A DNA stretch of 24,000 bases from Paraferrimonas haliotis. GTDB lineage: Bacteria; Pseudomonadota; Gammaproteobacteria; Enterobacterales; Shewanellaceae. The notes below the pieces were generated by a model, which was not told the DNA's origin, ran no database searches, and saw nothing but the letters and a program-made list of their open reading frames with translations. Below are positions 1 through 24,000 of this stretch, one piece after another; within the stretch, counting starts at the first letter, position 1; each line of letters begins with the position of its first letter. Location: the NCBI RefSeq assembly GCF_002282895.1, contig NZ_NRRB01000002.1:531676-555675 (forward strand). Direction: 5' to 3'. Both the position numbers and the translations under genes were made by a program.

Positions 1-442
1 CAATCGTGGCGCCTCTGGCATCGATGGCCTACTGGCCACCAGCTGCGGTATTAGTCGCCAGCGACAACGTCCGATGACTCTGGTCATTGGTGACCTATCA
101 CAGCTGCACGATCTCAACTCTTTTGCGCTAACCACCAGCTCTGAGCAGCCTTTAGTGGTGGTCATCATCAACAACGATGGCGGCAACATTTTTAATTTAC
201 TGCCAGTCCCAACCGAGCAATTACGTCAGCAATATTATCGACTGCAACATGGCTTAAGTTTCAGCGGTGTCGCCGACATGTTCCATTTACCCTACCGCAA
301 TTGTTCCAGTCTTGATGACTTTAAATCGGTCTATGATAAGGCGCTGCAAACTAAGGGGCCTAGCATCATCGAGGTGACCGTAAGCTCAACACAAGCCAGT
401 GAGCAAATCAAAGCGTTAGCGGCGCAACTGCAACAACACTAA
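1..442 (+). CDS. menD: 2-succinyl-5-enolpyruvyl-6-hydroxy-3-cyclohexene-1-carboxylate synthase (MenD), 3' part; 5' end lies outside the window
   Basis: The frame-2 reading frame is open from the window edge. It translates [16 protein letters not shown]...VIGDLS..HDLNS...INNDGGNIF, a ThDP-binding motif typical of MenD. It lies directly upstream of menH/menC/menE. The ORF-track start at 74 is an internal Met. Confidence 0.85.
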
Positions 443-468
443 CTGACAACCAACCCTAGGAGAGGCAA

Positions 469-1254
469 ATGCTTACTATACATCAGGTATTTACGACTCC
501 TAGCAAGCCAAAACTGTTATTGCTGCACGGCTTTTTAGGCAATCATCGCGACTGGAGTCAGGTTTTAAATTCACTTTCACAAGGGTTCGATGTTTACCTT
601 GTGGATCTACCGGGGCATGGTGACAGTGGCCATGTATCGGTTAACGACCTACAACAGCTGCTAAAGCTGCTGCATTTAAGCATTGGTGCTAATGTGTCGG
701 GGCCATATCATTTACTGGGCTACTCCATGGGAGGCCGGTTAGCACTGCATTACGCCAACTTTTGCCACCAGCATAACGTCGACGATATATTGAGTTTAAC
801 CCTTGAAGCCTGTCATCCCGGTTTAACCGACTCACAGCAACAAACTCAGCGCTGGCAATCCGACCAAGGTTGGGCAAAGAGATTTGCTAACGAGCCTTTA
901 GAAACCGTGCTTAATGATTGGTATTTACAGCCCGTCTTTGCCGAGCTCACACCCCAGCAACGACAAACCTTAATTGAAGCTCGCTTAACCAATAATGGTG
1001 AGGCACTGGCCAATATGATGACCATTATGTCCCTTGCCAATCAACCGAACTTCTGGGATTTGCCGCAATCTCTAAACTATTCGGTGCACTATTTAGTAGG
1101 CGCTTTAGACAGTAAATTTTTAGGGTTAGCGCATCAGTGGCAGCAACACTCTCCTAAACTCAGTTATCAAGTGATTGCTGACGCAGGGCACAATGTCCAC
1201 AGAGCCCAAAGCCACGCATTTTCACAAGCAGTACAGCATCAATTGGAGCCATGA
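469..1254 (+). CDS. menH: 2-succinyl-6-hydroxy-2,4-cyclohexadiene-1-carboxylate synthase (alpha/beta hydrolase)
   Basis: LLLHGFLG, the nucleophile elbow GYSMGGR, and HPGL...QRWQSD..W..RF..EPL...DWY.QPVFA resemble E. coli MenH. An AGGAGA Shine-Dalgarno precedes the ATG. Position matches a men operon. Confidence 0.85.
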   Translation: MLTIHQVFTTPSKPKLLLLHGFLGNHRDWSQVLNSLSQGFDVYLVDLPGHGDSGHVSVNDLQQLLKLLHLSIGANVSGPYHLLGYSMGGRLALHYANFCHQHNVDDILSLTLEACHPGLTDSQQQTQRWQSDQGWAKRFANEPLETVLNDWYLQPVFAELTPQQRQTLIEARLTNNGEALANMMTIMSLANQPNFWDLPQSLNYSVHYLVGALDSKFLGLAHQWQQHSPKLSYQVIADAGHNVHRAQSHAFSQAVQHQLEP

Positions 1255-2270
1255 TGACCACGCAAGACACCGGCATGGGTTTTTCCTTATATCATTACCA
1301 ACTTCCATTGGCCCAACCATTGCCATTGGGACAGCAACGTATCCACAGTCGTGAAGGCCTGATTTTACACATTGATGCCTTGCAACAGTCTGTGGAGATC
1401 GCCCCGTTGCCGAGCTTTTCCAAGGAGTCGCTAGACGATTGCATCAACAGCCTACAGCAACTGCTGAGCACTGTGCCCCTAGAAGCCCTTTCGCAAAGCT
1501 CTTCACAAAACCTAGCGCAATGGATGGCCCCGTTTAAATCGGCACCGAACTCAGTGCAATTTGGCTTGAGCTTGTTGTGGCTAAAGTGCAACGACTTGTT
1601 GCCAGCCCGACCCAACAGAAACCGCCAACCTTTGCTGTTTGGCGAGACCGAGCAGTTGGCGCAACAATTATCGCAGCTGCCTGAAGAGACAAAAATAGTT
1701 AAGTTAAAAGTAGGGCCCGATATCCATGGCTCAGTGGCCAACATCTACCAAGTCATAGAAGCCAGACCGCAACTCAAACTAAGGCTAGACGCCAATCAAA
1801 GCCTGAGTTTAGAGCAAGCCCAAGTGCTTTATGCCATGATCCCTAAGGCCAACATTGATTACGTCGAAGAGCCCTGCGCTCGAGTAGAGGACGCGCAGCA
1901 ACTGTACCAAGAGTACGGCATTCGCTACGCCCAAGACGAGTCGCTGTTGCAAACCGAGGATTATCAGCCGCACCCTGGACTCGCCGCTGTGGTGCTAAAA
2001 CCCAGCTTGCTTGGCTCTATCGAGGTGCTTGAGAAGTTCGCCGAGCAAGCCCAAGCAGAGGGTGTTGAAGTGGTTATCAGCAGCGCTTTTGAATCCAGCT
2101 TTGGCATTCATGATTTAGCCTGTTTGGCTAACCACTATGCCCCGCTAGGCTATCCAGGGCTTGATACGCTTAATCATCATCAAGCTGATCTGTTGCAACC
2201 ATCCTTGTATGGCTCACCTGAAAGCCCAGCAAAGCCCTTATTAACCCTAAACGAGTTAAGCTTGATATGA
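1251..2270 (+). CDS. menC: o-succinylbenzoate synthase (enolase superfamily)
   Basis: KLKVG, LRLDANQS and YVEEP metal-ligand-type motifs. There is an ATGA stop/start overlap with menH and another with menE. Confidence 0.8.
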   Translation: MMTTQDTGMGFSLYHYQLPLAQPLPLGQQRIHSREGLILHIDALQQSVEIAPLPSFSKESLDDCINSLQQLLSTVPLEALSQSSSQNLAQWMAPFKSAPNSVQFGLSLLWLKCNDLLPARPNRNRQPLLFGETEQLAQQLSQLPEETKIVKLKVGPDIHGSVANIYQVIEARPQLKLRLDANQSLSLEQAQVLYAMIPKANIDYVEEPCARVEDAQQLYQEYGIRYAQDESLLQTEDYQPHPGLAAVVLKPSLLGSIEVLEKFAEQAQAEGVEVVISSAFESSFGIHDLACLANHYAPLGYPGLDTLNHHQADLLQPSLYGSPESPAKPLLTLNELSLI

Positions 2271-3670
2271 CTAAGGTAGCCTGCCCCGTTGCTGTTGCTG
2301 CTCGCACTCATGGCGCAGCACTGGCTTGGCACAGCATCGAGCAATCCTATCGTTACGATCAGTTTCATGAGCAAGTGCTTCAACTGCAACGGCAATTGTT
2401 AAGGCTGTCGGTGCAACGTGGAGAGCTTATTGCGTATCAAGGCAACAATAGCCCAACGATGCTGGCGCTGTTTTGGGCCTGTGCTCGGCAAGGGTTTATC
2501 TTTTGTCCCTTGTCGCCAAAGTGGACGCAATCGCAAGTGGTTAATTTGCTCGCTGAGCACAACATTCGCCACGTCATCAGTTCGGTTTACCCATCGCTTT
2601 CGACGTTGAGCTTAGCGAATAGCGCGGACAATGATTGCGCCAGTGAAACGGCGGCTAATCAGCCTTGTGTTTCTATAGACATTGAACGGGACGCGCCTTG
2701 CAATGTCATTTTAACCTCAGGTTCCAGTGGTTTCCCCAAAGCGGCGGTGCACAGCTTCGCCAATCACGTAGCCAGCGCACAGGGCTCTGCCAGCATGATA
2801 GCTTTGAGTAACCAAGATAGCTGGCTGCTTAATTTACCTTTGTTTCATATTGGCGGATTGGCGACCACCATACGCTGTGCTTTGGCCGCCGCCTGTGTTG
2901 TGGCTCCAGTTAACTCTCAACCTCTCATTGAACAGCTGCAGAGCTTGCGCCCAAGCCATGTATCTTGTGTCGACGCTCAGTTGCTTCCACTGTGGCAGCA
3001 GCCGCAGTTCGTCGACGCGTTAACCCGCTGCAAAGCTCTGTTGCTCGGCGGCAGTGCCATTTCAGACACCACCTTAACCATGCTGGAGCAGCATAATATT
3101 TGTGCCTTTATCAGTTATGGCTTAACGGAAATGAGCTCTCAAGTGGCTACCGCTCCGGTTAATCGCCAAGGTTTGGTTGGCAGCCCGTTACCGGGGCGAG
3201 AATTAACAATTGAAAATGGCCACATCTTAATGCGTGGGCCATGCCGATTTCTAGGCTATTTAGAGCGCGGCCAACTCACGGTTTTACCTCAACATCAATG
3301 GTTCGACAGCAAAGACCTCGGTCAATGGCAGCAAAATCAGCTTAAGATTGTTGGTCGAGCCGACAATCGCTTTGTCAGCGGTGGAGAAAACATTCAGCCG
3401 GAAACCATAGAAGCCCTGCTGCTGCGACACCCACAGATTCAACGAGCCATGGTCTATCCCTTGCCTGATGAGCGCTTTGGGCAACTGCCTCACGCCGTCA
3501 TTGACGCACAAACAGAATTGACTCAACAACAACTCGATGCATTTCTAGCGGATAAACTGCCACGATTCATGCGCCCAAGAAGTTATCTAGCTTGGCCGCA
3601 ACGTCTCACCAGTGTCGGCATCAAATTTAACCGACGGCAGGTGTTACGAGCGCTCAATGTTGAACATTAA
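2267..3670 (+). CDS. menE: o-succinylbenzoate--CoA ligase (AMP-binding enzyme)
   Basis: AMP-binding signature ILTSGSSGFPKA, YGLTE, and a C-terminal GRADNRFVSGGENI. It follows menC with a 4-nt overlap. Confidence 0.85.
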   Translation: MTKVACPVAVAARTHGAALAWHSIEQSYRYDQFHEQVLQLQRQLLRLSVQRGELIAYQGNNSPTMLALFWACARQGFIFCPLSPKWTQSQVVNLLAEHNIRHVISSVYPSLSTLSLANSADNDCASETAANQPCVSIDIERDAPCNVILTSGSSGFPKAAVHSFANHVASAQGSASMIALSNQDSWLLNLPLFHIGGLATTIRCALAAACVVAPVNSQPLIEQLQSLRPSHVSCVDAQLLPLWQQPQFVDALTRCKALLLGGSAISDTTLTMLEQHNICAFISYGLTEMSSQVATAPVNRQGLVGSPLPGRELTIENGHILMRGPCRFLGYLERGQLTVLPQHQWFDSKDLGQWQQNQLKIVGRADNRFVSGGENIQPETIEALLLRHPQIQRAMVYPLPDERFGQLPHAVIDAQTELTQQQLDAFLADKLPRFMRPRSYLAWPQRLTSVGIKFNRRQVLRALNVEH

Positions 3671-3674
3671 CCAC

Positions 3675-3700
3675 AAAAAAGCCCAGCATTGCTGGGCTTT
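3675..3700 (-). terminator. Rho-independent terminator between convergent menE and rpoH (best fit on the minus strand)
   Basis: Perfect 10-bp stem AAAGCCCAGC / GCTGGGCTTT (3678-3687 / 3691-3700). On the minus strand a T-run (TTTTTTGTGG) follows it. Confidence 0.75.
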
Positions 3701-3721
3701 CTGTGAAAGAGGATTGGCCGG

Positions 3722-4582
3722 TTAGAGGTCCATCGCCGCTTTTAATTTCTTCATGGCGTTTTTCTCCAGTTGACGAATTCGTTCAGCGGAAACGCCATAA
3801 TGGTCGGCTAGCTCATGCAAGGTGGATTTTTCATCCGCCAACCAACGGGTCTGGATAATGTGTTGGCTGCGCTCATCAAGCGTATTCATCGCTGCCACTA
3901 GCTTATTGTTGGCGCTCTCTTCCCAATTGGCTTTTTCAATTTGCTGAGCATGATCAGAAGAGTGGTCTTCTAAGTACAATGCCGGTGCCCAAGTGCTGTT
4001 GTCATCGTCATCAGCCACAGTGAGATCGTAAGCGGCATCTTGTGCAGCGAGGCGAGACTCCATCTCACTGACTTCTGAGGTCGATACACCAAGGTTATCC
4101 GCCACCATCTTAACTTCGTCGTGAGAAAACCAGCCCAAACGCTTTTTGGCTTTACGTAAATTGAAGAACAGTTTGCGTTGCGCCTTAGTGGTCGCGACTT
4201 TAACAATGCGCCAGTTTTTAAGCACATATTCATGAATTTCAGCTTTGATCCAATGCACGGCAAAGGACACCAAGCGAACGCCTACGCCCGGATCAAAACG
4301 TTTTACCGCTTTCATCAGGCCTACGTTACCTTCTTGGATTAAATCCGCTTGAGGTAAGCCATAGCCTGAGTAGCCTTTAGCAATATGCACCACAAAGCGT
4401 AAATGAGACATAATCAATTGTTTTGCGGACTGCAAGTCGCCCGTCTCATGCAGTTCGCTGGCTAAACGGTGCTCCTCTTCAGCATCCAACATCGGGATAC
4501 TGTTGACCGAACGAACGTAGGCTTCAATACTGCCGCTCGTTTCTGGAACCATTAATGCCATTGATTGCGCTTGATGAGTCAT
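3722..4582 (-). CDS. rpoH: RNA polymerase sigma-32 (heat-shock sigma factor)
   Basis: Sigma-70 region 2 [18 protein letters not shown] and the RpoH-box-like [14 protein letters not shown]. The N-terminus [10 protein letters not shown]... parallels E. coli RpoH. The ATG at 4582 has an AGGAG Shine-Dalgarno 7 nt upstream. The ORF-track start at 4597 is a TTG extension. Confidence 0.95.
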
Positions 4583-4649
4583 GCACGCTCCTACCAAATT
4601 GATTTTAAATCAAAGTCTTACCAATAATCCGCGATTTAACGGACACTCG

Positions 4650-4658
4650 ATTATATCA
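4650..4658 (-). promoter_or_regulatory. Candidate extended -10 promoter element (TGATATAAT) for rpoH
   Basis: The minus strand reads TGATATAAT about 68 nt upstream of the rpoH ATG. I saw no good -35 element. Other rpoH promoters (for example a sigma-E type) were not identified. Confidence 0.4.
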
Positions 4659-4702
4659 AACTATCCAACAATCGCCAGTTGCATGTGTTCGACAGTCAGT
4701 AA

Positions 4703-5668
4703 CTAGCAAGGTTCAATCGCTTTAATGTGCTGTCGCACCGACAGGTAACTGCCCAACCAACCCAGGCCTGATGCGCACACTATCAGTAATATGAATTCGC
4801 TTAATCCAAGCGTCTGCATTTCGAATTCACTTTGGTATAAGCCGAGCAGAGGTTGAACGGCTTGATTAAGCCACATGACTAACAATTGCACCAGTAACCA
4901 TGCCAGTGCTCCGGCAATCACGCCATACCAAACGCCGGTATACAAAAAAGGCCGTTGAATAAAAGCTTCGGTGGCCCCCACTAACTTCATGACTTCAATC
5001 TCACTGCGACGATTCATGATGGCTAAGCGCACGGTATTACCTATCACCAACAGCACCGCCAGAATGAGCAACAAGGCCAACGCCAGCACAGTTCGCTCTA
5101 GCATGTCGATTATGGCCGCCAGCTTTTGCAACCACTCAATGTCCAAGCGACCGAAATCCACTTCTTTTTGCTGTTGCAACTTTTCCAGTAATCGTTTGGC
5201 ATTATTTGGGCTGGTATATTGCTCGGTTGGCGTAACCATTATCACCGCCGGTAACGGATTTGAGTCAAGCAAAGATAAGGCTTCTCCAAAGCCCGATACT
5301 TGCTTAAATTCTTTAAGCGCCTGAGTTTTGTCGATGTAATCGACACGCTCTACTTCTGGGTAGCTTTCAATACGGGTGACTAGGTTGGTAACCGCTCGTT
5401 CTTGCACGTTATCATGCAAAAACAGGCTGATTTCTGCCGCTTGCTGCCACGATGACGTAATTTCCTCAGCATTTTTTACTAACACCTGCAGTGCCGCTGG
5501 CAGGCTTAAACTGACCGCCAGTACCGCAATGGTCATGCCTGCAGAAATCGGCGCTCGCCAAATTTCACCTAAGGTGGCGGTGGCGTTTTGCAAATGGCGC
5601 ACAAACCACATTATCAACTGGCGATACAGTGGCACCTTATTTCTGGAAAATGCGATATTCTTTGCCAT
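4703..5668 (-). CDS. ftsX: Cell division ABC transporter permease FtsX
   Basis: Size, four-TM layout and position after ftsE. There is a TAATG stop/start overlap with ftsE at 5668. Confidence 0.9.
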   Translation of the reverse strand: MAKNIAFSRNKVPLYRQLIMWFVRHLQNATATLGEIWRAPISAGMTIAVLAVSLSLPAALQVLVKNAEEITSSWQQAAEISLFLHDNVQERAVTNLVTRIESYPEVERVDYIDKTQALKEFKQVSGFGEALSLLDSNPLPAVIMVTPTEQYTSPNNAKRLLEKLQQQKEVDFGRLDIEWLQKLAAIIDMLERTVLALALLLILAVLLVIGNTVRLAIMNRRSEIEVMKLVGATEAFIQRPFLYTGVWYGVIAGALAWLLVQLLVMWLNQAVQPLLGLYQSEFEMQTLGLSEFILLIVCASGLGWLGSYLSVRQHIKAIEPC

Positions 5669-6336
5669 TAGCTGTGCTCCTCGGCATAAAGCATGCGGCC
5701 ATGCTTTAGCGTTAAGGTGCGATATTTCATTCGTGCGATTAAGCCCAGATCGTGGGTCGCAATGAGTACCGAACTACCGGCGTCATTTAGCAGTTCAAAC
5801 AGCTTCATAATATCCATCGACAACTTGGGGTCTAAGTTGCCGGTGGGCTCATCGGCGAGAATGAGTGGCGGCTTGTTCACGATGGCGCGGGCAATTCCTA
5901 CTCGTTGCTGTTCGCCTCCTGAAAGCATAATGGGGTTATGCTTCTCTTTGCCATGCAGGCCCACCATATCCAGCGCCCCGCTCACCCGTTTGTTGATCTC
6001 AGCCTGACTAAAGCCTTCAATGACCAAGGGCAGTGCCACGTTTTCATGGACACTGCGATCCATCAGTAATTGGTGGTTTTGAAATATAATGCCAATGTCT
6101 CGTCGCAAATACGGCACTTGGCTGGGTGGCACCTTAGCGATATCGTGGCCATTAATGTGAACCCGACCGGCATTGGCTCGTTCAATCACACTGATAAGCT
6201 TCAGTAAGGTACTTTTACCTGCGCCGGAATGGCCCGTAAGAAAGGCCATTTCCCCTTTTTTAAGATGAAAGTTCACCCCAGAAAGCGCTTTTTGGCCGCC
6301 GGGATAAATCTTGGATACCTGCTCGAAGCGAATCAT
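5668..6336 (-). CDS. ftsE: Cell division ABC transporter ATP-binding protein FtsE
   Basis: MIRFEQVSK...GHSGAGKST (Walker A), LSGGEQQRV (ABC signature), ILADEPTGNLD (Walker B). Nearly colinear with E. coli FtsE. Confidence 0.95.
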   Translation of the reverse strand: MIRFEQVSKIYPGGQKALSGVNFHLKKGEMAFLTGHSGAGKSTLLKLISVIERANAGRVHINGHDIAKVPPSQVPYLRRDIGIIFQNHQLLMDRSVHENVALPLVIEGFSQAEINKRVSGALDMVGLHGKEKHNPIMLSGGEQQRVGIARAIVNKPPLILADEPTGNLDPKLSMDIMKLFELLNDAGSSVLIATHDLGLIARMKYRTLTLKHGRMLYAEEHS

Positions 6337-6373
6337 CTATGATTTCTCGTTGTTATAAGTTCTAGATTGTTAT

Positions 6374-7585
6374 TTAGTCAGTATCTTGCCTTTGAAACAA
6401 GGCCTTAATAAAGTCTTTTGCATGGAAACTTCGCAAATCTTCAAGTTGCTCACCCACCCCAATGTATCGAATTGGAATGGCAAACTTATCGGCTAAAGCG
6501 AAAATAACCCCGCCTTTGGCGGTACCATCGAGTTTGGTTAGGGTGATTCCCGTTAACCCTACCGCTTCGTGGAATAATTGGGTTTGGGAAATCGCATTTT
6601 GCCCTGTGCCTGCATCGAGGGTCAGCATCACTTCATGGGGGGCTTCCATATCGAGCTTTTTCATCACCCGCACGATTTTTTTAAGCTCTTCCATTAAGTG
6701 CGCCTTGTTTTGCAATCGCCCTGCGGTGTCGGCTATTAGCACATCGACACCTTTTGATTTTGCCGATTGCAACGCGTCAAACAGCACCGAGGCGCTGTCT
6801 GCCCCGGTATGCTGCGCAACCACAGGGATGTCATTGCGCTCTCCCCAAACTTGCAGTTGCTCTACAGCTGCGGCTCTAAAGGTATCGCCAGCGGCCAACA
6901 TGACCGACTTACCTTGGCTTTGAAATTGTCGAGCGAGTTTGCCGATGGTGGTGGTTTTACCGACACCGTTAACCCCAACCATCAAAATAACAAAAGGCCC
7001 ATTTTGACAGTTTGGAATTAAAGGAGCTTCTACCCCTTCCAACATGGCTTGCATCTTGTTTTGCATTAACTCATAGAGGGCTTCACCATCTTTTAGCTGA
7101 CGATACTCAGCGGCATCGGTAAGTTCGTCGATGAGTTTGGTGGTGGTTTCCACACCCACATCGGCCACCAGCAATTGTTCTTCGAGCTCTTCAAACAGCT
7201 CATCATCAATTTTCTTACCGGTAAAGATGCTGCTAAAGCCGGCACCAAGATTTTCTGATGTGCGTTTTAACCCCGCTTTTAAACGGGCGAAGAAGCCGCT
7301 TGAGCTGGCTTTTTGTGCAACCTTTTCGTTCGCTTCTGAAGTCTCACTTTCTGCAACATTCTCGGCAACGTGCTCTGGCGTTGGCTTAACTTCGGGTGCG
7401 GTTTCTTGCGAGATGTCTTGAGGAGTTTCTTGCAAGCTGTCAGCGCTGTCGGAGGCCTCCACCGAAGGCAGATCTTCGGGTTGTGATTGCACGGGCTCTG
7501 TGCCAAGTTGCGCGTCATTAGTGTTTTCTTCGTCTTTGCGCTCTTCGTTACGACGAAACCAAGAAAACATGCCTTTCTTTGCCAT
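6374..7585 (-). CDS. ftsY: Signal recognition particle receptor FtsY
   Basis: Acidic N-terminal A domain followed by an NG domain with GVNGVGKTTTIGK, DTAGR and TKLDG GTPase motifs. Confidence 0.95.
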   Translation of the reverse strand: MAKKGMFSWFRRNEERKDEENTNDAQLGTEPVQSQPEDLPSVEASDSADSLQETPQDISQETAPEVKPTPEHVAENVAESETSEANEKVAQKASSSGFFARLKAGLKRTSENLGAGFSSIFTGKKIDDELFEELEEQLLVADVGVETTTKLIDELTDAAEYRQLKDGEALYELMQNKMQAMLEGVEAPLIPNCQNGPFVILMVGVNGVGKTTTIGKLARQFQSQGKSVMLAAGDTFRAAAVEQLQVWGERNDIPVVAQHTGADSASVLFDALQSAKSKGVDVLIADTAGRLQNKAHLMEELKKIVRVMKKLDMEAPHEVMLTLDAGTGQNAISQTQLFHEAVGLTGITLTKLDGTAKGGVIFALADKFAIPIRYIGVGEQLEDLRSFHAKDFIKALFQRQDTD

Positions 7586-7712
7586 TTACGGTTCTCTGCG
7601 AATCAGTGATGCGTGTATTACGCTTTTAATTTCAAGCCTGTTAAACTAGCGCCAATTGGCGAACGGCCACATGGTGGCACAGTTTACCACAGCCGACACT
7701 AGTGGAGAATCG

Positions 7713-8300
7713 ATGGTTAAGCGAACTCAAACAAAATCTCAAGGCAAATCGGGCCAAGTGCGCATCATCAGTGGCCAATGGCGTGGTCGCCGCCTTCCTG
7801 TCGCCAATGTTGAGGGGTTGCGTCCAACCACAGATAGGGTTCGAGAAACGCTGTTCAATTGGCTAATGGCGGATGTGCACAGTGCTCACGTGTTGGATTT
7901 ATTCAGTGGTAGCGGAGCGCTGGCCATGGAAAGCTTGTCGCGCTACGCAGCCAGTGCGCTCCTATTTGAGCAAGATGCTCAGGTGGTAAAAACCTTAAAA
8001 GCCAACTTAGCCAGTTTGAAGTGCGATCATGCGAAGGTTTACCACGGCAATACCTTACAACTGTTGCGGCAACCGCCGGCGCGTCCATTTGATGTCATTT
8101 TCATCGACCCACCTTTTCGCAAGGGTTTGCTGCAACCTTGCATAGAGTTGTTGCAACAACAGCCATGGCTGGCGGATAATGCATTGATTTATATTGAATG
8201 CGAGTCAGAATTAACTCCCAATTTCCCAGACGATTGGCAACCGCTTAAGCAAAAAACCGCCGGTCAGGTAACCTATTATTTGGTGCAAAAACACTCATGA
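7713..8300 (+). CDS. rsmD: 16S rRNA (guanine966-N2)-methyltransferase
   Basis: VRIISGQWRGRRLPV...GLRPTTDRVRETLFNWL, DLFSGSGALAMES, and the DPPF motif in FIDPPF. It is divergent from ftsY as in E. coli. The ATG at 7713 has a GGAGAA Shine-Dalgarno; the track start at 7656 is a TTG extension. Confidence 0.9.
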   Translation: MVKRTQTKSQGKSGQVRIISGQWRGRRLPVANVEGLRPTTDRVRETLFNWLMADVHSAHVLDLFSGSGALAMESLSRYAASALLFEQDAQVVKTLKANLASLKCDHAKVYHGNTLQLLRQPPARPFDVIFIDPPFRKGLLQPCIELLQQQPWLADNALIYIECESELTPNFPDDWQPLKQKTAGQVTYYLVQKHS

Positions 8301-8554
8301 ACGTACTACTGACAATCGCTAAATTTGGCATGATGGTGGCTTGGCTGGTTATGATCACCAATGCCGTTGTGCCGTTTCAATCGCCGTGGCAAGAAATTAT
8401 TGAGGCTGCATTGGTGATTACCTTGCTCGGCCATACCTTGCTACTTATTGGTGCTCGGCTGCGTTTTAAAGACGGGCTTTCCAATCAAGATAAACTGTCG
8501 TTAATGGCCTTCGGGGTATTCGGTTGGCTTTCTATCTCCATGAAAAAGCGATGA
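8297..8554 (+). CDS. Small inner-membrane protein, YhhL/DUF1145-like
   Basis: An 85-aa protein with two or three hydrophobic helices. ATGA overlap with rsmD. E. coli has yhhL in the same position after rsmD. Family assignment rests on context and size only. Confidence 0.55.
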   Translation: MNVLLTIAKFGMMVAWLVMITNAVVPFQSPWQEIIEAALVITLLGHTLLLIGARLRFKDGLSNQDKLSLMAFGVFGWLSISMKKR

Positions 8555-8595
8555 TATACTGTGGCTGCAACTTTATCTCGTAAAAGAGTAATTGA

Positions 8596-10119
8596 ATGAC
8601 TTACCTAGTCGCTACCTGTGTGTCCTTGTTGCTCGGCCCGTTGTTTTATCGATTTTTCGGGCAGCAAAATGGCATTACTAAAGCCATTGATGGTTTTGTA
8701 TTTGTCACGCTCGGTGGTTTATTACTGACCCACATTCTACCCGAGATGCTACACCACGGTGGCATCGCTGCTTTGGCGATGATATTGCTGGGTTTATTTG
8801 GCCCCACCGTGAGTGAACGCGCCTTTGCCAAACATTCTCAGCTTACCCATAACATCACCGTGTTATTGGCGTTCTTTGGCTTGCTGTTACACACGTTTAT
8901 CGATGGCACCAGCATTTCCATATCCACTCATGATGACGCCATTGGCGCTTATTTGCCCATTGGAATCATTTTACATCGATTGCCGGAAGGGCTCGCTATT
9001 TGGTGGTTACTGTCACCACAATTTGGTAATCGCTGGGCCAGTGTCGCCATTGCCGCCATGCTGACGGCAACCGTAGCAGGGTTTGGCGTCGGCGAGTTGT
9101 ACGCAAATCAATTGGCGTTCGACAACACGGTACTGTTGCAGGCATTCGTAACCGGCAGCATATTGCACGTCATTCTGCACCAACCGCACGTTGACAAAAA
9201 CCATCATCCGCAGCCAAGCCACGACACCATGGCGGGCATTGGCAGCTTGTTGGGCTTGGCTCTACTCTTTGTATTATTCACGACCCACTCTCACGGCGGC
9301 CATGAACACCTCGAACATTCGAGTGTTGAGCAGTTATGGCAATTGATGCTGACGTTGGCTCCCTATGTGGTGCTAACCTACATCATTGGTGCGGCTCGAT
9401 TTGGCTTGGGGATGCTGTCGACCCAATCCAGCGGTCCCGCAGCATGGATACAGCGATTGATGGGGCCTGAGGGCTTAATTTTGGTGGCGATTGTTTTAGG
9501 CTGGCAACTGGCCTCATTTCAGCTCGTTGCAATTGCGGTCATTGTTGCTTGGCTATCCCATCAAAGCGTGCCATTAGACAGTCGAACCGAAATAGAGCGC
9601 TTTTCTCTACGCCAATTCGCTTTGCAGTACCAAATCGAACGGTCAGCGCCTTGGGTGTTATTAAGTTTAGTGTTGGCCAACTTAATGACCTACCCTGACA
9701 TTCTCGCCGACAAACCTTGGTTGCAACTTCTGCTTATTGTGGCACTGCTGCTGCCGATGCGTTTTTGTTTTATTGGCGCCGCAGTCTTAAGCATTAGCCT
9801 GGCGCTAACCGGCTGGAGCAGTGCCGCGGTCATGCTTCCACTGCTCGCCGCACCACTATTAAACGTTAAACAACTGTCTAAGATGAGCGGCCCTCAAGGC
9901 GCCATTACCATGGCGTTGGTTTTAGCCTTGGTGGTCATTGGCAGCCAAAGTCTGCCAAGCTTCGAACAGCATGCTGCACCAATACCCTACCTATCGCCCA
10001 TTAGCTTGGTGATATTGGCTTTGTTATTCGCCAGCACCTTGTTGCGCATTGGACCGCGAGCCTTCATCGCGAACCTATTCGCCGTGAGCCTTGCTCACAA
10101 ACACCACCATCACCACTAA
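8596..10119 (+). CDS. Polytopic His-rich membrane protein; N-terminal half ZIP-family-like metal permease, C-terminal half uncharacterised
   Basis: ZIP-like motifs LHTFIDG (HxxxDG) and LHRLPEGLAIWW (HxxPEGLA). His-rich loops HQPHVDKNHHPQPSHD and HSHGGHEHLEH. The C-terminus is HKHHHHH. About 12 or more hydrophobic segments. Confidence 0.55.
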   Translation: MTYLVATCVSLLLGPLFYRFFGQQNGITKAIDGFVFVTLGGLLLTHILPEMLHHGGIAALAMILLGLFGPTVSERAFAKHSQLTHNITVLLAFFGLLLHTFIDGTSISISTHDDAIGAYLPIGIILHRLPEGLAIWWLLSPQFGNRWASVAIAAMLTATVAGFGVGELYANQLAFDNTVLLQAFVTGSILHVILHQPHVDKNHHPQPSHDTMAGIGSLLGLALLFVLFTTHSHGGHEHLEHSSVEQLWQLMLTLAPYVVLTYIIGAARFGLGMLSTQSSGPAAWIQRLMGPEGLILVAIVLGWQLASFQLVAIAVIVAWLSHQSVPLDSRTEIERFSLRQFALQYQIERSAPWVLLSLVLANLMTYPDILADKPWLQLLLIVALLLPMRFCFIGAAVLSISLALTGWSSAAVMLPLLAAPLLNVKQLSKMSGPQGAITMALVLALVVIGSQSLPSFEQHAAPIPYLSPISLVILALLFASTLLRIGPRAFIANLFAVSLAHKHHHHH

Positions 10120-10121
10120 CT

Positions 10122-10892
10122 ATGTGCATCTTATTTGCAGCGCTTCAATGCCATCCCGAATACCCGTTAGTACTGGTGGCTAATCGCGATGAGTTTTATA
10201 CTCGCCCCAGCGCCAACGCACAATTTTGGTTGCCCGAGCGACAGCTGCTGGCAGGTCAAGACAGGCTTCAATTAGGCACCTGGCTTGGCGTGGATAGAGA
10301 GGGGCGAGTAGCTGCATTGACCAATCTGCGCAATGGTATTAAAGAAAAAAAACAAGGTCGATCCCGTGGCGATTTAGTGCTGAGAGCCATTACCAAGCCG
10401 GCCACGGTTGAAGACTACCTCACCCATCATGCTCATCAGTACAACGGCTTTAATTTGATGTTTGGCGACGCATCGGGGTTGAAGCTTTTTAACAGCGAAA
10501 GCAGAGCGTTACTCTCACTCGCACCAGGTTACCACGCCATATGCAACGGCCCGATCGAGCAGAAATGGCCGAAAATGGCGCAGGGAGAACGAGCTTTAGA
10601 AGCACTGCTGTCAACCCAAGCGACGATTAACATTGACGCCTTGTTAGCGTTAATGACCGACACCAGCATTGCGCCGGATGAGCAACTGCCCGCTACCGGT
10701 GTGAGCCTTGAGTGGGAGCGCAAACTGGCCAGTATTTTTGTGCAAACTGAGCATTACGGCACTCGCTGCACCAGCGTGTTATTGGTTGCCAAAAATGGTC
10801 GCATGACCTTTCACGAGCGTCGCTACAATCAACACGGCCTGGTGGCAGGCGACAGCCGCTTTTATTGGCACAATGCTTCTGAACTGCTGTGA
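10122..10892 (+). CDS. NRDE-family protein (DUF833 / TANGO2-like)
   Basis: N-terminal MCIL... and the eponymous ANRDEF motif. Length 256 aa. It starts 2 nt after the stop of the upstream membrane-protein gene. Confidence 0.75.
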   Translation: MCILFAALQCHPEYPLVLVANRDEFYTRPSANAQFWLPERQLLAGQDRLQLGTWLGVDREGRVAALTNLRNGIKEKKQGRSRGDLVLRAITKPATVEDYLTHHAHQYNGFNLMFGDASGLKLFNSESRALLSLAPGYHAICNGPIEQKWPKMAQGERALEALLSTQATINIDALLALMTDTSIAPDEQLPATGVSLEWERKLASIFVQTEHYGTRCTSVLLVAKNGRMTFHERRYNQHGLVAGDSRFYWHNASELL

Positions 10893-11305
10893 TCTTGAAT
10901 GATGCGCCAGCCTTGTTCAAAGCGGCGGTAGATTAAGGTAAAGTTTCCTTTGGGCTCGTCGTTTTCTCGAACAAGCTTCCAATGCCCCACAACAATTGCG
11001 GTGTCATCATGTAGCAGATCGATAAGCTCGACATCAAAGCTCAGTTTGCCCATAGTGGCTTTATCTGGGTAGTTTTTTTGGTAAGCCTCAAGGGTTGGTT
11101 GCCAGCCATAGCGCACCTCTCCACGAGAAATAAAGCGTAATCGAGGGTCGTGCCAATAACCGGCCATGTAGGCTGGAATATCACCCTTATTCCAAGCGAC
11201 CACCTGTTGTTGCAGCGCCTCTCGAATGGCCTGCTCAGGGTCTTTAGTAACGGCGACGGCACTTTGAGCTAACAATAGAATAAGCAACGAGATAACTGTG
11301 CGCAT
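10862..11305 (-). CDS. Secreted SnoaL-like / DUF4440-type (NTF2-fold) protein
   Basis: Signal peptide MRTVISLLILLLAQSAVAV, then a ~125-aa domain (AWNKGD...YW...GHWKL...GWRIIQDHSS) typical of DUF4440/NTF2-like proteins. I chose the ATG at 11305 over the longer track start. Confidence 0.55.
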   Translation of the reverse strand: MRTVISLLILLLAQSAVAVTKDPEQAIREALQQQVVAWNKGDIPAYMAGYWHDPRLRFISRGEVRYGWQPTLEAYQKNYPDKATMGKLSFDVELIDLLHDDTAIVVGHWKLVRENDEPKGNFTLIYRRFEQGWRIIQDHSSSEALCQ

Positions 11306-11359
11306 GCAACACCTTAAACATAAATTATTGATTTTAATTAGTATAAATAGAAACACACA

Positions 11360-11908
11360 ATGATGCGACGTTTTTGCAATTGGCTATTAAAATGCATTGG
11401 CTGGCAGGTTACCGGCAGCATACCACCGCAGCAATTTATTATGATAGTGGGTCCACACAGCAGTAATTGGGATTTTATCATCGGCATTATTGCTCGCTTT
11501 GCCGTTGGCAGAAAAATCAATTTTATCGGTAAACATCAATTATTTATTCCGCCTTGGGGCTGGTTATTTAGCGCGTTAGGCGGCTACGGTGTCAATCGCA
11601 AAAAAAATAACAAAATAGTGGGCACGGCTGTGGAGCTGTATCGAAGTAACCCCGAGTTTTGCTTAGCCTTGGCTCCTGAAGGCACTCGTTCCCCTGTAAC
11701 ACGTTGGAAGATGGGGTTTTATCACATTGCCAAAGAGGCTCGAGTGCCCATTATTTGTGTAGGCTTAGACTTCAAACTCAAACAGATACAAATACAGCCG
11801 CCGTTTCATTGCAGCGACGATATGCAGGCTGATATTCGGCAGTTGCTTGAGTATTTTCGCACGGTATCACCAAAGTACCCTAAGACGATTCCCGACTATG
11901 AAGGCTAA
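11360..11908 (+). CDS. Lysophospholipid/1-acyl-sn-glycerol-3-phosphate acyltransferase family protein
   Basis: HX4D motif in GPHSSNWDF and the acyl-acceptor pocket motif APEGTRS. Confidence 0.75.
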   Translation: MMRRFCNWLLKCIGWQVTGSIPPQQFIMIVGPHSSNWDFIIGIIARFAVGRKINFIGKHQLFIPPWGWLFSALGGYGVNRKKNNKIVGTAVELYRSNPEFCLALAPEGTRSPVTRWKMGFYHIAKEARVPIICVGLDFKLKQIQIQPPFHCSDDMQADIRQLLEYFRTVSPKYPKTIPDYEG

Positions 11909-13178
11909 TGCCTTCCATGTCTCGACCCGATGGGTGCTGGTAAGCACGAAGACCAAACTCAGGTAACACCGCAAAGATGTGGTCAAAAATATCCGCCTGA
12001 ATGGCCTCATAGTTTGCCCAGCGAATGTCATTACTGAAGACGTAAACCTCCATTGGAACACCGGTTTGAGTGCTGGCCAGTTGACGCACTAAAAAGGTCA
12101 TCTGAGGGTGGATGTTCTGATTAGCTTTTAAATACGCCTCTAGATAGGCTCGAAACGTGCCTAAGTTAGTTAAACGGCGGCCATTAATTCCGCTGTTATT
12201 TTTAAGCTGTGCTTGCTTGTCGCTTAAATAAGGGGCAATCAGTTTAAATGCTTTGAGTGATTCGATTTGCTCGTCATCCAAGAAGTGTACGGTATTCAGG
12301 TCAATATTTACCGCTCGTTTGATGCGACGACCTCCAGACTCGGACATGCCGCGCCAATTTCGAAACGCATCAGACACCAACGCATAGGCTGGAATCATGG
12401 TGATGGTCTTATCCCAATTACGCACCTTTACCGTGGTCAAACTGACTTGCTCCACTTCGCCATCAGCGCCGTACTTGCTCATTTCTATCCAATCGCCACG
12501 GCTCACCATATTGTTTGCAGCAAGCTGAATGCCCGCCACGAACCCCAATATTGTGTCCCGAAACACCAGCATGACTAAACCGGTTGCTACCCCTAAACCG
12601 CTAAGGAAGTAAATGGGGGAGTTACCCGTTACCAAAGAGACGGCAAGAATAAGGAATACAAAGGATAAGAAAAGCTTAAACAGCTGCACCACCGAGTTAA
12701 TCGGCAGTCGTCGACCCACATCATTAGAGTCGGCCATATCATTGCTGGCATTTAATGCGGCAAACAACACTCGAGTAACCTGCAGCATAATAAGCAGTGT
12801 CAGAGTCGTTTGTAGAACGCCTTCAAGCCAGTGTTCATTGGGAAAGTAAAGCGGAACCATGACGTCGATAACGATCAATGGCACCACGACCGACATTTTC
12901 TCAAGCACCTTGTGCTCCATGAAAATATCGTCCCAGCGAACTTTTGAACGCTCAATGATTTTATTGAGTCCCTGTACCACTCCGCGTCGAACAAACACGT
13001 ACGCGATAATTGCCAACAGCAGACTAGTAACAATGACGACGCCAGAGCTCACCGCGTCTTGTGGAGTCTCGCTGATGCCCATCATATTAAGCCCAGCGAT
13101 CAATAATTCTCGTAACTCGTGTTCCACGGCAAGCCCTTGATAGCAATTGATTAAGGTTACAGTGTAAACCGAAATCAA
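11880..13178 (-). CDS. Mechanosensitive ion channel family protein (MscS-like)
   Basis: TM3/beta-domain region GLGVATGLVMLVFRDTILGFVAGIQLAANNMVSRGDWIEM...GEVEQVSLTTVKVRNWDKTITMIPAY. The start is uncertain: TTG 13178, GTG 13127 or ATG 13085. Confidence 0.8.
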   Translation of the reverse strand: MISVYTVTLINCYQGLAVEHELRELLIAGLNMMGISETPQDAVSSGVVIVTSLLLAIIAYVFVRRGVVQGLNKIIERSKVRWDDIFMEHKVLEKMSVVVPLIVIDVMVPLYFPNEHWLEGVLQTTLTLLIMLQVTRVLFAALNASNDMADSNDVGRRLPINSVVQLFKLFLSFVFLILAVSLVTGNSPIYFLSGLGVATGLVMLVFRDTILGFVAGIQLAANNMVSRGDWIEMSKYGADGEVEQVSLTTVKVRNWDKTITMIPAYALVSDAFRNWRGMSESGGRRIKRAVNIDLNTVHFLDDEQIESLKAFKLIAPYLSDKQAQLKNNSGINGRRLTNLGTFRAYLEAYLKANQNIHPQMTFLVRQLASTQTGVPMEVYVFSNDIRWANYEAIQADIFDHIFAVLPEFGLRAYQHPSGRDMEGISLHSRESS

Positions 13179-13207
13179 AAGCGATCAAGAGTTGCAACTT
13201 CACAGCG

Positions 13208-14251
13208 CTAGTTAACCACCTGATGGAAAAGGTTTTGCACTAAGTACAAGCCTAAAATGCAGATCAGCATAGAGATAAACGGCGTCACAATCCAACCCAC
13301 CACAATGCGGCCAATATTACTCCAAGTAATGCTCAGTCGGCGGTATAAGCCGATACCGATAACAGCGCCAATAACCGCTTGCGAGCTGGATACCGGAACC
13401 AATGGAATGGCTGGCAAACCAAGGCTTGCGACGAAGTTTGATAAGGTTACCGAAGAGAACACAAACAAGGTAATTGAATGAGCCATCACCACAACCCAAG
13501 CGGTCACCGGCGTCATCGGAATCAAACTGGAGCCTACGGTCATCATGACTTTCTTAGAGTATGTAAATACACCCACGGCAATGGCGACACCACCTAAGAA
13601 AAACAATTGCATGGTTGAAGTTACTGAGAAGCCCATCGTCGAAAAGCTTTCAAACGGGCTTGAGCTTACAAATACCCCCATTACGTTGGCAATGTTGTTG
13701 GCGCCTAAGCTGTATGCACCAAAGGCACCGGCACCAATTAAGCCAATGCGGGTCCAGTTATCCAACTGAAACAAACCAGGGCGCGCTTTTTCCAATCCAA
13801 TGGTAACCGCTTTATACAGTCCAACCGCAATAAAAGCACTGAGAATGGGGCAAATAACCCAAGTACTGACAATTTTGGTTAATACGGATGAATCAGTGAC
13901 TAGGTTGCTGAAAAAGTTCCAGCCAATAATAGCACCTACAATCGCTTGACCTGTGGACACAGGAATGCCAGCGCGGGTCATCACAAACACGGTAACCGCA
14001 GCGGATAGTGCCACGGTAAATGCGCCACCAATAGCTGAAACGCTCCCTAAGGCTCCCAGCGTATGAGAAGCGCCGGCACCACTAATAACGGCACCTAAAA
14101 TTACGAAAATCGAACAGATGATAGCGGCGGTTTTAAAGCGCACCATTTTGGAGCCGACCGCCGAACCAAACACGTTAGCGGCGTCGTTGGCTCCGAGTGA
14201 CCAGCCTAAGAACAGGCCACTGGATAAAAATATGAGCGTTGCAATATCCAT
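13208..14251 (-). CDS. Inorganic phosphate transporter, short PiT (PHO4) family
   Basis: Duplicated GANDxxN signature (GANDAANVFGSAVG near the N-terminus, LGANNIANVMG in the second half). A 347-aa polytopic protein immediately downstream of a DUF47 gene, the classic pairing (B. subtilis ykaA-pit). Confidence 0.85.
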   Translation of the reverse strand: MDIATLIFLSSGLFLGWSLGANDAANVFGSAVGSKMVRFKTAAIICSIFVILGAVISGAGASHTLGALGSVSAIGGAFTVALSAAVTVFVMTRAGIPVSTGQAIVGAIIGWNFFSNLVTDSSVLTKIVSTWVICPILSAFIAVGLYKAVTIGLEKARPGLFQLDNWTRIGLIGAGAFGAYSLGANNIANVMGVFVSSSPFESFSTMGFSVTSTMQLFFLGGVAIAVGVFTYSKKVMMTVGSSLIPMTPVTAWVVVMAHSITLFVFSSVTLSNFVASLGLPAIPLVPVSSSQAVIGAVIGIGLYRRLSITWSNIGRIVVGWIVTPFISMLICILGLYLVQNLFHQVVN

Positions 14252-14265
14252 TAGTTCCCCTGCGC

Positions 14266-14934
14266 TTACTGAGCGCGTTTAAGAGTGAAAATTGACACTC
14301 GGTCACTAATGTCTTCGGCTAAATTGGCCACTTGCTCTATACGGTCACAAAAGTATCGCAGCTGCACCTTATTGGTGAGCGGTAAATCGGTGTTAAAAAT
14401 GGTGGTTTTCACGCGCTGACAAGCATCGTCGCAATCGCTTTCAAACTCCATTACCTTTAGGTGGTATTCGTGAACACGCTGAAAATCCGAGAAGAAACTG
14501 CGAGTGCACAGTAAGGTATGGTCGACGGTATCGCCAACAACTTGTACAAAACTCAGCAATTGCTCATGAGCTTCTTCTGGTATCACAGGCTTTTCTATAA
14601 GCAAATGATTACCAATGGTTTCTTGCTTATTAATAACGCGGTCGATGCTTTCCACAAGGCTGGCGACATCGGAACGCATGTCAGGGATTAGGGTCTTCTT
14701 GTACAGATCCATTTCAATCTGACGGCGAAGCTTGTCGGCTTTTTTTTCAATTCGTCTTAAGTGTTCAAGGGTATCAGCAAAACGTTCGCTGTCGGCGCCA
14801 CTTTGCAAGTAGATTTGCCACAGCTGAAAAAACTTGTGTTGAGACAGAGTAACTTGGTCAAAAAAGGAAAATAGTAACCGCTCGGTAGAGTGGCTCTTAG
14901 ATAATAGGTTGTTGATTTTGCTGAAAGAGAGCAT
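14266..14934 (-). CDS. DUF47 (PhoU-like, Pit accessory) protein
   Basis: An all-helical ~222-aa protein located 14 nt upstream of the PiT gene. The ATG at 14934 has a GGAG Shine-Dalgarno; the track start at 15006 adds an implausible N-terminal extension. Confidence 0.7.
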   Translation of the reverse strand: MLSFSKINNLLSKSHSTERLLFSFFDQVTLSQHKFFQLWQIYLQSGADSERFADTLEHLRRIEKKADKLRRQIEMDLYKKTLIPDMRSDVASLVESIDRVINKQETIGNHLLIEKPVIPEEAHEQLLSFVQVVGDTVDHTLLCTRSFFSDFQRVHEYHLKVMEFESDCDDACQRVKTTIFNTDLPLTNKVQLRYFCDRIEQVANLAEDISDRVSIFTLKRAQ

Positions 14935-15046
14935 GTTTTTCTCCGGGCATTTCTCCATGAAATGATGATTAGCGATGAATGGAAAGTGACTTGAAAGCAT
15001 GAGCAAAGAGAGTTTGGGAGAAAGCCCTCATTTGCTCATGCTCGTC

Positions 15047-15067
15047 AAAAAAGCCACCGAAGTGGCT
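15047..15067 (-). terminator. Rho-independent terminator after the 277-aa secreted-protein gene
   Basis: The minus strand reads AGCCAC-UUCG-GUGGCU followed by UUUUU, 9 nt after the TAA stop. Confidence 0.7.
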
Positions 15068-15075
15068 CAATTGAT

Positions 15076-15909
15076 TTACTTATTGAAGCCTTTGCTTAAC
15101 TTGAAAGTAGCGCCGGTTTTAGAGCCAGTGTGCATGCCTTCTAGTAGGCCGATGCGCTCAACTTCTTGCTCAATGTGAGCAGCTGCTTCTGCTAGTAACT
15201 TGCTGTTAGAAGCGTGGCCTTTGAAGTTAAACTCACCGAAGTAGATGCGAGGTTTGCGGTACAATGGAGTCCAGTAAGCAAACTCAACTTCTAGGCTGTC
15301 AAAGCGGCTGTCTTTAAGCTGACCTTCCCACTCAAGAGCACGCATCACTTCAGTTTGGATGATCTTGCCTTTGTTGGCTTCGTAGATGTCTTTCACCAAG
15401 TTGTAAGCGGCACGGTTGTGAGCACGGATGGTGGCGAATACTTTATCAACGTCAACGTTTTTCACGTCAATGTCAGCTGAAGAGTATGGGATGTCCCAAG
15501 ATACGCCGTAAGCGTTTTTACCGGCAGTGATGTCGATTTCTGCTTTACGGTAGTTGCTTACCGCACCGAAAGCTTCAGGGTTGGCACCACGTAGCTTAAC
15601 GGTAATTTTAGTTTTGGTTTGGTTAGCCACGTTCTCACGAACACGGATAATCAACTCTGCTTTGTCGAACGCCATATCAGGCGTATCCAAGTAAGTAACT
15701 AGCTTGTGACCTTGCTTACTGGTGTAGGTCATGAAGTCAAAAGTATTTTCAAACGCAGCAGTACGAGAGTTAGTTGCGTAAGGTAGGGTTTTACCAACAC
15801 CGGTGTTGATGTGGTGCTCAATGCGGTTAAAGTCGCTTTCGCTTAACGCTAATGCGCTTGAACTTAGGCACAAACCTACAACAGCGCTCATGAGTTTTGC
15901 TAATTTCAT
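15076..15909 (-). CDS. Secreted protein of unknown function; candidate extracytoplasmic TTM/CYTH-like beta-barrel
   Basis: Sec signal peptide MKLAKLMSAVVGLCLSSSALA|LSE. Alternating charged-residue strands (YLDTPDMAFDKAELIIRVRE, KITVKLRG, KAEIDIT, MRALEWEG, LEVEFAYW, FGEFNFKG) resemble CYTH tunnel strands. The fold call is pattern-based only. Confidence 0.45.
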   Translation of the reverse strand: MKLAKLMSAVVGLCLSSSALALSESDFNRIEHHINTGVGKTLPYATNSRTAAFENTFDFMTYTSKQGHKLVTYLDTPDMAFDKAELIIRVRENVANQTKTKITVKLRGANPEAFGAVSNYRKAEIDITAGKNAYGVSWDIPYSSADIDVKNVDVDKVFATIRAHNRAAYNLVKDIYEANKGKIIQTEVMRALEWEGQLKDSRFDSLEVEFAYWTPLYRKPRIYFGEFNFKGHASNSKLLAEAAAHIEQEVERIGLLEGMHTGSKTGATFKLSKGFNK

Positions 15910-15943
15910 TGATAGTCCTTAATTCTAATTATATGTAATCGAT

Positions 15944-15978
15944 TTGCCGGTACAGCGCGTTTTTCGCTGTACCGGCAA
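15944..15978 (-). other. Perfect 14-bp stem-loop between the porin gene and the secreted-protein gene
   Basis: TTGCCGGTACAGCG (15944-15957) pairs with CGCTGTACCGGCAA (15965-15978) around a 7-nt loop. No U-tract follows it on the minus strand, so it is possibly an mRNA stabiliser or partial terminator. Confidence 0.6.
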
Positions 15979-15984
15979 AAATGC

Positions 15985-17328
15985 TTAGAAGTAGTAAGCC
16001 ATACGGAACTGATAGCTGCTGGTATCGAACTTGTCAGCATTGATAGCCGTTTGTACGTCTTGGTACTTAGCTTCAGCATGAACGTAGTTGAATTGAGCTT
16101 TTAGGTTGTGCTCTAAGTACCAGTTCAAACCAACAACCATAGTGGTTTGCTCACCACCTTTGATGTCTTTCATTGGATCCGCATCAGCAGAGTTCAAATC
16201 GATGTAGCTGTAACGAGCCGCCACTTCGAATGCACCCCAACCACCTTGAGAAATCGGGTTGTCTGGGCTAACTGCACGGAAGCCACCGTTACGAGCACGG
16301 TAAGTCCAAGATTCGCCAGTGAAGGTGTATGCTGCTTGAACGTTGAAACCGCCAAGGTTTACAGAATCGCCGTCGATACGGTCGATCATAGAGCCAACGT
16401 ACTCACCCATTACTAACAAGTTGCGGTATTGGTATGCAGCTTCTACGCCGTAGTTAATTTCAGACTTAGAATCGAACTTACCTGTGTTAACCATACGCTC
16501 ACCCCATTTGTGATCTGGGCGCGCACGGTAACGGGACTCTTGATTGTCATCGTTAAAGTGGTTGTATAAGGCACTTGCACCTAAGTGAACCAACTGGCTG
16601 TTGCTTTGGTAAACAGGAGAGGTAATGCGGAAGTTTGCTACTGCACCTTCTACTTCACCACCGTCGATGAAGTCATCTGCAAGGATGCTCGCACCAGCAC
16701 GGAAGTTAACTTTACCTGGGGCGTAACGCCATTCGATACCCACGTTACGGTCTGGAGCAAACTGGTCAAGCGCTGAACGTTCTAGGAACATGTTGTGCGC
16801 CGAGCTGTTAGTGCTTTCTAGACCAAAGGCGTATTTTTGGAAACCGAAGGTGATGCGGTTGTTTGGAATGGCGCGGTAAGCTACCAACGCATCTTTTAGA
16901 TCAACTTCGTTTTCTGCGAAGTCCATTTGCAATTCGTATTCCCAAACTTGGGCAAACTTACCTTCAACGCCTAAACGCAAGCGACGTAAGTTAACAGTTT
17001 CGTATCCTTCTACAACGCTGCCATTATCAACGTCTTTAGAACCGTCGTACTTGAATTGGTCGTCGGTGCTGGTGATATCCATGTGGATACGACCTTTCAG
17101 TTGAGTGGTAGAGCGACCGTCGGCTGATACTAATTCACCAGAAGGAGTGCTTGGCTTAAAGCGAACGCGGTCAACGCGTTGAGAAGCACTTTGAGCGTCA
17201 ATCATTTCACGCTCAAGCATATCAATACGCTCTTCCAGTTCAGTGATGGATGTTTCTGCCATTGCTGGAGTCACAGCAAATAGAGAGGCCGAAACGGCTA
17301 ATGCGATAGTGCTAATGGTTGTTTTCAT
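15985..17328 (-). CDS. Phosphate-selective porin O/P family outer-membrane protein
   Basis: Signal peptide MKTTISTIALAVSASLFAVTPAMA and an N-terminal coiled-coil (ITELEERIDMLEREM). LKGRIHMD and RRLRLGVEGKF..WEYELQMDF..DLKDALVAY are typical of Porin_O_P. The C-terminus is ...FRMAYYF. The ATG at 17328 has a GGAGG Shine-Dalgarno. Confidence 0.8.
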   Translation of the reverse strand: MKTTISTIALAVSASLFAVTPAMAETSITELEERIDMLEREMIDAQSASQRVDRVRFKPSTPSGELVSADGRSTTQLKGRIHMDITSTDDQFKYDGSKDVDNGSVVEGYETVNLRRLRLGVEGKFAQVWEYELQMDFAENEVDLKDALVAYRAIPNNRITFGFQKYAFGLESTNSSAHNMFLERSALDQFAPDRNVGIEWRYAPGKVNFRAGASILADDFIDGGEVEGAVANFRITSPVYQSNSQLVHLGASALYNHFNDDNQESRYRARPDHKWGERMVNTGKFDSKSEINYGVEAAYQYRNLLVMGEYVGSMIDRIDGDSVNLGGFNVQAAYTFTGESWTYRARNGGFRAVSPDNPISQGGWGAFEVAARYSYIDLNSADADPMKDIKGGEQTTMVVGLNWYLEHNLKAQFNYVHAEAKYQDVQTAINADKFDTSSYQFRMAYYF

Positions 17329-17572
17329 GTTAATCCTCCAAAGAAAACTTTTTATTGGGGACTGCATGTTCGATGGTTTGAATCGAAGCTTTAGGCCCCT
17401 TTTTTGTTCGGAAGTAAGACTAACCCTAGTGTTAACAAATAAATGTGATCCAGCTAACAAGTTTCAACCACATCTGACAATTTACACCTCAAAAAAACAA
17501 AATGATGACCTAGATCAAACTAACTCAAACATACGTTTAAACACGCCTAAAGCATTGATTTAAATAGGTAAT

Positions 17573-17615
17573 AAAAAAACCCCTGTTAAGAAATGGTAAC
17601 CATTAACTTAACAGG
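17573..17615 (-). terminator. Rho-independent terminator after the CYTH gene
   Basis: A 9-bp stem CCTGTTAAG / CTTAACAGG with an inner AATGGT/ACCATT extension. On the minus strand GGTTTTTTTAT follows it. Confidence 0.7.
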
Positions 17616-17657
17616 AGCTTTTTTAACAGATGAACTACTTAAAAGAAACTAAAGAAA

Positions 17658-18128
17658 TCACCAAGTGCTATAAGGTGCTTTCATTAACATTGAGTTATAG
17701 TATTTAGCATCACCGGTTACTTCTTCAGCTAACCAAGCTGGCTTAGCAACCGCTTGCTCTTCTGATTCTAACTCCACTTCGGCAACAATCAGTCCTTGGT
17801 TATCACCATAGAACTCATCAACCTCGAAGGTGTGACCTTCAAAGTCAACTAGGTAGCGAGTTTTATCAATAACGCCAGGTTCGCAGATTGCCAGCAATTC
17901 CTTCGCTTCCTCTACAGAGATTTGCTTTTCCCATTCGTAACGGCTCGCACCAGAAGCGCTTCCAATACCTTTAATGGTTAAAAAACCAGCCTCACCTTTA
18001 ATGCGAACACGAACCGTTCTTTCAGGTACGCTGCTTAGGTAGCCTTGAACGATACGCACGGACTTTTTTGAAATCGCAGAAAAGTCGGTAGGCTGAACTA
18101 AATACTTGCGTTCAATTTCTTGTGCCAT
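17658..18128 (-). CDS. CYTH-domain protein (triphosphate tunnel metalloenzyme, NeuTTM/CthTTM-like)
   Basis: Canonical N-terminal EIERKYLV (ExExK). Also VRVRIKG, LTIKG, RYEWEK, KTRYLV, FEVDEF, VAEVELESE and a C-terminal W. AGGAGA Shine-Dalgarno. Confidence 0.85.
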   Translation of the reverse strand: MAQEIERKYLVQPTDFSAISKKSVRIVQGYLSSVPERTVRVRIKGEAGFLTIKGIGSASGASRYEWEKQISVEEAKELLAICEPGVIDKTRYLVDFEGHTFEVDEFYGDNQGLIVAEVELESEEQAVAKPAWLAEEVTGDAKYYNSMLMKAPYSTW

Positions 18129-18138
18129 GGGTGTTCTC

Positions 18139-18777
18139 CTAGTTTGCCAGCTTTGCTGATTTCATGCCGATAACACGTTTGATTACTTGTAGGTAATTGA
18201 TGTTTTCAACACCTTCAAGTTTAACGTCTTTAATGGTTTTTTGAATGTCTTCCAGTTCGGTTGATTCGCTGTTAATAGAAACCACTTTTGCCCCATTTAT
18301 CAAGACGTTAGCAACTTCACAGATGGTGTTATTAACCATATAACCGAAACGTTCTTTATGAACGCTAACCGCTTGCAAGTCAGGGTGCGCGTCAATCAGT
18401 GCAATGAACTCATCGTAGCTGTAGCTGTCCTGGTTTAGCTCAGGCATATCGACCATGAATGCAGGGAATACTTCATCAACCAATTGTGCTTTTGAGATAG
18501 GGAATTCAGCTTTTAGTTTAGGATCCCACTGTTCGAGACCATCAACTGTCGTCACGTAGGTTTTAACGTCCATTTTACCGTCACGGATCTTGGTATTATT
18601 TAAATCGTTAGTACGAGACATGATGTAGATTTCATCACTTTGACGGTGCCAAACTTTCTCTGGAACGGGGGCTGACAGGCGAGCCATACGGGCAGCGGCT
18701 TCATCAAAGTTTTGACCGAAACTGCGGAACTCAAAGCGCGGCTTGGAAACTTCACCAATTTTTAACTCAGACATCAT
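18139..18777 (-). CDS. Hypothetical protein; possible degenerate CYTH/TTM-like paralog
   Basis: A 212-aa protein ending 10 nt upstream of the CYTH gene. Its strand pattern is RFEFRSF, EIYIMS, TKIRDGKMDVKTYV, HKERFGYMV, CEVANVLI, VVSINSES. This mirrors the CYTH strand order, but several acidic positions are replaced. AAGGA Shine-Dalgarno; the start could be 18777 or 18774. Confidence 0.35.
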   Translation of the reverse strand: MMSELKIGEVSKPRFEFRSFGQNFDEAAARMARLSAPVPEKVWHRQSDEIYIMSRTNDLNNTKIRDGKMDVKTYVTTVDGLEQWDPKLKAEFPISKAQLVDEVFPAFMVDMPELNQDSYSYDEFIALIDAHPDLQAVSVHKERFGYMVNNTICEVANVLINGAKVVSINSESTELEDIQKTIKDVKLEGVENINYLQVIKRVIGMKSAKLAN

Positions 18778-19099
18778 AAATCCTTAAAAAAATATTATCG
18801 TTGTGTTCAGTTGCCGCTCATCTTACGGATGCAATCATAAAAAAAAATGGATCTCGATCATGTTTTCGAGCTAAAAGTTTTTACCTAATCTTACATTCAC
18901 GCTCAATAGGCTCGTCAACTAATTGTTATAACGTTTTGATTTTTAATAGATTAGCAAATAAATTTGGTTGCGAAAAAATTTTCACGCCTACGATCACGTC
19001 AACGCTTGTCGCAATTAGGTTGATCTAGCTCCGGTTTTTTTTGTTGGCATACAGGTAAATTTGCCTCAGAAAAATGAAATAGCTCCTGGAAGTAACACA

Positions 19100-20686
19100 A
19101 TGACAACTAAGAATTACGACCCGCTCGATATGAGCCAACATCGGATGGAAACCCTCCCGATTCGACAAAAAAGCTCCTTCGAACAATGGTTGGCAAAATC
19201 TGGATTATGGATTGCCCTTGCGGTATTCATAGCAATAATGTGTACCGAAATCAGCTACTTAACTAACATCAATCCAGATGATTTAGGTAAGAATGCACTG
19301 GCCCACTTCAATGAAGTTGGCTCCGAGCTGTTTGCACGACACGGTGTGGCCATGCTCGCCATTTTCTGTGCGGCACTGGTGTTATGGGTATCGGAAGCCA
19401 TTCCTAATTATTTAACATCTTTGATCGTAATTATTGCAATGGTGTTAACGGGCGTGTTGCCAGAACGTACAGCATACGCTCAATTGGGCCATCCTATTAT
19501 GTGGCTTAACATCTTGTCCTTTGTGCTGGCATCCATGTTGGTTGCCTGCGGTGCAGCGAAGCGCTTCGCTCTTTGGTTCATTTGTCGTTTCGGTAAAAGT
19601 GCGACCCCGATTTTCTACAGCTTCATGTTAGTGAATATGGTGTTGTCAGCATTTATTTCAGCTACCACGGCCAAAGCCGCGATTTTAATGCCTATTTTTA
19701 TGGTTATTGCTGCCGTTTATGGTGCTCGAGGCGGTGACAATAAGAACAACTTTGGCCGTAACTTGGTTTTGCAGAACCTGCTGCAAATTAATCTCTGTGC
19801 CGGTGCTTTTGTTACCGGTTCTGGCGCAAACTTGTTAGCTGCCAGTTTAATCATTGGTGCCGGTGGTGCGTTATATTTCACCGATTGGATGGTGGTCGCC
19901 TTCCCAATTGTTGTGTGTATGATTGTTATCGGTTGGCTGCTTGGTACTCGAATTTTCTTCCCGCTCGCCAAAGAAGAGCGCTTGCCGCAAATTGAAGGTG
20001 GGATGGAGCGCTTGCAACAAGAGCTGGACAAGATGGGTAAGATTTCATTTAACGAAATCAAATCAATCGTTATCTTTGTGACCATTCTAGCCTTTTGGGC
20101 AACCGATAAATATCACGGCGTGAGCGCAACTGCGGTTGCCTTTATTGGCGCCATTGTCGCGTTATTTCCTCGTATTGGTGTGGTTAACTGGAACGACTTA
20201 GACATTCCTTGGCATCTACTGATTTTCTCAGCGGGCGCTTACACCCTAGGCGCTGGTTTCCGTCAAACTGATTTGCCGAGTTTATCGGTTAACGCGGGAG
20301 TCGAATACTTTGGGTTGAGCATGGATACACCGTTTTGGGTCTTTTACGTAGCCCTTACCGGAGCCATGATTTTCAGTTCATTGATATTCCAGTCGAAAAC
20401 CATGCGAACCATGCTGTTTATTCCTATCGCCATCGGCATTGCCGATCGCTTTGGCTTCTCCATGATGAGTTTAGCCCTGCCGGTCGCATTGCTTATTGAA
20501 CACGTTTACGTTTTACCGTTTAATAGTAAGCCTGCACTGCTGTGTTACTCCACCGACCACTACAGTTTGTCGGATACCTTCAAGTTCGGATTTACGATGT
20601 TGGTCATTGCGTGGTTTACCAGTATATTGTTTGGCGAAACATGGTTTAAGTGGCTTGGCTACGTACCGAACGGCGTATTCTACTAG
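19100..20686 (+). CDS. DASS/SLC13-family (ion transporter superfamily) anion permease
   Basis: A ~528-aa polytopic protein with two-fold repeat architecture. Hairpin-like segments FISATTAKAAILMPI and VLPFNSKPALL sit where DASS proteins carry SNT / TPPN motifs. I preferred the ATG at 19100 over the TTG at 19061. Confidence 0.65.
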   Translation: MTTKNYDPLDMSQHRMETLPIRQKSSFEQWLAKSGLWIALAVFIAIMCTEISYLTNINPDDLGKNALAHFNEVGSELFARHGVAMLAIFCAALVLWVSEAIPNYLTSLIVIIAMVLTGVLPERTAYAQLGHPIMWLNILSFVLASMLVACGAAKRFALWFICRFGKSATPIFYSFMLVNMVLSAFISATTAKAAILMPIFMVIAAVYGARGGDNKNNFGRNLVLQNLLQINLCAGAFVTGSGANLLAASLIIGAGGALYFTDWMVVAFPIVVCMIVIGWLLGTRIFFPLAKEERLPQIEGGMERLQQELDKMGKISFNEIKSIVIFVTILAFWATDKYHGVSATAVAFIGAIVALFPRIGVVNWNDLDIPWHLLIFSAGAYTLGAGFRQTDLPSLSVNAGVEYFGLSMDTPFWVFYVALTGAMIFSSLIFQSKTMRTMLFIPIAIGIADRFGFSMMSLALPVALLIEHVYVLPFNSKPALLCYSTDHYSLSDTFKFGFTMLVIAWFTSILFGETWFKWLGYVPNGVFY

Positions 20687-20692
20687 TTATTT
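20684..20692. repeat. Left copy of the 9-bp direct repeat TAGTTATTT (includes the DASS stop codon TAG)
   Basis: Exact match to 21769-21777. Confidence 0.9.
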
Positions 20693-20699
20693 TTGACTG

Positions 20700-21716
20700 A
20701 TGAACTCTAAAAGAAATAAAGCGGACATTCGTAATAAATTGGCTCTTCTGCAATTAGCAGAAGAGCTCAATAGCATCAGTAAAGCCTGCGACATTATGGG
20801 CTACAGTCGCGATAGCTATTACCGATTCAAAAAGCAATACGAAGCGGCAGGTGAACTTGGGCTGCACAATTTATCCCGCACCAAACCGGCGATAAAAAAT
20901 CGCGTTGACCGTAAATTGGAAGAGCAGGTGATAGAAATTGCTCTGGATTACCCAGATTACGGCCAAGCCAAAGCCGCTGATGTACTAACCGCTCGCGGAA
21001 ACACCATTTCCCCGAGTGGCGTTCGTTCTATTTGGAAGCGCCACAACTTAGAGACTAAGAAACTGCGGCTATTTGCTCAGCAAGTTGCCGCAGCACAACA
21101 ACTGAGTCAGTCGAAATCTAGTGACGAGAGCGATATCTTTTTAAAAGACTCGCTGGAGTTAGGCTGTCGCTATCCCGGTGATATCTGCATTCAAGACACC
21201 TTTTCGTTGGGAAGTATCGACGGCTTAGGCGCTTTGTATCAGCACACCTTTCTCGACGGTTACAGTCAGTTTGCCGTTGCCACCATTTCTTTGTTTAAAG
21301 ACGCACCAACCGCTGCTTACTTTCTCTCGCACCAAGTGATTCATCAACTGAATCAGCAAGAGTTAACTATTAACCAACTGTTGACGGATAAAGGTAAGGA
21401 GTTTTTTGGCAGCGCAAGTCAATCCTTTCAATCGACTGTAGCGCATCTGAACATCAAGCACTTCCATAAACGTGCCTATAACGGCCCGGTTGTTAATGGT
21501 CTTGCGGCGCGTTTTCACAAACTCATGTGGGACGAATTTTACGAGCCGTCACTCAAATCGAAACGCTATCTTCACATTTCGGAGCTTGAGTCTGATATGC
21601 AAGCCTGGCTAGCCCGCTACAATCGACAATTTGCCATAGCCGGTCGTTACACACTGGGCAAAACCCCCTTGGAAACCATAGAGCTCACCCGTCACCTGCG
21701 CAACCATTTTCAATAA
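20700..21716 (+). CDS. IS481-like transposase/integrase-core homolog with an apparently incomplete DDE triad
   Basis: N-terminal HTH region (ISKACDIMGYSRDSYYRFKKQYEAAGELGL...YGQAKAADVL..RG..ISPSGVRSIWKRHNL). rve-like core with IQDTF (D1) and LLTDKGKEF (D2), but PVVNGLAARFH where the family has PQTNGxxERFH. The gene ends in a double stop, TAA TAG. Confidence 0.7.
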   Translation: MNSKRNKADIRNKLALLQLAEELNSISKACDIMGYSRDSYYRFKKQYEAAGELGLHNLSRTKPAIKNRVDRKLEEQVIEIALDYPDYGQAKAADVLTARGNTISPSGVRSIWKRHNLETKKLRLFAQQVAAAQQLSQSKSSDESDIFLKDSLELGCRYPGDICIQDTFSLGSIDGLGALYQHTFLDGYSQFAVATISLFKDAPTAAYFLSHQVIHQLNQQELTINQLLTDKGKEFFGSASQSFQSTVAHLNIKHFHKRAYNGPVVNGLAARFHKLMWDEFYEPSLKSKRYLHISELESDMQAWLARYNRQFAIAGRYTLGKTPLETIELTRHLRNHFQ

Positions 21717-21718
21717 TA

Positions 21719-21743
21719 GAGGCGTATCTCAAAAATACGCCTC
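21719..21743 (+). terminator. Stem-loop 3 nt after the transposase-like ORF (weak terminator candidate)
   Basis: A 9-bp stem GAGGCGTAT / ATACGCCTC with a 7-nt loop and no following T-run. Confidence 0.4.
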
Positions 21744-21768
21744 AACTATGAAGCACTCGTCAAGATTT

Positions 21769-21777
21769 TAGTTATTT
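21769..21777. repeat. Right copy of the 9-bp direct repeat TAGTTATTT
   Basis: Exact match to 20684-20692. Confidence 0.9.
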
Positions 21778-21824
21778 GGGGCAAGCTCAACTAACAAAAA
21801 AATAATGCTTGATCATCACTAAAT

Positions 21825-21838
21825 CTGATCCAGATCAA
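21825..21838. promoter_or_regulatory. FNR/CRP-family binding site candidate upstream of nrdD
   Basis: CTGAT-CCAG-ATCAA matches TTGAT-N4-ATCAA at 9 of 10 positions. A weaker site, TTGAT-CATC-ACTAA, lies at 21809-21822. nrdD is FNR-activated in E. coli. Confidence 0.5.
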
Positions 21839-21869
21839 TTTAATTTTTCTTAGGAAAGTGTCCAATACA

Positions 21870-21916
21870 ACCCTACATATAGACACTAGATAACTATTGA
21901 TAACTATATATTGTGT
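21870..21916. promoter_or_regulatory. Two NrdR-box-like sites
   Basis: Cores CTACATATAG (21873-21882) and CTATATATTG (21904-21913) fit the NrdR core CwAtATaTwG. Their centres are 31 bp apart (about 3 helical turns), which is typical of tandem NrdR boxes. Flanks match the consensus only partly. Confidence 0.5.
21889..21907. repeat. Tandem duplication GATAACTAT-T-GATAACTAT (10-bp period) inside the nrdD control region
   Basis: Exact 9-mers at 21889-21897 and 21899-21907. The second copy overlaps NrdR-like box 2. Confidence 0.85.
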
Positions 21917-21955
21917 CAAAACGCCATTCTTACCCTATTGTTACGGAGTTAAAAA

Positions 21956-24000
21956 ATGAAACCGGTTGTGATTAAAAGAGATGGATACCGGGTTCCCTTC
22001 GATGCCAGCCGCATTCGAGATGCCGTTGCTGCTGCAGCAAAATCGGCCGGAACCTCAGTCAATGGATACGCTGACCAAATCGCACGTAACATTGAACTTC
22101 AAGTGGATGGCCAAGAACAGATACACATTCATGAGTTGCAGCTGCTGGTTGAAAACCAACTCATGGACGGCGAAGACAAGCGTGTGGCTCGCAGCTACAT
22201 TGAATATCGTCACGACCGTGATACAGCCCGTGAGAAAAACAGCCGTCTCAGTAAAGAGATTCAAGGCTTGGTTGAGCAAAGCAATGCCAGCTTACTTAAC
22301 GAGAACGCCAATAAAGACTCTAAGGTGATTCCTACTCAGCGGGATTTACTCGCCGGCATCGTCGCGAAGCACTATGCGAAAAACTACATGCTGCCAAAGG
22401 ATGTGGTTAGAGCCCACGAAATGGGTGAAATCCATTACCACGACTTGGATTACGCCCCGTTTTTCCCAATGTTTAACTGCATGCTGATTGACTTAGAAGG
22501 CATGTTGACCGGCGGCTTTAAAATGGGTAACGCCGAAATCGACTCGCCAAAATCTATTTCGACTGCGACGGCAGTAACGGCGCAAATCATTGCTCAGGTG
22601 GCCAGCCACATATACGGCGGCACCACCATCAACCGCATCGACGAAGTGCTGGCGCCTTACGTCACCGCATCTTATGACAAACATGTTGCTACAGCTGAGC
22701 AATGGCAAGTTGCCGACACCAAAGCATTTGCAATGGCACAAACCGAAAAAGAGTGTCACGACGCCTTCCAGTCATTGGAATACGAAGTCAACACTCTGCA
22801 TACCGCCAATGGTCAAACCCCGTTTGTTACCTTTGGCTTTGGCTTGGGTACCAGTTGGCAGTCTCGCTTGATTCAAAAGTCGATATTGCAAATTCGTCAA
22901 GAAGGGTTAGGAACCAATAAAAAGACAGCGGTCTTCCCCAAACTGGTATTTGCTATTAAAAATGGTGTTAACCATAAGGCTGGCGATTGCAATTACGACA
23001 TTAAGCAAATGGCGCTTGAGTGTGCAACTCAGCGTATGTACCCAGACATTCTTAACTATGAACAAGTTGAGCGCATAACCGGCTCGTTCAAAACCCCAAT
23101 GGGATGCCGCAGCTTCCTATCGGCCTATGAAGAAAACGGCGAGCTTAAACACGAAGGCCGTAATAACCTGGGTGTTGTCAGCTTGAACCTGCCTCGCGTT
23201 GCTATGGAAGCGAGCGGCGATGAAACGGCTTTCTATAAAATTTTAGACGGTCGCCTTGCCGTTGCTAAGCGTGGACTGCAAAGTCGCATTGAGCGTTTAG
23301 ATGGGGTTCGCGCTCGGGTAGCGCCCATCTTATACATGGAAGGTGCCTGCGGTGTGCGCTTAAAAGCCGATGACCCCATTTCTGACATCTTTAAGCACGG
23401 CCGCGCCTCTATCTCGTTGGGTTATATTGGCTTGCATGAAACCGTCAATGCGCTCTACGGCACCGAGCAGCACGTGTATGACAGCGAAACCTTAAGAGAA
23501 AAAGCCATCGAAATTATTCGCTACCTGAAAAAAGCCACCGAAGCTTGGAAGGCGGAAACCGGCTATGGCTACAGCTTGTATTCAACCCCAAGCGAAAACC
23601 TTTGTACCCGTTTTTGTTCCATTGATGCGAAAGAATTTGGTGTTGTTGACGGGGTTACAGACAAAGGCTACTACACCAACAGCTTCCACTTAGATGTTGA
23701 AAAGAAGGTCAATCCTTTCGATAAAATTGACTTCGAAAAGCCTTACCCAGAGCTAACCACCGGCGGTTTTATTTGTTACGGCGAATACCCGAACATGAAA
23801 CATAACGTAGAAGCGCTGGAAGACGTTTGGGATTACAGCTTTAAGCACGTGCCTTACTATGGAACCAATACCCCAATCGACGAATGCTACGATTGCGGCT
23901 TCACAGGTGAGTTTGATTGCACCTCGAAAGGCTTTGTGTGCCCAAGTTGCGGTAACAACGATACCTCTAGAGTCTCTGTAACTCGTCGTGTTTGCGGCTA
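21956..24000 (+). CDS. nrdD: Anaerobic ribonucleoside-triphosphate reductase (class III RNR), 3' end outside the window
   Basis: Manual translation of frame 2 from the ATG at 21956 (GGAG Shine-Dalgarno): MKPVVIKRDGYRVPF (ATP-cone), LLNENANKDSKVIPTQRDLLAGIVAKHY, HYHDLDY, FKMGNAEIDSPKSISTATAVTAQIIAQVASHIYGGTTINRIDEVLAPY, PMGCRSF, GRNNLGVVSLNLPR. The Zn-ribbon CPSCG and the glycyl-radical motif RRVCGY sit at the window edge. It is absent from the ORF track because no stop codon lies in the window. Confidence 0.95.
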   Translation, partial: MKPVVIKRDGYRVPFDASRIRDAVAAAAKSAGTSVNGYADQIARNIELQVDGQEQIHIHELQLLVENQLMDGEDKRVARSYIEYRHDRDTAREKNSRLSKEIQGLVEQSNASLLNENANKDSKVIPTQRDLLAGIVAKHYAKNYMLPKDVVRAHEMGEIHYHDLDYAPFFPMFNCMLIDLEGMLTGGFKMGNAEIDSPKSISTATAVTAQIIAQVASHIYGGTTINRIDEVLAPYVTASYDKHVATAEQWQVADTKAFAMAQTEKECHDAFQSLEYEVNTLHTANGQTPFVTFGFGLGTSWQSRLIQKSILQIRQEGLGTNKKTAVFPKLVFAIKNGVNHKAGDCNYDIKQMALECATQRMYPDILNYEQVERITGSFKTPMGCRSFLSAYEENGELKHEGRNNLGVVSLNLPRVAMEASGDETAFYKILDGRLAVAKRGLQSRIERLDGVRARVAPILYMEGACGVRLKADDPISDIFKHGRASISLGYIGLHETVNALYGTEQHVYDSETLREKAIEIIRYLKKATEAWKAETGYGYSLYSTPSENLCTRFCSIDAKEFGVVDGVTDKGYYTNSFHLDVEKKVNPFDKIDFEKPYPELTTGGFICYGEYPNMKHNVEALEDVWDYSFKHVPYYGTNTPIDECYDCGFTGEFDCTSKGFVCPSCGNNDTSRVSVTRRVCG

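Follow-up and report, generated by a model that had tools for sequence, protein, structure and literature searches.

A conserved bacterial gene cluster of TTM-fold proteins, an anion porin and anion transporters: a candidate system for acquiring condensed phosphates

What role could a bacterium have for an anion porin encoded together with one exported and two cytoplasmic TTM proteins and a set of anion transporters? A cluster of this composition, apparently undescribed so far, occurs in Paraferrimonas haliotis, and we analysed it within a window of 24,000 nucleotides, the whole stretch of DNA under study. The initial annotation had proposed a pathway for condensed phosphates. Our analysis bears this out in part: the folds, the synteny and the likeness of one protein to NeuTTM hold, whilst control by PhoB is doubtful and the porin, p277 and PiT are not the evolutionary core. 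We give a probability of about one half to the reading that best explains the sequence comparisons, in which bacteria able to live anoxically would take up and hydrolyse pyrophosphate, tripolyphosphate or short polyphosphate.

Gene layout of the locus

All seven genes named in the initial annotation are present, and each of its open reading frames was recovered at the same coordinates. The features of the locus are as follows.

13208 to 14251, minus strand: short PiT/PHO4 permease, 347 aa (Pfam PHO4, E=1.6e-52)
14266 to 15006, minus strand: DUF47/PhoU_div protein, partner of PiT (Pfam PhoU_div, E=3e-24; TIGR00153, E=1.4e-27)
15076 to 15909, minus strand: p277, exported TTM-fold protein, 277 aa (sub-threshold CYTH match, E=0.071)
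15985 to 17460, minus strand: Porin_O_P outer-membrane anion porin (Pfam, E=3e-51)
17505 to 17518, no strand: FNR-type box ATGACCTAGATCAA, 5' of the porin operon, with two mismatches to TTGAT-N4-ATCAA
17572 to 17625, minus strand: intrinsic terminator in the CYTH156/porin interval (hairpin of -26 kcal/mol, z=-6.5, then a U-run)
17658 to 18128, minus strand: CYTH156, NeuTTM-like CYTH/TTM protein (Pfam CYTH, E=2.5e-15)
18139 to 18777, minus strand: p212, TTM-fold protein, 212 aa, without Pfam or NCBIfam match
18848 to 18861, no strand: FNR-type box proximal to the p212 promoter, centred about 77 bp 5' of the ATG
18883 to 18895, minus strand: conserved box TGTAAGATTAGGT in the p212 promoter region, near-invariant in nine aligned gammaproteobacterial loci
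19020 to 19033, no strand: FNR-type box TTGATCTAGCTCCG proximal to the DASS promoter, degenerate here but conserved in position
19061 to 20686, plus strand: DASS/SLC13 permease (Pfam Na_sulph_symp, E=4e-51)
20700 to 21716, plus strand: IS481-like gene with HTH and rve domains (NCBIfam IS481 score 179, cutoff 224)

The six minus-strand genes are co-directional, as first described, but they do not form a single unit: the strong intrinsic terminator after CYTH156 divides them into two transcription units. Homolog lengths and the signal peptide place the probable starts of the porin and DUF47 at methionines within their long open reading frames, at 17328 (MKTTIS...) and near 14934, respectively. 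The spacer between the divergent p212 and DASS genes is 283 bp long if DASS starts at its TTG, and 322 bp if counted to the first in-frame ATG (19100).

Synteny and the evolutionary core

For the synteny counts we used loci of 8 kb or longer, 67 from the tight p212 family and 23 from a divergent branch. A CYTH156 homolog adjoins p212 in every locus of both sets (67/67 and 23/23); in the tight family, DASS is present in 66/67 and a porin homolog in 65/67. Among 71 clustered loci, drawn from data with one genome per species, 60-70 carry the gene set, a gene order far beyond chance. The linkage suggested at the outset is real, with the porin, p277, DUF47, PiT, the CYTH pair and DASS found together across genera and phyla, and the locus is a genuine gene cluster conserved across bacterial phyla. 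Its evolutionary core does not lie in the porin, p277 and PiT. The deep core is instead CYTH, p212, DASS and u486, that is, two TTM proteins and two membrane proteins; u486, a 486-aa membrane protein, belongs to this core elsewhere but is absent from the P. haliotis window.

The core proteins are extremely conserved. Relatives of p212 gave at least 574 matches in a species-representative genome set, and the family comprises 3,343 clusters at 90% identity, with 86 invariant alignment columns. Bacteroidota and gammaproteobacterial p212 proteins are about 75% identical, yet synonymous sites are saturated, so this conservation cannot stem from recent transfer. Purifying selection was computed for both p212 and CYTH156, and identity across phyla is 66-79% for CYTH156 and 52-80% for DASS. 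A simple hydrolase role leaves the EF-Tu-like conservation of these three proteins unexplained.

A tightly interacting regulatory complex would suit such conservation, which raises the alternative of a phosphate homeostasis or signalling module instead of nutrient uptake. The p212-CYTH pair would then produce or remove cAMP, PPPi or a molecule derived from polyP, and this small signal would gate DASS and PiT, with PiT and DUF47 as sensor and regulator. CYTH proteins do include adenylyl cyclases, DUF47 is PhoU-like, and most Bacteroidota have a PiT ortholog with a fused LuxR/GerE HTH domain, its PHO4 domain often being degenerate, which suggests a transceptor-like sensor. However, the nearest relative of CYTH156 is a PPPase without cyclase activity, the clusters showed no cNMP-binding or effector protein that recurs, and an outer-membrane porin, exported TTM proteins and an exported PPase best fit an extracellular substrate. 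We consider a signalling module quite unlikely. The reading as condensed-phosphate acquisition also gains from neighbours in other lineages, which reinforce the phosphate theme already noted at this locus: an exported inorganic pyrophosphatase, H+-PPase, a DHH/DHHA2 protein, a Na/Pi-cotransporter-PhoU fusion, MgtC and a phytase-like protein.

The cytoplasmic TTM pair

CYTH156 had been annotated as a canonical triphosphatase-type CYTH protein, and PDB comparison agrees in finding it NeuTTM-like: its nearest relatives are the NE1496/NeuTTM structures 3typ and 2fbl (E=8e-18, end-to-end alignment). Residues E4/E6/K8, Y30 and K53 are conserved, so that ExExK and a Tyr/Lys dyad (equivalent to Tyr28/Lys52 of NeuTTM) are retained together with a full hydrolase-type acidic patch. 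The dyad was reported for NeuTTM, a specific PPPase (PMC3440374). The same paper notes that PPPi itself has very seldom been shown to occur in vivo.

Its partner p212 matched no Pfam or NCBIfam profile. The AF2 model (pLDDT 86.9) nevertheless adopts a TTM fold, in keeping with the suggestion that it is CYTH/TTM-like: the PDB structures that Foldseek ranks highest, for p212 as for p277, are TTM enzymes, with tripolyphosphatases and ThTPase among them (E about 1e-6, probability 1.0); for p212, Mediator Med18/20 subunits rank lower. The predicted tunnel residues (R-x-E-x-R, K/R, D/K, K-x-R and two Glu) are invariant even across the broad superfamily, and R-x-E-x-R stands where the canonical E-x-E-x-K would be. 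Sequence-level searches with p212 and p277 showed no significant link to CYTH, and both lack the full ExExK acidic patch. As this patch is tied to the catalytic metal site of TTM enzymes (PMC4641920), p212 or p277 could be a binder and not an enzyme.

A catalytic TTM protein beside a non-canonical one might also use ATP to build a phosphate polymer and pass it through DASS/u486 into the periplasm, for processing or release there by p277 and the porin. The yeast VTC complex has this kind of organisation, with the catalytic TTM Vtc4 coupled to the TTM-like subunits Vtc2/3 on a membrane channel; the deep core, too, holds two TTM proteins and two membrane proteins. Vtc4 structures are among the Foldseek matches of p277 and p212, and basic residues replace the acidic patch in Vtc4 (PMC4641920), much as R-x-E-x-R replaces E-x-E-x-K in p212. 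Such synthesis and export is highly improbable all the same. CYTH156 carries the full hydrolase-type patch and no SPX-like or ATP-grasp partner is present. Moreover, in divergent loci the p212-CYTH pair lies beside SBP-dependent importers (TctCBA or ABC) that replace or accompany DASS, which implies import and argues that a small polyanion would be brought into the cell.

The exported protein and the porin

The prediction that p277 is a TTM-like secreted protein stood up well. It has a Sec-type signal peptide ending between ALA and LS, and its AF2 model (pLDDT 92.8) has a TTM fold: TTM/CYTH proteins make up most of its top 37 PDB matches in Foldseek, with probability 1.0 and E values as low as 8e-7. 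With a family of 63 clusters, p277 is a lineage-restricted accessory. It lies directly 3' of the porin in all 14 loci examined (gammaproteobacterial, Desulfobacterales, endosymbiont and MAG loci). The gene that comes after the porin is always one for an LTD lipoprotein in Bacteroidota and one for an exported TTM protein in gammaproteobacteria and Desulfobacterales. A remote family of exported paralogs, c11, also exists. The Desulfospira locus carries, next after p277, another exported TTM-like protein and an inorganic pyrophosphatase with a signal peptide.

The transporters

PiT scored far below the cutoffs of the NCBIfam PitA and CysP models. It shares 70-75% identity with its Shewanella counterparts and 52-57% with those of some Bacteroidota; DUF47 adjoins it in the gammaproteobacterial, Bacteroidota and Desulfobacterales loci examined. 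The divergent permease belongs to DASS by Pfam, as annotated, and scores 193.8 in TIGR00785 (cutoff 198.6), but it lacks the Na+-symporter motifs, a point missed earlier. Its nearest PDB relatives are the chloroplast exchangers DiT1/DiT2.1, with NaCT and VcINDY also among the matches. The motifs FISATT(A/V)KA and LPFNSKPA, conserved in 77 cluster-associated DASS proteins, liken it to exchanger-type DASS proteins rather than to Na+ symporters.

These transporters leave room for another small polyanion, such as a tricarboxylate (citrate or metal-citrate), sulfate, inositol phosphate, or extracellular nucleotide or thiamine triphosphate. The architecture would be unchanged and the chemistry different, with the TTM proteins processing or sensing the compound or a by-product. 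To our knowledge, the substrates described for DASS, TctABC and FbpABC-like ABC systems are carboxylates, sulfate or iron and not phosphates. The nearest solved relatives of DASS are dicarboxylate exchangers, divergent loci carry a tripartite tricarboxylate transporter and an Fe/sulfate-type SBP ABC system, the best NCBIfam match of PiT is the CysP sulfate permease (below cutoff), phytase-like beta-propellers occur in 9-14 Bacteroidota loci, and ThTP and NTPs are also substrates of TTM enzymes. Against this, carboxylate-, sulfur- or inositol-catabolic genes do not recur in the clusters, whereas those neighbours that do recur are Pi- or PPi-specific (PiT/DUF47, MgtC, Na/Pi-PhoU and pyrophosphatases of three kinds), and CYTH156 retains the residues of a PPPi-specific enzyme. 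We think a different polyanion unlikely and favour condensed phosphates.

Regulation

No Pho box was found at the locus, which is unexpected for a phosphorus-scavenging system, and the conserved operators match the FNR-type consensus. The PhoB dependence that had been predicted is thus doubtful. Gammaproteobacterial loci carry paired FNR-type boxes in the divergent region, one before each unit. All of them have the p212-proximal box, always in the same place and 170 bp away from its partner; the DASS-proximal box, which forms a 22-nt inverted repeat with an arm at 18839-18860, matches the consensus better in Shewanella loci than in P. haliotis. The porin-operon box is less well supported than these, since an equivalent occurs in only one other locus (L001). 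An FNR-type motif also precedes nrdD in the window, where TGTAAGATTAGGT has a single exact occurrence. Anaerobic carboxylate transporters are typically under FNR-type control, a point in favour of the polyanion alternative above.

The IS481-like gene, which starts 13 bp 3' of DASS, is syntenic and 53-62% identical in nine gammaproteobacterial loci, and also lies inside the cluster in a MAG locus (L083). In all seven homologs compared the DDE glutamate position holds A, or H in L083, so the protein is apparently catalytically dead. It is a candidate regulator.

Proposed function

We infer the substrate, the direction of transport, the role of p277 and p212 as catalyst or binder, the assembly of a complex, and the identity of the regulator. 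In the pathway for condensed phosphates, the polyanion would enter through the Porin_O_P channel and be bound or cleaved in the periplasm by p277. Freed orthophosphate would reach the cytoplasm via PiT, with DUF47 as accessory or regulator, whilst intact PPi or PPPi would cross the inner membrane via DASS. In the cytoplasm the phosphoanhydride would be hydrolysed by CYTH156 and its obligate partner p212, probably acting as a complex. In gammaproteobacterial loci, an FNR/EtrA-type regulator and not PhoB probably drives expression, placing it under anaerobic control.

Comparison with known systems

OprP and OprO, the phosphate- and pyrophosphate-selective porins of Pseudomonas aeruginosa, belong to the PhoB regulon. 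The locus porin shares their Pfam family (350 residues, E=3e-51) and is expected to provide an anion-selective outer-membrane route, but has FNR-type boxes in place of a Pho box. Low-affinity Pi-transport pairs of PiT and DUF47 are matched in both families and adjacency; unlike stand-alone pairs, this one is embedded in a larger conserved cluster. The locus DASS shares one fold family with DASS/SLC13 symporters (VcINDY, NaCT), exchangers (DiT1, CitT, LaINDY) and yeast Pho87/90/91. Its hairpin tips read SATT(A/V)KA and FNSKPA, each with a basic residue, and not SNT and TPPNA; it has no SPX domain and is unusually conserved.

NeuTTM (NE1496), the specific inorganic triphosphatase of Nitrosomonas europaea, equals CYTH156 in size (about 155 aa). 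The CYTH156 subfamily is far more constrained and always adjoins p212 and usually DASS; we know of no p212-like partner or DASS context described for NeuTTM. E. coli YgiF, a CYTH-CHAD tripolyphosphatase, has the TTM fold and binds PPPi, but is a single two-domain cytoplasmic protein without partner TTM, transporter or porin context, and Pfam searches found no CHAD domain in the locus. Yeast VTC likewise pairs a canonical with a non-canonical TTM protein and associated membrane proteins, although no sequence homology to the locus proteins was detected and the locus has no SPX domain. VTC, a eukaryotic complex, synthesises polyP and exports it to the inside of an organelle, whereas the evidence from this locus favours import and hydrolysis.

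Gene layout of the locus

ORFs were found in the Paraferrimonas haliotis window exactly where the initial annotation had placed the genes of a proposed condensed-phosphate uptake and hydrolysis locus (13208-20686).

Genes of the locus and genes directly beyond it
13208-14251 (-), PiT/PHO4 transporter (family scan)
14266-15006 (-), DUF47/PhoU_div protein (family scan)
15076-15909 (-), p277, a 277-aa protein predicted to be exported
15985-17460 (-), Porin_O_P porin (family scan)
17658-18128 (-), CYTH156, a canonical 156-aa CYTH protein (family scan)
18139-18777 (-), p212, a 212-aa protein
19061-20686, DASS permease, divergently transcribed (family scan)
20700-21716 (+), IS481-like HTH + rve gene, 13 bp after DASS
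21956-24000 (+), nrdD, anaerobic ribonucleotide reductase, continuing past the window end (NCBIfam E=0)

CYTH156 is followed by a strong intrinsic terminator (-26 kcal/mol, z=-6.5), indicating that the minus-strand genes form two units, p212-CYTH and porin-p277-DUF47-PiT. The locus is flanked by housekeeping genes (men genes, rpoH, ftsYEX, an MscS-like channel and nrdD), and an Rfam scan of the window gave no match. Elsewhere in the window, a 507-aa ORF without a Pfam match (8596-10119, +) lies directly upstream of a TANGO2-family gene (10122-10892).

CYTH156, p212 and p277 as TTM proteins

CYTH156 matched Pfam CYTH at 57.2 bits (cutoff 23.2, E=2.5e-15). Across 15 orthologs, residues E4, E6 and K8 (ExExK), R40/R42, K53, K89/R91 and E117/E119 do not vary; an N-terminal ExExK together with acidic and basic tunnel residues is a described feature of CYTH/TTM proteins (PMC4641920). 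The protein aligned end to end with NE1496/NeuTTM (E=8e-18), with Y30 and K53 falling on the Tyr28/Lys52 catalytic dyad described for NeuTTM, a specific triphosphatase (PMC3440374). By residues and similarity CYTH156 is thus NeuTTM-like, with predicted PPPase activity.

p212 had no match in Pfam or NCBIfam, profile searches of PDB sequences with p212 and p277 found nothing, and hhalign showed no significant similarity of p212 to the CYTH156 family (probability 0.2) and no detectable relation among the p212, p277 and CYTH156 families (probabilities ≤0.3). As no relation is detectable at the sequence level, p212 and p277 are placed in the TTMs by fold. AlphaFold2 models built on family alignments reached a pLDDT of 86.9 for p212 and 92.8 for p277 (pTM 0.87). 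The best Foldseek matches of both were TTMs (E ~1e-6, probability 1.0, TM-scores 0.4-0.67), including thiamine triphosphatase (ThTPase), AtTTM3, class IV adenylyl cyclases, SaTTM, YgiF and Vtc4; the same set was matched by p277 at E values of 8e-7 to 1e-3. For p212, 52 PDB matches were obtained at E≤1e-3 with TTM enzymes at the top. RNA triphosphatases and Mediator Med18/20 subunits occupied lower ranks, Med18/20 in the p212 list. The models thus support the TTM-like fold that the initial annotation suggested for both proteins: p212 is predicted to be an eight-stranded TTM barrel and p277 a TTM barrel.

Neither protein has the ExExK acidic patch. In p212, which lacks this metal site 2, beta-1 reads R14-F-E16-F-R18 and is invariant across the superfamily, and on beta-1 of p277 only E31 is invariant (E-Y-x-x-N). 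The C-terminal strands of p212 keep basic K/R pairs and two Glu, which we infer to line the tunnel from strand position rather than coordinates; p277 conserves R89/R91, K105/R107, E124/D126 and D139. In TTM hydrolases the ExExK glutamates form the catalytic metal site, whereas the Vtc4 polymerase has basic residues instead (PMC4641920). With R-x-E-x-R in p212 and a single strand-1 Glu in p277, each may therefore be either a hydrolase or a binder.

The p277 N-terminus consists of a basic n-region, a hydrophobic core and an A21-L22 site (AxA-L) invariant in 31 homologs, modelled as a helix at low confidence; the protein is predicted to be exported via a Sec signal peptide. Its score against Pfam CYTH was below the cutoff (E=0.071, 13.4 bits against 23.2) and hhalign to CYTH was negative. 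The distant exported homolog family c11 scored E=3.8e-4 (20.8 bits), suggesting a weak, transitive link of p277 to CYTH. p277 is confined to 63 clusters from gammaproteobacteria, Desulfobacterales and one sulfur-oxidising endosymbiont. In Desulfospira the genes after p277 encode another exported TTM-like protein and a signal-peptide inorganic pyrophosphatase, with a DHH/DHHA2 protein nearby. A 277-aa ORF between porin and p212 in Cloacibacterium was rejected as an ortholog, being an unrelated LTD lipoprotein. In Shewanella canadensis and S. atlantica, a gene lying ~1 kb downstream of PiT (L005:17698-19524, L007:17838-19664) encodes a 608-aa protein in which a p277-like domain (hmmsearch E=4e-37) is preceded by an N-terminal region that has no annotation.

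Conservation of p212

Relatives of p212 number 3,343 at 90% clustering, with at least 574 matches in a collection holding one representative genome per species. Most are from gut and rumen Bacteroidales, Rikenellaceae and Chitinophagaceae; Shewanella, Ferrimonas, Colwellia and Crenobacter are also carriers. Everywhere the homologs are 74-85% identical to the window protein, and 86/212 columns are invariant. Third-codon-position identity was only 0.31-0.48 in every pair, within Shewanella too, and GC3 tracked each host (0.25 to 0.66), indicating that the conservation results from purifying selection. These values rule out recent horizontal transfer as the source of the ~75% cross-phylum identity. 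There were no phage matches and two plasmid matches, both distant. Across the same taxonomic span CYTH156 is 66-79% and DASS 52-80% identical. Conservation of p212, CYTH156 and DASS is comparable to that of core translation factors, pointing to an important and apparently unstudied function.

An exhaustive HMMER search placed p212 in a wider superfamily of ~200-aa proteins that comprises 1,263 clusters at 50% identity. Ten members were scanned; no Pfam cutoff was exceeded by any of them, and all ten kept the predicted tunnel residues. One high-GC member (P0313, 417 aa) runs into sequence resembling the N-terminus of Ppx/GppA exopolyphosphatases (VLDVGTNSIKF...). Its tail may be a fusion or a neighbouring gene; a p212-Ppx/GppA fusion was not accepted, the Ppx-GppA match being weak (E=0.016) and the tail frame-degraded.

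Synteny and the core of the cluster

Synteny was counted in related loci of at least 8 kb, divided into a tight family with close p212 relatives and a divergent branch in which p212 is 37-51% identical.

Gene families in related loci of at least 8 kb
Tight family (67 loci): CYTH 67, DASS 66, Porin_O_P 65, u486 41, MgtC 18
Divergent branch (23 loci): CYTH 23, DASS 14, Porin_O_P 7, exported TTM c11 7, TctA 5

The linkage across genomes expected from the initial annotation was confirmed by the near-constant CYTH, DASS and porin of the tight family, and by p277 lying directly after the porin in 14/14 loci examined. Over the entire divergent branch, CYTH adjoins the p212-like gene in 74/80 loci. 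u486 is a membrane protein of 450-490 aa that belongs to no Pfam family and has a TM hairpin in its central part (L027:13477-14940, L001:4098-5450, L082:3801-5183, L164:10258-11718). It is missing in S. frigidimarina, Colwellia and the P. haliotis window, where the CYTH-porin gap is only 197 bp. On a plasmid of Citrobacter freundii there are genes for LysR, CYTH (47% identical), a p212-like protein (33%), DASS (43%) and a u486 homolog (E=5e-48), indicating that the deep core is CYTH + p212 + DASS + u486. Around this core, the porin, PiT, DUF47 and the exported proteins form outer layers specific to particular lineages. The p212-CYTH-DASS core was underestimated in the initial annotation.

The window porin belongs to the OprO/OprP-type family (Pfam Porin_O_P, 175.3 bits, cutoff 20.9). 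The DASS permease scored 174.9 bits with Pfam Na_sulph_symp (cutoff 27) and 193.8 with NCBIfam TIGR00785, slightly below the cutoff of 198.6. Canonical DASS hairpin tips carry SNT and (T/S)PPNA motifs, which bind Na+ and substrate. Both motifs are replaced, by SATT(A/V)KA and FNSKPA, in 77 cluster-associated DASS, with one invariant basic residue on each tip; the Citrobacter protein keeps the variant motifs. The permease is most like DiT-type exchangers.

Most tight-family loci also contain PiT and DUF47, and genes for H+-pyrophosphatase, MgtC and Na/Pi-cotransporter-PhoU recur near the p212-CYTH pair. An alternative account of the cluster, as a Pi-homeostasis or signalling module, we consider rather improbable. 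In divergent loci the pair adjoins either the tripartite tricarboxylate transporter TctCBA, accompanied by a LysR regulator, or an ABC importer that depends on an SBP. This swapping of importer types around a fixed pair argues for an imported anion, small and highly charged, as the substrate of p212-CYTH. The anion may be a polyanion other than condensed phosphate, which seems unlikely to us. Condensed phosphate is suggested by the porin family, the PiT and DUF47 genes and the NeuTTM-like CYTH156, and also by the genes after p277 in Desulfospira and by those that recur near the p212-CYTH pair. The SBP dependence also argues for import over export, and although Vtc4 is among the structural matches, a VTC-like machine for synthesis and export appears very improbable.

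The typical Bacteroidota order is DUF47, PiT-LuxR HTH, porin, LTD lipoprotein, p212, CYTH, sometimes a phytase-like propeller, DASS and u486. The PiT protein of these loci (~535-585 aa; L027:6043-7701, L016:6151-7755 and ~50 other Bacteroidota loci) is fused to a C-terminal LuxR/GerE HTH, which suggests a transporter-derived one-component sensor; in rumen Bacteroidales its PHO4 domain is too degenerate for Pfam detection. The Lamin-tail-domain (LTD) lipoprotein between porin and p212 (L027:9124-9957, L016:9154-9990, L059:7599-9179) takes the position of gammaproteobacterial p277, and acidic residues after its lipobox Cys (C-V-K/E-D-E) hint that it may be surface-exposed.

Further genes accompany subsets of the loci. 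Five divergent c11-p212-CYTH-DASS loci (L098, L128, L138, L150, L153) have, before or after DASS, a conserved exported protein of 240-300 aa that is anchored by a C-terminal TM segment and belongs to no Pfam family (c15, e.g. L138:7074-7922). A methyl-accepting chemotaxis protein adjoins the cluster in L001-L003 (c34, e.g. L002:16827-18605) and in Desulfospira (L081:5936-7867), with dCache confirmed for the Shewanella-type L002 and HAMP + MCPsignal in Desulfospira. It may mediate chemotaxis to the cluster substrate.

Regulation of the cluster

The PhoB dependence predicted by the initial annotation was not borne out. The sole match to the Pho box (CTGTCAT-N4-CTGTCAT) in the window had 3 mismatches, lay inside a gene and was at chance level. 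A sigma-70 promoter scan was uninformative (5 sites, 13.8 expected). Conserved FNR-type boxes were found instead: all 11 gammaproteobacterial-type (gamma) loci have two TTGATC-NN-GATCAA copies in the DASS/p212 divergent region. In Shewanella-type loci the copies are exactly 170 bp apart, each centred ~75 bp upstream of a start codon. The window copies have 2-3 mismatches to TTGAT-N4-ATCAA, and a third copy precedes the porin operon. A fourth precedes nrdD, where CTGATCCAGATCAA (21825-21838) is a near-perfect FNR box of the type seen in the cluster operators. The E. coli nrdD operon is bound and activated by FNR (PMC3688515). Given this and the fit of the cluster motif to the FNR consensus TTGATnnnnATCAA, our best guess is that FNR/EtrA drives anaerobic control of the gamma-type loci, in line with the distribution of the family in anaerobes and facultative anaerobes.

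The IS481-like gene is syntenic in nine gamma loci (53-62% identity) and also lies within the cluster of an unrelated MAG (L083). It scored 179.2 with NCBIfam IS481, below the equivalog cutoff of 224. The DDE glutamate, the third catalytic residue, is lost in 7/7 aligned syntenic homologs, replaced by Ala or, in the MAG, by His, and no terminal inverted repeats were found around the gene. From its sequence it looks like a domesticated transposase, and its product may be another regulator of the cluster. Between the two FNR-type sites lies a further box, TGTAAGATTAGGT (18883-18895, -), near-invariant in nine gamma loci. On account of the IS481 end sequence it was considered as a relic IS481 terminal repeat; this was dropped, as no second copy and no flanking inverted repeats were found.

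Function of the cluster

We rate the cluster as a putative phosphate-acquisition locus built around undescribed, exceptionally conserved TTM proteins. We think it most likely, at a probability of about one half, that the cluster takes up pyro-, tri- or short polyphosphate through the envelope and hydrolyses it. If so, condensed phosphates would be used by intact uptake and not by extracellular hydrolysis alone. Taken together, the folds and the synteny of the locus stand as first predicted, its PhoB dependence does not.

A more specific and speculative model, to which we give little weight, is an obligate p212-CYTH156 hetero-TTM enzyme docked on the exchanger-type DASS, and on u486 where present. 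It would form a vectorial machine that imports and hydrolyses pyro- or tripolyphosphate and is turned on by FNR under anoxia. Anaerobes and facultative anaerobes such as gut Bacteroidales, sulfate reducers and Shewanella would thereby harvest environmental phosphoanhydrides as a P source and a PPi-level energy currency. If true, this would be a previously unrecognised mode of nutrient and energy acquisition and the first physiological role for bacterial PPPases.

The analysis defines three families without a Pfam model, p212, the exported TTM p277/c11 and the membrane protein u486, of which p212 is abundant in gut and rumen Bacteroidales and marine sediment bacteria. With its four-gene core, the Citrobacter freundii plasmid gives access to the system in a host amenable to genetics. 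Searches of the literature for the cluster and for its parts found no earlier account of the cluster. What PPPi and specific bacterial triphosphatases such as NeuTTM do in the cell is treated as unsettled in PMC3440374, and the cluster puts a NeuTTM-like enzyme into a testable transport context.

Follow-up and report, generated by a model that had tools for sequence, protein, structure and literature searches.

A gene at 15076..15909 on the (-) strand of Paraferrimonas haliotis DNA encodes a protein with a Sec signal peptide, a predicted TTM/CYTH fold and a tunnel-type pattern of residue conservation, and it lies in conserved synteny with a phosphate porin and a phosphate transporter. Computation on the window (the whole stretch of 24,000 nucleotides analyzed) and on related genomes identified each of these features. 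The ligand and, above all, the catalysis of the exported protein are what we infer from them. We tentatively propose, with confidence a little short of even, that this divergent TTM-fold protein is exported by Sec, resides in the periplasm, binds condensed inorganic phosphate and probably hydrolyzes it, with the orthophosphate passing to PiT.

The gene and its transcript signals

The open reading frame begins with ATG and encodes 277 residues, the coordinates including the stop codon. Its product matches a P. haliotis hypothetical protein with 100% identity. A Shine-Dalgarno element read from the sequence, AAGGA (15916..15920, (-) strand), is located 6 nt 5' of the ATG. The strong terminator that the initial annotation assigned to the gene is present at 15045..15068 on the (-) strand, starts 8 nt past the stop codon and has a 7-bp GC-rich stem, a UUCG loop and a U6 tract. 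This hairpin (GAGCCAC-UUCG-GUGGCUU, then U6) folds with -15.3 kcal/mol and z -2.5, and a consensus scan recovered the stem as well. A perfect 15-bp hairpin with no U tract (15944..15978, (-) strand) lies between the porin stop codon and the gene. Its folding energy of -29 kcal/mol (z -5.7) was matched by 0 of 200 shuffles, and it is possibly an intercistronic processing, stabilizing or attenuating element. The gene and the porin have the strongest codon bias in the window, consistent with the earlier reading of a well-expressed gene; their ENC values of 38.0 and 37.9 are the two lowest among 22 window genes, and the others range from 42 to 59. A search for an E. coli-type Pho box (CTGTCATNNNNCTGTCAT, at most 3 mismatches) found none upstream of the gene and one chance-level match within a coding region of the window. 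The same search in 38 related loci gave no positionally conserved match.

Predicted fold

The AF2 model of the product has a pLDDT of 92 and a pTM of 0.87, and Foldseek was used to compare it with the PDB. The top 46 matches are all TTM/CYTH structures with probabilities of 0.91-1.00 and E down to 2.5e-6, and they include HpAC1, BH2851, AtTTM3, ThTPase, SaTTM, CyaB, YgiF and Vtc4. The best match is 6yp4 (E 2.5e-6, TM 0.67 normalized to the target), and 5a68 is also among the best; Mediator Med18/20 and RESC appear further down the list. The model predicts an eight-stranded antiparallel beta-barrel tunnel of the CYTH/TTM superfamily. The tunnel barrel had been suspected from a CYTH-like strand pattern, and all five segments listed for that pattern are beta strands in the model (E101-108, E122-128, E189-198, E207-215 and E224-232).

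A profile signal to CYTH was also expected, and its specificity held up while its strength did not. Pfam CYTH (PF01928) gives the product 13.4 bits against a cutoff of 23.2 and misses the gathering threshold. No other Pfam family recurs; CYTH is detected in 16 of the 39 diverse members examined (lowest E 2.2e-5), and one distant member, P0081, scores 23.2 bits. In the product, the Pfam CYTH alignment is confined to YLDTPD...IIRVRE (residues 72-118, E 0.071), the stretch singled out at the outset for its likeness to the Y.DTPD..L....+ALR+R segment of YgiF/CYTH proteins. The family profile from the wider alignment (A2) reached only two PDB sequences, the TTMs 2gfg and 6yp4, both weakly. The alignment covers YxDT..LRVR..ITvKsR..yEiD in the family and LRIR...LKSR of HpAC1 and BH2851. 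The orthologue alignment (A1) found only a chance small-heat-shock-protein match among PDB sequences. Local hhalign against NeuTTM-like sequences aligned only the beta3-beta4 hairpin (IIRVRE...KITVK) with an E of 0.011, the CYTH alignment being shallow (Neff 2.2), and the global mode produced a meaningless alignment. NCBIfam returned nothing informative for the product, and a PADLOC search for defense systems gave 0 matches for the three TTM-fold proteins of the locus.

Export signal

The signal peptide spans residues 1-21 (15847..15909, (-) strand), with the cleavage site predicted from the sequence at ALA|LS. The N-terminus, MKLAKLMSAVVGLCLSSSALA|LS, has the features of a type I signal: positive charge from Lys2 and Lys5, then a hydrophobic core, with A-L-A at positions -3 to -1. 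There is no lipobox because Leu stands before Cys14. These features bear out the clear Sec signal with AxA and no lipobox that had been noted originally, and all 31 orthologues compared keep A21 and L22. The AF2 pLDDT is low over residues 1-20. An N-terminal signal (maximum 10-residue hydropathy of at least 1.8 within the first 30-40 residues) was detected in 82 of 92 family proteins, which argues at the level of prediction against a cytoplasmic localization. The remaining 10 either are fragments truncated at the N-terminus or come from gene calls with a start within the domain. A signal-like N-terminus occurs in every N-terminally complete relative, down to 16% identity; P0060, P0069, P0079 and P0082 have a lipobox and P0049 has a PEP-CTERM. 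The family is predicted to be exported because all members with a complete N-terminus bear a signal peptide, lipobox or PEP-CTERM. On these signals, the P. haliotis protein is predicted to reside in the periplasm.

Conserved tunnel residues

Conservation in the mature tunnel domain (residues 22-277; 15079..15846, (-) strand) was determined in 48 non-redundant members using strand positions from AF2. The conserved residues are E31, Y73, D75, R89, R91, T103, K105, R107, K122, E124, D126, S137 and D139, followed further C-terminal by E207, E209, W213, E226 and S263-K264-T265. The tunnel residues among them are spaced i, i+2 along the predicted strands. The basic positions are nearly invariant (R89 47/48, R91 45/48, K105 48/48, R107 46/48, K264 47/48). 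The acidic positions are E31 (42/48), E124 (47/48), D126 (47/48) and E226 (38/48); T103 is kept in 47/48, and position 73 is Tyr in 40 and Phe in 6 of the 48. The CYTH basic patch is present as RxR on beta3, which includes the counterpart of the invariant catalytic Arg, and a Lys on beta4, and it also aligns to RVR...TIK of NeuTTM-like proteins.

Residues were mapped to canonical TTM sites by strand order and motif matching. The ExExK motif is called a hallmark of CYTH enzymes (PMC8233210). Mutation of either ExExK Glu in AtTTM3 strongly lowers PPPase activity, and a Glu-6 change impairs YgiF (PMC4641920). The initial annotation took FENTFDF (53-59) as the equivalent of this motif. That placement failed; the model has a helix and the start of beta2 there, and the beta1 equivalent is RIEHHINT (29-36). 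The canonical ExExK is absent. Beta1 reads R29-I-E31-H-H33 (xxExH) and keeps the single Glu E31, in a register deduced from the AEVKFLV or AEYKFQL segments of relatives; residue 29 varies, and residue 33 can be H, A or G. The late-strand ExE of TTM enzymes comprises the invariant site-1 Glu and a site-2 Glu (PMC4641920). Matching strands by their order puts E226-x-N228 (E-x-S in the family) on the last barrel strand, the second Glu of ExE being Ser or Asn, and E207-x-E/D209 on the strand before it. E226 is the probable equivalent of the site-1 glutamate, and one clade of orthologues has Ser there. Most of the canonical catalytic metal site 2 appears to be missing, with xxExH in place of ExExK and ExS/N in place of the late ExE. 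Positions 33 (H/A/G) and 226 (E/D/S) differ even between orthologues, an unexpected pattern that does not look like what catalytic residues should show.

For NeuTTM, a specific PPPase, Y28 and K52 have been proposed as a dyad (PMC3440374). A dyad of this type is retained in the motif-level alignment, where Y73 and K105 lie in YLDTP and TVK and match YLTTP and TLK. With site 2 largely missing, the chemistry would therefore run through the Tyr73-Lys105 pair and/or a single metal, as in the ExExK-less AtTTM2. AtTTM1 and AtTTM2 are without ExExK and ExE, and AtTTM2 is still a pyrophosphatase in vitro (PMC8233210). Two other TTM signatures were looked for. There is no HF ahead of beta1 as in the HFxxxxExExK of class IV cyclases, and position 87, two before R89 and corresponding to the Trp of the ThTPase WxRxR, is mostly Ile (34/48).

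Gene neighborhood and family distribution

The gene immediately upstream on the same strand encodes a porin of the OprO/OprP family, phosphate- or pyrophosphate-selective (15985..17328, (-) strand; Pfam Porin_O_P 3e-51), whose true start is the ATG of MKTTISTIAL.... Homology to OprP (2o4v, 4e-13) and OprO (4rjw, 2e-10) agrees with the phosphate porin recognized there in the first reading. Of 27 genome loci, 23 have the porin in this position and orientation, and wherever the flanking sequence is complete the two genes are 13-35 bp apart. Further upstream are a cytoplasmic canonical CYTH protein with ExExK as EIERK and its own terminator (17658..18128, (-) strand; Pfam CYTH 2.5e-15) and a 212-residue protein with no Pfam match and a predicted TTM fold (unk212; 18139..18777, (-) strand; AF2 pLDDT 89, Foldseek top matches all TTMs). 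The CYTH protein is a homologue of NeuTTM, the specific tripolyphosphatase (2fbl/3typ, about 1e-17). The unk212 gene is its invariant partner and has >3,300 homologues, and these two cytoplasmic TTM-fold proteins are ~75% identical across phyla. Comparing the profiles of unk212 and the exported family gave a probability of 1.3%, which is not significant, and we claim no descent of either from the other. A divergently transcribed gene on the (+) strand encodes a DASS-family Na+-coupled anion symporter (19061..20686; Pfam Na_sulph_symp 4e-51, TIGR00785 4e-57) that is syntenic in most loci.

Downstream of the family gene are a PhoU_div Pit-accessory protein (DUF47, TIGR00153; 14266..14934, (-) strand; Pfam PF01865 3e-24), which occupies this immediate position in most loci, and the PiT (PHO4) inorganic phosphate transporter (13208..14251, (-) strand; Pfam PHO4 1.6e-52). 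The PhoU_div-PiT adjacency is found in most loci, including those of P0051 (26% identical) and P0064 (22% identical), and PiT copies that are 58-74% identical adjoin family members, distant ones included. P0064 is placed between PhoU_div and PiT, P0046 adjoins Ppx-GppA, and distant members keep a PiT or Ppx context even without the porin. The module of unk212, CYTH, DASS and PhoU_div-PiT is widespread. Its Cloacibacterium version has a non-homologous LTD protein in the family gene's slot behind the porin, and a phytase-like protein is the other exported protein nearby. The window ORF 8596-10119 was considered as the 445-residue membrane protein of the Shewanella and Crenobacter modules and was rejected on comparison.

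The exported family itself is rare: a search space of 1.84 billion proteins yields 56 clusters of it, and 185,579 species genomes contain 27 loci. Carriers are marine Shewanella, Ferrimonas, Colwellia and Oleispira, a sulfur-oxidizing endosymbiont, Desulfospira and Desulfuromusa. Some members are fused to a ~190-residue domain, for which the searches gave no PDB relative and only a sub-threshold XopV/AopV match.

Discussion

In the proposed pathway, the entry route for PPi, PPPi or short polyP would be the OprO/P-type porin co-transcribed with the family gene. The exported tunnel protein would capture the condensed phosphate, probably as a metal complex, using basic R89, R91, K105, R107, K122 and K264 together with acidic E31, E124, D126, E207, E/D209 and E226. 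It would then most likely hydrolyze it to orthophosphate, which PiT and its PhoU_div partner would import.

The main alternative is a non-catalytic role in binding or hand-over, which in our estimate is less likely than not. The tunnel would take a metal complex of phosphate, PPi or PPPi from the porin, concentrate or buffer it, or deliver it to PiT or DASS, and imported PPPi would be cleaved by the cytoplasmic NeuTTM-like CYTH protein. The loss of most of site 2 (the first Glu and the Lys of ExExK gone, the late ExE replaced by ExS/N) and the variation at positions 33 and 226 between orthologues fit such a binder. The constant co-location of a cytoplasmic specific-PPPase homologue and an anion symporter would make sense if intact condensed phosphate is imported, and the place of P0064 between PhoU_div and PiT suits a hand-over. 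However, we know of no periplasmic binding proteins that serve PiT or DASS carriers. Strong conservation extends to five or six acidic residues of the tunnel, a number that should exceed the needs of a pure anion binder. The best-conserved residues are the basic ones, and TTM basic residues are assigned mainly to substrate binding (PMC4641920), which favors a binder; against it, the Tyr-Lys dyad is kept and TTMs without ExExK can hydrolyze PPi (PMC8233210).

Hydrolysis in the periplasm could instead be of an organic triphosphate, with extracellular ATP, other NTPs, thiamine triphosphate and further nucleotides as candidates; we judge this improbable. TTM enzymes accept NTPs, RNA 5' triphosphate and ThTP besides PPPi, and CyaB, ThTPase and plant enzymes with an adenylate cyclase annotation are among the structural matches. 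OprO/P-type porins, however, form narrow channels for anions, with selectivity for phosphate or pyrophosphate, and every neighbor points to inorganic phosphate. The family also has neither the HF motif of class IV cyclases nor the W-x-R-x-R of ThTPases (motifs per PMC8233210). Equally small is the chance that the fold is re-used outside phosphate chemistry, for example in a porin-associated periplasmic structural or regulatory subunit. TTM-like barrels do occur in proteins without triphosphate chemistry (Mediator Med18/20, RESC), and the Cloacibacterium LTD protein holds the same position behind the porin with no homology. Nonetheless, the best-conserved residues are the charged, alternating TTM tunnel positions RxR, TxKxR and KxExD, and the PiT or Ppx context of distant members persists where the porin does not. 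Least probable is an uncleaved N-terminal segment that leaves the protein cytoplasmic or anchored in the inner membrane, given the n-h-c architecture with AxA and invariant A21-L22, the signals in all N-terminally complete relatives with their lipobox and PEP-CTERM variants, and an operon shared with an outer-membrane porin.

Marine bacteria and algae can grow on dissolved polyphosphate, and a 2026 paper describes how they reach and transport it as unknown (PMC13318637). The family gene lies between a pyrophosphate/phosphate-type porin and PiT in the carriers named above, marine Shewanella, Ferrimonas, Colwellia and Oleispira among them, and is therefore a concrete candidate for this step. A broader reading, which we offer as speculative and on balance doubtful, is that the periplasmic TTM branch is the missing extracytoplasmic step in the use of dissolved pyro-, tri- and polyphosphate. 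Porin, tunnel protein and PiT would act in series within a horizontally spread, cross-phylum module that has three different TTM-fold proteins, and DASS may import intact condensed phosphate. The natural substrate source of specific tripolyphosphatases has been unclear since NeuTTM and YgiF were characterized (PMC3440374), and the module may supply their physiological role. No exported or periplasmic CYTH/TTM protein turned up in the literature searched. The characterized members in that literature act intracellularly, and an exported branch would extend an ancient phosphate-handling fold to the cell envelope.

The predicted TTM beta-barrel is shared with NeuTTM (Nitrosomonas europaea NE1496, PDB 2FBL/3TYP) and the bacterial CYTH tripolyphosphatases YgiF and CthTTM. 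From beta2 to beta5, Y73-L-D-T-P corresponds to Y28-L-T-T-P of NeuTTM, R89-x-R91 to R39-x-R41, T103-x-K105 to T50-x-K52 and K122-x-E124-x-D126 to R59-x-E61-x-E63, so that the proposed catalytic Tyr-Lys pair is kept (PMC3440374). Unlike the cytoplasmic NeuTTM, the family protein is predicted to be exported, is longer by ~100 residues and has additional helices and a hairpin, has xxExH for ExExK and ExS/N for the late ExE, lacks a basic counterpart of K85, carries a family-specific C-terminal S-K-T motif and has sequence similarity under the Pfam threshold. The two-metal tripolyphosphatases AtTTM3, HpAC1 and YgiF (PMC4641920) are among the best structural matches and share the RxR arginines and the probable site-1 Glu (E226, 38/48). 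The site-2 acidic patch (E2, E4 and E171 in AtTTM3) differs in keeping one of three carboxylates by strand-order and motif mapping. AtTTM1 and AtTTM2 (SSN cluster 7, PMC8233210) likewise have the TTM fold without the hallmark motifs, and the pyrophosphatase AtTTM2 is a precedent. They differ from the family at position 87, mostly Ile here, and from a bacterial protein predicted to be soluble and exported.

The tunnel domain of the polyphosphate polymerase Vtc4p also combines the TTM fold with an absent or reduced acidic patch and a retained site-1 Glu (PMC4641920). Vtc4 has basic residues in place of the acidic patch, unlike the family, and polymerizes phosphate from ATP at the cytoplasmic face of the vacuole. 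To our knowledge, the periplasm has no ATP supply. The periplasmic PhoA, PhoX and PafA-type phosphatases scavenge phosphate with folds unrelated to this one; PiT with PhoU_div stands here in the place of PstSCAB, and no E. coli-type Pho box was found. The proposed logic is nevertheless that of these phosphatases and Pseudomonas OprO/OprP: selective passage of the anion through a porin, hydrolysis in the periplasm and Pi transport across the inner membrane.

The family gene and its fold

The ORF proposed at 15076-15909 by the initial annotation lies on the minus strand, runs from an ATG start and encodes 277 aa; its product is 100% identical to a Paraferrimonas haliotis hypothetical protein. 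An AAGGA Shine-Dalgarno sequence is located 6 nt 5' of the ATG. The terminator assigned to the gene was confirmed: directly 3' of the stop codon, a GC-rich stem of 7 bp closes a UUCG loop and is followed by a U6 tract (folding energy -15.3 kcal/mol). The impression of a well-expressed gene fits an effective number of codons of 38.0, which together with the upstream porin gene (37.9) gives the two lowest values among the 22 genes in the window; the remaining genes range from 42 to 59. A perfect 15-bp hairpin (15944-15978, minus strand; -29 kcal/mol, z -5.7) lies between the porin stop codon and the family gene and has no U tract on its sense strand. This hairpin may act between the two cistrons as a stabiliser or an attenuator, adjusting how much porin is made relative to tunnel protein. 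The porin-to-family-gene gap in Shewanella is only 13-35 bp, which leaves no room for a hairpin of this kind. No E. coli-type Pho box was found upstream of the gene with up to 3 mismatches, either in the window or in 38 related loci.

The Pfam CYTH match of the protein covers residues 72-118 only and is sub-threshold (E 0.071, 13.4 bits versus a cutoff of 23.2). CYTH is the sole recurrent Pfam family, matched by 16 of 39 diverse members (best E 2.2e-5), and the distant member P0081 reaches the CYTH gathering score. Only two PDB sequences were reached by the family profile, the triphosphate tunnel metalloenzymes (TTMs) 2GFG and 6YP4, and the alignment spans YxDT..LRVR..ITvKsR..yEiD. The sequence-level link to CYTH is weak but specific. 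AlphaFold2, run on 31 orthologues, gave a confident model (mean pLDDT 92.1, pTM 0.87) in which each segment listed as a strand in the initial annotation is a beta strand. The CYTH/TTM fold suggested there was upheld by Foldseek against the PDB, where the best 46 matches are all TTMs (E-values down to 2.5e-6, probability 0.91-1.00, target-normalised TM ≤0.67), including HpAC1, BH2851, GBAA_1210, AtTTM3, human and mouse ThTPase, SaTTM, PH1819, CyaB, YgiF and Vtc4.

Predicted export and size of the family

The Sec signal and the missing lipobox described for the N-terminus are both evident in the sequence: MKLAKLMSAVVGLCLSSSALA, with predicted cleavage before LS, has an n-h-c layout and A-L-A at positions -3 to -1. 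Hydrophobic signal-like N-termini are present in 82 of 92 family proteins; in the remaining 10 the sequence is either a fragment truncated at the N-terminus or a gene call starting inside the domain. The whole family is predicted to be extracytoplasmic, with strong comparative evidence, because the signal-like N-terminus persists down to 16% identity. Several members (P0060, P0069, P0079 and P0082) carry lipoboxes, and P0049 has a C-terminal PEP-CTERM sorting signal. The family is small: searches gave 40 matches among 5.8 billion clusters and 56 representatives in a set of 1.84 billion, and a survey of 185,579 species genomes yielded 27 loci. One uncultured gammaproteobacterial genome (contig CANNCY010000005.1) has two copies about 15 kb apart (L015 and L020), one immediately 3' of a porin gene and the other following porin-PhoU_div-PiT. 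A conserved domain of ~190 aa (..PAYIKYYE..NPYLQVG..DKDGNF..SPWG..YGH..GG..GEL..NNKSGRY) is fused N-terminally in P0047, P0048 and P0052 and C-terminally in P0085 and P0090; it has no relative in Pfam or the PDB, and its one similarity, to XopV/AopV type III effectors, is sub-threshold.

The putative phosphate module

All genes between 13208 and 18777 are on the minus strand in the 5' to 3' order unk212 (18139-18777), NeuTTM-like CYTH gene CYTH156 (17658-18128; 2FBL match at about 1e-17, followed by a terminator), porin (15985-17328), hairpin, family gene, terminator, the Pit-accessory gene PhoU_div (14266-14934) and the inorganic phosphate transporter gene PiT (13208-14251). The DASS anion symporter gene (19061-20686, plus strand) is divergently transcribed. 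The upstream gene had been called a phosphate porin, and it does belong to the Porin_O_P family (3e-51), with homology to P. aeruginosa OprP (4e-13) and OprO (2e-10). Its mechanical ORF (15985-17460, minus strand) begins at a TTG 44 codons 5' of the likely start MKTTISTIALAVSASLFAVTPAMA (17328), and the mature N-terminus is predicted to be a coiled-coil-like acidic stretch (ETSITELEERIDMLEREMIDAQ) preceding the barrel. The module is flanked by mobile elements: a transposase that contains HTH and rve integrase domains (20700-21716, plus strand) directly follows the DASS gene, and at the P0028 locus (L004 538-1713) the DASS gene is interrupted by an ISL3 transposase. A 507-aa ORF without a Pfam match (8596-10119, plus strand) adjoins a TANGO2-family gene; an identity with the 445-aa membrane protein found in the Shewanella module was considered and rejected, the two being unrelated.

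In 23 of 27 genome loci the porin gene is directly 5' of the family gene and shares its strand. Where the flank is complete the gap between them is 13-35 bp, so the two are probably co-transcribed. PhoU_div-PiT follows in most of the 27 loci, and nearly all loci whose flanks are long enough carry CYTH156, unk212 and DASS within 10 kb. Remote members retain the association. P0037 (37% identical, from a sulfur-oxidising endosymbiont) lies in unk-CYTH-DASS-porin-family, P0028 (39%) in DASS-PhoU_div-PiT-unk-CYTH-family, P0051 (26%) in CYTH-unk-DASS-PhoU_div-PiT-family, P0064 (22%) between PhoU_div and PiT, and P0046 (25%) beside Ppx-GppA, TctCBA and an unk212 homologue. Gene order thus identifies PiT with PhoU_div, and the cytoplasmic TTM-fold pair, as the most persistent partners of the family.

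The 212-aa unk212 has no match in Pfam or NCBIfam and represents an unannotated, extremely conserved family, with >3,300 homologues ~75% identical across Gammaproteobacteria, Betaproteobacteria, Bacteroidota and Rhodothermales. Its AF2 model (pLDDT 89) has only TTM structures as best Foldseek matches, so unk212 is predicted to be another TTM/CYTH-fold protein and the locus would encode three: the exported one, the NeuTTM-like CYTH and unk212. The unk212 gene directly adjoins the CYTH gene in every examined locus carrying both.

The unk212-CYTH156, DASS and PhoU_div-PiT genes also occur together in other phyla, with an outer-membrane porin and a 445-487-aa membrane protein. Cloacibacterium rupense (L037 2408-11952) has an OprO/P-type porin (Porin_O_P), and its accessory slots are filled by an LTD protein and a phytase-like protein. 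Crenobacter caeni (L038 1373-10401) has a general Porin_1/Porin_4-type porin; the accessory exported proteins thus vary between modules. The ~75% identity of the core genes between phyla suggests horizontal spread. A 310-aa signal-bearing protein after the Crenobacter CYTH gene is more distantly related to the exported family, and Desulfospira has a second such paralogue. These 310-350-aa proteins (L038 8345-9277; L033 11146-12213; E about 1e-5) have a more canonical beta1 E-x-K (AEYKFQL, REMKFLI) and keep the C-terminal GSK[TA] motif. These proteins appear to form a sister family of exported TTM-like proteins, which would make the exported clade broader than 56 clusters.

Proposed function

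The most economical reading is a route from porin to tunnel protein to PiT. Condensed inorganic phosphate would enter through the OprO/P-type porin and be bound by the exported tunnel protein through its basic ladder and a bound metal, and Pi released by cleavage would be imported by PiT. Cleavage is the most tentative step, and this hydrolase reading as a whole has a chance somewhat below even. The main rival, that the protein merely binds the ligand and hands it over intact, is less likely; it has room because a DASS carrier is also part of the module, as is a cytoplasmic protein homologous to a specific tripolyphosphatase. An organic triphosphate as substrate is improbable, and a role outside phosphate chemistry equally so. 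Given the retained signal, a non-exported protein is very improbable.

Tunnel residues and comparison with known TTMs

Conservation was scored in 48 non-redundant members, which share <60% identity with one another. Charged or polar residues with i, i+2 spacing along predicted strands are the best conserved: E31 (42/48), Y73 (40/48), D75 (44/48), R89 (47/48), R91 (45/48), T103 (47/48), K105 (48/48), R107 (46/48), K122 (39/48), E124 and D126 (47/48 each), S135, S137, D139, E207 (35/48), D/E209, E226 (38/48), S228 and the C-terminal S263-K264-T265 (45-47/48). ExExK, the canonical CYTH hallmark on beta1 (PMC8233210), is replaced by R-I-E31-H-H33. With the register taken from relatives that have AEVKFLV or AEYKFQL, E31 would stand in for the second Glu and H33 for the Lys, and the position of the first Glu varies. 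Strand order would place the late ExE at E226-x-N228 (E-x-S in the family). Mapped by strand order and motif matching onto the two-metal scheme of Martinez et al. (PMC4641920), the site 1 Glu for the substrate metal appears to be kept in most members, and catalytic site 2 would retain one of three carboxylates.

The searchable literature gave no account of a CYTH/TTM that is exported or periplasmic, and the characterised members named in the cited papers are intracellular. The fold has already been glimpsed by annotation pipelines, because the Ferrimonas aestuarii orthologue is auto-named "CYTH domain-containing protein." New relative to the searchable literature are the family, its predicted export, the degenerate active site and the genomic module.

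AtTTM1/2 are without ExExK and ExE, and AtTTM2 is still a pyrophosphatase in vitro (PMC8233210). At the motif level the family resembles NeuTTM: YLDTP corresponds to YLTTP (Y28), RVR to RLR (R39, R41), TVK to TLK (K52), KAEID to RQEYE and EVE/D to ELD. The Tyr-Lys pair proposed as a dyad in NeuTTM (PMC3440374) is kept in the family.
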